A DNA stretch of 64,000 nt from the UHGV virus genome UHGV-0141727; one strand, given 5' to 3'. The position numbers and the translations under genes are program-made. Source of the DNA: a virus. Shown here one piece after another: positions 1 to 64,000 of the stretch. How positions within the stretch are numbered: position 1 is the stretch's first letter; each line of letters begins with the position of its first letter. Under the pieces are notes generated by a model. The model saw only the letters and a program-made list of their open reading frames with translations. It was not told the origin of the DNA and did no database searches.

Positions 1-90
1 TAAATCCGCCTTAAGCGGTACGGTTTGAGAGGGTATGGAGTGTGTTAATTTCGCAGAATCACACCCCGAAGGTTCTTACTCAAAAGGGGA

Positions 91-588
91 TCATGGTTGA
101 ACCTGGATAACATCACCGTTCTTAACGGTAATGATTTTGTTCAGAAGAACGATTTGCGGGAAATTTCCAGCATACCAACTGAACGAACCAATCACTTCAT
201 ACTGGCCTGGTGGTACGTTTTCGAACTCAAATTTGCCTTGAGCATCTGTCAGGACAGTTCTGTCATATTCCGCAACCCTGCCGTCGATTATTTCTAAGGT
301 CTGAGTGTCGTAATCAATTTTGGGGGTATTTTTGATATATGAAGTATACGGACGCAGTATGATATTGGAGCCAGCACCAATCTTCACATCCCCTCCGCGA
401 GTTACTCCAAATAATTCCCCCTTAACCTTACCTGTGCCTTTTTTCGGCAATGCCTGATATTCCTCGACAGGGAATGCCGGGCGTTTAACAAACTGTTTTA
501 CTTGCTGAGGCTTGTTGTATGTCTGAACCGGAGCACATCCTGATAATGCAAATGCACAAACAATAGTCGCTAATATTGCTTTTTTCAT
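91..588 (-). CDS. secreted lipoprotein with carboxypeptidase-regulatory-like beta-sandwich domain (possible moron)
   Basis: ORF 91..624; probable start at MKKAIL (588). Signal peptide ends in lipobox LSGC. The TDAQGKFEFENVPPGQYEV motif is typical of CarboxypepD_reg-like folds. Confidence 0.6.
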   Translation of the reverse strand: MKKAILATIVCAFALSGCAPVQTYNKPQQVKQFVKRPAFPVEEYQALPKKGTGKVKGELFGVTRGGDVKIGAGSNIILRPYTSYIKNTPKIDYDTQTLEIIDGRVAEYDRTVLTDAQGKFEFENVPPGQYEVIGSFSWYAGNFPQIVLLNKIITVKNGDVIQVQP

Positions 589-775
589 AACTTTCTCTTT
601 TCTCAAATAAATAACGCAAACCAATAATAACTAGTGTTATCATTAACTTAGCGCAACTTAACTTTTCTGTTAGATAATACATTGAATAAAGTTAAAGATG
701 AATGCCGTTTAATAATGTTTGGTGTAATAGAAATCACATTCTCAACATAGTTATTGCTCTTTTTTCATTCGGAGC

Positions 776-1267
776 ATGATTATGATCAATAATGAACCTC
801 GCTGGCTTATTGAAGCCCGTAAAAATATTGGAGTCACCGAAATAAAAGGAGCGAAACACAATCCTGAGATCGTCCAGTTCTGGCGGGATATTAAGCGCAG
901 CGGAATTAAAGACGACGAAACGCCGTGGTGCGCTGCATTTGTTGGTGCAATGCTGGAACGTGTAGGTATCCGCTCAACAAGATTTGAGTCGGCAAAATCC
1001 TATCTGGATTGGGGCGAGAAATTAGATACACCGGCATACGGATGTATCGTTGTATTTACTCGCGCAGGCGGTGGGCATGTAGGCTTTGTTGTCGGACGCC
1101 GCGCCAATGGCGATCTGCTTGTCTTGGGTGGGAACCAGGGGGATGCTGTTAATATTCGCGCATTCCCAACATCAAGAGTGTCTGGCTATCGCTGGCCTGC
1201 TGGCGAACCACGCAATACAGCTCTGTTACCAGTCGGAGACGCAGCAACCTCAACTAATGAGGCATAA
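776..1267 (+). CDS. cell-wall hydrolase, CHAP/NlpC-P60-like (TIGR02594-type); probable endolysin
   Basis: 163 aa with PWCAAFV (Cys) and GGHVGFV (His) motifs. The GGAG SD spacing favours ATG at 782 over 776. Confidence 0.6.
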   Translation: MIMINNEPRWLIEARKNIGVTEIKGAKHNPEIVQFWRDIKRSGIKDDETPWCAAFVGAMLERVGIRSTRFESAKSYLDWGEKLDTPAYGCIVVFTRAGGGHVGFVVGRRANGDLLVLGGNQGDAVNIRAFPTSRVSGYRWPAGEPRNTALLPVGDAATSTNEA

Positions 1268-1290
1268 AAAAGCCCCGGCCAGGCCGGGGC
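1265..1290 (-). terminator. rho-independent terminator after immI-like module 1
   Basis: GCCCCGG/CCGGGGC stem at 1272-1290, followed on the minus strand by UUUUUU (A-run 1266-1271 on plus). Confidence 0.6.
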
Positions 1291-1298
1291 ATCACACT

Positions 1299-1496
1299 TC
1301 AAGTTACGATCCAATCATTACCGACTGCATCCGCCGTCGATAAATCGACTTCCCGGATCTGGTATCCATTAATACAAAACCATCCAGTGGTAGAGCTATT
1401 ATCAGGCCAGACCCATACACCAACACTCCATGCTTTACGGCGGCACACTTCAGCCTGTCCTTCCCTGATTTTTTTTACCGCCTGCATGATGTCCAT
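1299..1496 (-). CDS. DUF2829 / Tad2-like small protein
   Basis: ORF 1299..1511. Start MDIMQAV (ATG 1496) overlaps the upstream stop as TGATG. The pattern AVKKIREGxxVxRRxAW ... DLSTADAVGNDWIV matches the DUF2829 N- and C-terminal signatures as recalled. Paralogous to the C-terminus of 51286..52227. Confidence 0.55.
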   Translation of the reverse strand: MDIMQAVKKIREGQAEVCRRKAWSVGVWVWPDNSSTTGWFCINGYQIREVDLSTADAVGNDWIVT

Positions 1497-2203
1497 CACT
1501 CGCCTCCCCAACCGATTACCTGGAATTGCCCCATCCTTGGGTGATACCAGCGTTTTCCTCGGTGTTCAGCCTCCGACATCATCAGGGTAAAGGCATTCAT
1601 GAAGGGAGATAAGGCCACAATAGTACGACGCGACAATACCCCCTCTGGCGTCAAAAACTCATGCGTATCTGTGGGGATCCGGTAAGCGTTGACCAAGTTA
1701 CGGCATTTGGCTTCAGTCAGGCCGCATTTCGCCGCTAACTGGCGATAGCCAATGTAACCTTCCGGCATGTTGCCCTTCTTGATCTGCTCGACGGTTTCAG
1801 CGACCTGGCTAACCTTTGACTCAACAGCATGAAGCCGCTTTTGCTGCTGAACTGCATTCGCAGCCATTGCAGCGATCATCTCTATTTCGGTCAACGGCTG
1901 GCGTACTTGTTCTTCCAGTTCGCGCCAGCGGTCCACCAGCCGGGCGGTAAATTCGGGAGAAAGCTGCGCAACGACAATGATACTGTCACGCTTGCCTTGC
2001 TCGCCTTCGAAGAAATAGGCTTTTGTGTATTTATTAGGGCTAAGTGATTGATTATTCTCAACTGTAGCCAATGGCGTATGTTGGATAACTCCTTTAGCAA
2101 CAAGTCTTTCGATGCTGCGTTTAACATCAGAGTGACGACTTCCCACCAGTTCCGCGATCTCAATGCTGGTCATTGATGGCTTTTCGAGAATGCAGATATC
2201 CAT
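1496..2203 (-). CDS. Rha-family phage regulatory protein / antirepressor (immI-like module 1)
   Basis: N-terminal TSIEIAELVGSRHSDVxRSIERL (Phage_pRha-like). About 90% nt identity over several hundred bp to 51286..52227. Its ATG overlaps the icd-like stop (TGATG). Confidence 0.7.
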   Translation of the reverse strand: MDICILEKPSMTSIEIAELVGSRHSDVKRSIERLVAKGVIQHTPLATVENNQSLSPNKYTKAYFFEGEQGKRDSIIVVAQLSPEFTARLVDRWRELEEQVRQPLTEIEMIAAMAANAVQQQKRLHAVESKVSQVAETVEQIKKGNMPEGYIGYRQLAAKCGLTEAKCRNLVNAYRIPTDTHEFLTPEGVLSRRTIVALSPFMNAFTLMMSEAEHRGKRWYHPRMGQFQVIGWGGE

Positions 2204-2427
2204 CAGTGAGCCTCCGCAATGCCGGGATTGGTAATATTGCGATACCAGGGATTAGTGTTTGGTTGTGGGGAAGTAGAGAAACGACCAGTGAGAACGCCAT
2301 ACTGATCAGGGATCAGAGAACGGGCTTCTTTTTCAGTTGCGGCAATTGCGAAGTGATCACAATGTTTTTGCAGGGAGTGGAAACGCCAGATGAATTCTGG
2401 ACGTGAGCAAGGATTGGCATTAACCAT
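2203..2427 (-). CDS. icd: Icd-like (host cell division inhibitor-like) small protein
   Basis: C-terminal 74 codons of ORF 2203..2751. ATG 2427 is preceded by GAGG. EFIWRF...AATEKEARSL motif as in Icd-like proteins. Position upstream of, and coupled to, the antirepressor as in P1 icd-ant. Confidence 0.6.
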   Translation of the reverse strand: MVNANPCSRPEFIWRFHSLQKHCDHFAIAATEKEARSLIPDQYGVLTGRFSTSPQPNTNPWYRNITNPGIAEAH

Positions 2428-2483
2428 AGTTACGGCCTCATGTACAGGTTTAACAACCTGCAACCCGCTGCTAAACGGGTGGC

Positions 2484-2551
2484 AGGACGTGACGGGGTTA
2501 GCAGACTGGCGTACATGAAACCAGCAGGCCGAAGCCTCCCCATCACGCCCC
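2484..2551 (-). ncRNA. c4: c4-like antisense RNA (module 1)
   Basis: 68 nt with a 14-bp closing stem (GGGGCGUGAUGGGG / CCCCGUCACGUCCU). Contains an AGGC-UUCG-GCCU hairpin and a CUGG/CCAG hairpin with an 11-nt loop carrying CAUGUAC. Single-stranded CUGCUAA follows, and 3' GCCA. The loop and single-stranded boxes are complementary to boxes at 2642-2636/2628-2622 and 2474-2468/2445-2438. Confidence 0.6.
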
Positions 2552-2583
2552 ACCATAATTTGGGCGTAACGTGGTTTACGGAC

Positions 2584-2614
2584 ACAAAAATACCGCAATA
2601 TCGGATATCTGCGG
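2584..2614 (-). terminator. terminator-like hairpin between the a1/b1 boxes and the c4-like RNA
   Basis: Minus strand CCGCAGAUAU-CCG-AUAUUGCGG followed by UAUUUUUGUGU. An analogous element is present in module 2. Confidence 0.4.
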
Positions 2615-2742
2615 TTGTCCGCATGTACATTCAGGCTGCTAAACCCGGTCGCAGAATTTGCTACGACGGCATGAATATAAGCCTGAACATTAGAAAGATC
2701 AACAGAATTTTTATCAGATGCTGTTTTTTTGTGACGATGTAA

Positions 2743-2788
2743 ATCATACATTCCTGATTAGAAACATCAATTTAATTTTCTAACACAC
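2743..2788 (-). promoter_or_regulatory. promoter-operator of immI-like module 1
   Basis: Minus strand GTGTGTTAGAAAAT-taaaTTGATGTTTCTAATCA-ggaatg-TATGAT. The -35 is TTGATG (2770-2765), the -10 is TATGAT (2748-2743), spacer 16. The palindromic operator overlaps the -35. Confidence 0.6.
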
Positions 2789-2842
2789 AATTACGAGCGA
2801 TGATTTTTCCGCCGCACGGTTATTGTACAGTCAATCGCAACA

Positions 2843-3802
2843 TCATCCCCGAAAGCCCTCCGGAATTGACCAGTCTTCCCGGTCAAATTCAGACCGATAG
2901 CCACGCTGTTTCATCTGGTCAAATGCTTCATTGATGGTTGCACATCCCTGGGAACCAGAATAATCCATAGAGAAATCCAGGGCGCTGGATCGTTTGGGCT
3001 TATTCACCGTGGTAGCACTACGTATCCATGCAAATTTTTTTGCCAGTTTTTCAGCGGTACGATACAGAGCCTGCCGTTTTGCGTACCCCTCGTCTGAACG
3101 ACGCTTTGCAGCTCTCGCTTTTGCCGCCGCCAAACAGTGGTTGGTATGTTCTTCCCTGATTACTGTTTTTTTATCCAGCAAGCCATTATCCGCTTGAGAA
3201 CTATCTGCTGGTGAAGCCTTTGGCTGAACCGCGCATGATCTTTCTCTTCTTTTGGCTATAGAGTGACTCTTATTTTCTATTGGCTGTTCATTTTGAACAT
3301 GGGGGGACTTGTTCAATTTGAACAGGGGGTGCCCAGTTTCAAAAAAATAACGAACCTTTGAAATCAACTGCTTAACCAGTTTTGTGGCGTTGGCAAATTT
3401 GATGCCCTGCTTACTCCCTATCTCCATTGCTACATGAATGAAGTGGAGAAATTGTGTTGTAAACCGGTACACGTTACACACCTGAGCATTGTTATTCGCT
3501 ACCTGATGCTGCTTAACAAGCATTCCGCACTTCGTCGCTTCGGTAAATGCCCGGCGCACAGTAGAAATACTGCGTCCTGTAATCTCGGACATATCAGCAT
3601 ATGAGCGACGGATCATGTATTCATCGGTAGCTCCTGCCAGGTTGGCGAACTCGGCAATAATGGCGCTATGTGAAGGGGAAAGAAAACCGCTATGACGAGC
3701 AAAAAAACTCAACTGATGACCTTTGATTTTTTTGTGGTATTCAGTGTTGTTTTTATACTCAGAAGTGTTGAAAGTTACTGGAACTGAATTTAAAATACTC
3801 AT
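2843..3802 (-). CDS. winged-helix DNA-binding protein of unknown role (possible RepL-like initiator or regulator)
   Basis: 319 aa. HTH-like SYADMSEITGRSISTVRRAFTEATKCGMLV with a basic C-terminal half. Lies between two operator sites; own putative promoter with ATAGATTT direct repeats at 3810-3860. Confidence 0.4.
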   Translation of the reverse strand: MSILNSVPVTFNTSEYKNNTEYHKKIKGHQLSFFARHSGFLSPSHSAIIAEFANLAGATDEYMIRRSYADMSEITGRSISTVRRAFTEATKCGMLVKQHQVANNNAQVCNVYRFTTQFLHFIHVAMEIGSKQGIKFANATKLVKQLISKVRYFFETGHPLFKLNKSPHVQNEQPIENKSHSIAKRRERSCAVQPKASPADSSQADNGLLDKKTVIREEHTNHCLAAAKARAAKRRSDEGYAKRQALYRTAEKLAKKFAWIRSATTVNKPKRSSALDFSMDYSGSQGCATINEAFDQMKQRGYRSEFDREDWSIPEGFRG

Positions 3803-3863
3803 CAGATAGTTCCGTGAAAAATCTATCTACCGTATAAATCTATGCCAGTGGATTTATACACCC

Positions 3864-3896
3864 AAAAGCCGCTACTCAGCGGCTTTTGCTTTTTTG
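3864..3896. terminator. bidirectional rho-independent terminator
   Basis: AAAAGCCGCU-ACUC-AGCGGCUUUU hairpin. Tail is UUUUGCUUUUUU on plus and a U4 tail on minus. Confidence 0.55.
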
Positions 3897-3970
3897 GCAG
3901 TCGCTACCGGAGCAGTGACCGCGATCCTACTCGATCACGTGCCGTCGGATCAACAGTGTATAAAAACACA

Positions 3971-4004
3971 CTGTGTTAGAAAATTAAGCTAGCTTTTAGC
4001 TCAC
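3971..4004. promoter_or_regulatory. operator site (strong left half, degenerate right half)
   Basis: CTGTGTTAGAAAAT at 3971-3984 is identical to the left arm at 42127-42140. The right half CTTTTAGCTCAC matches the consensus at 7/12. Confidence 0.45.
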
Positions 4005-4999
4005 ATCCTCTTAGACACAAAGATCAGCGGAGTCACCGTCTTGTTCTCTTTCACCGGTATTTCTTGTTGTTTATTGGCTGATATTGGCAGACCATAAGTG
4101 GCATTAGCCCCTAGGGATTCAAGCATCGCTGCGACAATGCGTGCATCATCCTCTGACTGCATACGGCAGAGCGCCCGGCGCTGTTCTGCGCTGATAAAAA
4201 CAGGCATTTCCTGGATAGCATCACGCAAAATACGGCGGCATTTCTTCGCGTTCTCCCCCTGGCTTTCCATCATCGCGGCCTGGTCGCGTAGTTTGTCGCG
4301 AAGCTGCATATTTTCCACTTCAAGATGTATCAGTTCCGATTCCAGAGCTTCACGCTGTGCTGATTCAATCATTGCTTGTTGACTTTGCATTTGTGCAAAG
4401 TGATGAACAATATCTGTAGCCTGATTGTCAGTGAAACCTTGATCCATCAGCGACGTGTGCATAACAGCTTCACGCTCTTCAACGGACTCCATCATCGGTA
4501 TCTGTTTATCGAGGCTGATATAGTTCGGCACGGTAACGTAATCAAATCCATGAAAGGAGTTTACTATTGACACGAAAGAATCAGGTCCAATAGTCGCCCA
4601 TGACCAACCGCCAGCATTTGAGTTGATCAATCCTTGAACAATATGCCCTGTATATGAATCAAGAATTTCTTGGGTGTGCGTAATGACACCATTATCGTCA
4701 ATAGAAATATCAACTGTTCTGTTAGATGGCACATTTTCCAGAAGAAGAGGCTTACCATCCATCATAACAACGCAAACCTCTGGCAAATCTAGTGATTTAG
4801 TTTTGTTGTAATACATCGAGCGGCGACCATGACCGTAATATCCAAATAGCTCACCAAGAGCCATGCGCTCTTTAACTAGCGGTGATGTTATGGTTTTTCG
4901 CACAGCCTCAATAATGTATTTTCGGTTGTTCTGCGGTGTATGTTTGCGGATTTTCTCTACCAGGGAGAAGCGATCCGTAACGGTATTCAGTGATTGCAT
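4001..4999 (-). CDS. putative prohead protease/scaffold (P1 Pro position)
   Basis: 332 aa immediately downstream of the portal gene, with a C-terminal coiled-coil-like region (ELIHLEVENMQLRDKLRDQ). Call rests on position. Confidence 0.45.
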   Translation of the reverse strand: MQSLNTVTDRFSLVEKIRKHTPQNNRKYIIEAVRKTITSPLVKERMALGELFGYYGHGRRSMYYNKTKSLDLPEVCVVMMDGKPLLLENVPSNRTVDISIDDNGVITHTQEILDSYTGHIVQGLINSNAGGWSWATIGPDSFVSIVNSFHGFDYVTVPNYISLDKQIPMMESVEEREAVMHTSLMDQGFTDNQATDIVHHFAQMQSQQAMIESAQREALESELIHLEVENMQLRDKLRDQAAMMESQGENAKKCRRILRDAIQEMPVFISAEQRRALCRMQSEDDARIVAAMLESLGANATYGLPISANKQQEIPVKENKTVTPLIFVSKRM

Positions 5000-5012
5000 T
5001 ATTTCCCTCCGG

Positions 5013-6698
5013 TTAATTATTGCTCATCACAAATTTTGCAAAGTTGATTAATTGTTCTTGCGTCCAGTTTTCCGGATCGTCACCGGACGACAACGGCGCG
5101 GATTCGTACATACCATGCTCGTTGTTTTGCTCTGATTCATTCGCCTTAAACTCTTTGATCATTACGTTGAGAGTGTCATCGTCGATACGAAGCTGTTCGG
5201 TGAACAGATAGCGCATAAACGCGTCGCTACCCGCCAGTTTCGGGTTGTTCTGGATCTGGTCCATTATTTGCGAGATGACAGCTACGAAGTTGGCGCGCGC
5301 ATCCAGCTCTCGGTTTTCCTCTTCCTGGATAGCTGTGTTCATTGAGTTGAATTGCACGTCATAAGGACGGTTTTTTTCGGTGTAAACCTTCCCGTATTTA
5401 TAAGCGAGGTGAATGTCATGAAGCCGATAAATAGTCCGCTGGGCGGCCTGTCTGATCCAGTTCGCGCGTAATGCGGCCTGGATAGCTGTTTGCTGCCAAC
5501 CGCCTTCTCCAAGCCCCCCACTCATCTGATCAGCCCAGCCAAGCATTGTTGCGTCAATGCCGAGGCTTGCCGCGAGCTGTCGGAGATGAAACATAACGTC
5601 TTCGATACCACTGATATCTGCGGGTATAGATTGCGTATCAATGGTGATCCCGTTCTTCCCATCCCCCATGACAGGTATCAGATGGTTAAGTACAGATGGG
5701 AGAGCATTAGAATTAATTGACCGTTGCGCTACGAGGTCGCTATGGCGCTTCAGTGCCTGGCTGACCCCGCGCGTATAATTCGCCGCGTTTACCGGATCTA
5801 TCGTGTTCGTTGTGAGTGCAATCAGGCGATCAATTTTTGCAGCGTTGTTTCGCGTTGCTTTCAGCGCAGCAAGCGCGGCACATAAATTCAGGTAGGGTTC
5901 ATAACTGTATTCAAGAAACGACGTACCGTAGTTCTGTGTCTCCATTAACGGCTTGTCCTGCTGTTCACTAAGCAAGGAATAGCCTGTAGTGCCGTAAGTT
6001 ACTGGCATTACTTTATGCTGAGGCGTCCAGTACGGGTTTTTCATGGAAACCAGATTCCACGGCTCGGTTATAACTCTGCGCAAAGTATGCGTGTCCAGAA
6101 TGTAATCACCGCTGAATCCGACAAGTTGGCTACCGCGATAAAACTCCTGAACGAAATGAGGGAGCGTGTAATAGCTCGACTCAATTCCAGTTATCCCCTT
6201 CCCTTGCTCTGCATATGGACGGATATACGACACACCGAAAATAGCCATGATCATGGCCCACGATGGAAGGCCATCATTAATCATTGAGCTTAAATCAGCG
6301 GTCAATTCCTCACATCGACTTACAGCCTCCTTATCCGCCCCATTTTTCGGAGCGAGAATAAATGCGAGGCCTGTTTTTTTTGATGGAGCCAGAGAATGCG
6401 CAATGTGAATGTTTAATGCTGTGGAGATAGTCGGACTTTTCGCCATCGTCTCCAGTATGTTGTATTTTTGCAGGCGGTCACTCGGTAATTCTGCCGATAT
6501 AGATACTGTATCCGCCGCGCTTGTCATTCCATCGCTATTGCTCCCCAGGATGCCTGGACGCAAGGCGGACAGGCCAGAACGAGCAACGACGCTATGCCCG
6601 CTCGCAAATACGACCGGATCGGCAGGCGTAACATCACCACCGCTGAAGGCTTTCTTCAATGCCGACAGAAAGCCCTTGTTTTTGTCTTTCGTTGCCAT
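5013..6698 (-). CDS. portal protein (P1 Prt position)
   Basis: 561 aa. Size and position upstream of the protease-like gene, with an acidic C-terminus. Call by synteny only. Confidence 0.55.
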   Translation of the reverse strand: MATKDKNKGFLSALKKAFSGGDVTPADPVVFASGHSVVARSGLSALRPGILGSNSDGMTSAADTVSISAELPSDRLQKYNILETMAKSPTISTALNIHIAHSLAPSKKTGLAFILAPKNGADKEAVSRCEELTADLSSMINDGLPSWAMIMAIFGVSYIRPYAEQGKGITGIESSYYTLPHFVQEFYRGSQLVGFSGDYILDTHTLRRVITEPWNLVSMKNPYWTPQHKVMPVTYGTTGYSLLSEQQDKPLMETQNYGTSFLEYSYEPYLNLCAALAALKATRNNAAKIDRLIALTTNTIDPVNAANYTRGVSQALKRHSDLVAQRSINSNALPSVLNHLIPVMGDGKNGITIDTQSIPADISGIEDVMFHLRQLAASLGIDATMLGWADQMSGGLGEGGWQQTAIQAALRANWIRQAAQRTIYRLHDIHLAYKYGKVYTEKNRPYDVQFNSMNTAIQEEENRELDARANFVAVISQIMDQIQNNPKLAGSDAFMRYLFTEQLRIDDDTLNVMIKEFKANESEQNNEHGMYESAPLSSGDDPENWTQEQLINFAKFVMSNN

Positions 6699-6930
6699 GA
6701 TTCACCGCAAAAGGTTTCCGATTTCGTGGCAGCTTATCCAGTGTGTGATTTCATCAGTAATTTTTCGTTGTTTTCACTATATGCTGATGTTTTTTCATAT
6801 GCGGAAATGCTTTTCCAAAAACGCAACCGCCAAACAAAGAAGTTATGTTTATAAACATTTTTGTTGTGTTTTATATCTTTTGTGTTATTATTCTTGTCGC
6901 CCATGATGGATAAATTGCATAAGGAAACTT

Positions 6931-7113
6931 GTGAAGTATTCAGAGTTCAAACGCTGGTTAATCCAGCAAGGGGCAGAGTTCAGGAAAGCGCCAGGTGGCG
7001 GCAGTCATCAGAAAGTGAACCTGAACGGAAAGCGGTCGGTTTTCCCGGACCACGGTTCAAAGGAAATGCCTGAACCGCTACGCAAGAAAATAATGAAGGA
7101 CCTGGGGCTTTAA
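6931..7113 (+). CDS. hicA: HicA mRNA interferase toxin
   Basis: 60 aa, GTG start after AAGGA. MKYSEFKRWLIQQG...GSHQK...PLRKKIMKDLGL closely parallels E. coli HicA. Confidence 0.9.
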   Translation: MKYSEFKRWLIQQGAEFRKAPGGGSHQKVNLNGKRSVFPDHGSKEMPEPLRKKIMKDLGL

Positions 7114-7143
7114 GCCCCAGCCTTTTTCACTAGGAGCTTCTCT

Positions 7144-7575
7144 ATGTTTAACTATCCGGTAAAACTGGAGCGCGACGACAATACCGGCGCGTATGTCGTA
7201 TCATGCCGCGACCTACCATTGTTTAATTCCGTGGGTGACTCAGTTGAAGAAGCGTTGCTTGAGGCTGGTTATGGATTGGTCGCAGCGGTTGCGATTGAGA
7301 TTGAAGAACGCCGACCTGTTCCCACTGGTAGCGAGCCAAAAGAAGGTGAGTACGTTGTCTCTTTGCCAGTGCTACCAGCAATGAAGGCTGCACTCCACAA
7401 CGCGATGATAGAAACCGGCACACGCAAAGCAGAGTTGGCGCGCAAACTCGGAAAAAATGGAACACAGATTGATCGGCTTCTCGACGTCGAACATTCATCG
7501 AAAGTTGAAACTGTCGAGTTGGCACTGCATCAACTGAATAAAAATATCGCCGTATCTGTCACACCAATGCGGTGA
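7144..7575 (+). CDS. hicB: HicB antitoxin
   Basis: 143 aa. N-terminal YPVKLERDDNTGAYVVSCRDLP (HicB fold) plus a C-terminal HTH (TRKAELARKLGKNGTQIDRLL). Confidence 0.9.
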   Translation: MFNYPVKLERDDNTGAYVVSCRDLPLFNSVGDSVEEALLEAGYGLVAAVAIEIEERRPVPTGSEPKEGEYVVSLPVLPAMKAALHNAMIETGTRKAELARKLGKNGTQIDRLLDVEHSSKVETVELALHQLNKNIAVSVTPMR

Positions 7576-7687
7576 CTGCTCCCCGCCCTGGCTGGGCGAG
7601 GATTTACGGGGTATTTGTTAAAAACGCTCTATTCAAAGAAGAAATACCGAATCCCCCGGAGGTTATCCGGGGTGTCCGGTCGCCAGG

Positions 7688-9073
7688 TCAGGTTTCCAGC
7701 CCAAAATCGCTTTGTTCTGTTTTGGCTTCGAACATCGTGAAGTTAAGCCCTTTCCCCTCTCCATGTTCCAGTTCAATCTCATTAGAAACAGCGGTCAAAA
7801 TACTACGTAGATCGACATCTCCACCGCCGAACATATCGCCCAACGCCTGCTGTTTATGAATCAGTTCGTCGTTGATTTTTTGTGCCATTTTTTTGAATGC
7901 AGCCCCCATGCGCTTCGCGCTTCGATTATTTGCCACGATGAATAGCGCCAACGCCTCAGCTTCCGGCGTGCTATCACCGAAGAGTCCGCGCTGGGCTATC
8001 ACCTCTTCCACTGCCTGACCGTTGTCTTTGGCTTCACGAACAAGGTTAATCGCGTCCTGGAGTGCTGCTATAGCCTGTTTATCCAGACCGTTCACCTGCT
8101 CTATACCATCAACCAGACCAGTTACAGCATCATGATGTGCATCGCCAGAAATCGACTGCATTTGCGCAAAGTCACTGGCTGCTGTATTAAGCGCGGTCAG
8201 GATATTGCGCATTTCCGGATCCGGTTCTTCCGCCACAAGCCGAACAAGTCGCTCATCCTTATAGGCTTTGGCAAAAATCGCATTCTGAATGCGATCGATA
8301 AGCTGTTTCGTTGGACGTCCATCGGCTGTAAGCAAACCTGCCGTCGCGGTATCGCCTATTTCGTGCAAAAACGCACGAATAAACGCATCATTGGACCGCG
8401 CCAGTAGATTGCCATCATCTGAAGGATTAAATAGCGCCATGACGCTCTCAGTGAGAAATTGCGCATCCGCATACGCTTTCTCACTTGCAGCCATCTCTTG
8501 CAGATCGCTGATGTTTGAGTCGCGTGCAAATTGAGCACGATCAACGTCAGTGAGGCGCTCGCGAACCAGTACAGGCATCACCATTGCCCTGACGTCTTCG
8601 GGATTAAGGCCAAACTCTTTAGCGTGATCGATAAGATATTGTCGGTAATCTTCAGCCTGCCCTTGTTCATAAGCACGCCAGATTCCCATGCTTCGACCAT
8701 TACCAGACTCAACGACATTATCCGGACCAACAATCGGGGAACCATGACTACTCATACCCGAATCAGTGAGTTGTGCCGGGCGTAAATTGGCGGCGATACG
8801 GTTAACCTGGAGCTTACTTGACAGTCGGGTGCGATCGCGAGGCTGGAGTTCCTCCGGAAATGACGGATTTATACTTCCGTCCAGGTTGTTAGAAATGATG
8901 AGCTTTTTGGCATCAATAACCTTGAACGCTGTTTTAACTTCGTCGCCTTTGCTGGTGACGACATAGCTGCTACGCCCCAACTTCGTCTCTTGCTTTTCAA
9001 GAGATGACACCACAGCGATAACCCCCTCAATGTTCGCTGCGGCTAGAAGTGCTGATGTTACGTTTTGAGTCAC
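7688..9073 (-). CDS. DdrB-like protein with ParB/Srx-like domain (Dar antirestriction operon position)
   Basis: 461 aa. N-terminal region with the ELQPRDR motif of the ParB-like (DdrB-type) family. Last gene of the lydA..ddrB-like operon. Confidence 0.45.
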   Translation of the reverse strand: MTQNVTSALLAAANIEGVIAVVSSLEKQETKLGRSSYVVTSKGDEVKTAFKVIDAKKLIISNNLDGSINPSFPEELQPRDRTRLSSKLQVNRIAANLRPAQLTDSGMSSHGSPIVGPDNVVESGNGRSMGIWRAYEQGQAEDYRQYLIDHAKEFGLNPEDVRAMVMPVLVRERLTDVDRAQFARDSNISDLQEMAASEKAYADAQFLTESVMALFNPSDDGNLLARSNDAFIRAFLHEIGDTATAGLLTADGRPTKQLIDRIQNAIFAKAYKDERLVRLVAEEPDPEMRNILTALNTAASDFAQMQSISGDAHHDAVTGLVDGIEQVNGLDKQAIAALQDAINLVREAKDNGQAVEEVIAQRGLFGDSTPEAEALALFIVANNRSAKRMGAAFKKMAQKINDELIHKQQALGDMFGGGDVDLRSILTAVSNEIELEHGEGKGLNFTMFEAKTEQSDFGLET

Positions 9074-9164
9074 AATTAACCACCTTTCTGTAAAAAAGGC
9101 AGTGTAAAAAGTGTGTTATTTCGCTGACTATTTTAAGAAGAAAGGGGCATTCTGCCCCTCTCTT

Positions 9165-9536
9165 TTACGCTGCATACCCGTTAGCTGAAACCCAGTTTAC
9201 GGTCTGTTCTTTGGCCTGGTCGAGTGTCAAAAATTCACCAATATATTGAGATATGCCTCTCAAAGCATCGATGAACTCCATTTGTGATGATTTAGTAAAT
9301 GCACCACTAAGGAAGTCAACAACAATTTTAGGCGTTTCTTGTGCCGCCGGTTGCACTTCCTCTTCTTGCTGTTGCGCTGGATTATTCGATGAACCAAGCC
9401 CCAGCTTCATCATCACTTCAACTATCCGCACGCCAATAGTGACACGTTGTACCGCAGTCGCGCTTTTTTGCGCTGACATCAGCTCAGACAGTTCTTTGCC
9501 TAAGCTAAGGCGCTCCGTTACTGATATTTTCACCAC
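9165..9536 (-). CDS. DdrA-like small protein (by synteny)
   Basis: 123 aa, between the DarA-like and DdrB-like genes. No motif recognised. Confidence 0.3.
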   Translation of the reverse strand: MVKISVTERLSLGKELSELMSAQKSATAVQRVTIGVRIVEVMMKLGLGSSNNPAQQQEEEVQPAAQETPKIVVDFLSGAFTKSSQMEFIDALRGISQYIGEFLTLDQAKEQTVNWVSANGYAA

Positions 9537-11482
9537 ACGCCCCCTTGTTGTATCTCTGCCAAAATGTTGATCAGGTGATCGGCTGCCGCACCAACAAGTG
9601 ACTCGTTCTCATCATATCGACCTGCGTTGATAAGAACATTAGCTGCCTCCTGAATGCGATCAAACTCCGCTCTAATCACCGTCAAATCACGGGACGTAAA
9701 CTGCAACGGCACGGATTTCAGATATTCCAGCGCACTGTCCGCCTCCTGATCAGCCTCACTAACGACTGGCCCATCTGAACCTGTATCAGACTCTTGGGGG
9801 GATTCAGGTTCAGACTCAGGTACTGGTACTGGTACTGCTTCCGGTGCCTGATCTAATGTCTGTTCAGCTTCGACTACTTCTGATTGATTCTGAAGCGCGT
9901 CATAGATATCCATTATAAAAAGGTTCTCCCCATCTCCAAGTGGATAAGCGACGTTAGGAAATGCTTTGCGGAAGAGGATTTTTATCTGCGCCTTAAAGGT
10001 TTTCAAGTCGCTTCCAAACAGATCAACATAGCCATCAATATGGTTCGACATACTGGACGCAACCAATTCGCCTGCAATCTCTTTCAATTCATCGTCACCA
10101 GGGAGATATAGCAACTCGTACTGACTGACTTCTTCGTCTGTCAGTTTGCGGTCATACGTAATGATTCCGTGACGAGCATATTCGTAATACGGATCAGCCT
10201 GATCAGGACGGTCAAGTACAGCTTTATTTCCTTCAGGAACCGCACCAACACCCGCCGGGCGAGATTGGAGCGCATAGCGATATTTACCAACCTCCAGGGG
10301 ATCAGGATGTGATTCTGGTTGTGGCTCCTGTTCAGGCTGCGGCTGATCAGTTGGCTCAGGCTGGCCCGGCAACACATCCACTTTGTATTGATCAGCATTA
10401 TGTTCACGATAGGCTTTAAGTAATTTGGTTGCAGCGTCCGCTGAACTCCCACCTTTAACAGCACTGACATCAATACTGAAATTGCCTTCTGGTGCCTCAA
10501 TCGTGACAAAGCTATCACTGCCTGACGTGACATACTTAACTACAGCACCATTATCCAGCGTTGTTTGGCCTTCTGTAGCAAGATTATGTTTTATGTGTCG
10601 CAGTTGATCATTGAAGGCACGCTCTTTAGTTCCTTGGCTCTTAGCTGACAATAAATTATCGCGTTTAGCCTGCAATTCCGCGTTAAGGGCTTTTTGTGCG
10701 TCTAATTTATTCTGCATATCATTGAGTGTTGAGCGTTTCTCTGCCAGCCCCCGCTGTGCGTCTTCAACCTGCTCAATCAGCACAGAACGTTCTTCTGCCA
10801 GCTTGTCGGCTTCATTGAGATACCCCTCAATATCAGCCTTCATTTTGTCTTGGCGCTCCTTTGCTTTTTTGAATTTTGCACTATTACGCTCAATGAGGTT
10901 AGAAAGCGCCTGGCATACCTGGCTCAGAGATACATCACGCCCACCGATTGGCGCAACAACATGCGTAACGTTTCTTTTGTTAAGAAGAAACTGAAACGCA
11001 ACCAGCTCGTCATCCCCTTTAATTCTTGTGCCGTCTGCGGTTGGAGAATGGAAAATTATGCTTGTCGTTTGCCCATCGGTTAGAGGTATTTGTGCTGTTA
11101 CAACAGGGATATTAGCAACCCGGCGCACGCGCCCAATGATTGCCCCACCGATACTATTACGTCCGTCTTCATATTCACCTGCCTCATCCGTACCCGCAGC
11201 AATGTCAGTGCCATTCAGGCCGCGATTAAGCGCCCGGACAAATGCTCGCATTGTTTGCGCTAACCGCAATTTTGTTGTGGTTATAGCTTCGAACATTGCC
11301 TCATTGGTAGTTACCAAAATTTCGTTGCCCATATAGGCCAGCTCGATATCTTCCAGCGTCGCAGGCTCGATAAGTAAATCATCCTCGGTGATATCTTCCG
11401 CCACCCAACGATTAGGCGTATATCCAGTGAGCGTATCTGCAAAAGTGGACTGGATATTTATTCGAATAGGTTTCTTTATCAT
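9530..11482 (-). CDS. DarA-like internal head / antirestriction protein (by size and synteny)
   Basis: 650 aa. Central coiled coil, Pro/Glu/Gln-rich linker (PGQPEPTDQPQPEQEPQPESHPDP). Same operon position as P1 darA. Confidence 0.4.
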   Translation of the reverse strand: MIKKPIRINIQSTFADTLTGYTPNRWVAEDITEDDLLIEPATLEDIELAYMGNEILVTTNEAMFEAITTTKLRLAQTMRAFVRALNRGLNGTDIAAGTDEAGEYEDGRNSIGGAIIGRVRRVANIPVVTAQIPLTDGQTTSIIFHSPTADGTRIKGDDELVAFQFLLNKRNVTHVVAPIGGRDVSLSQVCQALSNLIERNSAKFKKAKERQDKMKADIEGYLNEADKLAEERSVLIEQVEDAQRGLAEKRSTLNDMQNKLDAQKALNAELQAKRDNLLSAKSQGTKERAFNDQLRHIKHNLATEGQTTLDNGAVVKYVTSGSDSFVTIEAPEGNFSIDVSAVKGGSSADAATKLLKAYREHNADQYKVDVLPGQPEPTDQPQPEQEPQPESHPDPLEVGKYRYALQSRPAGVGAVPEGNKAVLDRPDQADPYYEYARHGIITYDRKLTDEEVSQYELLYLPGDDELKEIAGELVASSMSNHIDGYVDLFGSDLKTFKAQIKILFRKAFPNVAYPLGDGENLFIMDIYDALQNQSEVVEAEQTLDQAPEAVPVPVPESEPESPQESDTGSDGPVVSEADQEADSALEYLKSVPLQFTSRDLTVIRAEFDRIQEAANVLINAGRYDENESLVGAAADHLINILAEIQQGGVW

Positions 11483-12096
11483 GCATCTTCCTCCAGGCGC
11501 GCTATTTCTTCTTTCAATACGCGAGTTTTCGCCAGTTCCTGCGCCATCTCGGTTCTAATGATTTCAGTTTCTCTTGTTGCGCGGTCTGAATTACCTTGCA
11601 CCTGATTTAATTTTTCTTTGGCCCTTTCAATATCCTCGCGGATCGCATCGCGAGATTCCTTTGCCTCTGCTAGTTTCTGCGCATTGGACTTAACGCCTTT
11701 TATTTTCTTATTCCCATCATCAATATCTTTCGCCGCACGAGCTAACTTACGCGCCAATGATTTCTGAAATGATGATGCGCCTTTATTAAATAAAGCAGCC
11801 AGTGATTGCCCTAAAGCCGTCAGCGTTTTAACAGGCTTGAAAGGAACAATTTTTCCGTTCAGTTTTACACCAGAAATATCACCAGTATCATTAACCTGAA
11901 CGTCCATCGTCTGCTCATCGATTCCGATAAGGGTAAACGTGCGCGTCATGATCCCGTCTTTCTTCCTGCCATTACTGGCGGGGATCACCCTCGCTATCTT
12001 GTAGCCTCCTTTACCGATTTCTTTGACGAGTTTTGCCAGCCCCTTTTCGTTTAACTCATCATAATTAAGAAGAACATAATTAGACTTATTTGACAT
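11479..12096 (-). CDS. Hdf-like protein (by synteny)
   Basis: ORF 11479..12120. AAGGAG SD favours ATG 12096. Lys-rich with a C-terminal coiled coil. Confidence 0.35.
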   Translation of the reverse strand: MSNKSNYVLLNYDELNEKGLAKLVKEIGKGGYKIARVIPASNGRKKDGIMTRTFTLIGIDEQTMDVQVNDTGDISGVKLNGKIVPFKPVKTLTALGQSLAALFNKGASSFQKSLARKLARAAKDIDDGNKKIKGVKSNAQKLAEAKESRDAIREDIERAKEKLNQVQGNSDRATRETEIIRTEMAQELAKTRVLKEEIARLEEDA

Positions 12097-12532
12097 TCCA
12101 GTCTCCTTCACACTTTTCAATCATAAACTGGCGTTCTATGCAGTCATTGATAGGGAAAATGCGATAAAGCGGATTCAGGCGGCAATTACCGTTAGTCAAT
12201 GTGACCTTTAGATCCCACTTCGCTGGCTCAAGATATTTCGTGTCGATGAGCAAATATTCTTCTCTCTCACCGCGTTTTGATGCGTCAACTGGTCTTGTTT
12301 TCCCCGAAATAACCACAGATGGATTTTTCAAGTCCTGCAACCAATATTCGATTTGTGCATTGCTTACCCAGCTTCGCTTAACGCGAAGCGACACAGGAAA
12401 CGCTATAGCAGACTCTTTCACTACAGCTTCGCCAATGCTCAAAATATCAACACTCTTGCGACGAAATAAGAAACGGTCAATAACGGCAACAAATGCCATG
12501 ATAAAAATGAAATAATTTCCAAAGTCACCCAT
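12086..12532 (-). CDS. LydB-like protein (putative holin regulator), N-terminal TM segment
   Basis: 148 aa with hydrophobic N-terminus FGNYFIFIMAFVAVI, directly after the holin-like gene. Confidence 0.35.
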   Translation of the reverse strand: MGDFGNYFIFIMAFVAVIDRFLFRRKSVDILSIGEAVVKESAIAFPVSLRVKRSWVSNAQIEYWLQDLKNPSVVISGKTRPVDASKRGEREEYLLIDTKYLEPAKWDLKVTLTNGNCRLNPLYRIFPINDCIERQFMIEKCEGDWNVK

Positions 12533-12858
12533 TACTTCTCTCCACCTTTTCCCCCACTCGCTATTACGCTTAAGAGATTCAAGACGTTACTAGCTCTGGA
12601 CTTCAAGCCCTGTAAAATTTCACTTCCGTTGTTACTGGCAATCAGAACAACGCAGTAAATGATGCCTTCCGGCCATTCATAGCTATCAGCCACCCAAAAT
12701 CCCGCAAGCCCAGCAGTTACCGCAGTAAACAATTCACTCGCGAGGTTGAGCAGTGACGCAGAAATGCGCCCGTCTCTAACTCCGAGAAGGAATACGCCGG
12801 TTCCACTCAGCAGGGATGTTATGACTGCTACAGCCAGATTTTCATAATCTGCAAACAT
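12532..12858 (-). CDS. holin-like membrane protein (LydA position)
   Basis: 108 aa with three hydrophobic segments and a charged C-terminus (GGKGGEK). First gene of the operon. Confidence 0.5.
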   Translation of the reverse strand: MFADYENLAVAVITSLLSGTGVFLLGVRDGRISASLLNLASELFTAVTAGLAGFWVADSYEWPEGIIYCVVLIASNNGSEILQGLKSRASNVLNLLSVIASGGKGGEK

Positions 12859-13171
12859 ACCCCTCCAGAAATGACGTTTAACGCGGCTTCAACTTATCCA
12901 GTTTGTTATTTCCCGACTAAATGCCATTCACACAAAATGGATGCATATGATGGCCCGGTGGTCCGTAAACCTCGTCACTCAGAGCGTGGAGGATGCCAAA
13001 TTCGCGTATCAACAAAATGGTCCAAACACGGCTTTAAAGAGAAATACGCTTGAATGCGCAAGATGTGAGCTGATTCTTGAGGACAAAATGATGACATGTG
13101 AGTCTTCACAAGCGTCATTCAGTGAATATAATACCGACTCTCTCAGATACTACTAACTGGGTGTTCATTAT

Positions 13172-13207
13172 GCCCGCCGTCATTGACTAGACGGCGGGCT
13201 TTTTTTG
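13172..13207 (+). terminator. strong plus-strand rho-independent terminator
   Basis: GCCCGCCGUC-AUUGACUA-GACGGCGGGC followed by U7. Confidence 0.8.
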
Positions 13208-13322
13208 TGCCGAAGGATAGCGTTGCTCAAAAAAAACACAAAACCGCACGCTAATGAAGCCCTCAACAAAAGAGGGCTTGAAATATCAAAAAAAATAGTG
13301 CTGATTGGATTGTTATGATTGT

Positions 13323-13745
13323 TTATGCAGGCATCTCAGGCCATGAGATATCTGCATCAACAGAAGTGTCAACTCTATTAAGAAGAACTCTATACCTCTT
13401 TAACTTTGTCAACATTTCTATTTCCTCATCAGTGGCAATATCCATATCAACAGCATCCTGAAGCGTTGATATTTTTATGCTCACATCATTCATAAGACTA
13501 CTTTTGGTGTTTTCAGCAATGCTGACTCTCTCCTCTAAGCTCATAGGTTGTGGGTCAGATAACATTGGATAACCATCGCCATTTGCAATTATTATTTTCC
13601 CATTGCCATACCCTGATAACAGTTCATCATATAAGTCATCAGGTATATGTACAGCATCGGACGGCCATGAACCGTTTTTATCGTAATCTTCTTTTAGTCT
13701 ATCGTCGTAGAAACCACCAGTCTCTTTGCTGTAATACTTTGCCAT
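13323..13745 (-). CDS. tail fibre assembly protein (P1 U-like)
   Basis: 140 aa. N-terminal YYSKETGGFYDD... typical of Tfa/gpU-type chaperones, directly downstream of the tail fibre gene. Confidence 0.75.
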   Translation of the reverse strand: MAKYYSKETGGFYDDRLKEDYDKNGSWPSDAVHIPDDLYDELLSGYGNGKIIIANGDGYPMLSDPQPMSLEERVSIAENTKSSLMNDVSIKISTLQDAVDMDIATDEEIEMLTKLKRYRVLLNRVDTSVDADISWPEMPA

Positions 13746-13776
13746 TTAAAAACCTTCATTCTAATTAGCTATATTT

Positions 13777-16700
13777 TTAATACCCATAAGCAACATACTG
13801 TGCATATATTTTATCAGTGGAGCTACTTTTTACTGTAAAACCAGTGGCAGAGTTGTTGTATGTATAAAGAATTGCATTAACAGCATTCCCGCTATGAGGT
13901 GAAATCACAACTGCCGCACACGACTCAGGAAAAGAAGTCGGAAATTTAACTACGCTTCCTGGAGTAACAGCCGCTATAGTCCCCCACTGCATCATCACCT
14001 TAGTTGATGTATCCTTATGCCATCCATGAATGTTGGCATATGCAGTATTTTTAGCCTGATATTTCGTGTTGAAATTACTATAGTTACCAGGGGTAATCTG
14101 ACCAGCGGCAGATAAATTCCCCATAACCCTTACATGACCATCAGCACGTCCTAATTCTACGCGACCATCACCGCCATCTATCTTTAATGGAGTGTAAACG
14201 ACATCACCATTAACATTTTGCCCAGTGGTTGATATCTGGAAACTATATCCAGTATTAGTTATTAGGAATCCATAGTTATTATTATAAGTTAGGCGTATAG
14301 CATTTTGGCTGCTGGATATAATTTCACCGGTAACAGTACCACCTGTTGTTGGTAACGCACCAACATGACTTGCCGTTAATGTGATATCTGCAGAACCATC
14401 AAAAGCCACGCCACTTATTTTTCTGGCAGTTTTTAACTTTGTAGCTGTAGCTGCATTGCCACTTGTATTTTGATTCCCGGCAATATTAACGCCCGGAAGA
14501 TTGATGTTTGCTGAACCATCAAACGAAACCCCGCCTATTGTGCGTGCTGTTTGCAGTTTTGTGGCAGTTGCAGCATTGCCGGTAGTGCTCTGATTGCCTG
14601 TTTTATTCACGCCCGGCAGGTCGATGTTTGCGGTGCCATTAAATGAAACACCACCAATAGTTCTTGCCGTTTGTAATTTCGTTGCAGACGCCGCGTTTCC
14701 GGTTGTGTTCTGGTTGCCCGTGGTATTTACACCAGGGATGGAATCTTTCGATGTGTAGACCTGCGCCCACTCAGACCAACTAGCTGTATCAGTATCTCGT
14801 CGCGAACGTACATGTACAGGCGCATGAGCACCACTTGTACCGCTCCAACCTATGAACAACTCGCCTTCACCAGCGGCTGTTGCGCCCTTAAGATGAAGCA
14901 CATTCCCGTAAGCAGAAGGATAGCCGTTGTTGTACGCCTCATACATCTGCAATCCAGTGGTAGCACCTTGCGTTGTACTGGTGAGCGCAGTAACACGCCC
15001 TCTGGACGTAATTGTTGGTATCGAAATGTTCGCAGAACCATCAAACTTAACACCGTTGATTGTGCGGGCTGTTTGCAGTTTTGTAGCGGTTGCCGCATTA
15101 CCTGTTGTGTTCTGGTTACCGGCAATGTTCACACCCGGCAGGTTGATATTGGCGCTGCCATCAAATGCCACCCCGCCGATTGTGCGGGCCGTCTGAAGTT
15201 TCGTTGCGGTTGCCGCATTACCGGTTGTGCTCTGATTACCCGTTTTATTCACGCCAGGCAGGTCGATATTAGCACTGCCATCAAATGACACTCCACCGAT
15301 CGTTCGAGCTGTCTTGAGCTTTGTGGCAGTATCGGCGTTCCCGGTCAGCGTACCAGTAATCCCACCGCCAACTTTTACGCCGTTACCGATGGACACCAAC
15401 CCAGTTCTTAAGTTTATAGAAAATGGTCTTAATGGCCCGATGTCACCATTTTCACCCTCCCCTTCATTTGTCGGGATAAGATGAAGATATTCCTCGGATC
15501 TCCTGAAGATAAGGCCAAAGGCCTGGTTAAATATTCGAAGGGCATTTATTGTGCCAATTTTTAGCTGCCCCCCCATTGTGTCGCCAGAACGCTGAACGGC
15601 GTTACCAGCTTGAGAAGCAATATCCGTTAAGCCAAGATCTTCAGGGGTCAGAGTAATATCTGCCGAACCGTCAAATGCCACACCGTTAATCTTTCTGGCT
15701 GTTTTTAATTTCGTCGCAGTATCGGCGTTCCCGGTCAGCGTACCAGTGATCCCCGCGCTGAAAGTCTGGCGTGCACTCCATGTGTTAGCCGTGCTCAACA
15801 GGGGGATTTTTTCACCGCTGGTACCGAGTTCTCTTAAACCAAGGTATTGGATAACAGCCAGAGTGCTTGTTTTAGCCAGAATATCGCGACCGACTGACGT
15901 TAAATCAGTCTGGGCTACAGTGTCTGTTCCGGTAAAGTACGGTAATTTATTTGCCCCCGTCGCCAGGCCAGCGAGCGCGGTTAAGGTTGCGTCGAGAGGC
16001 TGCTTACCTGCAAGGGCATTTGTCATTGTAGTCGCAAAGTTCGGGTCATTGCCCAGTGCTGCGGCAAGCTCATTCAGGGTATCAAGAGCTTCTGGTGATG
16101 AGCCGACCAATGCAGAAATAGCGGCACGAACATAAGCGGTTGTTGCAATCTGAGTGTTGTTCGTACCTTGTGACGCCGTAGGAGCTGTTGGAACCCCCGT
16201 AAATGCCGGGCTTAATAACGGCGCTTTAAGAGCTAACGCATCATTAATCGTCTGGCTAAACTGGGGATCATTGTTTATTGCATCTGCAATTTTTTTCAGC
16301 GTATCCAACGCTGAAGGAGAACCATCAATAAGGGCGGTTATTGCGGCCTGAACAAAGGCAGTGTTTGCGATTTGTGTACTGTTTGTACCTTGTTCCGGAG
16401 TTGGAGATTTAGGTATACCAATAAACTCCGGGCTATCAACCGGAGCTTTTAGTTTGTTTAACGTGCTGATAGCAAGAGGTGTTGCGGCTTTATATTCTTC
16501 GTCACTATCCAAAGCACTGGAAAACTCAACACCAACAGCACGATTAGCACGATATTCAGTGCTAATCATATCTGCGGTAACGGCTTGAGCATTGTCAGGC
16601 ACGATCACGCGGCATAGCTCAATCTGGTTAGATGCTATTTCCTCATCAACGAGAGCAATAATTCTCGCTGCGCTAATATCCGATGAACTATCTACCTGGC

Positions 16701-17046
16701 TGGTTTTCACTCCATGTTCGTAATTAGCTTCAAGAACGATGATTGTCGTTACACCAGCTTCTACAGGAACAAGAACATCACTGACTTGCTGCACGGATAT
16801 CTGACATTTACCCACGTCAATTGAAGCCGCCCCTTTTCCCTCTGTTTTCTCGGATGTAATCCGCACAAACAGACCATCCCCTGGCACCGGGTCAAACCCA
16901 CAGTACACTCCGGGCAGAACGATATTTTTCATCTTCCTGTTTAGAGCTTCGGTGCTATACAGCTCAAAGTATTGCATGTCTGCAATTAGTGGAGCGGAAA
17001 TGTCCGAAGATAAGGTGACAATATTCTTTACTTTATCTGCGCACAT
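13777..17046 (-). CDS. tail fibre protein (P1 S-like) with phage tail-fibre repeats
   Basis: 1089 aa with seven copies of TGNAxTATKLxTARxIxGVxFDGSANI. Follows the baseplate genes. Confidence 0.85.
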   Translation of the reverse strand: MCADKVKNIVTLSSDISAPLIADMQYFELYSTEALNRKMKNIVLPGVYCGFDPVPGDGLFVRITSEKTEGKGAASIDVGKCQISVQQVSDVLVPVEAGVTTIIVLEANYEHGVKTSQVDSSSDISAARIIALVDEEIASNQIELCRVIVPDNAQAVTADMISTEYRANRAVGVEFSSALDSDEEYKAATPLAISTLNKLKAPVDSPEFIGIPKSPTPEQGTNSTQIANTAFVQAAITALIDGSPSALDTLKKIADAINNDPQFSQTINDALALKAPLLSPAFTGVPTAPTASQGTNNTQIATTAYVRAAISALVGSSPEALDTLNELAAALGNDPNFATTMTNALAGKQPLDATLTALAGLATGANKLPYFTGTDTVAQTDLTSVGRDILAKTSTLAVIQYLGLRELGTSGEKIPLLSTANTWSARQTFSAGITGTLTGNADTATKLKTARKINGVAFDGSADITLTPEDLGLTDIASQAGNAVQRSGDTMGGQLKIGTINALRIFNQAFGLIFRRSEEYLHLIPTNEGEGENGDIGPLRPFSINLRTGLVSIGNGVKVGGGITGTLTGNADTATKLKTARTIGGVSFDGSANIDLPGVNKTGNQSTTGNAATATKLQTARTIGGVAFDGSANINLPGVNIAGNQNTTGNAATATKLQTARTINGVKFDGSANISIPTITSRGRVTALTSTTQGATTGLQMYEAYNNGYPSAYGNVLHLKGATAAGEGELFIGWSGTSGAHAPVHVRSRRDTDTASWSEWAQVYTSKDSIPGVNTTGNQNTTGNAASATKLQTARTIGGVSFNGTANIDLPGVNKTGNQSTTGNAATATKLQTARTIGGVSFDGSANINLPGVNIAGNQNTSGNAATATKLKTARKISGVAFDGSADITLTASHVGALPTTGGTVTGEIISSSQNAIRLTYNNNYGFLITNTGYSFQISTTGQNVNGDVVYTPLKIDGGDGRVELGRADGHVRVMGNLSAAGQITPGNYSNFNTKYQAKNTAYANIHGWHKDTSTKVMMQWGTIAAVTPGSVVKFPTSFPESCAAVVISPHSGNAVNAILYTYNNSATGFTVKSSSTDKIYAQYVAYGY
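14390..15760 (-). repeat. intragenic tandem/dispersed repeats (about 87-nt units) in the tail fibre gene
   Basis: Seven copies in clusters of 1, 3 and 3. Exact stretches of at least 30 nt recur, e.g. gcagtatcggcgttcccggtcagcgtaccagt at about 15320 and about 15717. Confidence 0.75.
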
Positions 17047-17048
17047 AA

Positions 17049-17495
17049 TTATCCCTCGACCTGTTCAATGGTCATGAGCAAGCTGTATCGCTTACCTTTG
17101 AATAAGGTGTCCTGTTGAGTGCAAACAACCCCAAAAGCCTGATCCTCTGCATCTACGAGAACCAGCGTATTGAAATCGTAAGGTGTATCGTCCGGCATCG
17201 TTTCTTGTGGAAAAGCGGCATTAATCGTAATGACACCATCGAGGCTGGAAAGAATGAGATTGGATTCAGCAAAATGCTGTGCATCACTTAACTTGAAGTC
17301 GAGCGGAATATCAGAAATAGTCCAGCCACCAGCACTATTTACCGTCACAAGATCTGACTTGCACCAATAAGCCTTTGTCATAACAAAACGCTCACCCCTG
17401 CCGATTGCAGACTCTGCACGGCGAGAGTAGTAGTAAGAAAGGAGTTGCGCCTTGTAAATACTTGAATCGCTTTGAGATTTTAAAGTTTCAGCCAT
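17049..17495 (-). CDS. tail fibre/baseplate accessory protein (P1 R position)
   Basis: 148 aa, immediately upstream of the tail fibre gene. Call by synteny only. Confidence 0.35.
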   Translation of the reverse strand: MAETLKSQSDSSIYKAQLLSYYYSRRAESAIGRGERFVMTKAYWCKSDLVTVNSAGGWTISDIPLDFKLSDAQHFAESNLILSSLDGVITINAAFPQETMPDDTPYDFNTLVLVDAEDQAFGVVCTQQDTLFKGKRYSLLMTIEQVEG

Positions 17496-17611
17496 AAGAA
17501 CATAGCCCCTTTAACAAGCAATAAATCGAAGGGCAGTATGTTCAGTTTGTGATTTCCGGTGGTCTTCTGTTTTAAGAAATGGCCCCACCCAGTTTGGCGG
17601 GGCCTGGTTTG

Positions 17612-18454
17612 CTAAGGTGCAAAATTATAATCCAGCGCCCAGGCGTCGAGCGGGAGTTCATCGAGATGAAGCACTCTTTCCGTCGTCCGGTCTGGCCTTC
17701 CTGCGAACTGGATGCCGTCTAATTGAATGATCGTATCGCTAATAGATAGTTCATCGACCATCTCTTGCGTCGTGTACACCCCCTCAATAAAGGACACTTC
17801 CGCAGATAAGCAATTCAGGATCTCCGCCATTTCCGGCAATGTTGCGCTCAACTGGAAAGAAACACCATCAAACACGATATGCAATGGCAATAGCGGCGCT
17901 ATAACCGTATCAAAATCAGCAAGTAGCTTCTGTACAGCAACGTCTCGGTCATCGCTATCATAAGCTCGATACAGCTTATTTTGGTTGACGACAACCAGCC
18001 CTCTGGATGTCAGGAAAAACTCACCATATTGTGCCTGAGCGGTCGGTATTTCATTTGCGGTCGCGAAGAATGAACCATAGGGATGTTTTTCTGTATCGAC
18101 AGGCGCATACAAAGGTTCCCATGAGACGGGGATTGTGCCAAATTCACGCCAGAACGTTTGCTCTATCGGCCTTACTGTTCCTTTGAAGTGCACCTCATCC
18201 AGTCGTTGAGCTAATAGCATTGGCCTGCGTGTTTTGTCCGTTTCTGTGATAACAAAGAAACGACCATATTCAGCAATGCGAGTGTCCATATCCTCGCTTG
18301 CCATTGTGAAAAACGATTTACGGTTGCTTATTCGCGTGAGAATAGGTTCAACCGATTCATTCCACACGTCCTGAATCGTATCAACAAAGGCGGCCCACAA
18401 TTTAGAATCCTGTTTAAATTGCGTCAGACGCTCTTTTAGCCAGTTATTCTGCAT
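17612..18454 (-). CDS. baseplate protein (P1 gp16 / P2 gpI position)
   Basis: 280 aa, downstream of the baseplate J-like gene. Confidence 0.4.
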   Translation of the reverse strand: MQNNWLKERLTQFKQDSKLWAAFVDTIQDVWNESVEPILTRISNRKSFFTMASEDMDTRIAEYGRFFVITETDKTRRPMLLAQRLDEVHFKGTVRPIEQTFWREFGTIPVSWEPLYAPVDTEKHPYGSFFATANEIPTAQAQYGEFFLTSRGLVVVNQNKLYRAYDSDDRDVAVQKLLADFDTVIAPLLPLHIVFDGVSFQLSATLPEMAEILNCLSAEVSFIEGVYTTQEMVDELSISDTIIQLDGIQFAGRPDRTTERVLHLDELPLDAWALDYNFAP

Positions 18455-18463
18455 TGTGACCTC

Positions 18464-19894
18464 TTACGGATAGGTTATGCTGAACGTTGATGATTCCACG
18501 TCCAGATAAACAAAATCATTAAAGTACACAGCTTCTTTCATGTTCTGCGTAGCCACGTCATAAGACAGGAACATATCCAGCGATTCGATTACTCGCCAGA
18601 TATCTTTTACTTTGACCTGTGCATAACATTGCTGTGAGTCGTCATCACTCTGCAATAGCTGGCTAAATGACATGGAGTCTTTACCGAAGTTCTCCTCCAG
18701 TGCCGCTTTAATTGCAGTTAGCGCGTCATCCACCAGCACACTCTTTTTTACGATACCGGTAAATTTGATGTTGAACGGCTGTTCATTGGTGGCGACGTAT
18801 TCGAACTTCTTATTCAGCTCATTAGGGATACTCTCAAGGGCTGATAATATCTCTGTTTTCAGAGCTTCCTGTGTTACGCCGGGCTTATGCCCACAAAAGA
18901 AAATTTTGTTGATATTACGCACATCAAAGCCCGTTATTTTCTCCTGTAGCGCCTCCCCCCACACGTTAAGCCATGACGTGCCACTGACCACGTTCTGAAT
19001 GAACTGGCGGTAATCACCGCCCCAAACAACCTGCTCATCGTAGGCCACATAATACTGCGCCCTGTTTCGGGTTTCCTCGGTAGTTTCCATGCCACCACCG
19101 CCAGAAATGATCGAATCGGTTTTTACTTCCAGTGATTCGACATACCCGGAGATGTTCCCTGCTGGTTCAAGTTTCTGGCCTTCAGCCAGCGTGTAATCAC
19201 CGAGGCTTGCCATAATATCAATGCGTACCTGACTCCCTGCCGCTGGCATCATCCCCATTGATCCATCACCGAAGCGCACGCCGATCTGTTCTGTCGGCTT
19301 ATAAACCAACACATAATGTTTACTGTTATCCCTGGACATGCGGAATAGGGGGTTATGTGTCCATTTTTCCTCGACACCATTAGTTATCACGACAACTTCC
19401 AGGCTGGCGACTTCTGCTGTTAACTCACGGGAAAGTAACAACGTCAGGAATGGTGTTTCTTGCACCACGTCGAACGTTATGCTGACTGCTTCATGCTGTT
19501 TTACTTCTATGCCGGATACTGTTTCACCAGCAGGGATAACAACACTACTGCTTGTTGCAATTGGTGTCTGGTCGCTTGTCAGTAATTCAGCCCCTCCGGG
19601 TAGCGTAATATCCCTGTCGGTTTTGTTGGTGATGGAAACAGTGCCGTATGACGCATCGACCAAACGACCGACATAGCCACGGTCTTCCGCTGCCGCGAGA
19701 ATACTTGCTCTGCGCGTCGCGGTGGAAATGAATCCTTCTGTAAGTGCACGGCTTGCAAATGTACGCGCAATATAAACAATCTGCGCGCCCAAAACGGACT
19801 GCATTTGAATAAACTGGCTGTTTACAAATCGCGCCCACCAGGGGTTTTCGTTCAGCTTGGCATTAAACTTGTCCAGTAATTCGGTAATACTCAC
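18464..19894 (-). CDS. baseplate J-like protein (P1 BplA position)
   Basis: 476 aa. Size and position after the gp25-like gene; overlaps it by 4 nt. Confidence 0.6.
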   Translation of the reverse strand: MSITELLDKFNAKLNENPWWARFVNSQFIQMQSVLGAQIVYIARTFASRALTEGFISTATRRASILAAAEDRGYVGRLVDASYGTVSITNKTDRDITLPGGAELLTSDQTPIATSSSVVIPAGETVSGIEVKQHEAVSITFDVVQETPFLTLLLSRELTAEVASLEVVVITNGVEEKWTHNPLFRMSRDNSKHYVLVYKPTEQIGVRFGDGSMGMMPAAGSQVRIDIMASLGDYTLAEGQKLEPAGNISGYVESLEVKTDSIISGGGGMETTEETRNRAQYYVAYDEQVVWGGDYRQFIQNVVSGTSWLNVWGEALQEKITGFDVRNINKIFFCGHKPGVTQEALKTEILSALESIPNELNKKFEYVATNEQPFNIKFTGIVKKSVLVDDALTAIKAALEENFGKDSMSFSQLLQSDDDSQQCYAQVKVKDIWRVIESLDMFLSYDVATQNMKEAVYFNDFVYLDVESSTFSITYP

Positions 19895-20265
19895 GCTGTA
19901 TCTCCGCTATCTTTCTGCATAACAACATTCACGGTGCCTCCTTTTGCCTGGAAGCTAATTAGTAACTGGTCTTCAGAGACAGTCGCGCAGCGGATCGCCT
20001 GGAGTCCAAGCCCTGGTAAGTCCTGCTGTAGCTTCGTCATCATTCGCGCTTCAATCGCCACTTCAACAATGTGTGACGTATCAGAACCGAAGGGTTCGTG
20101 TTTGAACTCCTCCATCGGATTCCCCCATGACGGCAATCCGTAAACGCTGCCATTTGGTGTCCGTAGCCATTCATCGAGTCGGGCTATCCAGGCGTTTGTG
20201 TCGCCTTCAGCGATCACCACCCCGCTCTCGTTTGTCTGAAGGCGGGCATCAATCTCATAAAGCAT
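19891..20265 (-). CDS. baseplate wedge protein, GPW/gp25-like
   Basis: 124 aa. LRTPxGSxxxxPxxG and EVAIEARM...L pattern typical of gp25/W family proteins. Confidence 0.65.
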   Translation of the reverse strand: MLYEIDARLQTNESGVVIAEGDTNAWIARLDEWLRTPNGSVYGLPSWGNPMEEFKHEPFGSDTSHIVEVAIEARMMTKLQQDLPGLGLQAIRCATVSEDQLLISFQAKGGTVNVVMQKDSGDTA

Positions 20266-20270
20266 CGGTC

Positions 20271-23200
20271 TTAATCCTCCAGTAATTTGTCAAGAGATGG
20301 GTCATTGATAGTCGTGCTGGCACGCTGACGAGGTTGTGGTTGTGATGTGTTCACAACTTTGTCCTGATCGCCTTTGCGGTTGTCTTTGCTTACGCCAAGA
20401 ATCTCTTTGAGAACGGAATAAACGTTCTCCAGTGCTTTCAACATAGCCGGATCGTTATTTGCGGTATCTGTTGTTAGCATCTGCCTTATTCCGCTTCGAG
20501 CGAGGTCCGTGACGGTTGGTAGCTGAGGAGGCATTGCAAGGAACGGTTCTTTAGCAGCCACGCCCGAAGCAAACAGGCTTTGATTGATTGCGCCAGTCGT
20601 GTCCCTGATCGTATCCGCCGTTTTCTGTATGCCACCATTCAGCCAGCCGCCAACACTTCTTGTTAACGGACTAATAGCGCGAGCAACATCGGTATTCTGT
20701 CCAGAGGACTGCAATACAAAGTCATTTAACATTCCGGTGCTATCGATACCGCCAACAAGTCGCGAGAGGTTATCTCCAACGGCGGGGAGGACGGCGGAGC
20801 CTACCTGTTTAAGCCCTGACACCGTTGAATCAAATAGCGAGCCAAAGAAGCCCCTGTCCTCACCTTCAACCACCTTGTAGCCGTTGTCGTAAATCTGCAC
20901 ACCCGCCGGTGTCGATGTGGCACGCTTCCCGCTGATGGTTGCCGGACTCTCCGGAAGCAGGTCAATGGTTTCTGTATCGCGGTTAACGTTGCGCTTTTGC
21001 TGTATAGCCGTAGTGATATCGGCGATCTGTTCCGCCTTCTGGAAACTAAAGTTTTTGCCCGTTGCTCTGGATATTTTTTCAACAAGGAACTTATCCAATT
21101 GCTTGGCTTTTGCTGCTAACGAGGACATCTCTTCCGGAGAACTGACAGGGCCGAGATTTAGCCCCATATTGGGATCTCCCCCAACTATCCCGGCGATGAC
21201 GCCCCCAACACCGTCTGCACTCATTAACCGATCCGTCAATCCGGCTGCGGCGGAAGAGTTGCCACTAGCTTTCGCGTGGCTGATCGCCTGGGCATTTTCC
21301 TGTTGAGCCGCCTTCGGTTTTTTAGCTGCCTGTGCGTGTTGAACCACATCAGTAGGGGTAGGCATTACAGCCTGGGCTACGCTTGACGCAGGAATAGCAG
21401 AAGATGAGCCATTGGCGTATTTGACTTTGCTACCGACACTATATTGGGAGTTGCGAGCGATTAGAGGACCGCCCTTTTCCTTCTGGATTTTATTAATGTG
21501 TTCCAGCGTTTCATCATTGAATTGCCCTTCCCAACGCCCAGTTTTAGCGTTGAATGAACCAAGAGCTGTTTTGATGAAATTGTTGTTAACCGCCGGGTTC
21601 CCCCCCTCCTTCGTCGCAATAGCGCGAACAAGGTGCGTCATAACTTCAGGGTTACTAACGTCTATTTTATCGTTGGGGGATACCCCTAGATATTTGCTGA
21701 CGTTTTCAATGTACTGATTGGTGTTGTTCTCTGTTGGTGGTGCCCATTTTGAAATGATGCTGGATACTGTTTGCAGCTTCTGATACCCGGCGGCAGCACT
21801 TGTACCGTTGTAATAACTCGATACCTGGTTTGCCAATGCCCGAATCCCTTCTTCGGGCGTATTAAACCGCGCAAAACGCTGTTCGCCTTTCGCGTTCGGC
21901 GCTTCCAGTACCGCCCCCTCCTGATTTGCAAAAACCAGGTTCCCCAGGTTGTTATTCCGGTAATTCCTGTTCTTGGCGTTGCTTCCGCCTATATTCAGAT
22001 CAGCCGTTATTGTATTTTTTTCAGGCGCTTTAAATTCGTCTGGCGATTTGTAGCCGTGTTCACCCACGCCATCCTCACCTCTGCGCCCGCCCTGTAGCTG
22101 TCGGGCCAGATCATTAATTGCGGCTACCGTTTGCTTGGTGCCATCTTCAACGGCTTTCTTAACCTGCGCAGTGCCTTCGCTGCTTGATGAGAACGATTCT
22201 TTTAGGCTGCTGAATGCGTTCTTCGACGCGTCGATAGAACTATTTATGCCGCGAGCGATATTGCTGGTATCAAGACTCTGAAGTTTTTGTCCGACACCTT
22301 CAAAGCCTAGCGCGGACATCCCCTCGCCAATGAGGTTAGCCGCTCCCGTCACCAGACCGCCCATATCCAGGACGTTAGCAGCGGCGTAGGCGCTCTTTTG
22401 CTGTGTTGTAACGTCCTGCCCTTCCTTCAGGTTATAAGTCGCCCTCTGCGCTTCTGTGTCGCTGTAGCCGTCTACGGCATCATAACCAACCATAGCCACC
22501 TGGCCGATGACTGGAATCGCCCTGAATCCGGCCCTTGCGGCAACACCTCCGGCAGCTTTGAGAGCCACTTTTCCAGCTTCTTTTTTCGCGATGTTTTCAC
22601 CAGTGGCAACGGCAACCTTACCCGCCTCTTTCCTGGTAAGGCTTTCCCCAGCGGAAGTTGCCGCTTTACCAGCGTCTTTCCCTGCCGCTCCACCAGCCGC
22701 CGTTTTGGCTACGCTTTCTTCAGTGACCTTACCTGCTCTGGTTTTAACTGAAGATTTATCACCCGATGATTTTGGTGAGGTACTACCCTCGTTCCCACCA
22801 GCATTTTTTGTCCGATTTTTTTCCTCGCCCGCACTGTTGTTTTTGCCTGGCTGATTTTTTTTCCCCTCTTTGCCTTCCTGACTCCTGCCCGTCTCAGTAG
22901 GTTTGCTGGTGTTTTTTCCCTTCTTGCCCTTGTTTTCTTTACTGTCTCCAGTGCGGCCCGTGTTGCCACCACGTGCACTGCTACGACCGCGTGTAGGGGA
23001 TATTTTGGAACGTAATCTGCCACCGCCGAGGAGGTCGCTCAGTTTTAGCCCACTCTCCTGCGACTTTCGTAGTTTCCGGATCTCTTCGGATACAGTTTCC
23101 AGCTCATCAATTATCTGGCTGTCGTTGCGTTGAAGAACTTTCGTTTGTTCTTCGATCGCACGTACAGATTTTTCTTTAACGGCTTCAGTAAATGCCTTTG

Positions 23201-24134
23201 CTGAACCGGGCGCGTTATCTGGAGTCTTCCTTTCATTGTCAGGTGCCGGGTAAGTAATGGCGGGGGCTTTTGCGACCACCGGTGCGCCAGCCGCCTTGTC
23301 GTTGCCATTATCTATCCATTCTTTCAATGATTTAGCCTTACCAGTAATCTCGCGGCTGATATCAAATACGCCCCGTGCTGCCATCCATAGTGGACCACCA
23401 GCCCCTACCCCGGCAGCATCGGTTACAGCTCCATCGTCGGCTTTCCCTGAACCATCAACCCCCATAATGGAACCGAGTTTTCGCAGGAACCCAACCTGTA
23501 GTTTTGCCTGTGCGCGTAGCTCATTCTGGCGTGCGAGATCCTCGTTTTTTTTCTGAGAGGCAAATCGTCCGTTGCTATCCCGTAACGGTGCACCAGAGGT
23601 GCTCTGGCTTTCTCTAACTGGTTGTTCTTGCCTTGCAGGCTGAATGTCAGGAGTGAGCAACTGAATGCGCTCTGGCGATGACTTCGTGGCTTTGCCTTCA
23701 GCCAGTGGTGCTGTTTTTGATTCCGAATGAGCGGTGCGGTGATCTGCTGCTGCTTTTTGCGGATTATCTATCTCGCTAGTGTTGTTTATACGTAATCTCT
23801 GTTTCCTGGTAGGGAGCCGGTCTTTATACGGCCCCTGTGTGAAACTGTTGCGTTGCGCCCCTGCTTTCCCTGTTCGGGCCAAGCGACGACTTACGCGTCC
23901 TTGTGGTGCGTCGCTGGTATCAGGATTGCGTCCGTAAGACTCAAGTGCTTTTTTTATTTCTGAAAGCGCAGCTAGCTCTTTCGCGTTTGCCGTTTGTATT
24001 GCGTCGATTATCGCTATTCGGTCTTTTTTATCGTTCAAAATAACCTCACTTACATCGGCGGTGATCACCCTGTTTTTTTGGCGTGGGCTTTGTATTTCTC
24101 TTCCAGTGCTTTTTCCATATGGAGTGCCCGCCAC
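20271..24134 (-). CDS. tape measure / structural injection protein (P1 Sit-like) with cell-wall-hydrolase-like domain
   Basis: 1287 aa, GTG start. Long Gly/Lys/Ala-rich low-complexity core. Contains the RNNNLGNL...FARFNTPEEGIRAL module seen in virion-associated muralytic proteins. Precedes the baseplate genes. Confidence 0.65.
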   Translation of the reverse strand: MAGTPYGKSTGREIQSPRQKNRVITADVSEVILNDKKDRIAIIDAIQTANAKELAALSEIKKALESYGRNPDTSDAPQGRVSRRLARTGKAGAQRNSFTQGPYKDRLPTRKQRLRINNTSEIDNPQKAAADHRTAHSESKTAPLAEGKATKSSPERIQLLTPDIQPARQEQPVRESQSTSGAPLRDSNGRFASQKKNEDLARQNELRAQAKLQVGFLRKLGSIMGVDGSGKADDGAVTDAAGVGAGGPLWMAARGVFDISREITGKAKSLKEWIDNGNDKAAGAPVVAKAPAITYPAPDNERKTPDNAPGSAKAFTEAVKEKSVRAIEEQTKVLQRNDSQIIDELETVSEEIRKLRKSQESGLKLSDLLGGGRLRSKISPTRGRSSARGGNTGRTGDSKENKGKKGKNTSKPTETGRSQEGKEGKKNQPGKNNSAGEEKNRTKNAGGNEGSTSPKSSGDKSSVKTRAGKVTEESVAKTAAGGAAGKDAGKAATSAGESLTRKEAGKVAVATGENIAKKEAGKVALKAAGGVAARAGFRAIPVIGQVAMVGYDAVDGYSDTEAQRATYNLKEGQDVTTQQKSAYAAANVLDMGGLVTGAANLIGEGMSALGFEGVGQKLQSLDTSNIARGINSSIDASKNAFSSLKESFSSSSEGTAQVKKAVEDGTKQTVAAINDLARQLQGGRRGEDGVGEHGYKSPDEFKAPEKNTITADLNIGGSNAKNRNYRNNNLGNLVFANQEGAVLEAPNAKGEQRFARFNTPEEGIRALANQVSSYYNGTSAAAGYQKLQTVSSIISKWAPPTENNTNQYIENVSKYLGVSPNDKIDVSNPEVMTHLVRAIATKEGGNPAVNNNFIKTALGSFNAKTGRWEGQFNDETLEHINKIQKEKGGPLIARNSQYSVGSKVKYANGSSSAIPASSVAQAVMPTPTDVVQHAQAAKKPKAAQQENAQAISHAKASGNSSAAAGLTDRLMSADGVGGVIAGIVGGDPNMGLNLGPVSSPEEMSSLAAKAKQLDKFLVEKISRATGKNFSFQKAEQIADITTAIQQKRNVNRDTETIDLLPESPATISGKRATSTPAGVQIYDNGYKVVEGEDRGFFGSLFDSTVSGLKQVGSAVLPAVGDNLSRLVGGIDSTGMLNDFVLQSSGQNTDVARAISPLTRSVGGWLNGGIQKTADTIRDTTGAINQSLFASGVAAKEPFLAMPPQLPTVTDLARSGIRQMLTTDTANNDPAMLKALENVYSVLKEILGVSKDNRKGDQDKVVNTSQPQPRQRASTTINDPSLDKLLED

Positions 24135-24188
24135 TGCGGTAATTGTTCAACGTCACTAACTGGCTGGTAGCCGTATAACGTCAGGTTA

Positions 24189-25010
24189 TTAATAATGGTT
24201 AGCCATCCATTCAGATCTAATTGATGGGATAAACTCTCTATTGAGAAATGGGGCGTACAGCGTGGTAGTCACGTCTGCACCCTCCTTAGCGTTTTTGCAG
24301 CGTTGTGGCGGTAGGATCAGGCGGCTTGTGCCTCGTTCAATAGCCATTTTTAAGCCGTGGCGAAGGTCTTTCTGCATGAGCTGAATGCGAGCTACCAGAG
24401 GGGTAAACTCGGTTTCCAGTGCCATGTTTTCAATGATATCGAATCGTCTGTTTGCAGCTTGTGTGAAGTCTTCTGGATCGTCGTTCAGAGATGTACACAA
24501 GGCCAACTCAGCTATGCGGAGACGAGCAACCTCAGCACTGTACTCTGGAGTTTTCATATCAGGCAAAGTGGCGCGCATACGTTCAAGCAATTCAGCGCCT
24601 TTCCCTGTTAATGGTTTAAGCGTCCACTCGGTTGGTACTCCGTTTATAGGGACCATAGTTTTAATAAACGGCGGGACAGTCAGGATTTCTACCGTTTCGG
24701 CAAGGTCTGAAAGGTTAATATCTGCGTGATGAACGTTTCCACAGTGACCACACTCGTATGAGTAAGTCATTACGGCATCTGGTCTGGAATTGACAAAGAT
24801 CCACCAAAGCGCGGTTCTGCGATCCTGAACTGTCCAGTTTGAGCTGTCGTTAATTTCGCCGTCTTGCATGGCGTTGAGGTATTCTGTTGTGGTTGCCTCG
24901 TCTTCTGCCGGATTGATGTCTGAATATTTCAGGGCATCTTTCACAGTAGGTGCATGAAACTGAATTTCTATTTCAGGCTGTGAAGGCAATGGGAATTTGG
25001 GAATGTTCAA
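24189..25010 (-). CDS. structural/assembly protein upstream of tape measure (unknown)
   Basis: ORF 24189..25136. A GGAGGA SD 4 nt before TTG at 25010 is the favoured start, because the longer ORF would run into the origin (DnaA box/GATC cluster). Contains CGHCGNVHH. Confidence 0.4.
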   Translation of the reverse strand: MNIPKFPLPSQPEIEIQFHAPTVKDALKYSDINPAEDEATTTEYLNAMQDGEINDSSNWTVQDRRTALWWIFVNSRPDAVMTYSYECGHCGNVHHADINLSDLAETVEILTVPPFIKTMVPINGVPTEWTLKPLTGKGAELLERMRATLPDMKTPEYSAEVARLRIAELALCTSLNDDPEDFTQAANRRFDIIENMALETEFTPLVARIQLMQKDLRHGLKMAIERGTSRLILPPQRCKNAKEGADVTTTLYAPFLNREFIPSIRSEWMANHY

Positions 25011-25081
25011 GGATTCCTCCAGAAAAGTCGGTACTCGTTTGGCTGGAGGATAGGGAGTGTGTGATTTTGACTTTAACCTAT

Positions 25082-25330
25082 TTATCCACAGGGTAGATCC
25101 AATAAATAGATCCCAAAGAGAACCAGTAAGATCCAAAGAAGATCCCGGATCGCTGCGAGCCGCGCCATCACTGGCCTAAATGGAGATCAACATTGACTAT
25201 GTGCGATTTAATGTTGACTATGTGCGATTTTATGTTGACTGTACGCGATTTAATGTTGACTATATGCGATATAAACATTGACTGTATGCGATAATTCTCT
25301 CAGCCCTCAGACGGCTGTGGATAAGTATCT
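25082..25330. other. plasmid replication origin, P1 oriR-like
   Basis: Perfect DnaA boxes TTATCCACA at 25082-25090 and (complement) 25316-25324. Five GATC sites at 25097-25151 inside (A/T)AGATCC heptamers. Five iterons at 25190-25292. Confidence 0.75.
25190..25292 (+). repeat. five direct RepA iterons (incC-like), 21-22 bp phasing
   Basis: A(C/T)(A/G)TTGACT(A/G)T(G/A)(T/C)GCGAT at 25190, 25211, 25232, 25253 and 25275. Confidence 0.9.
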
Positions 25331-25372
25331 TTCATTTGGCTATAAAGCCCCGTCAATCAAGGAAATAACAGG

Positions 25373-26257
25373 ATGGTAGATGACAAAAAAGGCTTTCTGA
25401 ACGTTGAGGAAATATCAGGGAATACCGGAGAAATCCACAGCTTAAAGCCTAACAATAATAGCACTATTCAGCCGATAGCTTTGTTGCGGCTTGGGGTGTT
25501 TGTTCCCACATTGAAATCTACCAGTGTTGCTTTACGTCGCAAGAACGCCGGTTTAACTAACTCCACTGATGCGACAGAAGAACTGTCCAGCCTGAAGATT
25601 GTAGAGCAGGAAGGGTATCAGGGTATTGAGATTCATGGGCCACGTCTGGATATGGATACTGATTTTAAGGTGTGGATAGGCATTACATCTGCATTGTTTG
25701 ACTATAAACCAGATAATGATGGTGTGATCACCCTGACATTCTCTGAATTTGTGGATCGTTGCGGTTATCCAAGGAAGCGGCTGTCCAAGGCTTTTCGCAA
25801 GAGCATTGGCGACTCTCTAACGCGTATTCAGCAGACGTTGCTGAAGTTCAACTTGCCCACCAGCAAAGAACATGTTCGTTATATCCAGATGAATTTATTG
25901 GCATTTAGTGAACTTGATACTGAAAATGACATTATAAGAATCCAACCGCAGAAGCAGTTGTCTGAGTTGTATTACGTTGACTATAAGCGAATATTGAAGC
26001 TCAAAATGCTCGATAAACTTGGCAGGAAAGAGACAGCCAAGGTGCTTTATACGTTTTTCGAAGCGTTACCTTCAAACCCTGCGCCAGTGAGTATTGAGCG
26101 CCTTCGCGCCAGATTGAACCTCAAATCATCGGTTAGCGTTCAGAACAGTGTGATTCGTAAAGCCATGAAAGACTTGGAAGCTGTTGAATATCTTAAATTT
26201 TCAGAGATAAAGAATGGTCGGAAAATAGGTTTCCAGATCCATAAACGAAATCCATAA
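25373..26257 (+). CDS. repA: plasmid replication initiator RepA (P1 RepA family)
   Basis: 294 aa. TIQPIALLRLGVFVP and GPRLDMDTDFKVWIGI match recalled P1 RepA motifs. Flanked by iterons; AAGGAA SD. Confidence 0.9.
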   Translation: MVDDKKGFLNVEEISGNTGEIHSLKPNNNSTIQPIALLRLGVFVPTLKSTSVALRRKNAGLTNSTDATEELSSLKIVEQEGYQGIEIHGPRLDMDTDFKVWIGITSALFDYKPDNDGVITLTFSEFVDRCGYPRKRLSKAFRKSIGDSLTRIQQTLLKFNLPTSKEHVRYIQMNLLAFSELDTENDIIRIQPQKQLSELYYVDYKRILKLKMLDKLGRKETAKVLYTFFEALPSNPAPVSIERLRARLNLKSSVSVQNSVIRKAMKDLEAVEYLKFSEIKNGRKIGFQIHKRNP

Positions 26258-26486
26258 CATTGACTGTGTGCGATTCCAAGCGTTGACTATACGCGACAAA
26301 CATTGACGCTGGCGGATTTAGTTATTAACTTTTTCACATGATCAATGGATAAACCAGCTATTTCATTGAGTATTTGTCGCTTATAGTCAATCTTTCCTCA
26401 TTTCTTGTCGTGTGTAGTCAATGTTTTGTGATCGGGATCGAGTACAGTCAACATTAGTTGTAAGCCATTTCGCCTATAGTCAACAT
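26257..26486. repeat. incA-like iteron array downstream of repA (3 direct + 4 inverted)
   Basis: Direct copies at 26257, 26280 and 26300. Inverted copies (..GTCAATGT/GTCAACAT) at 26376-26393, 26407-26424, 26437-26454 and 26469-26486. Confidence 0.8.
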
Positions 26487-26502
26487 TTCTCCATCAGCAG
26501 TC

Positions 26503-26796
26503 TTAAGGGCAATTTCTACACCTCTCTGTAGGTGTAGGATTTGCCCTTAAAGATGGGAGATTGAGGGCAATTCTTACACCATTAGTGAGTTGGTTGGAGC
26601 TTTAACGGCTAACATCATTTGTAATTTATTGATTAATAAGTAATGTGTAAAAATCACCCTCAGATAGCATCGTATGTTATAGCTATTTTTATAGCACACC
26701 TGTTAAGTGTTTTTTGAATGTAACTCATTGATTTTGTTGTGATGTGTAAAAAATGCCATCATTGACGTAAACAGCAGGTGTAGAAATTGCCCTCAA
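26503..26796. repeat. second, unrelated 19-20 bp repeat family (6 copies) around an AT-rich core
   Basis: Consensus TT(A/G)AGGGCAATTTCTACACC. Copies at 26503-26522 (+), 26531-26550 (-), 26561-26580 (+), 26644-26662 (-), 26743-26761 (-) and 26777-26796 (-). The first two form a 20-8-20 palindrome. Confidence 0.7.
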
Positions 26797-26837
26797 GTTT
26801 GCCCCTTCCCCACCTTCTCGCACTTTAATATTGCATT

Positions 26838-27575
26838 TCAAAACTTGATCACGTTGCTGGCGGCGCTTTTAAGTGCGCTTGTTGCTAAACCAGCAGCTCC
26901 ATTGACTAATGCGGACAGGCCGGAACCAGCAGATGTGTATCGCTGGAACGTGATCGGATAGGACAAGAATTCGGACACCTGATCACGTGAGCGGCTGATC
27001 TCTCCTATCTGAGTAGGAAATACACGCATTTCCTCTTCCAGCTCTTTCCCGCCTTCCTGTGTAACGCGGTATAGCCTGATATTCATGAGATAATCTGGCG
27101 GCAGGTTTAGCGTACCATCGCTATTGGTTACACGGGCGCGGCGCTCCTTGAACCAATTCATTATTTTGCCGTCTTCTGTGTCTCTGACCGTCATTGTTAC
27201 CGGTCCGGCGGTTACGTGCGTTGGCTTATTGAACTCGACGCTACCAATGATTTTGCTTTCTGTTTCAATATTCCCGCTACTGTAAGTTATGTCCTTAACG
27301 AACATATCAAAGCCGCTTAATCCGTCTACATCTACCGTCCACTGCCAGCCCTGGGCATAGCGGATACGCATAGCCGTAGCAACTACGTTCTTTCCGTAAG
27401 CGATGTCATTGCCATAGCTCCCACTAACGCCACTGCCAGACACCGCTCTATCCAGAATGTCGCTGATAAGGTTGCTGGTGAATGATTTCGCGCTAAACGA
27501 TACCGCACTGGCTAGCGTTTGCGTTGCAGCACTAAAAATACTCACGTAGCCCTCCGTGTTAAAAAATGGTAGCAC
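26838..27575 (-). CDS. virion structural protein (unknown)
   Basis: 245 aa in the operon with sheath/tube-like genes; overlaps the upstream gene. Confidence 0.35.
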   Translation of the reverse strand: MLPFFNTEGYVSIFSAATQTLASAVSFSAKSFTSNLISDILDRAVSGSGVSGSYGNDIAYGKNVVATAMRIRYAQGWQWTVDVDGLSGFDMFVKDITYSSGNIETESKIIGSVEFNKPTHVTAGPVTMTVRDTEDGKIMNWFKERRARVTNSDGTLNLPPDYLMNIRLYRVTQEGGKELEEEMRVFPTQIGEISRSRDQVSEFLSYPITFQRYTSAGSGLSALVNGAAGLATSALKSAASNVIKF

Positions 27576-28110
27576 CAGGGATAATGGCCCGGTTGGCTGC
27601 CATTTTTTCTTCTATCTCCTGAACACGCGCGTAGAGCGTCGCCTCATCAGGAAGATCGGAGTAATCAAACTTGCCATCAATTGACGCCCTTCGCTGGCGG
27701 GCAACGTTGCGGACATTGATAAGTGCTTCAAGATATTCCTCAAGCATTCCGATAATCGCAGGTGGCACTTGCCACTCATCCAGGTTGCGATCGCGGAGAT
27801 TTACAAGGTATTGCATCTTGAAAGGCCAGCGTTCAGAACCGGTAAGCTCAAGTTCGACAAAACCGGCAATCTCGTCGGCGTAAACCAGAAGTCCGTTGTG
27901 GTCAGTGACGTGGACCAGAGACAGATAATCATCCGGAACAGGGATCGCCGTACCGTCTGCTTTCTCCAGCTTTAATGCCTTCACTACTCCCGCTCTGTCC
28001 TGGTAAGTAGTCAATGCTTTGATCAGGAATGCTTTCAGTGTCTCCTCTTCCCGTACAAGAAGAGGATTGAATCGCGCTTTAACGCTTTCTAATAGTTCAG
28101 AAGGTGTCAT
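27559..28110 (-). CDS. putative head-tail connector/adaptor
   Basis: 183 aa. The N-terminus resembles gp6-like adaptor starts. Call rests on position. Confidence 0.3.
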   Translation of the reverse strand: MTPSELLESVKARFNPLLVREEETLKAFLIKALTTYQDRAGVVKALKLEKADGTAIPVPDDYLSLVHVTDHNGLLVYADEIAGFVELELTGSERWPFKMQYLVNLRDRNLDEWQVPPAIIGMLEEYLEALINVRNVARQRRASIDGKFDYSDLPDEATLYARVQEIEEKMAANRAIIPGATIF

Positions 28111-28161
28111 AGATGCTCCGGACGGAGGGGGATAACCCCGCTCTTTTGAGCGGGATCGGTA

Positions 28162-28653
28162 TTACTCAACCCAGTTGTACACAATACGCAGGGTCGGTCT
28201 GACAACCGCCGTTACATCTTCTGATGAGAAATCAACGGCATCGGAATACACTTTGCAGTGTGAGTAAGTACGTGACAGACCTTTGCTGTCACCGCTGTTA
28301 GATTCAGCGGCAGCCTGGAAAGAGATATCCAGATATTTCTTCTCATAAACCATCTCTTTGACGGCAGCGAGTACAACACCTTCAATCGTCTCCGCACAGG
28401 TAACCTGAAATTCACCTGAGTTACGCAGCGGACCGTGTTGGTTGAACTTCATACCGCCTGGTGCGTAGTCTTCTACGTCTTCACGCGTCATTTCCGGTAA
28501 CTGCGCAGTGCGGATCAGCACTGACAGATTTTCGTATCCCTTAATGGTCATCCAGTATTCAGTGCCAATTAATTTTTCGCCTGCTGCCAGGTTCTTGTTG
28601 AATCTGGCTTTCAGGAAGGCGAGATCGGCTTTTGTGTTTGAAAAACCGGCCAT
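28162..28653 (-). CDS. putative tail tube protein
   Basis: 163 aa, with size and beta-rich composition as in myovirus tube proteins. Same operon as the sheath-like gene. Confidence 0.4.
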   Translation of the reverse strand: MAGFSNTKADLAFLKARFNKNLAAGEKLIGTEYWMTIKGYENLSVLIRTAQLPEMTREDVEDYAPGGMKFNQHGPLRNSGEFQVTCAETIEGVVLAAVKEMVYEKKYLDISFQAAAESNSGDSKGLSRTYSHCKVYSDAVDFSSEDVTAVVRPTLRIVYNWVE

Positions 28654-28661
28654 AATTACTC

Positions 28662-29279
28662 CTAAACAAAAACAGATGAGATATTGCTGCGGTTAATAGA
28701 TGTGTTACCACTGCATTGCAGAGTGACCGTGTTGTGGGTGAAATAGCCTTCCGATGTGCGCGGGGCGTCAAGCTGATAGCTGACGCTTTTGATCACAACG
28801 TTCGTTAACATCACGTTTCTGCCGATATTTATCGTTACGGCTTCCGGGATTCGACCAAAAAGAGCAACGTCGTTTAGTTCTGGCGATGCCATTTTCAGCA
28901 ACGTCGTTATGGCGTCGTTTACCTCAGTTTTTGCGTTGGACATCGCTAAAAAATCCAGCACCAGGGTAAACTCCGGCGGCTGCTGCCCTTCCCACACAAG
29001 GGTGGAGTTGAGGCGGCTTTTGGTTGTGCGCCCGCTTATCACCTGTGCCACGCCAGTAAGAGCTGACGTCGCCTCGCTGATAGCGCCTAACACACTGCCC
29101 ATTGCCTTATCTTCGAACGGCGACTGCCACAGAGACGTTAATTCGGCAGAGGAACCTTCGCCGATATATCCGATGACCATATCCTCGCTTGATATGATGT
29201 ATGCTTTCATTAGCGGACTGATTCCGTCCGCAACGTTAGCGCCGCAAATCACTGCTATTTCTCCCAAACAGGCCACCAT
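28662..29279 (-). CDS. virion structural protein (unknown)
   Basis: 205 aa, tightly packed within the structural operon. Confidence 0.3.
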   Translation of the reverse strand: MVACLGEIAVICGANVADGISPLMKAYIISSEDMVIGYIGEGSSAELTSLWQSPFEDKAMGSVLGAISEATSALTGVAQVISGRTTKSRLNSTLVWEGQQPPEFTLVLDFLAMSNAKTEVNDAITTLLKMASPELNDVALFGRIPEAVTINIGRNVMLTNVVIKSVSYQLDAPRTSEGYFTHNTVTLQCSGNTSINRSNISSVFV

Positions 29280-29297
29280 TACAGGTGGCTTACATCA

Positions 29298-30044
29298 TTA
29301 CAGACCGCGTTTTTTGCGAATGCGGATAGACTTACGGCGGCGAGTGTTAGCTATCGACGTATGTGCCTTACGGCGAGCTTTTTTCAGCGCCTGCTTTTGT
29401 AAGGACGTCATGCGACGCGGGCGCGGGCGTTTGCGGATGATAGTAACCTTGCCATCACGAACGACTTTTTTGCTGACAGCTTCGAGCATTGCGGCATTGC
29501 CACCAGCAACGGTGTAAATCGCAATGGCTTCTTCCATCATTTCACTATCGCTTTCTGACAGTGCGTCAAATACGCGTTCTGCTGCCGCGTCATCTTCGTC
29601 ATCGATCATCTCGGTGACGTCGTCCTGATCAGCGCCCAGGGCCACAGCCGCGTTAGCCAACGCCGCGAGTGCGTCGTTATATGCGTCAACCTGTTCGTCG
29701 GTCAGTTCCGTGTCTTCGTCAATGTCGGCCAGGCCAGCCATTGTGATTGCCAGCGCATCAAATGAATCCGCTTCAGGGTCGCCATCTTCTACCCAGCTCG
29801 CCAGCATTGAAGCTGCCAGACTGCGGATGTCACTTAGTGCACGGGATTCCACCGCTTCCATCATTGCGGCTTCGATATCCGCGCCATCGGTTCCATTCTT
29901 GGCACTTTCCAGGATGGCGTTATCGCCACTTTCAAAACAACCAGAATCTTTGGCGCTTTCCAGTATGGCTGTATCTGCGTTACCGGCTGTTTTGCCTGCA
30001 AATAGCGCGCGCATGAATGGATCAACAACAGAATAGTTTTTCAT
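29298..30044 (-). CDS. acidic protein with highly basic C-terminal tail (structural/internal protein?)
   Basis: 248 aa. Internal repeat DTAILESAKD / DNAILESAKN. C-terminus RKRPRPRRMTSLQKQALKKARRKAHTSIANTRRRKSIRIRKKRGL. Confidence 0.3.
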   Translation of the reverse strand: MKNYSVVDPFMRALFAGKTAGNADTAILESAKDSGCFESGDNAILESAKNGTDGADIEAAMMEAVESRALSDIRSLAASMLASWVEDGDPEADSFDALAITMAGLADIDEDTELTDEQVDAYNDALAALANAAVALGADQDDVTEMIDDEDDAAAERVFDALSESDSEMMEEAIAIYTVAGGNAAMLEAVSKKVVRDGKVTIIRKRPRPRRMTSLQKQALKKARRKAHTSIANTRRRKSIRIRKKRGL

Positions 30045-30087
30045 TAGGAAACCTCATTCATCCCCGCGTTTCAGCGGGGAAGATAAA

Positions 30088-31743
30088 TCAACGCATCAGG
30101 ATTGGTTTGCCGAGGATTCGACGAGCAGTGCCTGTTGGACACACGGACCATTCCACTTCCCACAAGTCGATGTCTTTTTGAGTTACCTTGACCACATAAG
30201 GGTCAGAACCTTGAGATTCATCGCGTGGTGTAACCAGCGCACCAGCCGCATAAAAACGGTCCAGAAGATCTGTCAGTGCGTTAGTCAGACTTTCCTGCGT
30301 TACGCCATCAGGTTCATGCTTGATTGCCTGAGCAACTTCATAGAAATTGCGGGCAATTGCATTCATCAGTGATGAAACGTGCTGGAATCGCAGATAGTTA
30401 TTTTTGCTGTATGTCGTCAGGGAGTCGTCGATGTAGACAGAACCATCCGCTGCAACGCTTACTGGGTTAATACGAGCGGTCACATACGCTTCACGATCGA
30501 TTGTGCCAATCCCGGAGAGTCTGGTGATGTTCTGGCGATCAATGATTGCGCGAGACAGACCAGCCGGGGCGTAATGCCAGCCGCCTACATCAGACACAAG
30601 CGCAACGCCTTTAGCTTTTGCCACAAATGCGTCGCAACTGATTCCGTAAACCACATTCATACCGCTGAAAGTGTCACGGCATGAGTACGGGAAGTGATAA
30701 CGTGCAGCCTGGTGGGATTTGCCGAAACCATGTGATTTAGCTTCCGCGATAGCGTTATCACCAGTCTGAGCACATTTCAGGTCGTAGAACATATCCACGC
30801 GAACGTCTTCTGCCAGCGAATTAATTTTTGCCAGCACGGATGCGTCGTAGCAGCCCATAGAAAGCAGCGCGGTATAATTAACTTCTGACGCTTCGAGAAC
30901 CTCTAACGCTTTCAGATAATCATCAGTGTCAATTGAGGACAGATCGCCATCTGTACCGCCTTCAAACGCTACATCTTCGAAAGTCAGCAAGTGAGCGGAG
31001 TCTTCGGCACCATCAGCCAGTACAGCTCCAAGCCTGGTGGACTGACTTTCTAACAACGCAGGAATCCATGCTGGCTGGCCCATATCGTTCGTTGCATCCG
31101 GATCGAAAGAAACCTGGTAGCTTTCCAGCGTTTCTACAGAACCATCGGTCTGTGTCTCTTTCAGTTCCAGAGTGAACAGGTCATTTTCTTCGTCCTCACG
31201 GGTCAGTGATAACGTGCGGTTTGTCGAAGCATCACCGTCCTTTATGTAGAAAATAGCCAGTTCACTGCCGGAAATTTCAGGTGTTTCGCTTGCAGCGAAA
31301 GTTACCGGAGAAGTGGCTCCAGAAACGGCACGAACGGTCAGTGTATCGCCGATATTTACCGTTGCTTCGGTCGGAGCAATTTGCAGAGTTTTTGCTGACT
31401 TGGTGCTTTTCGACCTGGCCTGAACAGAAACGGCAATGCCCGGTACTTTCATGTCTTTTGCGCATACGCGAACCACATAACCGGTGCCGCCTTTTACTGC
31501 GCGTTCAACGTGGCGATATGGTTCAAATGCGGCCCCGGTGCGCGGGTGAAGAGGTGAACCTAACACGCTCTGATAGTTGGCTGCTGTAACCTGCAAAACC
31601 TTGCCTGGTGCCCCTCTGCGGGAAATAACCAACCCGGCAAAGACGGAAGCACCGCCAGATGTGTTGGACAGGGTAGCATCGGCATTTACGTCCGCTACCG
31701 CAACGCCCGCCGCCTGACCAACAGAAAAACCAATTTTATTCAT
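30088..31743 (-). CDS. tail sheath protein (P1 gp22 position)
   Basis: 551 aa. Size and position between the capsid and tube-like genes. Preceded by an SD (AAAGAGGAAAAG). Confidence 0.55.
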   Translation of the reverse strand: MNKIGFSVGQAAGVAVADVNADATLSNTSGGASVFAGLVISRRGAPGKVLQVTAANYQSVLGSPLHPRTGAAFEPYRHVERAVKGGTGYVVRVCAKDMKVPGIAVSVQARSKSTKSAKTLQIAPTEATVNIGDTLTVRAVSGATSPVTFAASETPEISGSELAIFYIKDGDASTNRTLSLTREDEENDLFTLELKETQTDGSVETLESYQVSFDPDATNDMGQPAWIPALLESQSTRLGAVLADGAEDSAHLLTFEDVAFEGGTDGDLSSIDTDDYLKALEVLEASEVNYTALLSMGCYDASVLAKINSLAEDVRVDMFYDLKCAQTGDNAIAEAKSHGFGKSHQAARYHFPYSCRDTFSGMNVVYGISCDAFVAKAKGVALVSDVGGWHYAPAGLSRAIIDRQNITRLSGIGTIDREAYVTARINPVSVAADGSVYIDDSLTTYSKNNYLRFQHVSSLMNAIARNFYEVAQAIKHEPDGVTQESLTNALTDLLDRFYAAGALVTPRDESQGSDPYVVKVTQKDIDLWEVEWSVCPTGTARRILGKPILMR

Positions 31744-31808
31744 GCTGCTCTTTTCCTCTTTATCGAGCGGATTAGAGAAGTCTCCCCATTTGCATGGGGA
31801 GACTTTTA

Positions 31809-32087
31809 TCAGGCTTCGCCGACCGTGAAGCTGTCACCTACCGTCACTTCTTTGGTTGACGGTTCAACGCTGACGGCGCTTACGCTCTTTGGGGCTTCAT
31901 TAACCGTTACGGTGCATGTTGCCGTTTTATTGCCATCGGTGGTTTTGATAGTGAGCACTGCCTGACCTGCTTTAAGTGCGGTACAGGTTTTGCCATCTAC
32001 GCTCACAATTTCCGGATGATCTGACTCGATAGTGAAAGATTTATCTGTCGCATCGGAAGGTGTAATAGTTACCTGAATATCAGCCAT
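31809..32087 (-). CDS. Ig-like (Big_2) domain protein, possible capsid decoration
   Basis: ORF 31809..32099; GGAGG SD favours MADIQ at 32087. VTITPSDATDK...VSVDGKTCTALKAGQAVLTIKTTDGNKTATCTVTV is Big_2-like but lacks the first strands. Confidence 0.6.
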   Translation of the reverse strand: MADIQVTITPSDATDKSFTIESDHPEIVSVDGKTCTALKAGQAVLTIKTTDGNKTATCTVTVNEAPKSVSAVSVEPSTKEVTVGDSFTVGEA

Positions 32088-32124
32088 TTTTTCCTCCATA
32101 TAGCCCCTTATTCAGGGGCTGGTC

Positions 32125-32238
32125 TTACTTCTTTTTGGGTGTTTTTCGTGTCTTTGAAGTGCTCGCGGCGATAGTTTCACCTTCGTTTACTTCAATTGCC
32201 GTTGGTGAAACTGACACGTTCGCCACTGCTACTTTTTT
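32125..32238 (-). other. candidate -1 programmed frameshift site plus 35-codon extension at the capsid gene end
   Basis: mRNA reads GA-A_AAA_AAG-UAG, with the heptamer at 32238-32232 directly before the stop. The -1 frame is open to 32125 and encodes VAVANVSVSPTAIEVNEGETIAAS..., which resembles Big_2 N-terminal strands. Confidence 0.35.
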
Positions 32239-33926
32239 TCGTTGATTTGCCCGCTCAACATGTCAATCGCACCTTCTTTCGAACGTGTCAGGCGAAGGCG
32301 AGTGAAATAGTTCTCACCGTTGCGCGGATGCACATCGTTGATTGCTTTGCCCCAAAAAGTGGTGCGGTTCACTAGGGCTGGATTTGTTTCGTGGACATAC
32401 GGAATAGCAGGCACAGCATCACCTGCGACCAGGCCTGCTTTACCAATGCCTTCGCCACGACCATAGAAATAGATGTCGTCCAGGCCGAAGTCGTAGCCAT
32501 ATTTCTGGAATTGTTTGCAGATAGGCTTCGGCACTTCGTAGATACGAATGGAACCAAACAGGGTGCCGATGTATTGAATGTACGGCGACTGTACATAGCC
32601 CGGTGCCAACTGGAAGTGCTGCGGCGGTAAGGAACGCAGGAAGTTAGCAGCATCGCCACCAGCAAAGCCACCACGGATACCGGTGGTCAGGGTGCGGTCA
32701 GCCATCTCCTGTGACAGCGCGTTCACAACATGGCGAATTAAACCAACCCACGACTCGTAGTTCTGCGCTTCTGGCAGTGCCACATCAAATTCACGACCGT
32801 AAACGGTGTGGAATACCAGAGTGCGCAGGCGCATCATATCGATTTCGTGGGAAATCCAGTTGCGCATTGCAGAGAATTGCAATGCTGCCAGTTCGAGTCC
32901 GTGTTCACGGCTCAGGTCAGATGCAGCCATAACCGTATGTTCGGATGCGATCACGTACTCCGACGGGCGCAGGGCGTAATTGCGCATGGACTGGTTAATG
33001 ACTGGTATCAGGTTCGGATTGCGTTCAATGTTGATTTCAACCTGAACAGCGATTTCAGTGCCTTCTGCTGGTGCTTCATTAAAGGTGATATCGATAACGC
33101 CGGTATCGTATCGAACCTTTGCCGTCACAGAGAAAGAGTTGCCGTTGACGTCTTTGTCGTTGAAATACAGGTTGCCGTCACCATCATCTACTTTGGACGG
33201 TTTGCGGTTAATCAGCAGTTTGTTGTAGCCCTGGCGCAGCGGGCAGGCCTGGCCTTCGAAGTTCTGGATATCAAACTGGAAGGTGGTTTTTCTGCCATCG
33301 CCTTTTTCGGTCAGGATGTACAGGCGTTTCATCTGCGAATACACGCCAGCAGACTGCATGTTCAGTTCATCGCCCTGCTCGAATGTACCGAATTTTGTAC
33401 CAGCAACGTTGGTCAGCTCGTAAATATTGGTTTCATCACGATCACAAGGGATAAACGTACATGCGTCGCTGGTGGCTGCGCCGAGAGAAGCAGGCAGGAT
33501 CAGTGCGGCATATTGTGCAACCTTCATTACACCATCGGAGGTGCGCATGTCCTTGGCTACTGATTCAAACATGGCTTTGCCAGCGCCTTCATGCGTCTCT
33601 TTAGCGGACTCCATCATCAGGCGCTCAAGTGCCACATGGGCGTTGGCTAATACATCGCTTGCCGGATAATGCCCATACTGGCGTTTGTATTCATGAATAG
33701 ACATGGCCCAGCTACCAATGATCTGGCGAGCTGCTTCTGGTTCAACGCCTTCAAACATAGGCTCTTTCTGGATAGCTTTTTCCAGGTTAGCCATCATCAC
33801 TTCGTTGTCGGCAATCATGTTACCGGCAGCATCAGTGGTTGGATCGACGGTCATAGCCATGACGCTTGCCGCCCGATTCATAATCTCGCGCTCGCGCTTA
33901 CGAGCTGGCTCAATGTTCTTGTTCAC
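32229..33926 (-). CDS. major capsid protein (P1 gp23 position)
   Basis: 565 aa, GTG start. Size and placement next to the sheath gene as in P1 (22, 23). Confidence 0.6.
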   Translation of the reverse strand: MNKNIEPARKREREIMNRAASVMAMTVDPTTDAAGNMIADNEVMMANLEKAIQKEPMFEGVEPEAARQIIGSWAMSIHEYKRQYGHYPASDVLANAHVALERLMMESAKETHEGAGKAMFESVAKDMRTSDGVMKVAQYAALILPASLGAATSDACTFIPCDRDETNIYELTNVAGTKFGTFEQGDELNMQSAGVYSQMKRLYILTEKGDGRKTTFQFDIQNFEGQACPLRQGYNKLLINRKPSKVDDGDGNLYFNDKDVNGNSFSVTAKVRYDTGVIDITFNEAPAEGTEIAVQVEINIERNPNLIPVINQSMRNYALRPSEYVIASEHTVMAASDLSREHGLELAALQFSAMRNWISHEIDMMRLRTLVFHTVYGREFDVALPEAQNYESWVGLIRHVVNALSQEMADRTLTTGIRGGFAGGDAANFLRSLPPQHFQLAPGYVQSPYIQYIGTLFGSIRIYEVPKPICKQFQKYGYDFGLDDIYFYGRGEGIGKAGLVAGDAVPAIPYVHETNPALVNRTTFWGKAINDVHPRNGENYFTRLRLTRSKEGAIDMLSGQINEKK

Positions 33927-34004
33927 GGTTAAACCCTAAATTCGGGCGCGGCGTGAAGATTCTTTTGACGAGGTGACAATACTCACTTTGTTATTTAGTC
34001 AATA

Positions 34005-34070
34005 GCATTAGAAAAATAATTTTCGTTAACAATCTTGTGTTAGTATGGTTTAATCTTAATTTTCTAACAT
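34005..34070. promoter_or_regulatory. double operator region between capsid gene and plus-strand operon
   Basis: GCATTAGAAAAAT at 34005-34017, plus the palindrome GTGTTAGTATGG-N10-ATTTTCTAACAT at 34037-34070. Confidence 0.55.
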
Positions 34071-34084
34071 AAAACATTAGAACA

Positions 34085-34477
34085 ATGGCGTACAAGATCT
34101 TCGTTTCATACAAAAATGGTGCTAAAAGCCATTCTCTGAACACAAGCAGCAGATGCCTTGTAGAAGCTCAACTGTCATCAATCCTTACTGAAAGAGACAT
34201 TCTTTCCTTGGCTGAACGAATCGTGATTCTCCATTCAGGTAAGGCTATTCTTAATGTTCCTGCGCTTACCCCGCCTTCTGACGTTTTGGCATCTGTTAAG
34301 TGGCCTCAAATCGGCACACCTGTAAGAGTGGAAGATCCTGTAACCACCACTCTTTATATGCCGAAGTCAGTAAGGGATTGGCTTGCTGCGGTTGGTAATG
34401 GGAAGGTCAGCGCGGGGCTTCGGAAGTTAGTGGAAATGGCTGATATTCCGGAGCTGAAAAATGCATGGAGACAGTGA
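34085..34477 (+). CDS. small protein with C-terminal ribbon-helix-helix-like segment (candidate regulator)
   Basis: 130 aa. TTLYMPKSVRDWLAAVGNGKVSAGLRKLVEMA has a strand-helix-helix pattern. No SD, and the ATG is close to the predicted transcription start. Confidence 0.35.
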   Translation: MAYKIFVSYKNGAKSHSLNTSSRCLVEAQLSSILTERDILSLAERIVILHSGKAILNVPALTPPSDVLASVKWPQIGTPVRVEDPVTTTLYMPKSVRDWLAAVGNGKVSAGLRKLVEMADIPELKNAWRQ

Positions 34478-34947
34478 GCAGAGGACACATGAGTCACGCG
34501 AACCCATCGAAAACACAATATCGTTTAATGCTGGCTATCGCGTCAGCTATACCAACCAGCCTGAATCCACCCGCTGGCTATCCCGCTATTGTTGATGATT
34601 GTTTTCAGTATTACGGAGAAGACATCCTGAGCCAGTCCAAAGCGCTCAAGCAGTTATGTAAGGCAGGTATTCTTCACTGTATCGGAGATCCGGACGATTT
34701 TGTTGTTATGCTGGCGGATCGTGACTCTTTTCTGCTGTCATGGAAAGCCGGGGCGCGCGAAGCGCGTTTGGGCAATGGTATTGGCTACATCGACTATAGC
34801 GATTGTCCGCTGGCATTTGCTGGTGGATATATGCATTGGCATGAGCGAAATAGAGGCCGTCAGCGCCAGTATCGCTTGAGTGACTTTAACGTCTGTCACG
34901 GTTTCGAAGAAGCTGACAGCCAGGACATCTGGCTTCAGGAGCCTTAA
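34465..34947 (+). CDS. hypothetical protein
   Basis: 160-aa ORF. AGAGGA SD favours the internal ATG at 34489. Possible wHTH-like SKALKQLCKAGILHCIG. Confidence 0.45.
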   Translation: METVSRGHMSHANPSKTQYRLMLAIASAIPTSLNPPAGYPAIVDDCFQYYGEDILSQSKALKQLCKAGILHCIGDPDDFVVMLADRDSFLLSWKAGAREARLGNGIGYIDYSDCPLAFAGGYMHWHERNRGRQRQYRLSDFNVCHGFEEADSQDIWLQEP

Positions 34948-35267
34948 CCCCCCTTCCCTTCCCAAATCTCCCTATTCCTTTGGTTATTCAGTACGTTTCG
35001 TTGGTTGCATTCATCGATAGTGCTGAATAACTGTTCAGTGTATGCCGGATACTTGTTTAACAGCACAGGCGTGTCCTCTGGCACTATGCAAGGGGTATAA
35101 TCAATCAGATTTCCCTGCGGTTTGCTGGTGGCTTCTACGGTAATTTGCATTGGCACGCTGATTGATTTCTTTTGCCCGTTCCCGCTGCATCCTGATAACG
35201 TCATCAGGCACACGCACATCATTAACCCCAGCATTGCGTAAAGCAGTTTCAAGACGAGTAATTTCAT
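34944..35267 (-). CDS. o-spanin (outer-membrane lipoprotein, Rz1-like)
   Basis: Signal peptide with lipobox LSGC. Starts inside the i-spanin gene in another frame and extends beyond it (overlapped architecture). Confidence 0.7.
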   Translation of the reverse strand: MKLLVLKLLYAMLGLMMCVCLMTLSGCSGNGQKKSISVPMQITVEATSKPQGNLIDYTPCIVPEDTPVLLNKYPAYTEQLFSTIDECNQRNVLNNQRNREIWEGKGG

Positions 35268-35559
35268 TCTGGCTTTCCTCCCGTTGTTTGATCAGGCTGG
35301 TATTCAGTTCTGCTGTTTTGCGCTGGTACTCCTTCTCCAGTGTTTTAATTCTTTCGTTTTCAGCCATCATGGCAGATCGCGATTTTTCACTTAACTGCAA
35401 TGCGGTAGAAAGCGTGTTGTTCTCGCTTTCAAGTTGTGATTTTGAGTCTTCCAGGGAACGGATATACCTGATGTGATCGATAACTGCCGCCGTAGTACGG
35501 TAAATTCCATAAATGGCTAAAAGCGCAACTACTATCAAAATTATCTTTTTCAAAACCAT
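35101..35559 (-). CDS. i-spanin (Rz-like)
   Basis: 152 aa. N-terminal TM KKIILIVVALLAIYGIY, then a coiled-coil periplasmic domain. Confidence 0.7.
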   Translation of the reverse strand: MVLKKIILIVVALLAIYGIYRTTAAVIDHIRYIRSLEDSKSQLESENNTLSTALQLSEKSRSAMMAENERIKTLEKEYQRKTAELNTSLIKQREESQNEITRLETALRNAGVNDVRVPDDVIRMQRERAKEINQRANANYRRSHQQTAGKSD

Positions 35560-35629
35560 CCTCTTCAGATTTTTTGTTGGTGTGATATGTGTACCAATTT
35601 GTAACCATTTATGGGCTTAAATGGTGTGG

Positions 35630-36424
35630 TTATGGTTCCTTTTTAGTGTTGCTTTGGAGCGCATCGATTACACCTTGTGGCATGATCAAACTGATTGCCG
35701 GACTCATTACTTCATCGCCCAGTAGAGAACCGGTTAACGTAATAGCTACAGCATTTTCCAGTCCCTGTTTGGCTTTTCCGGTAGAGTCCTTAACTTGCTG
35801 TGCAAGTGTTGAGAGACTACTGCTCGTGTTGTTTATTGCATTTATTTGTTCTGTTGCTGCTTCCACAGCGTCTTTTAGTGCTTTGATCTCTTCTTCTGTT
35901 AGTGCTGGTTGCTGTGTTGTTCCGGTGGAACTTCCGTTGCCTGAAGCCTCCTCGCTTGACGCCTGAACTTTTGCATTTATAGCGGTCATAGCTGAAGTGA
36001 TTGGCACCAGTTCAAATGCTGCCAACGCGTCAATAAGCGATTGCGGATGCAGGGTATCTCCCATAACTGTTACGAGAGCAAATTCTGGCGCAGGAGATAA
36101 CTCATTACCTTTGACGTAACATTCCCAGCCAATTTTCATCTGAAGTAATTCAGTTGGCGAAGTATACGGAGACAGCGAGTCGGCTAAATGGGTTGCTTCT
36201 GCACTGACAGTTTTCAGTTGTTCTGAAAAGACAGAAAGCTGATTGACCCATGAAACCACCGACGCCGGGTATGCTTTATCCTTCAGGATAAGAGCCTGGA
36301 TATTCTCTTCCAGAGAACTGGCATTGGATGACGCTGTTTTACTTAGCGTGATAGATGCAGGCGTAGTTGTGCCTGATGCATTTAGAATTTTGAATGCGTT
36401 AACTTCAGCGATTGAATCAAGCAT
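35630..36424 (-). CDS. hypothetical protein downstream of PAAR gene
   Basis: 264 aa, Ser/Thr/Ala-rich. Its start overlaps the PAAR stop. Confidence 0.35.
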   Translation of the reverse strand: MLDSIAEVNAFKILNASGTTTPASITLSKTASSNASSLEENIQALILKDKAYPASVVSWVNQLSVFSEQLKTVSAEATHLADSLSPYTSPTELLQMKIGWECYVKGNELSPAPEFALVTVMGDTLHPQSLIDALAAFELVPITSAMTAINAKVQASSEEASGNGSSTGTTQQPALTEEEIKALKDAVEAATEQINAINNTSSSLSTLAQQVKDSTGKAKQGLENAVAITLTGSLLGDEVMSPAISLIMPQGVIDALQSNTKKEP

Positions 36425-36708
36425 TATGACACCTGAAAAATTGCCTCACCATTAGCGATGACTGAGCCACAAGAAAGGGGATCTCCCACACAAACAACTC
36501 CTTTCCCGCCTATTACAAACCATGAGCGCGTCGATACGGCTGATCCGGGGTGCGCGCTATTTCCGTCTGTATGGCTGGGGAACGCTCCCCCATCTACAAC
36601 CACTGGCTTTCCATTTACGGTAAACCAGGAAACTGTTTCTGCTACAGGTCGCGGAGGGAATCCTCCATGACCAGAACAAACTGTGTCACTGGTCGCAATT
36701 GCACTCAT
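36424..36708 (-). CDS. PAAR-like spike-tip protein
   Basis: 94 aa. CSGHGGFPPR..., HTDGNSAHPG and GDPLSCGS resemble PAAR repeat motifs. Strong AGGAGG SD. Confidence 0.7.
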   Translation of the reverse strand: MSAIATSDTVCSGHGGFPPRPVAETVSWFTVNGKPVVVDGGAFPSHTDGNSAHPGSAVSTRSWFVIGGKGVVCVGDPLSCGSVIANGEAIFQVS

Positions 36709-36788
36709 CTAACACCTCCTTTTTCTTAAATCTTCTCCACTTTGTGATTTTCACTCTTCAGATTTCTTACTTCTCATATTTGTCTCTG

Positions 36789-36953
36789 ATTTGTCTCAAA
36801 AGGGTATCATTGGTACATCATGTATCATCTAAGTCTCTTTTGTGTCTCTTTTGTGTCTCTAGTTTGATGCTTTTTACGCTATCTAACTTCTGGTCTTATT
36901 TTGTTTTCTCATATAAAATTCAATTCTTTCTCAAATGTGTCTCAGAAGTGGAG
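36789..36953 (+). repeat. parC: parC-like centromere/promoter iterons (11-bp phasing)
   Basis: (T)TTGTGTCTC-type repeats with the GTCTC core at 36792, 36803, 36843, 36854, 36865 and 36949, in sets spaced exactly 11 bp. AT-rich and upstream of parM. Confidence 0.6.
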
Positions 36954-36957
36954 CAAT

Positions 36958-37917
36958 ATGATGCGCATTTTTATCGACGATGGTTCTACCAATATCAAAA
37001 TGCTGTGGGAACAAGACGGGGAAACTCGAACCCATATCTGTCCGAACAGTTTTAAACGTGGATGGTCCGCCACATTTGGCGCAGGAAAGCCGTTTAACTA
37101 CATCATTGATGACGAAAAATATTCATATGACTTGATCTCGCCGGATGTGCTGCCGACGAATAACGTTGAATGGCAATACAGCCCGCTTAATGTGCTTGCT
37201 GTTCATCATGCCCTGCTTACAAGTGGCATTGAGCCTCAAGAAGTGGAAATAGTTGTCACGTTGCCACTGGCAGAGTTTTATGACGACGACGCACAATACA
37301 ACATGAAAAATATTGAGCGGAAAAAGGCCAGCCTGATGCGACCAGTCACCCTTAACAAAGGTCAGGTTTTTACTATCAAAAAAGTGACTGTGCGCCCGGA
37401 GTCAATACCCGCAGGGATCGGTCTGTGCGACAGCCTTGTGCCAGCGCATTCTGTGCTTATTGTTGATCTTGGTGGGACTACTCTGGATGTGTCGATGGTC
37501 GCCGGGCAAATGACCGCCGTTTCTCGCGTATTTGGCGATTCTAATCTCGGCGTTTCGCTGGTAACTAAAGAGGTCAGACAGGCACTTGCAAAAGCGAATA
37601 CCGAAACCTCTAATTATAATGTCGATCAATTAATCATTAATCGTGATGATGAGGATTATTTGACCGACAATATTAACGATCCGTCTGCTATTGATGATGT
37701 TAAGAAAGCCATTTCGTCAAGCATAGAACGACTCCGTACACGCGTACTGGATGTGATCAGTGATTTCAAAGGATACACGCATGTTATGGTCATTGGTGGC
37801 GGCGCGCCGCTTGTTGCTGATGCTATCCGTGAGCAGGTAAACATTCGTGACGATAGGTTTTTCGTTGCTGATGATCCACAACTTGCTCTTGTCTATGGTC
37901 TAAAATCTATCGGTTGA
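36958..37917 (+). CDS. parM: ParM actin-like plasmid segregation ATPase
   Basis: ORF 36901..37917; start MMRIFIDDGSTNIKM at 36958 after GGAG. Collinear similarity to R1 ParM (FIDDGSTNIK, ESIPAG, DLGGTTLD, YTHVMVIGGGA). Confidence 0.9.
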   Translation: MMRIFIDDGSTNIKMLWEQDGETRTHICPNSFKRGWSATFGAGKPFNYIIDDEKYSYDLISPDVLPTNNVEWQYSPLNVLAVHHALLTSGIEPQEVEIVVTLPLAEFYDDDAQYNMKNIERKKASLMRPVTLNKGQVFTIKKVTVRPESIPAGIGLCDSLVPAHSVLIVDLGGTTLDVSMVAGQMTAVSRVFGDSNLGVSLVTKEVRQALAKANTETSNYNVDQLIINRDDEDYLTDNINDPSAIDDVKKAISSSIERLRTRVLDVISDFKGYTHVMVIGGGAPLVADAIREQVNIRDDRFFVADDPQLALVYGLKSIG

Positions 37918-37927
37918 TGAGGTTGCC

Positions 37928-38293
37928 ATGTCTCAGGAACGTCGAAAAGTATTGTTTTATCTTCGTCCTGGTCTTAACGCCAGTGAGCAATATGCTGATG
38001 CAAAACTTGAGGGCCATCCATTAAGAGATCGCAATGATATGGCGCGCACAGCGATGCTTGCAGGTATCGCTCTTGGCGAGGTTGATAGCAGATTACCTCC
38101 CATGTTGGCATCGCTTTTATCCGGTGATAATAGCCCTGAAGTGATCAGAAAAATGCTGGTTTCATTTCTTGAAATTTCGCCTGAAGTTCGGGAAGCCTCT
38201 GAAGGAAACACCTCTGTCTCAGAGGATGTAAAAAAACCAGGCGTTCCGAAAAGCCGCTCTGCACAGAATTTGGCAAACTCACTCCCTGATTAA
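37928..38293 (+). CDS. parR: ParR-like centromere-binding adaptor
   Basis: 121 aa directly after parM. N-terminal RRKVLFYLRPG...R..MARTAMLAGIAL resembles the R1 ParR RHH region. Confidence 0.65.
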   Translation: MSQERRKVLFYLRPGLNASEQYADAKLEGHPLRDRNDMARTAMLAGIALGEVDSRLPPMLASLLSGDNSPEVIRKMLVSFLEISPEVREASEGNTSVSEDVKKPGVPKSRSAQNLANSLPD

Positions 38294-38310
38294 CCAATCT
38301 ACATCTTCAA

Positions 38311-38337
38311 AGGCTGCAATTTGCAGCCTTTTTTATA
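38311..38337 (+). terminator. rho-independent terminator after parR
   Basis: GGCUGCA-AUU-UGCAGCC followed by UUUUUUAU. Confidence 0.8.
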
Positions 38338-38339
38338 CC

Positions 38340-38570
38340 GTTATGGTTCTGGTTTGGTGCTCTTTTAGTACCAAAACGGTGTTGTTATGGTGCTGCTTTG
38401 TATCTGGTTCCACTTTGGGGCTGATTTCGTGTTAAACAGGATGCAACAGAGGGCAAATTTAGAGTGTTTAGTGTTATACTTTTGCAAAGCATAGTGACTC
38501 CACTATAGAGCCAAAACCGCATCAATAAGGCTTCTGTTTGGAACCAGTTTGATACCAAAATAACACCGAG
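38340..38570. repeat. degenerate 14-bp repeats upstream of parA (centromere/operator-like)
   Basis: GT(A/T)CC-N5-(C/T)GGTG-type motifs, e.g. GTACCAAAACGGTG at 38368-38381 and variants at 38346, 38405 and 38540-38567. Confidence 0.5.
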
Positions 38571-38578
38571 GAACGGAT

Positions 38579-39220
38579 ATGATTATATTGGTAGTCAGCC
38601 AAAAAGGTGGCTGTGGAAAATCAACCACAAGCGTAAACATCTGTGCGGAGCTTGCCCGCGAAAATAAGGATGTAGTGTTACTAGATGCAGACAAGCAAGG
38701 AACAGCTGCCCGCTGGGCAGCTGACCGTAACACGGCAGAGGTTTCTCCTGTAATTCATTGTGTCCAGAAGTTTGGTAATATTCGAGAAACACTTCTCGAT
38801 CTGGATAAGCGTTATGAATTTGTAGTTGTTGATACAGCCGGGCGCGATAGCAAAGAGATGCGTACAGGCATAACCGCTGCAGATATTGTGTTGGTCCCAT
38901 TCAGACCATCTCAACCAGATTTAGACACGCTGGCACACTTTGTTGAAGTGTTTGAAGAGGCTTTGGACCTGATGCCTAATCCTAGCATTAAGGCGTTCGC
39001 AGTCTTAACAATGGCCCCATCCAATCCGGTTGTGAATGAAACCAATGAGGCCAAAGAGTACCTAGCTGAATATCCGCAACTGAAGTTGCTGAAAACCATC
39101 ATTCGTGATCGTAAGGTTTACCGCGATTGCATGGCTGAAGGGAAGGGCGTTGTTGAGATGGACAACGGGAAAGCTAAAGGTGAAATCCAGATGTTGGTTA
39201 AGGAGTTATTAAGTGATTAA
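38579..39220 (+). CDS. parA: type Ib ParA/ParF-like Walker partition ATPase
   Basis: 213 aa. Deviant Walker A VVSQKGGCGKST. No N-terminal HTH extension. GAGGAA SD. Confidence 0.85.
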   Translation: MIILVVSQKGGCGKSTTSVNICAELARENKDVVLLDADKQGTAARWAADRNTAEVSPVIHCVQKFGNIRETLLDLDKRYEFVVVDTAGRDSKEMRTGITAADIVLVPFRPSQPDLDTLAHFVEVFEEALDLMPNPSIKAFAVLTMAPSNPVVNETNEAKEYLAEYPQLKLLKTIIRDRKVYRDCMAEGKGVVEMDNGKAKGEIQMLVKELLSD

Positions 39221-39500
39221 GCCTCGTAAATCGGTAAAAGCCCCCGAAGTAAAAGACCCCGATCTTGAACGCCGAATTGAGGATTTTGCCAGTAAGGCTG
39301 ATTTGGTGCCGGGTGAGCAACCAGAAGACAACAAAGTGCTCGATAAGGACGCCCCACGTGATTTTAAATCCATTCGTGTTGGCTTCAATGAATACGAGTA
39401 CCAGGTACTTGATGCGTTAAGCAAAAAGCATAATCGCAGCAAATTGAATATGATCCGCCATGCTATTCTCATGCTTGCAGAGTCTGAGGATACAAAATGA
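39213..39500 (+). CDS. ParG/ParB-like ribbon-helix-helix centromere-binding protein
   Basis: 95 aa, GTG start after AAGGAG, overlapping the parA end. C-terminal IRVGFNEYEYQVLDALSKKHNRSKLNMIRHAILMLAE is RHH-like. Confidence 0.6.
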   Translation: MIKPRKSVKAPEVKDPDLERRIEDFASKADLVPGEQPEDNKVLDKDAPRDFKSIRVGFNEYEYQVLDALSKKHNRSKLNMIRHAILMLAESEDTK

Positions 39501-39504
39501 CGCC

Positions 39505-39600
39505 GGAATAACACCGTTTTGGTTCCATGTGTTATTTTGAAGCTATTTTGATGCCTTTTTAGTACCAGAATGGTGTTATTAGTGTACCGTAACGGTGCTT
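39505..39600. repeat. same 14-bp repeat family downstream of the parA/RHH cassette
   Basis: CACCGTTTTGGTTC at 39512-39525 (inverted), GTACCAGAATGGTG at 39562-39575 and GTACCGTAACGGTG at 39584-39597. Confidence 0.5.
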
Positions 39601-39613
39601 GTTTGATGTTATA

Positions 39614-39637
39614 AAAGCCCCATATGGGGCTTTTCTT
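39614..39637. terminator. bidirectional terminator between the par cassette and dam
   Basis: AAAGCCCC-AUAU-GGGGCUUU with U-rich tails on both strands. Confidence 0.75.
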
Positions 39638-40478
39638 AATTAAGCGTGGCTATAATGTCGTTAGCTATCATTCGCGTTGATGCTTTACAGGATACAGAGC
39701 GACGGGATGGCATAGGATACACCTTGAAGCCATTGCCAACGTAAAGTTCGCGAATGTTAGGCGCTCCACTGTTTGTTATCACAATTTTCGCCCCGCGTCT
39801 GTGAGCATCTACCAGCAGCGACACCAGCCGTTGTTGATCTTCAAACCTAAAGCTATGCCCTGAGTAATTTGTAAATCCGGTAGTGTCGGGCAATGGTTCA
39901 TAGGGGGGATCGCAGAAAATCACATCATCATTCCCGGCAGCCTCAATTACACCAGCAAAATCGCCGGACACAAATTCCGAATACTTTGAAATATCGTCAG
40001 CCAGGAACGCCTCCATTTCCGCGAGAGGGAAGTGGGGTGATTTCTGCTTTCCATATCCGACGTTGAACTCTCCTTTACGGTTATAGCGAGTGACGCCATT
40101 AAAACAATGACGATTGAGATACAGGAACGCCGCTGCATGGTGAAGGGAATCATAAGCACCATTGTTGAATGCATTGCGAACATTCAAAAATGCATCAGCA
40201 GAGTTGTAATCCTGAAAAAAACGATATGCCAGTGTGATAAGAGAATGCCCTTCACGCTGCAATGTCTGATAGAAGTTAATCAGGTCATTATTGATATCGT
40301 TCAGCAGGTTGCTTTTAAATCCGGCATTAGTGAAAACAGCGCCACCTCCAACGAAAGGTTCTATCAACCGTTTTCCGTGGGGCAGGTGTTCGAAGATAAT
40401 GGGCAGTGCAGAAAATTTGCCGCCGACCCACTTAAAGACTGGGCGATCAAATTCGTCCTCCGAGCGAATACGTCGCAT
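39636..40478 (-). CDS. dam: DNA adenine (N6) methyltransferase, Dam family
   Basis: ORF 39636..40670. Conserved core starts at FKWVGGK. Motifs EPFVGGGAVF and DPPYEP. Start at M65 (40478) avoids a 125-nt overlap with the upstream gene. Confidence 0.85.
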   Translation of the reverse strand: MRRIRSEDEFDRPVFKWVGGKFSALPIIFEHLPHGKRLIEPFVGGGAVFTNAGFKSNLLNDINNDLINFYQTLQREGHSLITLAYRFFQDYNSADAFLNVRNAFNNGAYDSLHHAAAFLYLNRHCFNGVTRYNRKGEFNVGYGKQKSPHFPLAEMEAFLADDISKYSEFVSGDFAGVIEAAGNDDVIFCDPPYEPLPDTTGFTNYSGHSFRFEDQQRLVSLLVDAHRRGAKIVITNSGAPNIRELYVGNGFKVYPMPSRRSVSCKASTRMIANDIIATLN

Positions 40479-40545
40479 ATGGCTGATAGTGGCTTCCGCC
40501 GCAGGACGATGATTGTCGCTATAAGAAATAAATTTAGCACCAATA

Positions 40546-41193
40546 TCAGCCACGGATTCCCTCCTTATTTGCTTCAAATACAGCTCTTGCAAAACCGTAA
40601 GGTGTCGCGCTACGAAAATTCGCTCTTTCAGGTCCTGGCGGTGCCTTGTGTATTCGGTTATCTGGATCACCTAACGACTCGTCGATTCGCGGAGTTGGCA
40701 TGATGAATCCTTGTCCGCTCCACAGGCATGTTTTTTTGGTGTAATTGTCTTCCTTGCAATATGCAGTGAAGTGATAAGGATGGAATATGTGGTCAGGTTT
40801 ACGCCAGAATGTCGATATTTGGCTGACCGGGTTTTCAATCATGTACGGGCAACCAATCATCTTTGCAATGTCGTAACACTGCCAGACAACCTGCATTGCT
40901 TTGAACTGGAAAACCGGATCTTTTTTCGCTTTATCTGCGAACCAGCGTGCGCCAGATACAGCCAGGTCAGTACATGGAGGGAAACCGGCTAAAAATACAA
41001 CTCTGTGCAAATTTTTCCGAAGGAAATTGTAGACCTCATCACTGTCAATAATTGCGCTGATACGTGTGAGTACAGCACCTGACTCCATCAATTGGCTGCC
41101 GGACTCCTGGTGTTGCGGATCGACAATGACTGCATCAATGCCGTGTTCCAGCCAGGGGGAAACCATATTCCCTGTATAATCACAAAGACTCAC
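40546..41193 (-). CDS. DNA cytosine-5 methyltransferase-like protein (small, orphan)
   Basis: ORF 40546..41352 overlaps rdgC, so a probable start at GTG 41193 (VSLCDYTG = motif I-like) is preferred. GFPPCTDLAVSG (PC motif), IENP (ENV-like) and RSATPYGFA. Confidence 0.65.
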   Translation of the reverse strand: MSLCDYTGNMVSPWLEHGIDAVIVDPQHQESGSQLMESGAVLTRISAIIDSDEVYNFLRKNLHRVVFLAGFPPCTDLAVSGARWFADKAKKDPVFQFKAMQVVWQCYDIAKMIGCPYMIENPVSQISTFWRKPDHIFHPYHFTAYCKEDNYTKKTCLWSGQGFIMPTPRIDESLGDPDNRIHKAPPGPERANFRSATPYGFARAVFEANKEGIRG

Positions 41194-41209
41194 CGCCAGC
41201 GGTCGGTTA

Positions 41210-42115
41210 TTAATGCTCTGCTTCACCGCCAATGGCCTCCACCAGCGAGCTAAACATCGCGGATAATTCGCTTGTGAACAGAATGAAGTCAGCATCAAAT
41301 CGCTGGGCAACATCTTCACGGTCGATGTCATCGTTCTGGTCATAGAGATCATCGCAAAACGTCAGTGCTTTGATGCTCATGTCATCGTTTAACCTGAAGG
41401 TCGCGCGGTCCTGCCAGTTGATTGCAACTGTTGTTGCAACTTTTCCGGCTTCAATATGAGTCATTATTTCCTCTGACTGTAGGTCTACTTTCTTGCAACG
41501 AACTGCGCCGCCGTCATCGAACAGAGATTTCAATATGGCTTCTTCGCCTGCTTTAAAGCCTTGAGGAAATGTTGACTTGAACCATTCGGTCATAGTCATT
41601 TCGAGCGGTTCTATCGGCGTGAATGGAATCACCGGAAGGCTGCCAAGTGATTTACGTAAGAGCGCCAGCATTTCTTCTGCTTTTCTGGCGCTGGAAGCTT
41701 CTACGAAGACCAGATAGTTGTCGCGATCAATAAGGATTCGCGACAATGATTTGCGAGTGAATGCGCGAGGCAACAAAGAGTGGAGAACTTCATCCTTCAG
41801 GGTGTTTTTTTCCGACTTCTTCAGCTTACGGGATTGCTCATTTTCGAGCTTTTCCACTTTTTTCTGCACTTCCTCCTTAATGACATGAGAGGGCAGGAGC
41901 TTAATTTCTCGCTGTTGCTGGAGAAGTAGAAAACCGTGGTATTCATGGATCAGGTTGTCAGCCAGAACCGGCACCCATCCGACTTTTGCCATTTCTTGTG
42001 ATGCGCATGGAGTGAATGTGAATTGGCTTAAGGCATCACTAACGGTGGTTGAGTCCAGTTTAATTTCGCGGGCAAGGCGATAGACGTATATGTTTTTAAA
42101 TGCGACCAATCTCAT
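41210..42115 (-). CDS. rdgC: recombination-associated protein RdgC
   Basis: 301 aa, collinear with E. coli RdgC (FKNxxVYRL, FTPCxSQxMAKxGWVP, LKDEVLHSLLPRAF, LALLRKSLGSLPV). Confidence 0.9.
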   Translation of the reverse strand: MRLVAFKNIYVYRLAREIKLDSTTVSDALSQFTFTPCASQEMAKVGWVPVLADNLIHEYHGFLLLQQQREIKLLPSHVIKEEVQKKVEKLENEQSRKLKKSEKNTLKDEVLHSLLPRAFTRKSLSRILIDRDNYLVFVEASSARKAEEMLALLRKSLGSLPVIPFTPIEPLEMTMTEWFKSTFPQGFKAGEEAILKSLFDDGGAVRCKKVDLQSEEIMTHIEAGKVATTVAINWQDRATFRLNDDMSIKALTFCDDLYDQNDDIDREDVAQRFDADFILFTSELSAMFSSLVEAIGGEAEH

Positions 42116-42120
42116 ATTTC

Positions 42121-42163
42121 GTAAAACTGTGTTAGAAAATAAAACTCAATTATCTAACACAGT
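42121..42163 (-). promoter_or_regulatory. promoter-operator of the rdgC / C5-MTase / dam operon
   Basis: 38-bp palindrome ACTGTGTTAGAAAAT-N8-ATTATCTAACACAGT (1 mismatch). The -35 is TTGAGT at the centre and the -10-like element is TTTTAC at 42126-42121. ATG at 42115 has no SD. Confidence 0.65.
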
Positions 42164-42174
42164 TTTGTATTTTT

Positions 42175-42852
42175 CTATCCCTTCACAAAGGAGAAATTGC
42201 TCGCTGTTGCTTTTAGCGCGCCACCAGCGTTCAGGGCTATATCACCATCAGCGGCGACGGTTACATTGCTGCCTTTTACATTAACGTCTCCATCGGAGGA
42301 TACATTGGTTTTGCTGCTTGATTTGACGTTAACCTCACCTCCAGCATTAAGCACTATATTCGCCGGGCCGATTATGTAAATCTGGCCGGATTCGTTCATC
42401 CCTATCCTTGATCCTGCGGCGGTGTTTGCTATTTCATAGCCACCGCCAGCCGTTCTGACCTCAAGGATATTGTTTCGGTGAATAACAAAATCTTCAGTCG
42501 CCGAAAACTGGGGGCGGGCAGGAGCACCATCAACTTCTTCTGGCGACCATCCGTTTCCTTGTCCGGAGGCTTCCGGAGGCACATTTGGTACGCCTCCTGG
42601 GGCATCCTGCGCCGCGCCAACGATTAAAGGTCGGCGCGTGTCTATCCTGCCTTTAGCATCCAGATAAGGAAATTCGACCCAGACTAAATCGCCGCTGACT
42701 GTAGGTGTAAAGGCGTTACCGATAGGCATTTGATACTCTGCCCATGGGAGGTCTTCATCCGGTACACCGTTCCAGTCAGGCAGTATGCGGACCTGCGCTC
42801 GCATAAGTCCGGCAGGGTGTTTGGTCCCTACGATTTGCGCTCTGCGTTTCAC
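42175..42852 (-). CDS. baseplate central spike (gpV / Mu gp45-like) with C-terminal beta-helix
   Basis: 225 aa with an OB-fold-like N-terminus (LPWAEY..GDLVWVEFPYLD) and C-terminal repeats NVKSSSKTNVSSDGDVNVKGSNVTVAADGDIALNAGG. Confidence 0.7.
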   Translation of the reverse strand: MKRRAQIVGTKHPAGLMRAQVRILPDWNGVPDEDLPWAEYQMPIGNAFTPTVSGDLVWVEFPYLDAKGRIDTRRPLIVGAAQDAPGGVPNVPPEASGQGNGWSPEEVDGAPARPQFSATEDFVIHRNNILEVRTAGGGYEIANTAAGSRIGMNESGQIYIIGPANIVLNAGGEVNVKSSSKTNVSSDGDVNVKGSNVTVAADGDIALNAGGALKATASNFSFVKG

Positions 42853-43829
42853 TGGTTGGGTACTCCTAATATCATTCGTGTTGTATAGCCGATCCGGTCT
42901 TCAAAATGGGCTACGTTTTTCACCAGCAGCTTACGAGGCAACGATTCGTCCAGCTTATTTTCCTGGTCGTAACGATACACGAGGATCTCAATAACCATTC
43001 CCGGCGTGATGTCGGGATTACCCGCGACCTCAATATCCATTTTGGGTACGAGCGACAATTGCATATTGCGCAGAGTTTCCATATCCGGATCGGATATATA
43101 GCGTATTGGAAGTGAGCTATCGCCATATTCGACATAGCCTTCAGTCATTGAATAGCCGGTAAATCGATACTGAGTATTTGCCGTAACGGCATACTCTTGC
43201 TGTATAAGCCTCATTTTTGAAATCGTGTATTCCGCCCTGGGGTTGTTCCCTTCATAGGTGAATGATGGTTTGGCTTTCATAAGGTCAGCTAATGTATAAA
43301 AGTTAAACTGACCACGGCAGGCCCAGCATAAAGCGCCTTTGTCGCGGGCCATTTCAGATAGCATTTTGGAGGGTTTTTCCCCGGCGGAAAGATGGTACGT
43401 ACAGCTTCGTTTCAATGCGCTGGAGGCGATTTTCAGTGTACCGGTATACGTCTTGAAGATGGTATCAGGCGTTTTATTTGTATGCAGGTTAGCCCGTAGA
43501 GCGGGGATCTTAAATATCCGAACGTCTTCACTGACTGCAATGACCGTAATGACATCACCAGCCAGCACCGCAGATGTTACGAAAAAAGTTGTTTTAAACG
43601 TACCTGAATTGCCTTGTGGATCACCCATCTCTGCAACCAGTGCTGCGCCGTATTTTGTTTTCCAGTCATCAATTATGGTGCCGGTAATGTCGTGAATTTC
43701 CAGTTTCAGCAATGGTGCTCGCAGGTTTGCCTTTTCCACATATACGGCAGTGAATATCCACTCCCTGGGCACTTTGTTTCCGTTGATGGTAATGGACTGT
43801 AGAAAGTATTGCTGTAGCTCCTGGGACAT
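42849..43829 (-). CDS. baseplate hub protein (P2 gpD / Mu gp44-like)
   Basis: 326 aa, immediately upstream of and overlapping the spike gene. Confidence 0.55.
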   Translation of the reverse strand: MSQELQQYFLQSITINGNKVPREWIFTAVYVEKANLRAPLLKLEIHDITGTIIDDWKTKYGAALVAEMGDPQGNSGTFKTTFFVTSAVLAGDVITVIAVSEDVRIFKIPALRANLHTNKTPDTIFKTYTGTLKIASSALKRSCTYHLSAGEKPSKMLSEMARDKGALCWACRGQFNFYTLADLMKAKPSFTYEGNNPRAEYTISKMRLIQQEYAVTANTQYRFTGYSMTEGYVEYGDSSLPIRYISDPDMETLRNMQLSLVPKMDIEVAGNPDITPGMVIEILVYRYDQENKLDESLPRKLLVKNVAHFEDRIGYTTRMILGVPNQ

Positions 43830-43832
43830 GGC

Positions 43833-44600
43833 TTACCCCATTCTCAGAGAGGTTTCAGTAATAATTCGTTTCGCGTCCAGCTCCCAGGCGGTGATCACGT
43901 CTGCTATAACACTAATTGCCGTTTGTGCAGCATAAATACGCTCTTCCCCAATTGGGGCTGAAACATCAGTAAAACTGATGTCTTTAGCATCCTGAATCGC
44001 GCAAATTAGCGGGACGGGTACTCGTACCAGCGGGGTTGTTGCTTCAAACTGCGTTCCTGCCATCAAGCGAAGACGTGCTCCTAGCGAATTACACATCAGA
44101 CTCATGGTCGCCTTATCCGTCGCCATTAACGTAACGTCATACGTCAGATTTGCCTGGGTGTATTCCAGGGCTACTAAAGGCATACCGCTGCCAGGTTCGC
44201 AGAAGTGATCACAGCTTTTGCGGTCTATCTGCTGGTCATTGTTGATATAGCTGATATCCATTGAGCGCGAGATATTAATCAGAGGGAGCGCATCGCGATT
44301 AATGTTCGGATTCTCTGGCTTTCTCCCTTGCCCTGCATTAGCACGGCGAACCGCTTTAAGGAACTCGACCGCGTTATCAAAACGGGCAACATAAACACGC
44401 TCCGCTGGTGGGCGACTCAGGAATGATGCAAAGCGCCTTTCTTCTTTTGCTGGTTCCACCAGCGTTACGTCAGAAAAAATGTCGCTGATTAGCGTAGCAA
44501 AAGCGTTATCCACTCTTTCCAGACCAGTTGTCTGGAATTTTCCAGTACGCGTTGTCTGCCACTCGCCAATGCGGGACAGTAGAGTTTTGTTAGGTGTCAT
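43833..44600 (-). CDS. tail/baseplate-associated protein (unknown)
   Basis: 255 aa in the same operon, with 4-nt overlaps. Confidence 0.3.
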   Translation of the reverse strand: MTPNKTLLSRIGEWQTTRTGKFQTTGLERVDNAFATLISDIFSDVTLVEPAKEERRFASFLSRPPAERVYVARFDNAVEFLKAVRRANAGQGRKPENPNINRDALPLINISRSMDISYINNDQQIDRKSCDHFCEPGSGMPLVALEYTQANLTYDVTLMATDKATMSLMCNSLGARLRLMAGTQFEATTPLVRVPVPLICAIQDAKDISFTDVSAPIGEERIYAAQTAISVIADVITAWELDAKRIITETSLRMG

Positions 44601-45403
44601 TCGATCACTCCGTTTTGAGTGGTATCAAAGTTCCTGGCCGGGATGCAGTAATAAAGGGAACCAACGTGTTGTGTTCCGTAGCTGAAGATTCGATGCACGT
44701 ACCACCAGCGGCGGGCGAGGCCATTCGCCATTTCTTCGTTCCATTCCAGGATTGAACCAACAGGTACGTTGTTTGCAGCAATACGCAGGATTAGCACTTC
44801 ATCAGCAAGACCATCCTGTTCTCCATCGGCATCAATGGCATGAAACGAATCCCTTCCGTCCGGGTTATCTAGGACGTATACGATTTCCGGTTCCAGATAG
44901 GTAAGCTCACGCTGGTTGTTGTCCAGTTGCGTGAAAGACTCTTCACCTGTTTCATCGTTTACGACGCCATAGGTGCCATCAGCCGGGCGATATAAAAGCG
45001 CCTCGAATGCGTCAGGGCTTGATTCAATAATAAGCATCCAATCGGCGCGGATCTGGTCGTTGAACGCTTTGTGTCCGTTATATCGGGTTTTAAGCTGCTG
45101 GTTTGGTTCTCTGTTTGCGAGCGATGCCGGTAGGGGAGCGATGTCAGGTTCAATCACTTCCGTAACAGAGTCACCAGCATTATCAGGCCAATTATCATGG
45201 CGGCTATCTGCTTCGGTGGCAGCGCGTTCTTCCAGAATACTGAATGGCCCTGTACTGACCTTCCCATTTTCCGTTGTGCTTCCTTCATTCGCTTCAACCG
45301 TCGTTGTCTCTTCTCTCTGCGTGCTGTCATGTTCTGTTCCCTTTCTCATCAGGCTTGCATCATCAGCAAGCCATTCATCAAAACGGCCCATAAGCGTCCT
45401 CAA
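44597..45403 (-). CDS. acidic structural-module protein (unknown)
   Basis: 268 aa, first gene after the plus-strand insert. Confidence 0.3.
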   Translation of the reverse strand: MRTLMGRFDEWLADDASLMRKGTEHDSTQREETTTVEANEGSTTENGKVSTGPFSILEERAATEADSRHDNWPDNAGDSVTEVIEPDIAPLPASLANREPNQQLKTRYNGHKAFNDQIRADWMLIIESSPDAFEALLYRPADGTYGVVNDETGEESFTQLDNNQRELTYLEPEIVYVLDNPDGRDSFHAIDADGEQDGLADEVLILRIAANNVPVGSILEWNEEMANGLARRWWYVHRIFSYGTQHVGSLYYCIPARNFDTTQNGVIE

Positions 45404-45540
45404 AGGTCGATTTATCAGGTATAGAGGGGAATTGTCTGGAGATTGTGATTTGTTTGTCGCCAGGTAATTTCTTTAGATTGATGAGGCGAAATCTATCGGA
45501 GGTGCGGTATCATTGTTCGGTCAGAACTTAAGGAGAAACA

Positions 45541-46080
45541 GTGAGTCAGGAAGTTGAAAAGTGGCGAGCATTTGAACACCCTGATGGTGTTATTCGTGAT
45601 TTGTCATTTCTTGACGCTCATCAGGCTGTGTTTGTTCAGCAACAAGAAGGAAAGCAACCGATAGAGTATCGCTTTTGGGTTACGTACTCTTTTCACTGCT
45701 TCACAAAAGACTATGCACACCAGACTGAGGAAGAGAAACTGGCGTTAATGTACCACGCCCCTAAAGAGTCTCGTCCATTTTGTGAGCGTCGCTATAATCT
45801 TGCCAAACTTCACTTAAAAGAGGCAATTCTGTCATTGTCGGAAGGTAAGGTGATCCATGCCGGATACGGAAGCTATGCCGTTATTGAGGTAAATATTGGG
45901 GAGGGTAACAAGGAGTATTATTTTGTTGCGTTTAAGGCTTTCAGGGAAAAGAAAAAGTTGCGGTTACACATCACTAGCGCCTACCCGGTATCAGAAAAAC
46001 CAAATGGCAGGTCAGTGAAGTTTTTCGCAATCGCATACAATCTGTTAAGGAACAAACCGCTTCCTAAGCCACCAAAATAA
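45541..46080 (+). CDS. hypothetical protein, opposite-strand moron inside the baseplate operon
   Basis: 179 aa, GTG start 5 nt after AAGGAGA. Own upstream gap of 137 bp and a downstream hairpin. No family recognised. Confidence 0.6.
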   Translation: MSQEVEKWRAFEHPDGVIRDLSFLDAHQAVFVQQQEGKQPIEYRFWVTYSFHCFTKDYAHQTEEEKLALMYHAPKESRPFCERRYNLAKLHLKEAILSLSEGKVIHAGYGSYAVIEVNIGEGNKEYYFVAFKAFREKKKLRLHITSAYPVSEKPNGRSVKFFAIAYNLLRNKPLPKPPK

Positions 46081-46082
46081 CA

Positions 46083-46104
46083 AAGCCCACCTTAAGGTGG
46101 GCTT
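46083..46104. terminator. hairpin terminator between convergent genes
   Basis: AAGCCCACC-UUAA-GGUGGGCUU. The U-rich tail is better on the minus strand (UUGUUAUUUU). Confidence 0.5.
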
Positions 46105-46305
46105 CGCCAGAAATTATTTTCTGGTATTCAGAACGCCATTACCGGACTTTGCCTTGACCAAGTATCACAACTGGTTTGACCTGTTATGATAGCTGGTTGC
46201 GGGATGTCTGAATTTCTTCAGTCTGCTGCATCCTCGAAGGTTTGGTTCAACATGTACCATTCCTTCACCGTCATAATAGTGTACTATTCACGTCCTTGCA
46301 AACAC

Positions 46306-47511
46306 TTATACATTTTTTACGTTGTTCTTCACATACGCCATGAACATCTTTTCGGCTTGTGCTGGTGGTGTTCCTGCCATAACAAGCGCATCAATGAACG
46401 CCTGCTTCTTCAGTGCGAACTGATCAGCAAGGCGTTGCTGAAGTTCCTTGTTTTTCTGCTTCTCCCGTTGCAAAGCTGCTTCTTTTGCCGCTGCCCGTTT
46501 TTTCTGTGCGTCGGATAACTTTCTGGCCCTGGTCAGTTGGTCACGCAGCTTGTCGATCTTACCGTTGTCCTTTGCCAGTTTTGAGCTTAAAGCGGCCTGG
46601 CGTTTCTGATAGAGCTTCCATTCACGTTTAGCTGCCTCAACATTCGTTTTGCTGCTACGGTTTCGATTGAACGCCTTCTCGTCTTCTTTTGTGAAGTGTT
46701 TTGTCGTGCGGCGGCGATCGTCACCAAAGGCAACTTGCTTTGCAGCTTTTTGCAGGGCGCGAGCAATACTCATCTGCCAACTGGCAGACTGTAGTCGTGT
46801 CATTGAGTGGATCACATGTTTACAGGCGACGCCTTGCAGCTTAGGGTTGCGAACTTTTGGATAGGCGTATTCTTTTGGCGGGGCCAGGGCAAAGTTACCC
46901 GCAGTGGCGATGTAGCGATACCAGTATTGATGGCGACCGCAGTCACAGTCGAAAGACACTCGCCCGGCACACAGTGATTTTGTGACTTTCAGGGCTGATT
47001 TATCGTCTTCTGCGATGTCATCGACCATCTGATCCCATTCTTCAAAACGTACCCGGACAATGTGGTGCTGGTGAACGGATATATCGGACGCTTCCACGCG
47101 GATATTAATCACATTGTGACGAAGAGATACGGGCGTAGCTCTTTTGATACCAGAACCGTCGTCTACGGCGTTATTTGCTCGCTTAATATCGATAGCCTGG
47201 CTGGACGCTACCAGTTGTGCGTATGTGATGCCAGCCGTCTTGCTGTCATATTTTTCGCGTGCTTTGCTTCGCAGCTTTTCGAAGCCTTTCAGATCGTCAC
47301 GCGTAAAGAACGTGCCGCCTTTCTTTTTCCCCAGCTTAAGAATGTCTTCGGCTGATTTATTCCTAAGCCTGCCCGGCGTGAGTGTCCTGTGCGCCTGGCG
47401 GCGTTTGCGGTTTTGCTCTTTCCTGATGAGTTCAAATACGCGTGTGAAATCCTTAGAGGACAGACCGTTAGTGATATATCGCCCGTCCTGATTTTTCAGG
47501 AAGTCAGGCAT
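46306..47511 (-). CDS. SWIM zinc-finger-containing tail-module protein
   Basis: 401 aa with a CDCGRHQYW...CKHVIH (CxC...CxH) motif and a long basic coiled-coil C-terminus. Confidence 0.45.
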   Translation of the reverse strand: MPDFLKNQDGRYITNGLSSKDFTRVFELIRKEQNRKRRQAHRTLTPGRLRNKSAEDILKLGKKKGGTFFTRDDLKGFEKLRSKAREKYDSKTAGITYAQLVASSQAIDIKRANNAVDDGSGIKRATPVSLRHNVINIRVEASDISVHQHHIVRVRFEEWDQMVDDIAEDDKSALKVTKSLCAGRVSFDCDCGRHQYWYRYIATAGNFALAPPKEYAYPKVRNPKLQGVACKHVIHSMTRLQSASWQMSIARALQKAAKQVAFGDDRRRTTKHFTKEDEKAFNRNRSSKTNVEAAKREWKLYQKRQAALSSKLAKDNGKIDKLRDQLTRARKLSDAQKKRAAAKEAALQREKQKNKELQQRLADQFALKKQAFIDALVMAGTPPAQAEKMFMAYVKNNVKNV

Positions 47512-47833
47512 TTTCTATCTCCGGTGCCGAGCCAGCGTAATCGCGAATCTTGTTTCTTAGCCATGCTGCGTCAGGAAGAGTTAACGTTGTCCCTACCGGC
47601 ATTTCTTCCATTTCTGACTCATGGCCCACCAGCACGCGAAATACCCAGCGCAAATCAGCATTGCCATAGGCGCGATAGGCCGCCAGGTCTGAGCGATAAA
47701 CCTCATCAATTTTTATCGTGTACTGGAAATTATCGGAGTGATACTCCGATACCCGCTTGATCATCTCCTGATGGAATAGTGCGCGCAGCACATCGTCTTC
47801 AATGCATCGATCGTCGAGCCTGCTGTAACTCAT
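47504..47833 (-). CDS. tail protein X-like (LysM-like)
   Basis: 109 aa. YTIKIDEVYRSDLAAYRAYGNADL...PVGTTLTLPD resembles the P2 gpX family. Confidence 0.5.
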   Translation of the reverse strand: MSYSRLDDRCIEDDVLRALFHQEMIKRVSEYHSDNFQYTIKIDEVYRSDLAAYRAYGNADLRWVFRVLVGHESEMEEMPVGTTLTLPDAAWLRNKIRDYAGSAPEIENA

Positions 47834-47925
47834 AACAGTTCCTCACAGTCATAACCTGTGGGGAACTGTATGCAGGGTGTGAAATGCGGGAAAGCAGCGT
47901 CACCTGGCCTGGTGACGCTGTAAAA

Positions 47926-48207
47926 TTATGCGTGGGAAAATAATGGACGGATGTTTGGGCGAGCGGTTTGCGAAGCAACCCAAAGCTCATACTGGGATTG
48001 CATACCGGTCCACATTTCGGCACTGGTTCCAAGAGCGGACTCCAGACGAAGTGCCATATCAGCAGAAATACCTGTTTTTTCGTTCAGAATTCGGGAAAGT
48101 GCCGTGCGAGTAATGCCTAATGCAGCAGCTGCGTCTGTGACTGACATGTCTCCCAAATATTCACGAAGAACCGCGCCTGGATGCGCGGGATTATGCATAC
48201 GACTCAT
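47926..48207 (-). CDS. higA: HigA-family antitoxin (addiction module antidote), no cognate HigB adjacent
   Basis: 93 aa. [12 protein letters not shown]...[35 protein letters not shown] is the canonical HigA/VapI HTH pattern. Its start overlaps the upstream stop. Confidence 0.85.
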
Positions 48208-48503
48208 ATGTGGAAAGCAACCCGTTTACCGGTTGGCAATTCAACGTCCAGACTCAACTTTCCACCCATAGCCTCAACGTAACGTTTAAGCGTTGCTACT
48301 TTCAAGTCATTGCCTCGTTGTTCAAGTTTTGTGATGGCTGGTTGACTAATTCCCATCGCATCGGCAACTGTTTTTTGTGATAACTGAAGCTCCTCTCTCA
48401 ACATCTGCAATCCGACTTCCAGAATCATTTCATCAGCCTGCTCTTTGATACGAGCTTGGCTTTCAGGGGATTGCGCAGCAATAACTTCTCTTAGAGTTCT
48501 CAT
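48204..48503 (-). CDS. XRE-family HTH antitoxin
   Basis: 99 aa. [25 protein letters not shown]. Overlaps the toxin stop by 1 nt. Confidence 0.75.
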
Positions 48504-48850
48504 TATTTTTTCTCAAGTTCTGCAAGATGGTTGGAAAATTCGTCGTCTGCAATCCGTATCATTCTTTCGTAGAACTTTTTATCGTTACTCTTATCTCCGG
48601 CGCACAGGATTATGGCTTGCCTTACCGGATCAAATGCGAAGAATGCTCTGATAGGGCGACCAGCGTACTGAATCCGTAACTCCTTCATGTTTTTATGGCG
48701 TGAGCCTTTAACTGTGTCGGCATATGGCCTTGATAATGAAGGGCCATATGTTTCCAGATTGATCAGGTCAACCAGGATTTTTTCTTTTAATGCAGGTTCC
48801 TGTTCCTGGAACCATTCATCAAAAATTTTTCCAAAATAAATTTGCCACAT
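48503..48850 (-). CDS. RelE/ParE-superfamily toxin (phage gp49-like/DUF891 type)
   Basis: 115 aa. LKELRIQYAGRPIRAFFAFDPVRQAIILCAGDK is typical of gp49-like toxins. Confidence 0.8.
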   Translation of the reverse strand: MWQIYFGKIFDEWFQEQEPALKEKILVDLINLETYGPSLSRPYADTVKGSRHKNMKELRIQYAGRPIRAFFAFDPVRQAIILCAGDKSNDKKFYERMIRIADDEFSNHLAELEKK

Positions 48851-48870
48851 AGTTATTCAAAATCCTTTTT

Positions 48871-48923
48871 AATAAACTACATGTTATAAACTACAGGTTA
48901 TATCATATAACCTGTAGTTTATA
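48871..48923 (-). promoter_or_regulatory. TA operon operator: perfect 18-3-18 palindrome plus an extra half-site
   Basis: TATAAACTACAGGTTATA-TCA-TATAACCTGTAGTTTATA at 48885-48923. A third copy, ATAAACTACATGTTATA, lies at 48872-48888. Located 35 bp upstream of the toxin start. Confidence 0.7.
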
Positions 48924-48955
48924 TTTTCAAGGCCATTTTTTATTCGATTTAGCAT

Positions 48956-49609
48956 TTAAAGTATCACGGTATCCTCATCAACTTCTTTCCCTGCCAGTGA
49001 CTTTGGCTGGGAGGCTGCTGCTTTAACCTTCTCATGCCCAATAATGGACAGGAACGAGGCCATTATCCCTGCTTTGTTTTCTTTCTCTACCGCTCCTGTC
49101 ATTTGTTTCAGGTAATCCGCGCTGGCAACATTGTGGTATACCGTTGCATAGCAGCACAGAATCATCAGGATGTGCTCTGGTCGGATATCTTGCCAGTTAA
49201 CTCGATAAACCTCTTCACCGTTGCCGTTGTATTCGGTATCGACGATAGAGTCGGGGATCTCAAATGCCCCTTTGTTCTTGTCAGGCAGGGATAGCAGCCT
49301 TTGTAGTTTCAGCTCCCGGTATCTTTCCATGCCGACAATGATCGCCGCTCTGCCGTCGGCGTGCCGTGTTTTTAATGTTACCTGACTGGCACCTGTACCG
49401 GCTGAAATGGTTGGCGTGATTTCGTCAACCAGCACCTTAAATTCACTTTTACGCAGCTCGGCAATTGCTGGTGGAATTTTTCGTTTTTGTTCAATAGCAG
49501 ATGCAGGGAGCGGCTTTACTTTGTCAATTACAAGCGCGCCGTCTTTCAGGACTGCCGTAGCCATCAGCGGCTTGTTAGTCGAAAGGCTGAATATTGCGAT
49601 CTTTTGCAT
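48956..49609 (-). CDS. hypothetical protein
   Basis: 217 aa. Preceded by a minus-strand terminator, so probably has its own promoter. No family recognised. Confidence 0.5.
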   Translation of the reverse strand: MQKIAIFSLSTNKPLMATAVLKDGALVIDKVKPLPASAIEQKRKIPPAIAELRKSEFKVLVDEITPTISAGTGASQVTLKTRHADGRAAIIVGMERYRELKLQRLLSLPDKNKGAFEIPDSIVDTEYNGNGEEVYRVNWQDIRPEHILMILCCYATVYHNVASADYLKQMTGAVEKENKAGIMASFLSIIGHEKVKAAASQPKSLAGKEVDEDTVIL

Positions 49610-49634
49610 GGCTTTTACTCCACGATAGCAGGCA

Positions 49635-49660
49635 CAAAAAAAGGCCGCACATGGCGGCCT
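49635..49660 (-). terminator. rho-independent terminator (minus strand)
   Basis: AGGCCGC-CAUGU-GCGGCCU followed by U7 on the minus strand. Confidence 0.6.
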
Positions 49661-49874
49661 GCTTTGGCGTTATGACTCCCTACCGCGCATCGGCTGAAAG
49701 TTAGTCGTCAAAAGAACCTTCAACGGGAGCCGTTTGCGTAATGGATTTTGTCCAGATTGTGATTTCCAGAATAGTGTCAACAATTTTTTTGAATTTTTTA
49801 TTCGCTCTGAATTTGGCCTAGGTCATTTTGGCGTAGATGTTTGCTTTTGTAACATAAAGCTTCAGTTTGTTTAC

Positions 49875-50498
49875 ATGAAGGATGGTTTTGTGAAGTTAAG
49901 GGTTTTGGGAGCAGTGCTCGCGGTTATATTGGGGGGAGTTTCTCTTAATGCTGCCTATGCAGGCGCGTTACCTGCAAAGTATGAGGCTGGGCTGAAGGTG
50001 TTACGAAACGCCAAAACAAACTATACGCCTGATGAAGTTTCAAACTATTGCCAGAAAGAAAATATCCCACTGAAACCTGTAGAGCCATTCTTTAAAAGCA
50101 ACATAGAGTTCTGTGTATTTGCGTATGCAGCAGATGAAACAGGAAAGGCCATACAAAAGACAGGGTATTCCACCAAAGACACAATGTCAGTGTTAAGTAA
50201 CGGCGTGTTGCAGTTTGAGCTTTATCGTCAGCAAGGAATGGGAGATCTATTGCAGCCTTTGTATGGTCTAGCATTGGTGCCGGAAGGTCAGCAGTTTCTG
50301 ATCAAAAAAGGCCTCATGAGGCAGGAAGATGTAGCTGGTTTCGATGCCATCGTTGCCTATGAAAAACAACTCAAGGAACAGCGCAATAAAAAACCATCTG
50401 CCTCATGCGTGCAAAGCAAAACAGCAGAATACAGCGCAGTGGCTGGGCCTTTAGCCCCACAAATGGCAGAGCAATGGTGTAAACAATACGGGCAATAA
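49875..50498 (+). CDS. secreted (periplasmic) protein, unknown function
   Basis: ORF 49734..50498; start MKDGFVKLRVLG at 49875. Signal peptide ...VSLNAAYA|G. Confidence 0.55.
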   Translation: MKDGFVKLRVLGAVLAVILGGVSLNAAYAGALPAKYEAGLKVLRNAKTNYTPDEVSNYCQKENIPLKPVEPFFKSNIEFCVFAYAADETGKAIQKTGYSTKDTMSVLSNGVLQFELYRQQGMGDLLQPLYGLALVPEGQQFLIKKGLMRQEDVAGFDAIVAYEKQLKEQRNKKPSASCVQSKTAEYSAVAGPLAPQMAEQWCKQYGQ

Positions 50499-50518
50499 GT
50501 TACGCAGCGGAGGCAGAA

Positions 50519-50911
50519 TTGAAAAGATTAGCTATTGCTTTATTGGCAGCTTTCCCTTTGATCGCTCACGCCGGGAATTTACAAGTGAAGTGCGGTAGGT
50601 TTGATATAAAAATCTATCCGAACGCCATATTTCTGAATGGGAATAAGGTCGATAACGCGCACCGGAAAACTGAATCTGACGTAATGAGCTATGTGTTCCA
50701 GGAGTATGCCGAGATGGGGGGAACTTACACGTTGTACTCGCTGGATGTTCCATCTCGCGGTGATATGACGTTATCTCATCAATGGCAGAACGCCGATGGC
50801 GAAGCTCTGCGCGAGGTTAAAACAGAAAAATGTGGCACTTTCCATTCTTTTAAAGGGAAAGCGCCCAATGTTAAATCTACGCTTGAAAAACAGCGTGCTG
50901 GTGAGCTTTAA
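50519..50911 (+). CDS. secreted (periplasmic) protein, unknown function
   Basis: 130 aa, TTG start 6 nt after GGAGG. Signal peptide MKRLAIALLAAFPLIAHA|G; two Cys in the mature part. Confidence 0.55.
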   Translation: MKRLAIALLAAFPLIAHAGNLQVKCGRFDIKIYPNAIFLNGNKVDNAHRKTESDVMSYVFQEYAEMGGTYTLYSLDVPSRGDMTLSHQWQNADGEALREVKTEKCGTFHSFKGKAPNVKSTLEKQRAGEL

Positions 50912-51246
50912 ACCCCTTTAATCACGGAGATTTCGTTTCCCGCACGATAGCGGCGGGGAACGGAACTCTCCATCAGGTCACGAATTACTCCCGCTTCACG
51001 CAGTTCCTCTGTCTCCCAGTATCTGTTTGTCACCAGGTCAAGGCTGGCAATGACTTTATGCCGGTCATTCGGCATTGCTTCTTTTTCAGCCATTATCATC
51101 AGTGAGAACTCTTCATCCAGTAGAATTTGATACCAGACTTTTGACAGTTCCAACTCTCTAATGAGGGTGAAGCGCCGCTCAATTGTGGCAGCAGAATAAG
51201 TGAAATCTATTTTTTTGGTGGCATACATTTTGCTGTGTCCGGTCAC
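50908..51246 (-). CDS. hypothetical protein
   Basis: 112 aa. Its stop overlaps the convergent stop of 50519..50911. Confidence 0.45.
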   Translation of the reverse strand: MTGHSKMYATKKIDFTYSAATIERRFTLIRELELSKVWYQILLDEEFSLMIMAEKEAMPNDRHKVIASLDLVTNRYWETEELREAGVIRDLMESSVPRRYRAGNEISVIKGV

Positions 51247-51258
51247 TTAGTAGTTAAA

Positions 51259-51277
51259 GCCCCGGCATGACCGGGGC
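51259..51277 (-). terminator. hairpin after immI-like module 2 (weak U tail)
   Basis: GCCCCGG-UCAUG-CCGGGGC. The stem is related to the module 1 terminator at 1272-1290. Confidence 0.35.
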
Positions 51278-51285
51278 AAAAGCTA

Positions 51286-52227
51286 TTAACTAATAATCCA
51301 GTCGGTTGCTGCTACATCTTCTGGCTGCAAATCAATCGCACAGATCTTACCGTCGCGAATGGTGCGCCAGTTTTTCCGTGAGCCTCTTTCGGGCCATACC
51401 CAGACACTTTCAGGCCAGGATGCTCGACGGCATACGGTTGCATACCCTGTTTTAATCTTCTCTCTGGCGGTATGCAACGACAGGTTTGCCTTTGGACTTT
51501 CAGGCACAGGATGGTGAATGGCCTGAAATAGCCCCATCTTGGGATGATACCAGCGTTTGTTACGTGGTTCTGCCTCCGACATAACCTGCTTAAAGGCTTT
51601 CCGGAAGGGGGCCAGGGCCACAATGGAACGTCGCGCAAGCAAACCGTCGGGAGTTAAAAACTCATGCGTATCAGTGGGTATCCGGTAAGCGTTGACCAGG
51701 TTACGGCATTTGGCTTCAGTCAGGCCACATTTCGCCGCCAACTGGCGGTAGCCAATGTAGCCTTCCGGAATATTGCCTTTCTTGATCTGCTCGACGGTTT
51801 CAGCGACTTTGGACACTTGTGCCGATACTTCGGCTACCTGGGCATTAACGGCGTTGATCCGGCGTTCATGCTCAAGATGCATTTGCGCCATTTCAGCCAG
51901 AATTTCGGCTTTTGATTTTAACTGTGCCCGGGCATTCTCCAGTTCGCGCCAGCGGTCCACCAGCCGGGCGGTGAATTCGGGAGAGAGCTGCGCGACGACA
52001 ATAATGCTGTCTCGTTTGCCTTGCTCGCCTTCAAAGACATAGACCGGATCTTTGACAACCTTCCCTAAGTTATTGATTCTTTCGACGAACTCATTTTGAG
52101 TTTCTCGGATGACACCGCTCGCCATCATATTGCGAATGGTACGTAAAACGTTGCCATGACGACTACCAACTAACTCTGCAATATCCAGGCTATTCATTGT
52201 AGCTTTTTGGGTGATAGACAGATTCAT
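51286..52227 (-). CDS. Rha-family antirepressor fused to C-terminal DUF2829/Tad2-like domain (immI-like module 2)
   Basis: 313 aa. N-terminus NSLDIAELVGSRHGNVLRTIRNM. The middle is about 90% identical to 1496..2203. C-terminus REKIKTGYATVCRRASW...DLQPEDVAATDWIIS parallels ORF 1299..1496. Confidence 0.7.
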   Translation of the reverse strand: MNLSITQKATMNSLDIAELVGSRHGNVLRTIRNMMASGVIRETQNEFVERINNLGKVVKDPVYVFEGEQGKRDSIIVVAQLSPEFTARLVDRWRELENARAQLKSKAEILAEMAQMHLEHERRINAVNAQVAEVSAQVSKVAETVEQIKKGNIPEGYIGYRQLAAKCGLTEAKCRNLVNAYRIPTDTHEFLTPDGLLARRSIVALAPFRKAFKQVMSEAEPRNKRWYHPKMGLFQAIHHPVPESPKANLSLHTAREKIKTGYATVCRRASWPESVWVWPERGSRKNWRTIRDGKICAIDLQPEDVAATDWIIS

Positions 52228-52442
52228 CAGTGCACCTCCACGCAGTTCATTGGTAGATTCCAGTAATTGAGGATCTCCATCGCATCAAGAGTGAAGCGTG
52301 CGGCAAAAATGCAGGGTTCTTCGGGAAGGTATGAGCGCGCCTCTGCTTCGGTAGCAGCCATTACGCAGATATAGAGGTGTTTTTGGCAGGAATAGAAACG
52401 CCAGATAAATTCAGAATGAGTTGGGGTAGGGATAGTAGCCAT
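52227..52442 (-). CDS. icd: Icd-like small protein
   Basis: 71 aa. EFIWRFYS...AATEAEARSYL. AAGGAGG SD. Stop overlaps the antirepressor ATG (TGATG). Confidence 0.65.
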   Translation of the reverse strand: MATIPTPTHSEFIWRFYSCQKHLYICVMAATEAEARSYLPEEPCIFAARFTLDAMEILNYWNLPMNCVEVH

Positions 52443-52502
52443 ATTGGCAGCCTCCTTTGACTAAGTTAAGGAGCTACCGCGTGAGGTTCCAATCTCAATG
52501 GC

Positions 52503-52578
52503 GGTAGCACTGACTGGGTTGGAACTACCGGCGTCAAAGGGAACCGGCCTGCCTTTCGGCAGCCCAGCCAGCACTACC
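52503..52578 (-). ncRNA. c4: c4-like antisense RNA (module 2)
   Basis: 76 nt with a 16-bp closing stem (GGUAGUGCUGGCUGGG / CCCAGUCAGUGCUACC). Contains a GCC-GAAA-GGC hairpin and a 5-bp hairpin with a 12-nt loop carrying CCUUUGAC. Single-stranded GUUCCAA follows, and 3' GCCA. Complementary boxes lie at 52681-52675/52664-52657 and 52492-52486/52461-52454. Confidence 0.65.
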
Positions 52579-52626
52579 ATTGATCTCTGAGCTAAACGCT
52601 ACGTATGGCTGTGCGATGGCATGACA

Positions 52627-52650
52627 CAAAAAAAGACGCTTTCGGCGTCT
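52627..52650 (-). terminator. rho-independent terminator between the a1/b1 boxes and the c4-like RNA
   Basis: Minus strand AGACGC-CGAAA-GCGUCU followed by U7. Confidence 0.7.
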
Positions 52651-52755
52651 GTGTCGCCTTTGACATTATCCGGGGTTCCAATCCCGGCACCCGTTTTTCT
52701 AAGGTGCCGTAGAAATATACCCCACGATAATGCCAGGGCGCAACTGTGTGTTTTC

Positions 52756-52923
52756 TTATGCTTTTCTTTTCTTCTTTTGGGCTTGCTTGCAAGCGTAGGC
52801 CATTGCTTTAGCTTTCACTTCATCCAGCTTCCCGGTGATCACTTCTTTTCCAAGAGTGACAAACCAATCATAGCAACCGCCAGTGATGTTCTGGATTTGA
52901 AAGTTGAGGTAGCGAACGGTCAT
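52756..52923 (-). CDS. small hypothetical protein (55 aa), not in the ORF track
   Basis: ATG 52923 after GGGGGTG. Sequence MTVRYLNFQIQNITGGCYDWFVTLGKEVITGKLDEVKAKAMAYACKQAQKKKRKA. An upstream 29-codon ORF (53009-52920) ends in an ATGA overlap. Confidence 0.35.
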   Translation of the reverse strand: MTVRYLNFQIQNITGGCYDWFVTLGKEVITGKLDEVKAKAMAYACKQAQKKKRKA

Positions 52924-53208
52924 TTTGACACCCCCAGCGCGAGTAAAGAATGCAGATTATCGCGTGAGTGGCGGACAACGAGTGATGGGAAAAGACAGTA
53001 GCTGTTCATAGTGTAGTGACTCCTTGCTTTTGGAGCCGCCATCGACTGTTCCACGGTCTGGTGGCGGCGCAATAAAGGTTGGAACACCGTGAGTCAACGG
53101 GGGCTTTTCAGCCACCTATATTGCACCGCCATTGGTATGGCGGCGGCAATCATACGAAAAACCAAACGGTTTGTCTCAAAAAGTTGACCGGTGTACCAAT
53201 CGGTTGTG

Positions 53209-53256
53209 AATGTACAACGGTGAATTTCACAATTCAACTTAAAATGTTAGAAAACT
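53209..53256 (-). promoter_or_regulatory. promoter of immI-like module 2 with upstream operator half-site
   Basis: Minus strand GTTTTCTAACAT (53255-53244), then 6 nt, then TTGAAT (53237-53232), N17, TACATT (53214-53209). The spacer contains the palindrome GTGAAATTCAC. Confidence 0.5.
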
Positions 53257-53830
53257 AATTTATTAATTCAGTCACCATCTGATACAACGTCATTTCATCG
53301 GCATTGTGCCGCCTGAAATCTGCTTTGCCGCCTATTTTTCCATCAGCATGAACAGGGACCAACCAGGGGTATTGCTCGCGTATCTCTGCTGGCGCTGCGT
53401 GTTGATGGTGCCATTTACACAAAGGGAGAACGTATTTATGCGCGTTCTCTGCCGTTCTCCCGAAGATGTGGTGCAGGGATACCACAGGGCTATGCTGTCC
53501 GTGCATATGGCAGGCAATGCAGGGGAGAGCACCGATGGCAGTTTGTATCCGGCGCTCATCTGCTGTGAGCGTTCTGCCTTTCAGGCCACGTGACGTGCGC
53601 GTTTTTTTGACTGGAGCAGAAGCGGCCTTCTCTTTTCTTCGCTGTTCATATTGCTTCGCTTTTTCAATTTTCTTTTGCCGATATTCAGGCGATGCAGCCT
53701 TTTCTCGCGCACGCTGCTGCTGGCGTTGAGCTTGCTGAAGACGCTTTGCCCTTTGTTCCTCCCGCCATTTCGGATCAGCCAGTTTTTTCAGGGCTTTTTG
53801 CGTCTGTTTCTCCCAATAGCTTTGCTTCAT
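53255..53830 (-). CDS. ref: Ref-like HNH endonuclease (P1 recombination enhancement function)
   Basis: ORF 53255..53872 has a TTG start; ATG 53830 is likelier. Basic disordered N-terminus, then RGLKGRT..ERRI...GALPCIACHMHG...SLHHI.GRT...LPLCKWHHQHAAPAEIREQYPWLVPVHADG, closely matching recalled P1 Ref. Confidence 0.8.
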   Translation of the reverse strand: MKQSYWEKQTQKALKKLADPKWREEQRAKRLQQAQRQQQRAREKAASPEYRQKKIEKAKQYEQRRKEKAASAPVKKTRTSRGLKGRTLTADERRIQTAIGALPCIACHMHGQHSPVVSLHHIFGRTAENAHKYVLPLCKWHHQHAAPAEIREQYPWLVPVHADGKIGGKADFRRHNADEMTLYQMVTELIN

Positions 53831-53873
53831 AGAAATACCCGGTTTGTCTACATCGCCGCTATGGTTGATCAAA

Positions 53874-53920
53874 TGTGTTAGAAAATCAAAATTGATTTTC
53901 TAACACAAAATGAAGATACT
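53874..53920. promoter_or_regulatory. best-conserved promoter-operator (divergent: ref / plus-strand early operon)
   Basis: Perfect 15-bp arms TGTGTTAGAAAATCA-aaat-TGATTTTCTAACACA at 53874-53907. Plus-strand promoter is TTGATT (53892-97), N17, GATACT (53915-20). Confidence 0.7.
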
Positions 53921-54101
53921 TTTTTCGGACGCTATATCAGGAGGTCATGATGCTTGTCGCAATAAGTGCAATCCACCAGCAATCCGGTACAGAAATTGGG
54001 TTGCTATATGCCCTGTTTTTCACTGTCCTGGCGTTGTTTGAGCTGGGTATTGAACTCTTTGCTCTCATTAACTTTTGCGTAACGTTCCTGGGGAAACTTT
54101 G

Positions 54102-54713
54102 ATGGCTATACGCATTATGAAAATTTACATCGCGGGTCCGATGACTGGTTATCCCGACTACAACCGCACAGCGTTTTTTTCGAAAGCAAAAGAGCTGATG
54201 GAGGAAGGGCATATTGTTCTGAATCCGGCGCTGTTACCTGCTGGCCTCTGCCAGAGCGAATACATGGATATTTGCCTTGCTATGGTGCGTTCGGCTAATG
54301 CGGTCTATTTGCTCAAGGGGTGGGAGGAATCAGTTGGCGCTCGTGCAGAGCACGAGCTGGCTCAAAAGCTGGGGCTGAATGTAATTTATGAGTCACCAAC
54401 CAACATTGAATGCCAGGTTGCTCCGCATATTTACCGGGAACTGGTCAATGCACTGCGTGATATCGCTGCTGTATATCACGGCACAGAACAGCTTCGTGAG
54501 CGTTTAGCCCATACCATTTCCTATTACCTGTCTGCATCTCATGAGCACAAGCTCCGTCAGAAGGTAATGATCAAATTTATCATGAGGTTATCGAAATCCC
54601 TGGCAAACGCCGATCCAAAGAATCCATTACCGAAAGTGGCAATGAATTACCTGAAGTCCTGCAACATTGTTTCTGAAGATGGCGTTCTTTTGGTTAGAAG
54701 GAGTTCTGCGTGA
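54102..54713 (+). CDS. DUF4406 / nucleoside 2-deoxyribosyltransferase-like protein with C-terminal extension
   Basis: ORF 54075..54713. MKIYIAGPMTGYPDYNRTAF...VLNPA...W(E)ES.GA..E matches the DUF4406 signature. Start at 54102 or 54117. Confidence 0.65.
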   Translation: MAIRIMKIYIAGPMTGYPDYNRTAFFSKAKELMEEGHIVLNPALLPAGLCQSEYMDICLAMVRSANAVYLLKGWEESVGARAEHELAQKLGLNVIYESPTNIECQVAPHIYRELVNALRDIAAVYHGTEQLRERLAHTISYYLSASHEHKLRQKVMIKFIMRLSKSLANADPKNPLPKVAMNYLKSCNIVSEDGVLLVRRSSA

Positions 54714-55027
54714 GCTGGCGGGGATGGGGAAGGGCAGAAATCATGATACTCCGCCAGTGCGCCGGGACTATGACAGTCGAGGGTATTGGGAGACTGATCG
54801 GGCGTACCGGTGGTGCTGTCAGGACTAAAGCGCGGCAATTGCGGATCAGCATGATTCTGAAAGGTGACTTTCACCAGTCAGCCAAATACCGGCAGAGCGA
54901 TATAGAGCTGGCGCGGCAGCTTCATCAGTGTGGCGTTCCCCGCCGTGAGATCGCAGAAAAACTCGAAATGCCCTTGGGCATGATTAATCAGTACGTTTAT
55001 TTCGAAAGGAGAGTGCATGAAGTCTGA
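54710..55027 (+). CDS. small HTH-containing protein
   Basis: 105 aa, GTG start (GTGA overlap). Two HTH-like segments (MTVEGIGRLIGRTGGAVRTKARQL; PRREIAEKLEMPLGMINQYV). Confidence 0.45.
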   Translation: MSWRGWGRAEIMILRQCAGTMTVEGIGRLIGRTGGAVRTKARQLRISMILKGDFHQSAKYRQSDIELARQLHQCGVPRREIAEKLEMPLGMINQYVYFERRVHEV

Positions 55028-55520
55028 AGGTTTAACGCCCGCACAACTGGCAGAGCGTAACGCTGAGTATGTAACGGAAATTTCCCGACTTGAGAAAGAG
55101 CGCGCGGCGCTGGCGGCGGAGAATGCACTTGCTCGTAAAGCTGTTCAGGCATTCTGTGATGTTGTTGGCGACAACACTGAGATTATCTCCGAGTTGGTTG
55201 GGCGAGATGGCGTTCTGGTTATTTTGGAGGCCATGAAAGTAACAGGAAATATGCCAGCCACCGACGCTTTCCTGGCTGAAATACGTGCGGAGGCACGCAA
55301 CGAGGGGATTAACTACACCGCAAGCCGCCTTGCTGCCGCTTTCAACCACGGATTTATCAATAAGTCTTTACGTGAAGTTTTCGACGTTACACGCATGATT
55401 CTGTCAGCGAAAGAAGAGTTGGCTAATGAACCGCACCCAATTGATGGCCTGTCCGGTGAATATGCGGAGAAATCCCTTGAAGAATGGGCGGAACAGATTC
55501 GCAAAGGAGTTCAGTCATGA
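55017..55520 (+). CDS. ead/Ea22-like family protein
   Basis: 167 aa. ERAALAAENA coiled coil and the [13 protein letters not shown] motif, shared with 56701..57411. Confidence 0.55.
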   Translation: MKSEGLTPAQLAERNAEYVTEISRLEKERAALAAENALARKAVQAFCDVVGDNTEIISELVGRDGVLVILEAMKVTGNMPATDAFLAEIRAEARNEGINYTASRLAAAFNHGFINKSLREVFDVTRMILSAKEELANEPHPIDGLSGEYAEKSLEEWAEQIRKGVQS

Positions 55521-55750
55521 GCATCCGAACTGAACATGGATTTGGTCCGTCAACGGTCGAAGTCGAATGGCTTGATGATTGCCCTAAGTGCCAGCACGGC
55601 AAAGCCAAGGTAACAGGATGGTCGGTAACCAAAGATTCTTTGTGGGCGGGTGATGAGGCCGTCTGTTCCAAATGCGGTCACAAAGGCGAAATCGATGCTG
55701 ATGGAGAGAATGCCTGGGTGGAATGGGACGAAATCGAGGAGGCACAATGA
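55517..55750 (+). CDS. small zinc-ribbon protein
   Basis: ORF 55484..55750; MSIRTEHG start after GGAG. CPKC...CSKC. Confidence 0.45.
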   Translation: MSIRTEHGFGPSTVEVEWLDDCPKCQHGKAKVTGWSVTKDSLWAGDEAVCSKCGHKGEIDADGENAWVEWDEIEEAQ

Positions 55751-56379
55751 GCAATATCGACACACTGGCGCTGCGTGAGGCGGCAGAACGTGCAATTCCG
55801 GCAATGGAACGCCTGTTAATGTTGCCAGTTGATGATGATCTGATAAGTGAACAGGAACTTAAAGATTACGGTGTGGATATTGATGCGCTCAACGCCTTCA
55901 AATTTCTGGCCGGACCAGAAACCGTGCTGGCACTACTGGATGAACGGGAAAGAAACCAGCAATACATCAAACGCCGTGACCAGGAGAACGAGGATATTGC
56001 GCTAACGGTAGGGAAGCTGCGTGTTGAGCTTGAGGAAGCAAAATCAAAACTCAACGAGCAACGCGAGTATTACGAAGGTGTTATCTCGGATGGGAGTAAG
56101 CGTATTGCAGAACTGGAAGCACGGGAAATAAAACCAGCCAAAGGTGAAGTTCTTGTCGTTGTTTCTGGTTTTACTGGTTGCGGAAAAAGCGCCATTGCCG
56201 GGGAAATAGAAATCGCGATGAAGGCTATTGGTGTACCGGTTCAGTGGACTAATGGCGATGCGGAAAAGCGCATGACAGGAGCTGACTGGCTGACAGCAAT
56301 TGAGATGTACAAACCAACTGTGCGCATCGTGGAAGTTAATGTGCCACGCGCCCCTGGCATTCGCATCAAAGGAGAGTGA
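55747..56379 (+). CDS. Ea22-like N-terminal module fused to a short P-loop-containing C-terminus
   Basis: ORF 55723..56379; start at 55747 after GAGGAGG. The N-terminus is paralogous to 60980..61732. C-terminus has GFTGCGKS (Walker A-like). Confidence 0.5.
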
Positions 56380-56380
56380 G

Positions 56381-56704
56381 ATGACCACATCGCATTCTGC
56401 AATCACCCAGGAAAAAGTATTTCGCTTGCTCGAACGTCTGGAGGCGCTCGCCACGGAGGAGGATATATCCCCGGAGATGCTGGTCGAGTGCAGCCGTGTG
56501 ATATTGCGTCGCAAGAACGACATCGCGCGGCTGACATCCGGCGCACCATCCGTATCAGCCAGTCCAACGCTTTATTGCAGCTTCTGCAACAAATCCCAGC
56601 ACACCGTTAAAAAGTTAATTGCCGGTGACAACGTTTTCATCTGCAACGAGTGCGTGAAAGATTGCAACAACATTATCCAGGAAGAGCAAAGGGAATCAGC
56701 ATGA
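56381..56704 (+). CDS. stand-alone ClpX-type C4 zinc-finger (ZBD) protein
   Basis: 107 aa. C-terminal [39 protein letters not shown] is near-identical in pattern to the ClpX N-terminal [29 protein letters not shown]. Confidence 0.8.
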
Positions 56705-57411
56705 AATTTTCCAAATTTTCTGAGTTGGTGAATCGTATTTTGTCCAACAACCACAGCCATCGTCGCGATATGGATGTAACAATCGTTATTCATTCGCCTG
56801 GCAGCATTGGTTCAACACCTTCAGTTGAGGTTCAGTCAATTCACGCTGGTTTTGATTGGGATTCCGGGAAAGTGCTGATTTTCCCAGCACAGCCACTGAC
56901 CGCGCTAACACCAGAACAGATTACTGATATCACGGATAGTGTGCGCAAAGGTCAGTCTTGGCACGCATATCAGGAATACAAGAAGCATAAAGAGCAGTTG
57001 GAAAAATTGTCGATTGAACTTGATGCTGCAAGACGGCGCATTACAGAACTGGAGAGCGAACGCGCGGTGCTGGCGGCGGAGAATGCGGATCTGAAGTCTG
57101 TGCACCCTCAACCATTCGGAGCTGAGATGATGAAGGCTCTTGATGCGTATGAGAAGCATCAGGATGAAGTGCCAGAGACTGGAATGCTCAATGCATTTTT
57201 CATCTTGCGCGACAGTATCCGTGTTGACACCCCAGCCACCGATGCTTTCCTGGCTGAAGTACGTGCGCAGGGCGTGGATATGGCTCGTAACGCGATGATT
57301 GATTTTGTCGATGGTGAAGTTGGTCCAAACAAGAATGTTCCGGGGCTGATTAGAGGCGCAGAGATATGCGTAAGTATTGCTGAACAGCTTCGCAAAGGAG
57401 GCAGCCAGTGA
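56701..57411 (+). CDS. ead/Ea22-like family protein
   Basis: ORF 56650..57411; ATGA-overlap start at 56701. [13 protein letters not shown] and [17 protein letters not shown]. Confidence 0.55.
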
Positions 57412-57683
57412 ATATCGACACGACAATAACGATCGATACGCTCCTAAATTCCGGTCTGGCACTTCTCGGTTGGCTTTACATCATGTCCCGTACATGGCGA
57501 TGGCTGGGTTCCATTTTCCTGAAACAGTGGAAAAAACGGCGCAAACATGAACTACGCCAGAAGGCATTAGAAGCGTTCTATGACGCATTTGAACTTGGCA
57601 GCATTGAACCAGGCACAACAGCGAGGATAGCGACAAAAGGCGACCTGATGATAGTGATGTTCAGACAGGAGAAAACAAAATGA
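57408..57683 (+). CDS. small membrane protein
   Basis: 91 aa, GTG start. TM segment LLNSGLALLGWLYIM. Confidence 0.4.
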   Translation: MNIDTTITIDTLLNSGLALLGWLYIMSRTWRWLGSIFLKQWKKRRKHELRQKALEAFYDAFELGSIEPGTTARIATKGDLMIVMFRQEKTK

Positions 57684-57904
57684 CAGAACAGACGATGACA
57701 AATCGCGAACTTGTTGATGCCGCGATTGAACTTGCTGGCGATTTTTATTCCATGATGGGTTACGAACATCGTCCTGGTTTTAAGTATTGGGAGTCACCGC
57801 ATCCGCAAGAACAACAGGTGTTTGAAATGGCCTGCCGTGCTTTTGAGGTTATTCGCGGTTCTGATGTGATGGAGGCCGTTGCCGACTTGGAGGATGAAGA
57901 GTGA
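57680..57904 (+). CDS. hypothetical protein
   Basis: 74 aa. GGAG SD with 4-nt overlaps on both sides. Confidence 0.45.
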   Translation: MTEQTMTNRELVDAAIELAGDFYSMMGYEHRPGFKYWESPHPQEQQVFEMACRAFEVIRGSDVMEAVADLEDEE

Positions 57905-58212
57905 GCATCATTGTAGAAATGCCGGTAGAACGTGATGAATATGGCTGCTGGACACATCCGGAGTATGAAAAGTTTTGCGCAGGTCGTGAATATATATCCA
58001 CTGAGGAATTTGACGCCTGGATGAAGGAAAATAATCTTCAGTGGACTATTCGCAGTATGGATGAAGATGATTTTAATCTGGACGCAGATGGCCCCGATAT
58101 TGCCGCCTGGGAACCAGAGCGACCAGAGGGCGAAGGCTGGTTTGTTGGCTCTATTCATGACACTGAAGATGGTCCGGTTTGTATCTGGCTGCGGGAGAAG
58201 GTTGCCGCATGA
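57901..58212 (+). CDS. hypothetical acidic protein
   Basis: 103 aa, GTG start, operon packing. Confidence 0.4.
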
Positions 58213-58895
58213 CCCAGGTGCTGCATGAAGTGAATTTATATAGCCGTATTGATGGTTCAGGCTACAGAAACATATGGGTTGTTGGTGATTTGCACGGTTG
58301 CTACACCCTACTTATGAATGAACTCCATCGTGTGGATTTTGACCCTACACAGGATTTACTGATATCGGTTGGCGACCTTATCGATCGCGGCACCGAAAAT
58401 GTTGAATGCCTGGAGCTATTGCAGATGCCCTGGTTTCGGTCGGTTATGGGAAACCACGAGCGATTAATGATCGATGCGTTAAGTCCCGCAGGCAACGTGA
58501 ATAACTGGCTAATGAATGGTGGTCAATGGTTCTTCATGCTGGACGCTGATCGGGAAATATTAGCCAGGGCGCTGGTGGAGCTGGTAAGACGTTTGCCCTA
58601 TATCATTGAGCTGAACACCGGGCATGAAACTATCGTTATAGCCCATGCCGACTATCCTGATAACGAATACCAGTTTGGTAAACCTGTTAGCGATCTCAAT
58701 GTTACCTAGCGGCGTGAGCGATTTTATGACGCGGTTGATGGTGTTGGTGGAATAATCACTGGTGCAGATAGCTTTATTTTCGGGCATACGCCAGTAAGCA
58801 GCCCGAAATCTTTCTGGAACCAGCACTACATAGACACTGGTGCGGTTTTTTGCGGAAATCTGACGCTAAAGCAGGTGAAGGTAGGGCAGTCGTAA
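58209..58895 (+). pseudogene. lambda-type Ser/Thr protein phosphatase interrupted by one in-frame TAG
   Basis: GDLHGC, GDLIDRG and GNHE motifs in 58209-58706. TAG at 58707-58709. The same frame continues RRERF...[11 protein letters not shown]...[14 protein letters not shown] to TAA at 58893-58895. Confidence 0.8.
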
Positions 58896-58926
58896 TCCTG
58901 AACACATCGTTTATGCACTCAAAATG

Positions 58927-58966
58927 ATGTTAGAATATTGATTTTAATTTTCTAACAGATTATTTT
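58927..58966 (+). promoter_or_regulatory. promoter-operator of the 59000+ operon
   Basis: ATGTTAGAATAT-N8-ATTTTCTAACAG. The -35 is TTGATT (58938-43), N17, TATTTT (58961-66). Confidence 0.6.
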
Positions 58967-58999
58967 ACCGCTCGGAACAAAACAGAGTCGGTATACATT

Positions 59000-59995
59000 A
59001 TGAGTGCAATAATCACACCTCATTTCGTAAACGGAGCTGGTGTGGCTGTCTTTCCGGTAGACAAGCCCACCAGTAACTACATTGGCGCAGGTCGCCGTTT
59101 CATTATCTCTCCACTTCCGCGTGAACAGGCTGAAAACACGCCAGATGGCGTAGTGGATCTGAATTATTCGCTGGTTGCCAACCAGTCTCTGAAACCGTTT
59201 TTTCAAAGCGAGCGCGTATTTAACGCGTTGGGCGGTGAAGATTCGCTTGTTCATTGGGTAAGTTCCAATATCCACGATTGCCAGGCGCACGATAAGCGCG
59301 ATTGCAGCCACCAGCTAACCACTCATTTCTATAACGGCTCTGCCGTTCGCCTGTGCTGGAAGCATGATGCGGAATACATGATGAAGGGGTACAGCAAGCT
59401 GGACGACCAGTTATCCCTGAATCGTGCCAACTGGGTTATGAACTGGGCTGCGAGCGAGTTAAAACTACCGCCAGAACGCGATCTGAGCATGGTTGAACTC
59501 ACTTTTTGGGCCATTCGCCGAAATCTTAAAGACGAGCTGCCAGATGAAGCCGGTCGCATTGCATTTTGTCAGCCAAAACAGGAAATCCCTACCGGCACAC
59601 TGAAAGAATCGGATATCACCTGGGAGCACAGCACCCGTGAGCTGGTGGACATAACCGCAGAGCAGATCGTCAACCTGTCTGTAGATGAGGATTCCGGCCT
59701 GCTGTATATGCGCCGACCAAAAGCGGTTCTCGGTAAAAGCCCGACTTATCTCCGGTTTGTGATTTCTCGTCCGTGCATCGGATGCGGTGGCAAAGTTAAT
59801 CACCCGTTCATGTACCGCGCCCGCTCGTTAAACGAACACGATCGCTGGGCCGTTCCTCTTTGCGATGAATGCGCCAGAAGCGCAGAAAACGATGTCCGTG
59901 CATGGGAAAAAGCACATGGCATACGCCTTTACGTAGCCGCTAACCAGCTTTTCGACTTCGCCATCGAGCGCGGAGTGATCACGTTCAATAACTGA
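59000..59995 (+). CDS. hypothetical protein with C-terminal Cys-cluster (DUF968-like?)
   Basis: 331 aa. C-terminal CIGCGG...H...PLCDEC suggests a zinc/HNH-like module. Family assignment from memory only. Confidence 0.35.
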   Translation: MSAIITPHFVNGAGVAVFPVDKPTSNYIGAGRRFIISPLPREQAENTPDGVVDLNYSLVANQSLKPFFQSERVFNALGGEDSLVHWVSSNIHDCQAHDKRDCSHQLTTHFYNGSAVRLCWKHDAEYMMKGYSKLDDQLSLNRANWVMNWAASELKLPPERDLSMVELTFWAIRRNLKDELPDEAGRIAFCQPKQEIPTGTLKESDITWEHSTRELVDITAEQIVNLSVDEDSGLLYMRRPKAVLGKSPTYLRFVISRPCIGCGGKVNHPFMYRARSLNEHDRWAVPLCDECARSAENDVRAWEKAHGIRLYVAANQLFDFAIERGVITFNN

Positions 59996-60011
59996 TGGAG
60001 TGGATCAAAAA

Positions 60012-60734
60012 ATGAAAGAACGCGGGATGATTTTTAACGATGAAATGGTCCGGGCCATCCTCGAAGGAAGAAAAACGCAGACTCGCCGACCTGTAAAAAA
60101 TGTCAGGGCCGATAACTGCCTAGTTATCCGTAAACCGACAAAGAAACGCAATGGTGTCTATACCCACGTTATGGATGCACCTGAACATGGTTTATGCCCG
60201 TTCGGTAACGTTGGTGATCGCATATGGGTCCGTGAAGCGTGGGCGATATTAGGCAATGAGGATGGTTGCAGTGTGGACTGGAACGACAACCTTTGTCGTG
60301 GCGATGAGAAGAACGCAGCAAGGATTTATCGGGCCAGTTGCGAGCAAAAGCCTGGTGATTACGGCTTATGGTCGATACCCGATGATGCCGACTGGAAACC
60401 TCACACTGTGAATGAAAAGTTTGATGGCGGGTGGTGTCCATCAATTCACATGCCGCGATGGGCATCACGCATTCTGTTGGAGATTACCAACGTGCGCGTT
60501 GAGCGGTTGAACGATATCAGCGAATGCGATGCAGGGGCTGAGGGCGTTCCGCCTGCTGGAAGTTTGCTTCCTGATTACCCGGAAACATTCCTTACTCCCA
60601 AGGGGGATTTCGCAATGGCCAAGGTTGCGTTCCAGCGTCTGTGGGAATCCATCTATGGTGAAGAAAGCTGGAACACTAATCCCTGGGTATGGGTAATCGA
60701 GTTTAAGCGTATTCAGGGGGCAACCTGTGAGTGA
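60012..60734 (+). CDS. conserved phage protein (ASCH/PUA-like fold suspected)
   Basis: ORF 60000..60734. N-terminal MIFNDEMVRAILEGRKTQTRRP is a motif common in phage proteins of this type. Confidence 0.35.
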   Translation: MKERGMIFNDEMVRAILEGRKTQTRRPVKNVRADNCLVIRKPTKKRNGVYTHVMDAPEHGLCPFGNVGDRIWVREAWAILGNEDGCSVDWNDNLCRGDEKNAARIYRASCEQKPGDYGLWSIPDDADWKPHTVNEKFDGGWCPSIHMPRWASRILLEITNVRVERLNDISECDAGAEGVPPAGSLLPDYPETFLTPKGDFAMAKVAFQRLWESIYGEESWNTNPWVWVIEFKRIQGATCE

Positions 60735-60993
60735 GTCAAAATGCCAAATTAATGGCAACAAGATAGAACCGTGCGCGGCGTTGGCACAATCCCTGGAGCA
60801 TGACGCTGAATACACGACGCGAAAAGGTCTGCTGAAATACAAAATCTATAACCATGCATTAATTCATTCACAAGACCTGATCATGCTGCGGTCAGGCGAG
60901 TTTTCTAAATCGCCTATTCGAGTTTCATTTTGCCCATTCTGTGGTGAAAGTCTGAAAACGTGGGAAGCGGAGGCAGCCAGTGAGCAAAATTAA
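60727..60993 (+). CDS. small protein with C-terminal zinc-ribbon half-motif
   Basis: 88 aa, GTG start. FCPFCGESL. Confidence 0.35.
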   Translation: MSESKCQINGNKIEPCAALAQSLEHDAEYTTRKGLLKYKIYNHALIHSQDLIMLRSGEFSKSPIRVSFCPFCGESLKTWEAEAASEQN

Positions 60994-61732
60994 CTATCAA
61001 GAACTGCGTGAGGCAGCAGAACGTGCAATTCCAGAAATGGAGCTACTGACGCTTCCATTTGATGCTTGGTTAAGCAAACAGGAGCTTAAAGACTACGGTG
61101 TGGATATTGATGTCATCAACACCTTCAGGCTTCTGGCTGGACCGGAAACCATGCTGGAACTGCTGGATGAAATTAAGCGCCAGGAAGACACAAATATTGA
61201 TGCCACGTGCCGAATTTCAGAGCTTGAGACTATTCTAGCGACGCTGGTGGCAGAGAACGCCGGGCTGAGACACGTAATGACCACCTCCATTGAGCATGAG
61301 AATGTGGAGATTGAGCAAACGGCAGGTTGCCCACGTTTTAAGCTGAAAGGCAAAGACAGACTGATTGCAGATCTTAGAAAGCAACGTGCCGAATGGATAC
61401 GGAAAGCATTGCGTTACTCTGAAGAACGCGCAGCATTGGCTAAACGAATCGAAGAGATGGAGCAGGCCAACACAAGACAGGACGCCAATATAAACCACCA
61501 GCAGGAGGGCGTGACCCAATCAGTCACCCGATACATATATCACTACAACGCAGTGAATGGTTCTGACTCTATGTCTGGAATTGCGCGGTTAAGTTTCATG
61601 ATCAAATCACAATCTGACCTTGAAGAACTTAAAAGCGCGCTTAGGAATATTGGTGGTTTCCGTGCGAAAGCAATTACATCTCTTTCATATCTTGGGCGTG
61701 AGGAAGAAGGGCAAAACGATGAAAAACCGTAA
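60980..61732 (+). CDS. Ea22-like N-terminal module protein
   Basis: 250 aa, GTG start. The first ~60 aa ([13 protein letters not shown]...[11 protein letters not shown]...LLAGPETMLELLDE) are paralogous to 55747..56379. Confidence 0.5.
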   Translation: MSKINYQELREAAERAIPEMELLTLPFDAWLSKQELKDYGVDIDVINTFRLLAGPETMLELLDEIKRQEDTNIDATCRISELETILATLVAENAGLRHVMTTSIEHENVEIEQTAGCPRFKLKGKDRLIADLRKQRAEWIRKALRYSEERAALAKRIEEMEQANTRQDANINHQQEGVTQSVTRYIYHYNAVNGSDSMSGIARLSFMIKSQSDLEELKSALRNIGGFRAKAITSLSYLGREEEGQNDEKP

Positions 61733-61895
61733 AGCAAAATTACTTCTTTTATCGCGTTCGACGGGGTACGAGAAGCTACCAATCAGCAATCACAAACGGG
61801 CGGTGATCGGCATGTTTGGTAGGGTGGTATTCGCATTTAACTATAAACCCACCGCGTCGCGGAACAGACGAGAGAAGGGGTACGCAGTGCGATGA
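61719..61895 (+). CDS. small basic protein (MKNRKAK paralogue 1)
   Basis: 58 aa within ORF 61620..61895. ATG 61719 follows an A/G-rich stretch. Shares 5' atgaaaaaccgtaa(a/g)gcaaa with the next gene. Confidence 0.4.
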   Translation: MKNRKAKLLLLSRSTGYEKLPISNHKRAVIGMFGRVVFAFNYKPTASRNRREKGYAVR

Positions 61896-62083
61896 AAAAC
61901 CGTAAGGCAAAGATGCTGATAGCAAAGCCCGGGCAGCGTATCCGTATCTCAAATCGGCTTGTTATTTACTATAGATATCTGGGTTTTAGGGGGTGTTCCT
62001 CTATTCGTTTTTACGGTGTCTGGCGGAGCAGAAGCGCGGCGCAAAACCGCTGGAAAAACCACTTGCGCACTAAAGGAGAGTGA
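61892..62083 (+). CDS. small basic protein (MKNRKAK paralogue 2)
   Basis: 63 aa with an ATGA overlap to paralogue 1. Confidence 0.4.
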   Translation: MKNRKAKMLIAKPGQRIRISNRLVIYYRYLGFRGCSSIRFYGVWRSRSAAQNRWKNHLRTKGE

Positions 62084-62084
62084 G

Positions 62085-62540
62085 GTGCCTACACTATTCA
62101 GGAAAAACTATCCGCGAAAGAGTAGAGCAATAGAATTGCTGTTTATCATTCTGTTTTTCGTGTTGCTGATACCAATAGCCTCAATATTAGTGACTGTTCT
62201 AATGGGGAGAGTATTTGAACCGTTAGTTGAACTGTATATCGATATAGTGTGGACCCCATTCAGGAAGCTACACAATAAAATTAACCCACATAAGGAAACA
62301 GATATGGCAACTTTGACAAAAGAAGATCGTTTTACCAAAAAACAAATCGCCGAGGCAAAAATCCTCGATAACAACGGAACCTACTTCATCAACGGTTCCA
62401 TTCTTCCTGTTTATATCAATGAAGATGGAGACACTTACCTTATTGAAGAGTACGAAAAAGGCGAGCCGAGCGAACACCTCATTAAAGATTTGTTCGCGGA
62501 TGGCGTTATTGTTGCTGTTAATCCGATTGGCTACAACTAA
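62085..62540 (+). CDS. membrane-anchored hypothetical protein
   Basis: ORF 61959..62540. GTG 62085 after AAGGAGAG avoids overlap. TM segment LLFIILFFVLLIPIASILVTVLMG. Alternative internal start at 62304 (AAGGAAA SD). Confidence 0.4.
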   Translation: MPTLFRKNYPRKSRAIELLFIILFFVLLIPIASILVTVLMGRVFEPLVELYIDIVWTPFRKLHNKINPHKETDMATLTKEDRFTKKQIAEAKILDNNGTYFINGSILPVYINEDGDTYLIEEYEKGEPSEHLIKDLFADGVIVAVNPIGYN

Positions 62541-62550
62541 AGCATAAATT

Positions 62551-63063
62551 ATGACCAGTATTACCAGAGAACAGGCCAAGAAAATTATTGAAGCTGCCGA
62601 TGAGGTTATTAGTGCGCTTGCCGGAACTAACGAGGATGTTCACCCTGGTAGCGATAACATGCTACGTCTGTGGGATGACCTGAATGACCGTTACGCGCCG
62701 CCGGAAGTTGTGCGTGAGCTGGCGCGTATCGTGCTGGCATCGCTGGAAGCGGAGCCTGTAGCGTGGCGATATCGCTACGTGAAAAAAAGCGTTACGGACT
62801 CTCAGGGGGAGCCGTGGGTTGGTGACTGGAAATATGTACCGACAAAAGAGGATTGCAACGACAGGCCGAGCTATGAGATTCAGGCCTTATTCACTGCCCC
62901 GCCAGTCCCGGTGACATCAGAAGGACTGGTTAAAGCCGTGCGTTTCTATGAACAAGTTAAGCGTGAAAATCCGCCAGTCGAAACCGGAGCATGGAAAGAC
63001 GCGGTTGACTGGGTGCTCAAAGAGGCCTGCCAGGTTGTAAACACTGGCATCAAAGGAGACTGA
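62551..63063 (+). CDS. hypothetical protein
   Basis: 170 aa. Shares ASLEAEPVAW with the next-but-one gene. Confidence 0.45.
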   Translation: MTSITREQAKKIIEAADEVISALAGTNEDVHPGSDNMLRLWDDLNDRYAPPEVVRELARIVLASLEAEPVAWRYRYVKKSVTDSQGEPWVGDWKYVPTKEDCNDRPSYEIQALFTAPPVPVTSEGLVKAVRFYEQVKRENPPVETGAWKDAVDWVLKEACQVVNTGIKGD

Positions 63064-63064
63064 T

Positions 63065-63274
63065 ATGGCTATTGCCGCAAGTTACACCATGCATCTCTAT
63101 TGTGATTGCCTCCAGTGTACAGATGGCAAATATAAGTCGCCAGACTTCGGTGAGTATATCGGTACGTCATGGGCTGGCTGTGCAAAAGAGGCGCGCAAGG
63201 ATGGCTGGCGAATAAGCAAAGACAAAACACGTGCTTTTGCGCCCGGGCATAAAGTTTTGAGGATTAACAAATGA
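63065..63274 (+). CDS. small Cys-rich hypothetical protein
   Basis: 69 aa, GGAGA SD. Confidence 0.4.
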   Translation: MAIAASYTMHLYCDCLQCTDGKYKSPDFGEYIGTSWAGCAKEARKDGWRISKDKTRAFAPGHKVLRINK

Positions 63275-64000
63275 CCACTGTAACCGACAAAGAACTGATT
63301 AAAGAAATCAAAGAGCGCATAGGCAGCCTGGACGTGCGAGACAATATTGAGCGCCGGGCTTATGAAATAGCGTTAGCCTCGCTGGAAGCTGAACCGGTGG
63401 CATGGCAGGTCACAATCACAAAAGACGGTCAGGACTCAGCCTCTATTATTTACCGTGACTGTGCAGAGAAAGACACATGGGTTCGGATACATGAGACACT
63501 TGGTTCTGTCGTACATGTCACTCCGCTTTACATGGCACCGCCAGCGCCGGTAACACAGGCTGATGTCGCGCAAGCAATTGAAAATCTCAGGCAGAAGTTA
63601 GTGGAATGCAATCGCTATAACTACTGCGCAGATGCAGTTAAGGGCGTAGAGGATGCCTGCCACGCTACCATGCTTCAGGGTAGCCAACCTGTAAGCCAAA
63701 CTTACAACTTGCCAGAATTAATCGAAGGGATGGAAGTTTCCATTGATGTAAGCACTTGTGATGCTGATTTAGGTAATCGCTATTTCGGCACCGTCACCGA
63801 GGCGTTAGAACTTGATACAGCCAAGAATGGTTACATCCTCCTGGTTCAGGACGCAGAGCCAAACTTCGATGTAAATGGCAACTCTCCGGGAACTCCGGAT
63901 AGTTGGATAAGCTGTAGTGAGCGAATGCCAGATGATGGTCAGCACGTAATTATTTTATGTGATGGCGCATTCGTTCTTTATGCGCAATATCGAGACGGAG
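63271..64000 (+). CDS. DUF551-like protein, 3' end outside the window
   Basis: ATGA-overlap start at 63271; frame open to the window end. WISCSERMPDDGQHVIILCDG near the end resembles the DUF551 signature. Confidence 0.5.
   Translation, partial: MTTVTDKELIKEIKERIGSLDVRDNIERRAYEIALASLEAEPVAWQVTITKDGQDSASIIYRDCAEKDTWVRIHETLGSVVHVTPLYMAPPAPVTQADVAQAIENLRQKLVECNRYNYCADAVKGVEDACHATMLQGSQPVSQTYNLPELIEGMEVSIDVSTCDADLGNRYFGTVTEALELDTAKNGYILLVQDAEPNFDVNGNSPGTPDSWISCSERMPDDGQHVIILCDGAFVLYAQYRDG

What the first reader, a model, noticed from the sequence alone, without database searches (positions are those of the whole stretch)
31809..32238. dnaX-type slippery heptamer at the capsid stop codon opens into a split Ig-like domain
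The capsid mRNA ends GA-A_AAA_AAG-UAG. A_AAA_AAG is the classic -1 slippery site, and here it sits in the correct phase directly before the stop codon.

The -1 frame stays open for 35 codons (VAVANVSVSPTAIEVNEGETIAAS...KKK). That sequence looks like the first strands of a Big_2 Ig domain. A 9-bp stem (AGUUUCACC...GGUGAAACU) starts about 19 nt downstream of the heptamer.

The next gene (31809..32087) encodes a Big_2 domain lacking exactly those first strands. It ends with another N-terminal-strand-like segment (VSAVSVEPSTKEVTVGDSF). Ig domains added to phage structural proteins by frameshifting are well documented. Here the domain appears to be split across a frameshift product and a separate ORF.
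Basis: partly seen in the sequence, partly recalled or inferred. Interest (0 to 1): 0.6.

Follow-up and report, generated by a model that had tools for sequence, protein, structure and literature searches.

The report
Frameshifted capsid tail completes split Ig domain
In this D6-like phage-plasmid the capsid gene ends in a conserved ribosomal frameshift site that adds only the first strands of an Ig-like domain. The rest of that domain is a separate small protein, and the tail sheath carries a third copy of the strand piece, which suggests a strand-swap way of hanging a decoration protein on the virion.

Summary
The capsid gene is a P1 gp23 homologue at 32229..33926 on the minus strand. It ends GA-A_AAA_AAG-TAG, and the -1 frame is open for 35 codons.

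The next gene, at 31809..32087, matches Pfam Big_2 only over profile positions 22-79. Joining the extension to this core gives a full 1-79 match.

Relatives settle the frameshift. Every D6-group locus and six deeper lineages keep A_AAA_AAG in phase, although stop codons and capsid tails differ. Several of their -1 ORFs have no usable start codon.

Two lineages carry the same strand module in frame on the capsid. Serratia relatives carry a whole Big_2 in frame. Rosenbergiella relatives use G_GGA_AAG plus a hairpin to add an unrelated extension.

The split is therefore conserved. The strand module sits on the capsid. The small protein supplies strands B-G plus its own C-terminal copy of the module.

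I also found a third copy of the module, inserted in the tail sheath of these same lineages.

My best reading is this. The -1 frameshift makes a minor capsid species whose tail acts as a donor strand for an incomplete Ig-like decoration protein. The frameshift part is well supported. The strand complementation is inferred and was not tested.

The parts
32229..33926 (-). Major capsid protein gene (565 aa). It is a P1 gp23-type HK97-fold capsid protein.
   Evidence: ORF list. It is 87% identical to the phage D6 major capsid protein. phmmer against the solved P1 Gp23 structure 9ukm gives E = 2e-164. It matches phrog_1014.
32232..32238 (-). Slippery heptamer A_AAA_AAG in the zero-frame phase, directly before the TAG stop codon (32229..32231).
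   Evidence: Sequence. The heptamer is invariant in all D6-group loci, while the stop codon varies among TAG, TGA and TAA. It is in phase in L039, L134, L135, L136, L137, L139 and L141.
32125..32232 (-). The -1 frame extension: 35 codons plus a TAA stop. It holds a Big_2 strand A/A'/start-of-B module (VANVSVSPTAIEVNEGETIAAS) followed by a basic tail (TSKTRKTPKKK).
   Evidence: Translation. Pfam gain on joining to the core. Alignment to the PDB Big_2 domain 7quz. Shuffle tests. Only the -1 frame has pN < pS in most comparisons.
32157..32234 (-). Predicted RNA hairpin downstream of the heptamer. The basal helix pairs 32220..32226 with 32165..32171 and starts 5 nt after the heptamer. The apical 9-bp stem pairs 32204..32212 with 32173..32181.
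   Evidence: Fold of the region gives -27.5 kcal/mol, z = -2.6. In seven D6-group variants 93.5% of cells are paired and the basal helix is invariant. Pair 18-84 shows C-G, U-A and U-G. The apical stem has mismatches in D6 and L034. Synonymous divergence is suppressed here (pS 0.29 against 0.64-0.73 in the flanking genes).
32102..32120 (-). GC-rich hairpin (AGCCCCT-GAATA-AGGGGCT) between the extension stop codon and the ribosome-binding site of the Ig ORF.
   Evidence: Sequence. A hairpin is kept at this position with different stem sequences in D6, L039 and L037. The terminator scan does not flag it on the coding strand.
32093..32097 (-). Shine-Dalgarno sequence GGAGG of the Ig ORF, 5 nt before the ATG at 32087.
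   Evidence: Sequence. Among relatives the frame of the Ig ORF relative to the capsid is 0, 1 or 2, so it is an independent cistron.
31809..32087 (-). Ig ORF (92 aa). It holds Big_2 strands B-G (residues 1-66) plus a C-terminal copy of the strand module (residues 67-92, at 31812..31889).
   Evidence: Pfam Big_2 at 29.4 bits over profile positions 22-79. phrog_215, 'structural protein with Ig domain'. Purifying selection, pN 0.07 against pS 0.64. AlphaFold2 gives a core with block-mean pLDDT 67-87 (residues 11-60) and a C-terminal 30 residues below 50 that do not dock in cis. Foldseek matches Big_2 and the lambda gpV Ig domain over about 68 columns.
31778..31805 (-). A 12-bp hairpin (AAGTCTCCCCAT-GCAA-ATGGGGAGACTT) after the Ig ORF and before the sheath gene.
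   Evidence: Sequence. An equivalent hairpin is present in D6.
30088..31743 (-). Tail sheath gene (551 aa, P1 gp22 homologue). It carries an insertion of about 33 aa (residues ~107-142, at 31318..31425). Residues 118-140 (31324..31392, KTLQIAPTEATVNIGDTLTVRAV) resemble the same strand module.
   Evidence: The alignment to solved P1 Gp22 (8jaj) breaks at query residues 105-155. The insertion occurs only in lineages that have the Ig ORF. It resembles the capsid and Ig C-terminal modules more than any of 500 shuffles does. AlphaFold2 predicts the insertion as unstructured, with pLDDT 39-51 in a model of mean 84.

Best explanation
The element is a plasmid prophage of the phage D6 type. My explanation has four steps, marked by how well each is supported.

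Step 1 (well supported by comparison, not shown biochemically). Ribosomes that finish the capsid gene sit on AAA-AAG directly before the stop codon. A fraction of them slip back one base on A_AAA_AAG. A hairpin whose base lies 5 nt downstream probably helps. These ribosomes then read 35 more codons. The result is a minor capsid species with a C-terminal tail.

Step 2 (shown at sequence level). The tail is the first strand module of a Big_2 Ig-like domain, that is strands A, A' and the start of B, followed by a lysine-rich end. The next, independently translated gene encodes the remainder of such a domain, strands B-G. It also has its own C-terminal copy of the module. The tail sheath carries a third copy as a surface-loop insertion.

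Step 3 (inferred). The small protein cannot complete its beta-sandwich alone. It is completed in trans by a donor module displayed on the capsid, at a density limited by the frameshift rate, or on the sheath. This docks it on the virion. Its own C-terminal module can then accept the next copy. Short non-covalent strings of Ig domains could form in this way, mimicking a tandem Big_2 array.

Step 4 (inferred from what is proposed for phage Ig-like domains in general). The decoration gives weak adhesion to surface carbohydrates.
For: Frameshift:
- The heptamer is in phase and invariant in every D6-group locus, while the stop codon varies among TAG, TGA and TAA and flanking synonymous sites vary.
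- It is also in phase in L039, L134, L135, L136, L137, L139 and L141. In these the preceding codon encodes E, G or A but always ends in A. In most, the site lies 2 codons before the stop.
- The -1 ORF of L039 has no ATG, GTG or TTG. In L134, L135, L137 and L141 the only such codons lie 15-18 codons in, at or beyond the end of strands A/A'.
- Several lineages have an A-run of only 6. That is too short for efficient transcriptional slippage (the threshold rests on my own knowledge).
- Rosenbergiella relatives have G_GGA_AAG-TGA, an 11-bp hairpin 4 nt downstream and a 72-codon -1 ORF.
- In the D6 group a hairpin starts 5 nt after the heptamer. Its basal helix is invariant and synonymous change is suppressed.

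Split domain:
- The Ig ORF covers Big_2 positions 22-79. Extension plus core covers 1-79 and gains 8 bits. The same holds for L037 (+5.5 bits) and L039 (+1.3 bits).
- L037, L038 and L138 carry the module in frame on the capsid and still keep the strand-less Ig ORF.
- Serratia relatives have one whole Big_2 in frame.
- The module on the Ig ORF C-terminus is under purifying selection.
- AlphaFold2 leaves that C-terminus undocked and low in confidence.
- The sheath insertion module occurs only in Ig-ORF lineages and is significantly similar to the other modules. It is predicted to be disordered.
- L142 lacks both the Ig ORF at this position and the sheath module.
- L139 has an extra Ig ORF that is core only.
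Against: - No protein-level evidence is available. The D6 genome paper is not in the paper library.
- Within the D6 group, protein-level constraint on the extension is weak. pN/pS is about 0.5 and 8 synonymous against 12 non-synonymous changes is not distinguishable from neutrality.
- Predicted downstream RNA structure is inconsistent in the deeper lineages, with z from -2.9 to +0.5.
- There is no conserved upstream Shine-Dalgarno-like element.
- L142 keeps the extension without an adjacent Ig ORF, so the extension may have a role of its own.
- Rosenbergiella relatives add an unrelated extension by the same route.
- All lineages with an Ig ORF form one clade. The co-occurrence of Ig ORF, capsid module and sheath module may therefore trace to a single origin.
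- Same-genome modules are not clearly more alike than modules from different genomes.
Confidence: 0.55

Rival explanations
1. The frameshift is real, but the pieces do not assemble. The extension acts on its own, for example through its basic tail. The Ig protein folds or binds the virion by other means. The module copies are leftovers of a register-shifted cut out of an ancestral tandem Big_2 array.
For: - The Ig ORF aligns over residues 2-89 as one contiguous, register-shifted unit of giant tandem Big_2 proteins.
- L142 keeps the extension without the Ig ORF.
- Rosenbergiella relatives frameshift into an unrelated Ala/Lys-rich tail.
- Protein-level constraint on the extension within the D6 group is weak.
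- The same-genome module test gave no clear signal.
Against: - The same truncation point, just after G-D/E-x-hydrophobic, is kept in three places (capsid, Ig C-terminus, sheath) across about 10 lineages, where the Ig ORFs are only about 45% identical.
- The module is attached to the capsid by two different routes, frameshift or in-frame fusion, while the acceptor gene stays separate.
- A beta-sandwich lacking strands A and A' would expose its core.
Confidence: 0.3
2. The -1 ORF is an independent small gene, as annotated in D6 (orf50). It would be translated by termination-reinitiation at the overlapping TGATG or at GTG.
For: D6 and L032 have an ATG that overlaps the stop codon. The window has a GTG three codons in.
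Against: - L039 has no start codon at all. L134, L135, L137 and L141 have start-like codons only at or beyond the end of strands A/A'.
- No Shine-Dalgarno sequence precedes the GTG in the window.
- L037 and L138 have the module fused in frame to the capsid.
- The heptamer is conserved even where the stop codon lies 6 nt further on.
Confidence: 0.05
3. The longer capsid form arises from RNA polymerase slippage on the A-run, which adds one A to the mRNA, and not from ribosome slippage.
For: The window, D6 and L039 have a run of seven A.
Against: - L135, L136 and L137 have only six A.
- Rosenbergiella relatives use GGGAAAG, which is not a homopolymer.
- The phase of the heptamer is conserved. Phase matters for ribosomes and not for the polymerase.
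- By my own knowledge, efficient bacterial transcriptional slippage needs runs of about 9.
Confidence: 0.05
4. A second recoding event, such as ribosome bypassing of the hairpin in the manner of T4 gene 60, joins the extension to the Ig ORF and makes one capsid-Ig fusion protein.
For: The take-off codon before the stop and a matching codon just upstream of the Ig ATG exist in the window (AAG to AAA, 37-nt gap), in D6 and in L039 (GAG to GAG). A hairpin lies between them.
Against: - L037 has no matching landing codon.
- The matches fall inside an A-rich or GGAG ribosome-binding region, where they are expected by chance.
- The Ig ORF has its own strong ribosome-binding site and its frame relative to the capsid varies.
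- A fusion would duplicate part of strand B and insert the basic tail into the domain.
Confidence: 0.02
5. The heptamer and the -1 ORF are a decaying remnant of an ancestral frameshift-attached Ig domain and no longer have a function.
For: The Serratia group shows that a complete fused Big_2 exists in this capsid family. Selection on the extension within the D6 group is weak.
Against: The heptamer, its phase, the open -1 frame and a recognisable module are kept in lineages whose synonymous sites are saturated (pS 0.6-0.7) and whose Ig ORFs are only about 45% identical.
Confidence: 0.03

Closest known systems
E. coli dnaX -1 frameshift signal (A_AAA_AAG)
   Same: The heptamer is identical and is used in an enterobacterial host. 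In the D6 group a predicted hairpin starts 5 nt downstream, compared with 6 nt in dnaX by my own knowledge.
   Different: No conserved internal Shine-Dalgarno element lies upstream. Here the shift extends the protein past its stop codon, whereas in dnaX it truncates the protein. The site sits at, or 2 codons before, the stop codon.
Capsid or tail proteins lengthened by programmed frameshifting, often with an Ig-like domain. Examples are T7 gene 10A/10B, Lactobacillus phage A2 capsid, and SPP1 gp17.1/gp17.1* (Fraser et al. 2006, cited in PMC8718954).
   Same: A minor, C-terminally extended form of a major structural protein is made by recoding at the end of the gene. The added sequence belongs to the Ig superfamily. 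SPP1 adds an FN3 domain by frameshift and is viable without it.
   Different: In those cases the shifted frame encodes a whole domain. Here it encodes only about 21 of 79 Big_2 positions, and the rest is a separate cistron.
Donor-strand complementation and exchange in chaperone-usher pili
   Same: An Ig-like fold lacks one edge strand. A candidate donor strand sits on another polypeptide. Each subunit carries both an acceptor and a donor, which would allow chains. One relative (L139) has a core-only subunit that could cap a chain.
   Different: The missing strand is N-terminal (A/A') and not the C-terminal G strand. The donor is C-terminal or in an internal loop. No chaperone or usher is involved. 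There is no sequence homology. Complementation is inferred here and not demonstrated.
Separate Ig-like capsid decoration proteins such as T4 Hoc and T5 pb10
   Same: A small Ig-domain protein is encoded next to the head genes and is presumably displayed on the capsid.
   Different: By my own knowledge, Hoc and pb10 carry a dedicated capsid-binding domain and complete Ig domains. This protein is a single incomplete domain with no other binding module.
Serratia P1/D6-like phage-plasmids (pJSRIV002_3)
   Same: They have a homologous capsid protein with a Big_2 domain at the same C-terminal position.
   Different: The domain is complete and in frame on every subunit. There is no heptamer, no separate Ig ORF and no sheath insertion.

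Membership tests
-1 programmed ribosomal frameshift site (X_XXY_YYZ) | Slippery heptamer in the zero-frame phase. | tested here: met
   GA-A AAA AAG at 32232..32238. It is in phase in all D6-group loci and in seven deeper loci.
-1 programmed ribosomal frameshift site (X_XXY_YYZ) | The -1 ORF is open past the site, conserved in relatives, and not otherwise translatable. | tested here: met
   The -1 ORFs run 22-45 codons past the heptamer and share a recognisable module. L039 has no start codon, and L134, L135, L137 and L141 have only late ones. Only the -1 frame has pN < pS in most pairs.
-1 programmed ribosomal frameshift site (X_XXY_YYZ) | Stimulatory RNA structure 5-9 nt downstream. | tested here: inconclusive
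   The D6 group has a basal helix at +5 nt that is invariant, with z = -2.6. Rosenbergiella relatives have an 11-bp hairpin at +4 nt. The other lineages are inconsistent.
-1 programmed ribosomal frameshift site (X_XXY_YYZ) | Two protein products in a fixed ratio. | not testable with these tools
   This needs mass spectrometry or a reporter assay.
dnaX-type signal specifically | Internal Shine-Dalgarno-like element about 10 nt upstream of the heptamer. | tested here: not met
   The upstream sequence is GAGCGGGCAAATCAACG in the window and CAGGCAAGGTTAACG in D6. No conserved GGAG-like element is present.
Pfam Big_2 (PF02368) domain | Score above the gathering threshold. | tested here: met
   The Ig ORF scores 29.4 bits against a cut-off of 22.8.
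Pfam Big_2 (PF02368) domain | Complete domain within one polypeptide. | tested here: not met
   The Ig ORF covers profile positions 22-79 only. Full 1-79 coverage appears only when the capsid extension or another module is joined to it in silico.
Phage structural protein with an Ig domain appended by frameshift (Fraser 2006 class) | The shifted frame encodes a whole Ig-like domain. | tested here: not met
   The extension has 35 codons and covers about 21 Big_2 positions, then a basic tail and a stop codon.
Donor-strand complementation system | Acceptor subunit with an incomplete Ig fold. | tested here: inconclusive
   Sequence and profile coverage indicate missing A/A' strands. The AlphaFold2 core model shows 5 strands at moderate confidence. 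There is no experimental structure.
Donor-strand complementation system | A donor strand from another chain occupies the missing-strand groove. | not testable with these tools
Only candidate donors were identified.
P1 gp23-like HK97-fold major capsid protein | Full-length homology to solved P1 Gp23. | tested here: met
   phmmer gives E = 2e-164 over residues 5-560 against 9ukm.

The most novel reading that the evidence does not exclude
D6-like phages build non-covalent strings of Ig domains on head and tail by donor-strand complementation.

- The frameshift rate at the capsid stop codon sets how many capsid subunits display a nucleating strand.
- Every sheath subunit displays one in a loop.
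- Each 92-aa subunit accepts a strand and offers its own C-terminal strand to the next subunit.
- Core-only subunits, such as the 68-aa ORF in L139, cap the chain.

This would be a pilus-like assembly principle working without chaperone or usher. It would also be a new way for viruses to attach decoration proteins.
Probability: 0.15. Interest if true: 0.9.

Novelty: new variant of a known kind. Interest (0 to 1): 0.72.

Why it matters
Frameshift-appended Ig domains on phage structural proteins are textbook. In the known cases the shifted frame carries the whole domain.

Here a conserved frameshift delivers only a strand-sized piece. The complementary piece is a free protein. The same piece recurs in the tail sheath.

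If the pieces assemble, three things follow.
- This is a new docking principle for virion decoration. Its stoichiometry would be tuned by recoding efficiency.
- It is a natural split-Ig tag-and-catcher pair that could be used for phage display.
- It is a clear case of how a fused domain can evolve into a split, trans-assembling one. The fused form survives in Serratia relatives, the in-frame split in L037 and L138, and the frameshift split in D6.

There is also an annotation consequence. The capsid frameshift is not annotated in the phage D6 records (NC_050154, MF356679), where the -1 ORF is listed as a hypothetical protein, nor in the other D6-like records whose annotation I examined.

Tried and rejected
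The complex was therefore not modelled.

2. The D6 genome paper (Gilcrease and Casjens 2018) is not held. Literature searches found no report of strand complementation in phage decoration proteins.

3. A metagenome scan with the Ig ORF profile found no further split-type lineages. It returned only D6-like loci and generic multi-domain Big_2 proteins.

4. The exhaustive HMMER search with the Ig ORF was swamped by giant tandem Big_2 proteins. Its one useful result is that the ORF equals a register-shifted repeat unit.

5. The test of whether modules of one genome resemble each other more than modules of other genomes was inconclusive. Permutation gave 2333/5000 for capsid against Ig C-terminus, 258/5000 for capsid against sheath, and 41/5000 for Ig C-terminus against sheath. 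Phylogeny confounds these figures.

6. I considered ribosome bypassing or a second shift that would fuse the extension to the Ig ORF, and rejected it. L037 has no landing codon, the frame relation varies, and the Ig ORF has its own ribosome-binding site.

7. I do not favour the 9-bp stem as the stimulator. It lies 19 nt downstream and has 1-2 internal mismatches in D6 and L034.

8. The heptamer count in the window is not itself unusual.
Full report
WHAT IS THERE

All genes discussed lie on the minus strand.

The window is a D6-like plasmid prophage. The region is 79% identical to Escherichia phage D6 and 98% identical to E. coli plasmid NZ_CP085065.

The 565-aa ORF at 32229..33926 is the major capsid protein. 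It is 87% identical to the D6 protein and 44% identical to P1 gp23. phmmer against the solved P1 Gp23 structure gives E = 2e-164.

The capsid gene ends AAC GAA AAA AAG TAG, so A_AAA_AAG (32232..32238) is in the X_XXY_YYZ phase directly before the stop codon.

The -1 frame reads VAVANVSVSPTAIEVNEGETIAASTSKTRKTPKKK and stops at 32125..32127.

After that stop come four features in order:
- a GC-rich hairpin at 32102..32120;
- a GGAGG ribosome-binding site;
- a 92-aa ORF at 31809..32087;
- a 12-bp hairpin at 31778..31805.

The tail sheath gene at 30088..31743 follows.

The 92-aa ORF matches Pfam Big_2 above threshold, but only over profile positions 22-79 of 79. It ends with VSAVSVEPSTKEVTVGDSFTVGEA.

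IS THE HEPTAMER MEANINGFUL?

On its own it is not. AAAAAAG occurs 27 times in the window against about 20 expected. The evidence comes from relatives.

I collected about 130 related loci from genomes, IMG/VR, metagenomes and assemblies. They show the following.

- D6 group. Every locus, about 38 with capsids 86-97% identical, has AAC GAA AAA AAG. The stop codon that follows is TAG, TGA or TAA. The -1 ORF has 35 codons, or 41 in one locus with a 1-nt deletion.
- Seven deeper loci. L039, L134 (Klebsiella variicola), L135 (Raoultella), L136, L137 (K. michiganensis), L139 and L141 have divergent capsid tails: ...EKKSE, ...EKKSK, ...GKKSQ, ...GKKSE, ...AKKSE, ...DEKK and ...EKKSG.
- All seven keep xxA AAA AAG in phase. 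In most it lies two codons before the stop. The preceding codon encodes Glu, Gly or Ala but always ends in A.
- Start codons. The -1 ORF of L039 contains no ATG, GTG or TTG. In L134, L135, L137 and L141 the only such codons lie 15-18 codons in, at or beyond the end of strands A/A'. These peptides can be made only by ribosomes arriving from the capsid frame.
- Transcriptional slippage. Three lineages have an A-run of only six, which argues against slippage by RNA polymerase.
- A more distant branch. Rosenbergiella relatives (L009, L063) have G_GGA_AAG-TGA, a perfect 11-bp hairpin 4 nt downstream and a 72-codon Ala/Lys-rich -1 ORF.

Frameshifting at the end of this capsid gene family is thus recurrent.

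RNA STRUCTURE

It is the apical part of a larger predicted hairpin of -27.5 kcal/mol, z = -2.6.

- The 7-bp basal helix of that hairpin, GUGGCGA/UCGCCGC, begins 5 nt after the heptamer. That is the usual spacing for a stimulator.
- In seven D6-group variants the basal helix is invariant.
- One pair just below the basal helix shows C-G, U-A and U-G.
- The apical stem has mismatches in D6 and L034. Overall 93.5% of cells are paired.
- Synonymous divergence in the extension region is 0.29, against 0.64-0.73 in the capsid gene and the Ig ORF. This is the signature of an overlapping nucleic-acid constraint.
- In the deeper lineages the predicted structures are inconsistent, with z from -2.9 to +0.5.
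- There is no conserved Shine-Dalgarno-like element upstream.

The signal is therefore dnaX-like in its heptamer, but it is not a full dnaX-type cassette.

IS THE EXTENSION A PIECE OF AN IG DOMAIN?

- Joining extension residues 1-21 to the Ig ORF core turns the Pfam match from positions 22-79 at 31.2 bits into positions 1-79 at 39.4 bits.
- The same operation gains 5.5 bits in L037 and 1.3 bits in L039.
- The joined sequence aligns end to end with solved Big_2 domains (7quz) and with the Ig domain of lambda gpV.
- Complete Big_2 homologues P0013 and P0014 have ...YPVESVSIDKNSVELTEGE... exactly where the Ig ORF begins.
- I compared the extension with seven equivalent regions: the L039 extension, the L037 capsid tail, the Ig-ORF C-termini of the window, L039 and L037, the Serratia domain and P0013. 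In five of the seven, at most 1 of 1000 shuffles reached the observed score. The two exceptions were the window's own Ig C-terminus (8/1000) and that of L039 (76/1000).

THE SPLIT IS CONSERVED AND ATTACHED IN TWO WAYS

This is the key comparative result.

- In L037, L038 and L138 the capsid protein itself ends ...GTVVEGVTLSPASITVSAGDEITAGNTKKDS*. The module is fused in frame, with no frameshift. The strand-less Ig ORF still follows as a separate gene.
- In the Serratia group the capsid carries one complete Big_2 in frame, and the sheath gene follows directly.
- P1, Pantoea and Citrobacter types have neither feature.
- Among relatives the frame of the Ig ORF relative to the capsid is 0, 1 or 2. 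The ORF also has its own ribosome-binding site, so it is an independent cistron.
- The Ig ORF is under purifying selection, with pN 0.07 against pS 0.64. This includes its C-terminal module.
- In all lineages it ends shortly after the motif G-D/E-x-hydrophobic-x-V. The capsid module turns into its tail, or stops, at the same point.

A THIRD COPY IN THE TAIL SHEATH (NOT PART OF THE ORIGINAL FINDING)

- Aligned to solved P1 Gp22, the window's sheath protein has about 33 extra residues between positions 105 and 155.
- The insertion contains KTLQIAPTEATVNIGDTLTVRAV. D6 has KELSVEPTETTVNPGDTLSV, and L136 has VTSVTATPDSLEVAVGDEIQVI.
- It is present, complete or partial, in every lineage that has the Ig ORF. 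It is absent from the Pantoea, Citrobacter, Rosenbergiella, Serratia and P1 types.
- For the D6-group insertions, the score against D6-group capsid and Ig C-terminal modules exceeds all 500 shuffles.
- AlphaFold2 models the sheath well, with mean pLDDT 84, but leaves the insertion unstructured at pLDDT 39-51.
- One short contig, L142, has the capsid extension followed directly by a sheath gene. It lacks both the Ig ORF at this position and the sheath insertion.

STRUCTURE OF THE IG ORF ALONE

AlphaFold2 with a shallow alignment gives a five-strand core with block-mean pLDDT of 67-87 over residues 11-60. The last 30 residues have pLDDT below 50 and do not dock.

Foldseek matches Big_2 and lambda gpV Ig domains over about 68 columns.

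The six-residue linker between strand G and the C-terminal module looks too short for the module to reach its own A-strand position. The geometry matches the junction between consecutive domains of a tandem array. Consistent with this, the ORF aligns as a register-shifted repeat unit of giant Big_2 proteins.

MECHANISM PROPOSED

Shown or strongly supported:
- a -1 frameshift at A_AAA_AAG yields a minor capsid form with a 35-aa tail;
- the tail is the A/A'/start-of-B module of Big_2;
- the next gene encodes strands B-G plus another module;
- the sheath carries a third module.

Inferred:
- the modules are donor strands that complete the small protein's fold in trans and so dock it on head and tail;
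- because each subunit is both acceptor and donor, chains are possible;
- L139's additional 68-aa core-only ORF would be a natural chain cap.

By analogy with P1, which has 775 capsid and 318 sheath subunits (PMC12810830), a frameshift rate of a few percent would give tens of nucleation sites per head. The rate itself is unknown.

RIVALS

The main rival accepts the frameshift and denies the assembly. In it the modules are leftovers of a register-shifted excision from a tandem array, and the extension works alone.

Four observations favour this rival:
- L142 keeps the extension without an adjacent Ig ORF;
- Rosenbergiella relatives add an unrelated extension;
- protein-level constraint within the D6 group is weak, with pN/pS about 0.5;
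- the co-variation test among modules was unclear.

Three observations count against it:
- the same truncation point is kept at three sites across about 10 lineages;
- the module is attached by two routes;
- the acceptor gene is kept separate.

The other rivals are each unlikely, for the reasons given in their entries:
- independent translation of the -1 ORF, as in the D6 orf50 annotation;
- transcriptional slippage;
- a bypass that fuses the extension to the Ig ORF;
- a dead remnant.

COMPARISON WITH WHAT IS KNOWN

- The heptamer is that of dnaX, but the upstream element of dnaX is missing.
- The logic, a minor longer capsid protein made at the end of the gene, is that of T7 10A/10B and of the capsid or tail frameshifts that add Ig or FN3 domains (Fraser 2006; SPP1 gp17.1*). 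Those add whole domains.
- The proposed assembly resembles donor-strand complementation in chaperone-usher pili. It differs in having the opposite strand missing, no chaperone and no homology.
- I found no description of such a split in the literature I could search.
- The public D6 record annotates the -1 ORF as a hypothetical protein.

VERDICT

I rate the frameshift at about 0.85 confidence. I rate trans-completion of the Ig fold at about 0.45-0.5.

This is a new variant of a known kind, and it comes with a specific structural hypothesis that can be tested.

Noticed in passing
window 31318..31425 (-), sheath residues ~107-142. Also the sheath genes of L001, L034, L037, L134-L139.: The tail sheath carries an insertion of about 33 aa that resembles the same Big_2 strand module as the capsid extension. 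It occurs only in lineages that have the Ig ORF, and AlphaFold2 predicts it as disordered.
   Followed up: yes
L009 4695..4970 and L063 (Rosenbergiella phage-plasmids): The capsid gene ends G_GGA_AAG-TGA, the lambda G-T type heptamer. A perfect 11-bp hairpin lies 4 nt downstream, followed by a 72-codon Ala/Lys/Asp-rich -1 ORF. There is no Ig ORF. This looks like an independent capsid frameshift that adds a low-complexity tail.
   Followed up: partly
L139 2401..2607 and 2664..2939: This relative has two Ig ORFs after the capsid. One is 68 aa and core only, with no C-terminal module. The other is the usual 91-aa core plus module.
   Followed up: partly
L142 1..180 (2.3-kb Logan contig): The capsid -1 extension (…VGEPIETKTKSRKKQK*) is followed directly by a hairpin with a T-run and then a sheath gene that lacks the insertion. 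The Ig ORF is missing at this position.
   Followed up: partly
window 31809..32120 compared with L019, L108 and L110: There is a recombination mosaic. The capsid plus extension are nearly identical between the window and L019 (pS 0.06 and 0). The Ig ORF right after the hairpin is strongly diverged (pS 0.41). The Ig ORF therefore behaves as an exchangeable cassette bounded by the two hairpins.
   Followed up: partly
L030, extension tail: A 1-nt deletion in the A-rich tail of the extension changes its end to ...KAQKKQSRSKAKTRP (41 codons). The new end is still basic. This could be a sequencing error or a tolerated variant.
   Followed up: no
L037, L038, L138: capsid 3' ends: In the lineages with an in-frame module, the capsid still ends ...TKKDS* with AAAAAAG out of phase. 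This resembles the ...EKKSE* zero-frame tails of the frameshifting lineages. It hints at how one arrangement was converted into the other.
   Followed up: no
L137 1934..2485 (Klebsiella michiganensis contig): The called capsid gene is only 183 aa, so the N-terminal part is missing or disrupted. The heptamer, the extension, the Ig ORF and the sheath module are nevertheless intact.
   Followed up: no
NC_050154 / MF356679 (phage D6), orf50: The public D6 records annotate the -1 extension as a separate 34-aa hypothetical protein that starts at the ATG overlapping the capsid stop codon. The frameshift is not annotated.
   Followed up: yes

What the first reader, a model, noticed from the sequence alone, without database searches (positions are those of the whole stretch)
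34005..34947. Two-gene plus-strand operon behind a double operator: RHH-like protein plus unknown partner
This is the only plus-strand unit between the head and lysis genes. It is preceded by two operator copies (34005-34017 and 34037-34070).

The first product ends in a strand-helix-helix pattern typical of Arc/CopG RHH DNA binders (TTLYMPKSVRDWLAAVGNGKVSAGLRKLVEMA). The second product (about 152-160 aa) has no recognisable family.

An operator-controlled, possibly autoregulated DNA-binding pair at this position could be part of the immunity circuitry, for example a co-repressor or anti-repressor. It could also be an uncharacterised two-component accessory system.
Basis: inference. Interest (0 to 1): 0.5.

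Follow-up and report, generated by a model that had tools for sequence, protein, structure and literature searches.

The report
Repressor-controlled early operon, D6-like phage-plasmid
Two real but uncharacterised genes of a D6-like (P1-family) phage-plasmid sit behind one genuine binding site for the prophage repressor; the first is a conserved, probably DNA-binding protein and the second is an exchangeable passenger gene, so this is an ordinary early operon and not a new two-part system.

Summary
The window is a D6-like, P1-family phage-plasmid. The finding corresponds to D6 orf52 and orf53, both still annotated as hypothetical.

Both genes are real (dN/dS 0.02-0.18). orf53 starts at ATG 34489 and is 152 aa.

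Site 34054-34073 (- strand) is a strong C1-type operator. In D6 the same motif lies directly upstream of the c1, lpa, repL, icd/ant and ref homologues. It is invariant in five diverged relatives and overlaps the predicted transcription start. Site 34002-34021 is weak and not conserved. The left arm of the "palindrome" is not an operator.

The orf52 product has a confident N-terminal alpha/beta domain. Its C-terminal strand-helix-helix block shows RHH hallmarks and is conserved down to 30% identity. No profile or fold search confirmed RHH membership.

The orf53 product models confidently as a winged helix plus a helical domain. That domain weakly resembles ribosome modulation factor.

The genes are not an obligate pair. 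orf52 always lies divergent from the capsid gene (42/42 loci). The slot after it holds orf53, an icd/antirepressor module, unrelated cargo, or nothing.

Best reading: a C1-repressed early operon, with a conserved regulator-like gene followed by a variable cargo slot. Interest is low to moderate.

The parts
33927..34084 (.). Divergent control region between the capsid gene (gene 23 homologue) and orf52. The left half is strongly conserved and is probably the gene 23 promoter and leader. The right half carries the orf52 promoter and operator.
   Evidence: Alignment of five diverged variants and further relatives.
34054..34073 (-). C1-type operator (core 14-mer TGTTAGAAAATTAA at 34056-34069). It lies just downstream of the -10 element and covers the predicted transcription start.
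   Evidence: Exact 14-mer match. PWM score 24.9 bits, rank 8 of 128,000. TTTTCTAACA is invariant in five variants. The orthologous D6 site is 54202-54221, among sites upstream of c1, lpa, repL, icd/ant and ref.
34002..34021 (+). Weak operator-like site (CATTAGAAAAATAA), upstream of the -35 element.
   Evidence: PWM score 11.9 bits, rank 13. It forms a 12-nt inverted repeat with the strong site. It is variable in relatives and scores below 12 bits in D6.
34026..34054 (+). Predicted sigma-70 promoter of orf52: -35 TTAACA (34026-34031), 17-nt spacer, extended -10 TGgTTTAAT (34046-34054).
   Evidence: Read by eye. Conserved in four of five variants. The consensus scanner found no promoter because the -10 hexamer has T at position 2, so the assignment is tentative.
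34085..34477 (+). orf52 homologue (130 aa, PHROG 7830). It has an N-terminal alpha/beta domain (residues 1-70), a linker, and a C-terminal RHH-like module (about residues 86-120, i.e. 34340-34444).
34480..34485 (+). Shine-Dalgarno AGAGGA of orf53. It lies in the 11-nt gap after the orf52 stop codon (34475-34477).
   Evidence: Sequence. The start is fixed by the homologue alignment.
34489..34947 (+). orf53 homologue (152 aa, PHROG 8101). It has a winged helix-turn-helix domain (residues 8-75) and a helical C-terminal domain with invariant H116 and H137-G138 and nearly invariant C136.
34944..35559 (-). Context: overlapped spanin pair. The o-spanin lipoprotein is 34944-35267 (lipobox LSGC). The i-spanin is 35101-35559. 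The genes are convergent with orf53, the stop codons overlap by 4 nt, and there is no terminator between them.
32229..33926 (-). Context: major capsid protein gene (P1 gene 23 homologue). It is divergent from orf52 in every relative examined.

Best explanation
This is an early operon of a D6-like phage-plasmid. The prophage repressor C1 keeps it off, and it is switched on when repression is lifted.

Promoter and operator. A promoter (TTAACA-17-TGgTTTAAT) is overlapped at its start site by one conserved C1 operator (34054-34073).

First gene, orf52. It is a core gene of the D6 lineage and always lies back to back with the capsid gene. Its product has a fast-evolving N-terminal alpha/beta domain and a conserved C-terminal module with the hallmarks of a ribbon-helix-helix DNA binder. 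I infer that it acts as a dimeric DNA-binding regulator. The most plausible target is the shared 160-bp control region: its own promoter, the capsid late promoter, or both.

Second gene, orf53. It occupies a variable cargo slot between orf52 and the spanin genes. Its product is a winged-helix protein with a helical C-domain. Relatives travel on their own in other phage-plasmids and in a Vibrio phage, within arrays of early genes.

Shown: gene reality, operator identity and conservation, synteny, separability, and the fold predictions.

Inferred: repression by C1, early timing, DNA binding, and the targets.
For: OPERATOR IDENTITY
- The motif is enriched in the window.
- The PWM separates about 10 strong sites (at least 21.5 bits) from background (at most 6.6 bits); this site scores 24.9.
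- In D6 the same PWM finds sites directly upstream of c1, lpa, icd/ant, repL, hrdC, ref and pdcB, as well as orf52.
- That matches the P1 C1 regulon: 22 dispersed asymmetric 17-bp operators, with C1 controlling RepL and Lpa (PMC8546580).
- The operator block TTTTCTAACA is invariant while the rest of the spacer diverges.

GENES ARE REAL
- dN/dS is 0.016-0.025 for orf53 and 0.07-0.18 for orf52.

ORF52 IS CORE AND SYNTENIC
- It lies divergent from the capsid gene in 42 of 42 IMG/VR loci, with capsid protein identity down to 65%.

VARIABLE SLOT AFTER ORF52
- The slot is empty, or holds unrelated cargo, or an icd/Rha module.

RHH HALLMARKS
- The AF2 model has pLDDT 84, with an extended segment followed by two helices.
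- The invariant block is Y91-M-P93, L100, G104, G106, G111, R113.
- hhalign puts LYMPKSVRDWLA in register with Arc LRWPREVLDLVR.

ORF53 FOLD
- pLDDT 93, pTM 0.89.
Against: - The AF2 monomer does not show the beta-strand, and no dimer could be modelled.
- The predicted -10 hexamer has T at the normally invariant second position, and the promoter scanner found nothing.
- There are no expression data.
- The more distant clade (L126-L145) lacks this operator sequence upstream of orf52, so C1 control there is unverified.
- Nothing identifies the DNA target or the biological role of either protein.
Confidence: 0.5

Rival explanations
1. A type II toxin-antitoxin or abortive-infection pair. orf52 would be the antitoxin, with a partner-binding domain plus an RHH for autoregulation. 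orf53 would be the toxin, possibly acting on ribosomes through its RMF-like domain.
For: - The gene order is a small RHH-like gene first, with an 11-nt gap to the second gene.
- The first gene evolves faster than the second.
Against: - No PADLOC, Pfam or NCBIfam toxin-antitoxin or defence hit.
- The genes are separable in both directions. A lone toxin in 14 loci and in a Vibrio phage would be untenable.
- The promoter carries a C1 operator and shows no obvious autoregulatory repeats.
- All the structural matches are below significance.
- hhalign against RMF gives only 2% probability.
Confidence: 0.08
2. A component of the immunity circuitry: a Coi-, Lxc- or Ant-like modulator of C1 (anti-repressor or co-repressor), expressed from a C1-controlled promoter.
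For: - It is C1-operator-controlled, like coi and ant in P1.
- D6 has no annotated coi or lxc.
- In about 12% of D6-like plasmids orf53 is replaced by an icd/Rha-type antirepressor module. This could indicate functional equivalence.
Against: - tblastn of both proteins against 50,697 phage records found only D6, plus Vibrio phage douglas 12A4 for orf53, so neither has a detectable P1 relative.
- orf52 diverges to 40% identity while the operator core stays invariant, so it does not co-vary with repressor specificity.
- The replacement module is on the opposite strand and fits a generic cargo hotspot, alongside unrelated cargo in other relatives.
- orf53 relatives sit in long arrays of early genes away from any repressor locus.
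Confidence: 0.12
3. Early anti-defence or host-takeover proteins and not transcription regulators. The orf52 N-domain would neutralise a host factor, as Dmd does. orf53 would bind host nucleic acid or ribosomes.
For: - Early, repressor-controlled expression is inferred.
- orf52 changes rapidly at the amino-acid level, concentrated in the N-domain.
- There is a weak resemblance to Dmd.
- orf53 relatives lie among small early genes.
- The locus is a cargo hotspot.
Against: - dN/dS is well below 1, so no positive selection is detected.
- The structural similarities are insignificant.
- Invariant synteny with the capsid gene suggests a core function and not an accessory one.
Confidence: 0.15
4. 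Spurious ORFs or a chance motif: not a functional unit.
For: No family annotation exists. The promoter and terminator scanners found nothing.
Against: - Strong purifying selection.
- Confident AF2 models.
- Conservation in more than 120 plasmids and 42 viral contigs.
- The operator ranks 8 of 128,000 positions and is invariant across relatives.
Confidence: 0.01

Closest known systems
P1 C1-repressor regulon (dispersed asymmetric 17-bp operators, consensus ATTGCTCTAATAAATTT, controlling early operons such as repL, lpa, ant and ref)
   Same: The operators are AT-rich, asymmetric and 14-17 bp long. They are dispersed over the genome, and some form overlapping bivalent palindromes. They sit upstream of the same gene homologues: c1, lpa, repL, icd/ant and ref (PMC8546580). 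The site at orf52 overlaps the predicted transcription start.
   Different: The consensus is (c)TGTGTTAGAAAATTAA and not the P1 sequence. The controlled genes, orf52 and orf53, gave no tblastn match in any phage record other than D6 and Vibrio phage douglas 12A4, so they have no detectable P1 counterpart. C1 binding was not tested.
Arc/Mnt/CopG ribbon-helix-helix repressors
   Same: The pattern is strand, Pro, helix, Gly-x-Ser turn, helix. LYMPKSVRDWL aligns in register with Arc LRWPREVLDL. The block is the most conserved part of orf52.
   Different: The module is at the C-terminus, behind a 70-residue alpha/beta domain. There is no significant profile or fold match. The helix-2 N-cap Ser is Ala in the distant clade. 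The dimer was not modelled.
MarR/SarA/ArsR-type winged helix-turn-helix proteins (for the orf53 N-domain)
Ribosome modulation factor (RMF / CrpP fold) (for the orf53 C-domain)
   Different: There is no Pfam RMF hit. hhalign gives E 0.024 and probability 2%. This is a resemblance only.
T4 Dmd antitoxin (for the orf52 N-domain)
   Different: The match is not significant. There is no sequence similarity. orf52 carries an additional DNA-binding-like module.

Membership tests
P1-type C1 operator | A short asymmetric AT-rich motif present in many dispersed copies, far above chance. | tested here: met
   17 matches against 7.6 expected; 0 of 100 shuffles reach 17. The PWM leaves a clear gap between about 10 sites at 21.5 bits or more and background at 6.6 bits or less.
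P1-type C1 operator | Sites lie at promoters of the known C1 regulon (c1, lpa, repL, ant, ref). | tested here: met
   The D6 scan finds sites directly upstream of c1, lpa, icd/ant, repL, ref, hrdC and pdcB (with the annotation). The P1 regulon is described in PMC8546580.
P1-type C1 operator | The site at this locus is conserved and positioned to block the promoter. | tested here: met
   TTTTCTAACA is invariant in five variants. It lies immediately downstream of the conserved TGnTTTAAT element.
P1-type C1 operator | Bound by the C1 repressor. | not testable with these tools
   This needs EMSA, footprinting or a reporter assay. The c1 gene is not in the window.
Ribbon-helix-helix (Arc/MetJ/CopG) superfamily | Significant match to an RHH sequence family or profile. 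| tested here: not met
   No RHH family appears in Pfam scans of the full protein or of 12 C-terminal domains at E up to 10. A PDB profile search gives no RHH hit. hhalign against Arc gives E 0.46.
Ribbon-helix-helix (Arc/MetJ/CopG) superfamily | Strand-helix-helix secondary structure with a Gly-x-Ser/Thr turn before helix 2. | tested here: inconclusive
   AF2 gives helices 94-103 and 108-119 after an extended segment at 86-92. No strand is called in the monomer. G106-K-V-S109 is present, but the Ser is Ala in the distant clade.
Ribbon-helix-helix (Arc/MetJ/CopG) superfamily | Homodimer with an intermolecular antiparallel beta-ribbon. | not tested
A homodimer prediction is the decisive computation.
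Ribbon-helix-helix (Arc/MetJ/CopG) superfamily | Structural match to solved RHH proteins. | tested here: not met
Type II toxin-antitoxin pair | The two genes co-occur obligatorily. | tested here: not met
   orf52 occurs without orf53 in 20 of 41 informative loci and in about 15 plasmids. orf53 relatives occur without orf52 in 14 of 15 loci and in Vibrio phage douglas 12A4.
Type II toxin-antitoxin pair | Match to a known toxin or antitoxin family. | tested here: not met
   No hits in PADLOC, Pfam or NCBIfam.
Winged helix-turn-helix (orf53 N-domain) | A three-helix bundle plus beta-hairpin wing, superposable on known wHTH domains. | tested here: inconclusive
Rmf/CrpP family (orf53 C-domain) | Sequence-profile membership. 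| tested here: not met

The most novel reading that the evidence does not exclude
orf52 is a core early factor of D6-lineage phage-plasmids. It would couple a Dmd-like, partner-binding anti-defence domain to an RHH DNA-binding module. It would also gate a downstream cargo slot. In this phage the cargo, orf53, would be a phage-encoded RMF-like protein targeted to ribosomes, or a wHTH-tethered RNA/DNA binder, released only when C1 repression is lifted. That would be a repressor-gated host-translation or anti-defence switch not described for P1-family phages.
Probability: 0.06. Interest if true: 0.7.

Novelty: new member of a known kind. Interest (0 to 1): 0.3.

Why it matters
D6-like phage-plasmids occur in about 1.7% of complete E. 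coli genomes, and also in Salmonella, Shigella and Enterobacter. Their regulation is inferred almost entirely from P1.

This analysis makes four points:
- It defines the C1 operator motif of the D6 group.
- It adds one conserved early operon to its regulon.
- It shows that orf52 is a lineage-wide neighbour of the capsid gene.
- It identifies a cargo hotspot between orf52 and the spanin genes.

None of this overturns current views. It gives testable targets (orf52 DNA binding, the role of orf53) and a useful annotation. It does not give a new principle.

Tried and rejected
- Sequence-family searches on both proteins (Pfam, NCBIfam, PADLOC, PDB sequences) and on alignment members found nothing. 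Only PHROGs of unknown function matched.
- I tested RHH membership with hhalign against a verified P22 Arc sequence. The register was as expected, but E was 0.46. The Arc relatives fetched were all at least 96% identical, so no diverse RHH profile could be built.
- I tested the RMF resemblance of orf53 with hhalign against a verified E. coli RMF sequence. It was not significant.
- The consensus promoter and terminator scan of 33850-35150 found nothing.
- The Rfam scan of 33500-35700 gave only a chance miRNA hit.
- I looked for a shared late-promoter motif using the conserved left half of the intergenic region. No convincing repeated element turned up, so the 'gene 23 late promoter' label remains an assumption.
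- The D6 genome paper and the P1 genome paper are not held in the library.
- Cargo proteins from relatives were scanned against Pfam and PADLOC. Only RDD and GYF_2 domains were found, in one protein.
- Rejected as operators: the palindrome 34037-34070 (left arm -3.7 bits and not conserved) and the CATTAGAA repeat at 34075 (-8.8 bits).

Full report
IDENTITY OF THE REGION

Region 33900-35000 is 85% identical in nucleotide sequence to Escherichia phage D6, a P1-family phage-plasmid. It is up to 97% identical to roughly 90-kb non-mobilizable plasmids of E. coli and E. marmotae.

In D6 the two + strand genes are orf52 and orf53, both annotated 'hypothetical protein'. They are flanked by the major capsid gene (similar to P1 gene 23) on one side. 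On the other side are orf54 and orf55, followed by homologues of upfB and upfC and then StbA/StbB partition genes.

I identify orf54 and orf55 as an overlapped spanin pair. The o-spanin is 34944-35267, with lipobox LSGC. The i-spanin is 35101-35559, with an N-terminal transmembrane segment.

THE GENES ARE REAL

orf52 is 34085-34477 (130 aa). orf53 begins at ATG 34489 (152 aa) and not at the upstream ATG 34465. Every homologue starts MSH, and an AGAGGA Shine-Dalgarno lies at 34480-34485, in the 11-nt gap after the orf52 stop codon.

I made Nei-Gojobori comparisons with three diverged relatives:
- orf53: dN/dS 0.016-0.025.
- orf52: dN/dS about 0.07-0.18, with synonymous sites often saturated.

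At the amino-acid level orf52 changes much faster than its neighbours:
- orf52: 80%, 63% and 39% identity.
- orf53: 99%, 97% and 82%.
- Capsid protein: 87%, 86% and 76%.

The locus is present in 123 PLSDB plasmids from Escherichia, Salmonella, Shigella and Enterobacter. It is also in 90 of 5426 complete E. coli genomes, always on a plasmid and always annotated as hypothetical.

THE OPERATORS

The 14-mer TGTTAGAAAATTAA has 17 matches with up to 3 mismatches in the window, against 7.6 expected. None of 100 shuffles reach 17.

Exact or near-exact copies lie upstream of the homologues of icd/antirepressor, repL, hrdC, ref and pdcB. Three of them are bivalent palindromic pairs, with a + copy at position x and a - copy at x+16.

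I built a PWM from nine sites outside the finding. It gives these scores:
- 34054-34073 (-): 24.9 bits, rank 8 of 128,000 positions. True sites score at least 21.5 bits and background at most 6.6.
- The CATTAGAA repeat at the start codon: -8.8 bits.

The same PWM, applied to the whole D6 genome, finds strong sites directly upstream of c1, lpa, icd/ant, repL, orf52, hrdC, ref and pdcB (with the annotation). In P1, C1 binds 22 dispersed asymmetric 17-bp operators (consensus ATTGCTCTAATAAATTT) and controls RepL and Lpa (PMC8546580). The motif is therefore the D6-group C1 operator.

I aligned the capsid-orf52 spacer from five variants. TTTTCTAACA (34060-34069) is invariant while the surrounding bases diverge. 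The palindrome's left arm is not conserved. The upstream weak site is only loosely conserved, and it scores below 12 bits in D6. The conclusion is one solid operator and one doubtful auxiliary site.

THE PROMOTER

The consensus scanner found nothing. Four of the five variants do conserve TTAACA (34026-34031), a 17-nt spacer, and TGnTTTAAT (34046-34054), which is a 5/6 -35 element and an extended -10 element.

The T at the second position of the -10 hexamer is non-canonical, so this assignment is tentative. It predicts a transcription start near 34061, inside the operator. That is an efficient arrangement for repression.

No terminator follows orf53. Its stop codon overlaps the convergent o-spanin stop codon by 4 nt, so early transcripts would run antisense into the spanin genes.

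THE ORF52 PROTEIN

orf52 has no hit in Pfam, NCBIfam, PADLOC or PDB sequences. It belongs to PHROG 7830, of unknown function. Only about 20 clusters among 5.8 billion proteins are related.

AlphaFold2 on 15 sequences gave pLDDT 84. The model has three parts:
- A confident N-terminal beta-beta-alpha-alpha-beta-beta-alpha domain (residues 1-70).
- A low-confidence linker.
- Helices at 94-103, 108-119 and 122-129, preceded by an extended segment.

The C-terminal block (V/T-x-L/I-Y-M-P, R-D/E-W/F-L, G-x-G, S/A-x-G-L/M-R-K) is the most conserved part of the protein down to 30% identity. It shows RHH hallmarks: a strand ending in Pro, and a Gly-x-Ser turn before helix 2.

THE ORF53 PROTEIN

orf53 has no sequence family. 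It belongs to PHROG 8101. An exhaustive profile search of 1.84 billion representative proteins found only 23 relatives.

H116, H137 and G138 are invariant, and C136 is nearly invariant. This suggests a metal site or a structural site.

THE TWO GENES ARE NOT AN OBLIGATE PAIR

Of 15 IMG/VR loci with an orf53 relative, only one also has orf52. One caveat applies. The search pattern missed the D6-type sequence FAGGY, so this set is biased towards non-D6 elements.

Vibrio phage douglas 12A4 carries an orf53 relative inside a long array of small genes next to rdgC and an oligoribonuclease gene. It has no orf52.

Conversely, all 42 IMG/VR loci with an orf52 relative have it divergent from the capsid gene, with capsid protein identity from 65% to 100%. 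In the 20 most distant loci there is no orf53. The interval between orf52 and the spanin genes there is one of the following:
- 70 bp of nothing.
- An RDD/GYF_2 membrane protein.
- A protein of about 555 aa with an HExxH motif, on the opposite strand.
- Other unknown proteins.

In about 15 of the 123 PLSDB plasmids orf53 is replaced by a convergent icd/Rha-type antirepressor module.

orf52 is therefore the conserved element, and orf53 is one occupant of a variable cargo slot.

INTERPRETATION

The best-supported reading is a C1-repressed early operon. Its first gene is a lineage-wide, probably dimeric DNA-binding protein. The second gene is a mobile early accessory gene.

The invariant back-to-back arrangement with the capsid gene makes the shared 160-bp control region the most plausible target of orf52. 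That is inference only.

The rival readings are a toxin-antitoxin pair, an immunity modulator, and an anti-defence function. The first is weakened by separability. The second is weakened by the absence of detectable P1 relatives and of any co-variation with the operator. The third is weakened by the absence of positive selection. None of the three is fully excluded.

NOVELTY

The kind of thing is well known: a repressor-controlled early operon in a P1-type phage-plasmid. The two protein families are uncharacterised and rare.

The useful by-products are the definition of the D6 C1 operator, the conserved capsid-orf52 synteny, and the cargo hotspot. Interest is low to moderate.

Noticed in passing
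window 2770-2789(-), 3970-3989(+), 42126-42163 (bivalent), 53241-53260(+), 53872-53909 (bivalent), 58924-58961 (bivalent): This is a map of the strong C1-type operators in the window (PWM 21.5-29 bits). They lie upstream of the icd/antirepressor, repL, hrdC, ref and pdcB homologues. Three are overlapping palindromic pairs, with a + copy at position x and a - copy at x+16. Intermediate sites (10-16 bits) lie at 664, 14413, 36898, 49839 and 56601 and are of unknown significance.
   Followed up: partly
L126-L145 (IMG/VR contigs), between the orf52 homologue (ends about 2884) and the o-spanin gene: This is a variable cargo hotspot. The interval ranges from 70 bp to about 2 kb. It holds unrelated genes: an RDD+GYF_2 membrane protein (L126), a protein of about 555 aa with an HExxH motif on the opposite strand (L130, L133, L140, L144, L145), and AT-rich unknown genes of 200-260 aa (L127, L132, L139, L142). 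None matches PADLOC.
   Followed up: partly
L020 4090-5660 (E. coli plasmid pNCYU-26-73-5); also H40 and H41: In roughly 12% of D6-like plasmids orf53 is replaced by a convergent icd-like gene plus a frameshifted Rha-family antirepressor gene. This looks like a third copy of the immI-type module.
   Followed up: partly
window 34944-35559 (-): This is an overlapped spanin pair. The o-spanin lipoprotein has lipobox LSGC. The i-spanin has an N-terminal transmembrane segment and a coiled coil. Both are annotated only as hypothetical in D6 (orf54/orf55). The o-spanin stop codon overlaps the orf53 stop codon by 4 nt, and there is no terminator between the convergent genes.
   Followed up: no
window 33940-33975: The block CGGGCGCGGCGTGAAGnTTCTTTTGACG, upstream of the capsid gene, is almost invariant even in relatives with only 65% capsid protein identity. 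It is probably a leader or late-promoter element of gene 23. No repeated copy was found elsewhere in the window.
   Followed up: partly
L005, L009, L012, L014, L016 (about 1-1.5 kb downstream of the orf53 relatives): The orf53 relatives in other roughly 90-kb viral contigs lie in a conserved neighbourhood. It includes a protein of about 200-235 aa with the motif KGRTPTAEERR...LPCIAC...SLHH. In three loci it also includes a PadR-like regulator next to the orf53 relative.
   Followed up: no
D6 (MF356679) 9067-9086 and 10316-10335: Strong C1-operator matches flank the pmgS (putative scaffold) gene of D6. This location is unexpected for an early-gene repressor site.
   Followed up: no

What the first reader, a model, noticed from the sequence alone, without database searches (positions are those of the whole stretch)
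36789..39600. Two different partition systems in tandem, each with its own centromere-like repeats
The first system is a type II ParM/ParR cassette. ParM is clearly R1-like. It is preceded by 11-bp-phased TTGTGTCTC iterons, with the GTCTC core at 36792, 36803, 36843, 36854, 36865 and 36949.

After a terminator comes the second system, a type Ib ParA (213 aa, no HTH) with a 95-aa RHH protein. It is flanked on both sides by a different repeat, GT(A/T)CCnnAA(C/T)GGTG, at 38346-38567 and 39512-39597.

P1 itself uses a type Ia ParAB. A double par locus combining type II and type Ib is known from pB171 as I recall, but I am not aware of it in a P1-like phage-plasmid.
Basis: partly seen in the sequence, partly recalled or inferred. 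Interest (0 to 1): 0.6.

Follow-up and report, generated by a model that had tools for sequence, protein, structure and literature searches.

The report
Tandem double partition locus, D6-like phage-plasmid
This stretch carries two complete plasmid-segregation cassettes side by side, an actin-type ParM/ParR and a small ParA/ParB type, each with its own 11-bp-spaced binding-site arrays; it is real, but it is the standard, already annotated partition region of phage D6-like plasmid prophages and the same pairing of system types as the pB171 double par locus.

Summary
parM (36958-37917; 54% identical to R1 ParM) and parR (37928-38293) follow nine to ten 11-bp-phased TCTC/GTCTC iterons. After a hairpin terminator come parA (38579-39220; 213 aa, Walker A at residues 9-16, no N-terminal extension) and a 95-aa protein (39213-39500). 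I show that protein to be ribbon-helix-helix. Degenerate GGTG-core repeats in 11-bp register flank this cassette on both sides. An unbiased lag-11 autocorrelation scan of all 64 kb ranks exactly these four intergenic stretches first.

The element is a phage D6-like (distant P1 relative) phage-plasmid. The same four genes in the same order are annotated in the D6 GenBank record. They occur on plasmids in 102 of 5,426 complete E. coli genomes.

Unlike pB171, the cassettes lie in tandem, each with its own upstream repeat region, rather than divergent around a shared parC1.

One extra finding: the locus is mosaic. par2 is nearly identical to D6 (dS 0.014), whereas par1 is a different ParR/iteron allele (ParR 62.5% identical; parM dS about 2.9).

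Verdict: ordinary, a new member of a known kind. No function has been tested experimentally.

The parts
36765..36950 (+). parC-like iteron region of par1. Three clusters of 11-bp-phased iterons have TCTC cores at 36772/36783/36794, 36834/36845/36856 and 36907/36929/36940; the consensus is about TTGTGTCTC. A candidate -10 (TAAAAT, 36915-36920) lies inside the proximal cluster.
   Evidence: this is the highest lag-11 autocorrelation in the window, 0.64. The cluster layout (3 iterons, 40-nt step, 3 iterons) is kept in D6 although the sequence has diverged. The promoter is inferred from a -10 conserved between the two alleles; the consensus scan found no strong match.
36958..37917 (+). parM, actin-like segregation ATPase (319 aa; relatives are annotated from the second ATG at 36961)
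   Evidence: Pfam StbA_N 2e-69 and ParM_N 9e-56. R1 ParM PDB 4a62/1mwk, E = 1.7e-110, 54.1% identity. dN/dS 0.013 against D6.
37928..38293 (+). parR, centromere-binding adaptor of par1 (121 aa), with an N-terminal ribbon-helix-helix domain and a conserved C-terminal tail
   Evidence: Pfam Plasmid_stab_B 3e-14. pB171 ParR/StbB PDB 2jd3, E = 3e-7. PHROG 8671 'partition protein'. Two alleles differ mainly in residues 6-35 and the linker, while the last ~14 residues are conserved.
38309..38338 (+). Intrinsic terminator between the two cassettes (AAAGGCTGCAA/TTGCAGCCTTT followed by a T-run)
   Evidence: inverted repeat I8; -14.5 kcal/mol. Conserved in D6, L004, L009 and L012.
38334..38410 (+). Distal upstream repeat array of par2: 7 units in 11-bp register (GGTGYTnnTTT and GTACCnnAAY types)
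38482..38509 (+). Candidate par2 promoter, TTGCAA-16 nt-TATAGA, lying between the distal and proximal arrays (inferred)
   Evidence: Read directly from the sequence. TTGCCA-17-TATAGA is kept in D6 inside an otherwise diverged segment. It falls below the thresholds of the consensus scan.
38535..38567 (-). Proximal upstream array of par2: 3 units in inverted orientation (reverse complement reads GGTGTTATTTT GGTATCAAACT GGTTCCAAACA), just before the parA ribosome-binding site
   Evidence: (I6, I9).
38579..39220 (+). parA, small deviant-Walker-A partition ATPase (213 aa, KGGCGKST at residues 9-16, no N-terminal HTH extension)
   Evidence: Pfam AAA_31, CbiA and MipZ. NCBIfam ParA_partition 162.8 bits, below its cut-off of 180. 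TP228 ParF PDB 4dzz, 1.5e-18, aligned end to end. dN/dS 0.025-0.056.
39213..39500 (+). parB-like centromere-binding protein (95 aa; GTG start overlaps the parA stop by 8 nt). Basic, flexible N-terminus and a C-terminal ribbon-helix-helix domain at about residues 52-92.
   Evidence: No direct Pfam, NCBIfam or PDB sequence hit. 124 small relatives were found; of 82 of these that were scanned, members hit the RHH families NikA-like (23), RHH_1 (18), DUF6290 (12), RHH_7 (6) and TraY (5). AF2 model pLDDT 83, and 94-98 over residues 51-90. Top fold matches are CopA, CopG, ParG, Arc and NikA. In other plasmids the gene always overlaps or abuts a ParA-type gene.
39506..39615 (+). Downstream repeat array of par2: inverted units at 39506-39527, then 8 direct units in 11-bp register at 39528-39615
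   Evidence: (35-nt copy 83% identical to the upstream array).
39613..39634 (.). Bidirectional hairpin terminator (AAAAGCCCCAT/ATGGGGCTTTT) between parB and the convergent Dam methylase gene
   Evidence: I10; -15.2 kcal/mol.

Best explanation
This is the plasmid-maintenance partition region of a phage D6-like phage-plasmid. It consists of two autonomous segregation cassettes in tandem.

par1 is a type II ParMRC system. ParR dimers (ribbon-helix-helix) are inferred to bind cooperatively to the 11-bp-phased (T/G)TGTCTC iterons upstream of parM. This would form the partition complex and probably also repress the par1 promoter. ParM-ATP filaments captured by the conserved ParR C-terminal tail would push sister copies apart.

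par2 is a type Ib ParABS system. The 95-aa ribbon-helix-helix protein is inferred to bind the GGTG-core, 11-bp-phased arrays upstream of parA (partition site plus operator) and downstream of parB (partition site only). Its basic N-terminal tail would stimulate the nucleoid-bound ParA ATPase, spacing copies over the nucleoid.

Shown here: gene identities, the fold of the adaptor, the repeat arrays and their statistics, conservation and purifying selection, and the mosaic history. Inferred: DNA binding, promoters, autoregulation and stabilisation.
For: Identities of ParM, ParR and ParA. RHH nature of the 95-aa protein.

Repeats:
- The iterons are far above chance.
- The 11-bp register is visible directly.
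- The four par intergenic stretches are the top four lag-11 signals in 64 kb. The same stretches rank among the top lag-11 signals in the independent relatives L009 and L012.

Co-variation in par1. The window-type ParR allele goes with GTCTC iterons. The D6-type allele goes with (A/T)TCTCA iterons. The cluster layout is kept, ParM stays 94% identical and the ParR C-terminal tail is conserved.

Independent support for par2 sites. The region downstream of parB in D6 is not homologous to that in the window, yet it is again enriched in GGTGC/GCACC: 5 observed against 0.45 expected.

Selection. dN/dS is 0.013 for parM and 0.025-0.056 for parA.

Context:
- The nearest complete relative, pEC361_3, has no other partition genes; its RepB replicon lies about 11 kb away.
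- The locus is on plasmids only, one copy each, in 102 of 5,426 complete E. coli genomes.
- A ParA/ParB pair of this family (69% and 48% identical) sits without ParMR next to it in a Serratia conjugative plasmid, so the cassette occurs independently of par1.
- Arrays on both sides of the operon are the documented layout of the type Ib systems of pB171, pSM19035 and pESBL (PMC7602700; IncK/I example).
Against: - No experiment bears on binding or stabilisation.
- The par2 repeat is degenerate. Its core (GGTGY) was defined after inspection, so the individual enrichment P-values are post hoc.
- ParA scores below the NCBIfam ParA_partition cut-off.
- The 95-aa protein has no significant direct match to any characterised ParB, including the pB171 type. 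The fold-search E-values are weak because the domain is small.
- No strong sigma-70 consensus promoter was found for either cassette.
- One more distant relative (L013) has parMR only, so par2 is not indispensable to this kind of element.
Confidence: 0.85

Rival explanations
1. Only one cassette does the partitioning. The other is redundant baggage left by recombination, or works only in certain hosts.
For: - L013, a more distant relative, carries parMR alone.
- The locus is mosaic, so cassettes are gained and exchanged.
- In the dual-par plasmid SCP1 only one of the two systems matters under laboratory conditions (PMC13245405).
Against: - Both motor genes are under strong purifying selection (dN/dS 0.013 and 0.025-0.056).
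- All four ORFs and both repeat sets are intact in every relative whose locus sequence was examined here (D6, L004, L005, L006, L009, L012).
- All 32 plasmid records listed carry partition-gene annotations under the match.
Confidence: 0.1
2. The parA plus 95-aa pair is not a partition system. It would be a ParA-like ATPase with a ribbon-helix-helix transcription factor doing another job, and the flanking repeats would be operators only.
For: - The 95-aa protein has no significant sequence match to characterised ParB/ParG proteins.
- PHROGs files it under unknown function, with only a weak Arc-like repressor match.
- ParA is below the NCBIfam equivalog cut-off.
Against: - The downstream array (39506-39615) lies after the last gene, between parB and a bidirectional terminator, where there is nothing to regulate.
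- The up-and-down arrangement copies known type Ib centromeres.
- ParA is 43-45% identical over its full length to the ParAs of the pB171-type and IncI/K-type type Ib loci.
- The parA/parB gene overlap and synteny are kept across Serratia, Acinetobacter, Moraxella and Aeromonas plasmids.
Confidence: 0.04
3. The repeats are chance features of AT-rich intergenic DNA.
For: The individual par2 units are degenerate. For the short sub-arrays alone, lag-11 autocorrelation is not significant against the maximum over all lags (P = 0.07 and 0.28).
Against: - None of 20,000 shuffles reproduced the par1 iterons.
- The 14-mer occurs only in the par2 flanks.
- The four par intergenic stretches are the top four lag-11 signals in 64 kb.
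- The lags that stand out are 11, 22, 33 and 44.
- The same pattern recurs in diverged relatives.
Confidence: 0.01

Closest known systems
Partition region of Escherichia phage D6 (NC_050154 / MF356679, orf58-orf61) and D6-like plasmid prophages such as pYU39_89
   Same: - Same four genes in the same order and orientation, between the P1 upfC-like PAAR gene and the methylase/rdgC block.
- ParA is 100%, ParB 98% and ParM 94% identical.
- The terminator and the repeat-array layout are the same.
   Different: - The ParR/iteron allele differs: ParR is 62.5% identical, with GTCTC rather than (A/T)TCTCA iterons.
- The region downstream of parB is not homologous, and the D6 glnS gene is absent here.
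- The window-type allele is the minority: 18 of 102 E. coli genomes with the locus, and 7 of 122 plasmid records.
Double par locus of pB171 (par1 parMRC plus par2 parABC; Ebersbach and Gerdes 2001), represented here by the pB171-type locus of CP012495
   Same: - Combines a type II ParM/ParR system with a type Ib ParA plus small RHH ParB.
- The type Ib operon has repeat arrays both upstream and downstream.
- ParR matches the solved pB171 ParR structure 2jd3.
   Different: - In the pB171 type the two operons are divergent and share one ~230-bp intergenic region. Here they are in tandem, separated by a terminator, each with its own upstream region.
- The proteins are distant: ParM 42%, ParR 33%, ParA 43%, ParB not significant.
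- The repeat units differ: TCACA/TTATGA-type hexamers there against 11-bp-phased GGTG-core units here.
- The regulatory cross-talk described for pB171 (paper title only, in the reference lists; the text is not held) has no obvious structural basis here.
R1 parMRC (type II prototype)
   Same: - ParM is 54.1% identical over its full length.
- 11-bp iterons lie upstream of parM.
- A small ParR gene follows parM.
   Different: By my recollection of the R1 literature (not checked here), R1 parC has ten iterons in two blocks of five around the promoter. Here there are about nine in three blocks (3+3+3), with the candidate -10 in the proximal block. ParR could be compared only with pB171 ParR.
TP228 ParF/ParG and the IncI1 pESBL type Ib ParAB
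   Same: - ParA aligns end to end with ParF and is 44.5% identical to the IncK/I-type ParA.
- ParG is among the top fold matches of the 95-aa protein.
- The IncK/I-type locus examined here (L007) carries octamer arrays on both sides of the operon, as reported for pESBL.
   Different: - The ParB proteins are not detectably similar in sequence.
- The repeat unit differs: CTTGTTAT octamers in tandem there, against degenerate 11-bp-phased units here.
P1 parABS (type Ia)
   Same: Same biological role: it keeps a roughly unit-copy plasmid prophage stable (established knowledge).
   Different: From established knowledge, P1 uses a long ParA with an N-terminal HTH, an HTH ParB, and a parS site next to the replicon. 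Here no type Ia genes are annotated anywhere in the nearest complete relative, and the par locus lies about 11 kb from repB.

Membership tests
Type II ParMRC partition system | Actin-like ATPase ParM | tested here: met
   Pfam StbA_N and ParM_N; 54.1% identity and E = 1.7e-110 to R1 ParM structures.
Type II ParMRC partition system | Small ribbon-helix-helix adaptor ParR encoded directly downstream of parM | tested here: met
   Pfam Plasmid_stab_B 53 bits against a cut-off of 25; pB171 ParR PDB 2jd3, E = 3e-7 over residues 3-81. There is a 10-nt gap after the parM stop.
Type II ParMRC partition system | parC: an array of short direct repeats upstream of parM, overlapping the promoter | tested here: met
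   About nine 11-bp-phased iterons at 36765-36950, far above chance. They co-vary with the ParR allele. The overlap with the promoter is inferred only.
Type II ParMRC partition system | ParR binds parC, and the cassette stabilises a plasmid | not testable with these tools
   Needs EMSA or footprinting and plasmid-loss assays.
Type Ib ParABS partition system | Deviant Walker A ATPase of about 200 aa without the N-terminal HTH extension of type Ia | tested here: met
   213 aa, with KGGCGKST at residues 9-16. Residues 3-211 align to residues 4-202 of the 206-aa ParF.
Type Ib ParABS partition system | Small ribbon-helix-helix centromere-binding protein encoded downstream of parA | tested here: met
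   Family members hit RHH Pfam families. AF2 model has pLDDT 94-98 over residues 51-90. Fold matches are CopG, CopA, ParG, Arc and NikA, with target-normalised TM 0.67-0.82. The gene overlaps the parA stop. The monomer model shows the two helices but not the strand, which forms only in the dimer.
Type Ib ParABS partition system | Arrays of short repeats next to the operon, often both upstream and downstream | tested here: met
   Arrays at 38334-38410, 38535-38567 and 39506-39615. Recurrent in relatives.
NCBIfam NF041546 ParA_partition (equivalog) | Score at or above the curated cut-off of 180 bits | tested here: not met
   162.8 bits. It is a relative of that equivalog, not a member.
pB171-type double par locus | Type II and type Ib cassettes adjacent on one replicon | tested here: met
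pB171-type double par locus | Divergent operons sharing one central cis-acting region (parC1) | tested here: not met
   Here both operons are on the + strand, separated by a terminator, with separate upstream regions. The divergent arrangement is seen in CP012495.
pB171-type double par locus | Close homology of the four proteins | tested here: not met
   42%, 33% and 43% identity; ParB E = 0.036.
D6-like phage-plasmids | Same par locus in the same genomic context as phage D6 | tested here: met
   87.5% nucleotide identity over 76% of the region. Same flanking PAAR/upfC-like and rdgC/methylase genes. The relatives examined are typed rep_cluster_1704.
P1 type Ia parABS | Long HTH-ParA plus HTH-ParB next to the replicon | tested here: not met
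   No such genes are annotated in the complete nearest relative. ParA is short.

The most novel reading that the evidence does not exclude
The tandem double locus may let D6-like phage-plasmids change one centromere specificity without ever being unpartitioned. par1 exists as at least two ParR/iteron alleles that have been swapped by recombination at the cassette boundary (parM dS about 2.9 against parA dS 0.014 for the same pair of elements). par2 stays nearly constant. If the two par1 alleles are mutually compatible, allele replacement would be a route to escape partition incompatibility between related prophages meeting in one cell, with par2 acting as the safety net.
Probability: 0.25. Interest if true: 0.45.

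Novelty: new member of a known kind. Interest (0 to 1): 0.25.

Why it matters
It matters little for basic partition biology. Both cassette types and their combination are textbook, and this lineage's genes are already annotated.

It has modest value for three reasons:
- It gives the first explicit map I could find of the centromere-like arrays of the D6-type par locus.
- It shows that the uncharacterised 95-aa 'hypothetical protein' (PHROG 9169) is the ribbon-helix-helix adaptor of par2.
- It shows that a double par locus can be built in tandem with separate control regions, and that its two halves evolve and recombine as independent modules.

D6-like elements occur in about 2% of complete E. 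coli genomes and in invasive Salmonella. Knowing their stability determinants and incompatibility alleles is therefore useful for typing and curing.

Tried and rejected
- Fetching pB171 by accession NC_002142 failed; it is not in the collection. I used a pB171-type locus found by tblastn instead.
- The two key papers are not held: Gilcrease and Casjens 2018 and Ebersbach and Gerdes 2001. I therefore could not read what the D6 authors wrote beyond their GenBank notes, nor the published pB171 repeat sequences.
- Searching the supplements of the 2026 dual-par survey for D6-like accessions found nothing, so I cannot say whether these plasmids are among its 971.
- The promoter consensus scan gave fewer hits than shuffles and none convincing. 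The promoters named in the report are inferences.
- The first AF2 run, on a 9-sequence alignment, was poor (pLDDT 58). It was replaced by a run on 82 sequences.
- The word-indexed homologue search for the 95-aa protein found only close relatives. The exhaustive HMMER search was needed.
- The ACC-N5-GGT palindrome, considered as the par2 unit, fits the window (5 of the 15 sites in 64 kb) but not the D6 downstream array. I dropped it in favour of a GGTG-core 11-bp unit.
- L010 (pSa1423-90k) appears frameshifted and was not used.


Full report
WHAT IS THERE

The + strand between 36.7 and 39.65 kb carries four intact genes:
- parM, 36958-37917 (319 aa)
- parR, 37928-38293 (121 aa)
- parA, 38579-39220 (213 aa)
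- a 95-aa gene, 39213-39500, whose GTG start overlaps the parA stop by 8 nt

A PAAR-domain gene ends upstream on the opposite strand at 36708. A Dam-family methylase gene converges downstream and ends at 39636.

PROTEIN IDENTITIES

- ParM hits Pfam StbA_N (2e-69) and ParM_N (9e-56). It aligns end to end with R1 ParM structures (E = 1.7e-110, 54.1% identity). 'R1-like' is correct.
- ParR hits Pfam Plasmid_stab_B. Its only significant solved relative is the pB171 ParR/StbB N-terminal domain, 2jd3 (E = 3e-7).
- ParA has the deviant Walker A box KGGCGKST at residues 9-16. It aligns over its whole length with the 206-aa TP228 ParF (1.5e-18). It therefore has no room for a type Ia N-terminal HTH. 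It scores 162.8 bits on NCBIfam ParA_partition, below the cut-off of 180.
- The 95-aa protein has no direct Pfam, NCBIfam or PDB sequence match.

- An exhaustive HMMER search found 124 small relatives.
- Of 82 of them scanned, members hit the RHH families NikA-like (23), RHH_1 (18), DUF6290 (12), RHH_7 (6) and TraY (5).
- The family profile's best PDB sequence matches are CopG and HP0222, at weak E-values of about 0.2.
- An AF2 model on the 82-sequence alignment has pLDDT 94-98 over residues 51-90, with helices at 60-73 and 77-92 after an extended segment.
- Its fold matches are almost entirely RHH proteins: CopA, CopG, ParG, TacA, Arc and NikA, at 1-2 Å over about 42 residues.

The RHH assignment is supported. 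The conserved basic N-terminus (I2, K3, R5 invariant among close relatives) fits the ATPase-stimulating tail of type Ib adaptors. That last point is inference from the ParG literature.

THE REPEATS

par1. GTCTC occurs on the + strand at 36782, 36793, 36833, 36844, 36855 and 36939. About 0.1 copies are expected in that intergenic region. No other 170-nt stretch of the window has more than two. None of 20,000 shuffles matched the count or the three 11-bp spacings. With TCTC as the core there are three 11-bp-phased blocks: 36772/83/94, 36834/45/56 and 36907/29/40.

par2. A 35-nt stretch upstream (38353-38387) is 83% identical to one downstream (39547-39581). Laid out in rows of 11, the flanks resolve into degenerate GGTGYTnnTTT and GTACCnnAAY units:
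- seven units at 38334-38410
- three inverted units at 38535-38567
- eight units at 39528-39615, preceded by inverted units

An unbiased check settles the matter. Scanning the whole window for lag-11 autocorrelation, the top four 88-nt windows start at 36772, 38327, 38486 and 39498. In the par2 flanks the standout lags are 11, 22, 33 and 44.

Terminators. Hairpins followed by T-runs lie at 38309-38338 (-14.5 kcal/mol) and 39613-39634 (-15.2 kcal/mol). These bound the two cassettes.

WHERE IT COMES FROM

- The region matches Escherichia phage D6 at 87.5% over 76% of its length.
- It matches 122 plasmid records, 120 of them non-mobilizable and mostly about 90 kb. Seven match at full length with at least 96% identity.
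- In complete E. coli genomes it occurs in 102 of 5,426, always on a plasmid and once per genome.
- The nearest relative, pEC361_3 (99.5% identity), is a D6-like phage-plasmid with capsid, tail, portal, pacase, repL-like and c1-like genes. Its RepB replicon lies about 11 kb from this locus, and no other partition genes are annotated.
- The D6 GenBank record already annotates orf58 and orf59 as 'partition protein', orf60 as 'ParA-like partition protein' and orf61 as hypothetical, in this order.
- A 2019 paper lists cop, parA, stbB and parM as the partition genes of the D6-like plasmid pYU39_89 (PMC6799933).

EVIDENCE THAT BOTH CASSETTES ARE LIVE

- Between the window and D6, parM has dN/dS 0.013.
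- Between the window and two other relatives, parA has dN/dS 0.025-0.056.
- In par1 the adaptor and its sites co-vary. There are two ParR alleles, window-type and D6-type, 62.5% identical. They differ mainly in residues 6-35 (the DNA-binding end) and in the linker. The last ~14 residues are conserved and ParM stays 94% identical.
- The window-type allele goes with (T/G)TGTCTC iterons and the D6-type with (A/T)TCTCA(A). The cluster layout (three iterons, a 40-nt step, then the next block) is the same in both.
- In par2 the adaptor is 98% identical between the window and D6, but the DNA downstream of parB is not homologous. D6 has glnS there; the window has the methylase gene. Both downstream stretches are nevertheless enriched in GGTG(C/T): 3 observed against 0.4 expected in the window, and 5 against 0.45 in D6. 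That motif was chosen after inspection, so those P-values are indicative only.
- Relatives with ParB at 73-76% identity (L009, L012) again show the par flanks among their top lag-11 signals.
- A ParA/ParB pair of this family sits without ParMR next to it in a Serratia conjugative plasmid. Across Acinetobacter, Moraxella and Aeromonas plasmids the small gene is always beside a ParA-type gene.

MOSAIC HISTORY

- Against D6, nucleotide identity is about 80% through parM and about 55% through parR. It is low in both upstream regions and essentially 100% from about 38545 to 39490.
- For the same pair of elements, dS is about 2.9 for parM and 0.014 for parA.
- The E. marmotae relative L005 shows the reverse pattern: par1 identical, par2 about 90%.
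- The two cassettes are therefore exchanged as separate modules, with a breakpoint between them.
- A more distant relative, L013, has parMR only.

COMPARISON WITH pB171

A pB171-type locus (CP012495) has parR and parM on one strand and parA and parB on the other, around a single ~230-bp intergenic region. The window's proteins are 42%, 33% and 43% identical to its ParM, ParR and ParA. The ParBs are not significantly similar. The pB171-type repeats are short TCACA/TTATGA-like units, and the IncK/I type has CTTGTTAT octamers.

The window therefore shares the combination of system types and the up-and-down array layout. It does not share the divergent, shared-centromere architecture or close ancestry. 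A 2026 survey found 971 PLSDB plasmids combining a type I RHH-ParB system with a type II system (PMC13245405), so the combination itself is common.

MECHANISM (INFERRED)

- ParR dimers coat the phased iterons and couple them to growing ParM filaments.
- The RHH ParB coats the GGTG-core arrays on both sides of its operon and stimulates nucleoid-bound ParA.
- The upstream arrays probably double as operators. For par1, a conserved TAAAAT at 36915-36920 lies in the proximal iteron block. For par2, TTGCAA-16-TATAGA at 38482-38509 lies between the distal and proximal arrays. The consensus scan did not support either promoter strongly.
- The downstream par2 array has nothing to regulate, which argues for a centromere role.

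VERDICT

This is a real, well-formed tandem double partition locus. It is the standard par region of D6-like phage-plasmids, here as a minority par1 allele joined to a D6-identical par2. It is a new member of a known kind, of low to moderate interest.

Noticed in passing
window 36600-39700 compared with L001 (phage D6) and L005 (E. marmotae plasmid): There is a sharp recombination mosaic. par2 is about 100% identical to D6 at the nucleotide level, while parM is about 80% and parR about 55%. L005 shows the reverse pattern. For the same pair of elements, dS is about 2.9 for parM and 0.014 for parA.
   Followed up: yes
window 39501-39640 compared with L001 6575-8504: D6 and most D6-type relatives carry a glutaminyl-tRNA synthetase gene (glnS) between parB and the methylase genes. 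The window-type elements lack it, and parB is followed directly by the convergent Dam methylase gene.
   Followed up: partly
L013 (NZ_JBRBPZ010000006.1) 3527-4875: A more distant D6/P1-like E. coli plasmid (ParM 76%, ParR 49% identical) has parM-parR with TCTC-core 11-bp iterons but no par2 cassette. A large Dam-family methylase gene follows parR directly.
   Followed up: partly
window 36929-36945; L001 4026-4042: The promoter-proximal iteron pair TTCTCAAATGTGTCTCAG is identical in both ParR alleles. It contains one unit of each iteron type (TTCTCA and GTCTCA). It could be a common operator or simply 5'-UTR sequence.
   Followed up: no
window 39636-41352, minus strand: Two overlapping ORFs sit just downstream of the par locus. 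One (344 aa as listed, 39636-40670) hits the D12-class adenine methyltransferase family. The second (268 aa, 40546-41352) is not identified; it overlaps the first by about 125 nt. An rdgC-like gene follows. Start-codon choice differs from the RefSeq annotation of the relative, where the Dam gene is shorter.
   Followed up: no
window 36424-36708, minus strand: A 94-aa PAAR-motif protein (P1 upfC-like) is encoded immediately upstream of the par1 iterons and diverges from them. PAAR proteins are usually spike tips of contractile injection machines.
   Followed up: no
L010 (NZ_MK356557.1, pSa1423-90k): This D6-like Salmonella plasmid record matches ParM, ParR and ParA only in fragments across several frames and has almost no annotated genes in the region. 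This looks like an error-rich assembly rather than real decay.
   Followed up: partly
window about 25750-26505 (by offset from pEC361_3 15110-15865): The RepB-family replication initiator gene lies about 11 kb from the par locus, embedded among tail genes. In P1, by contrast, parAB abuts repA.
   Followed up: no
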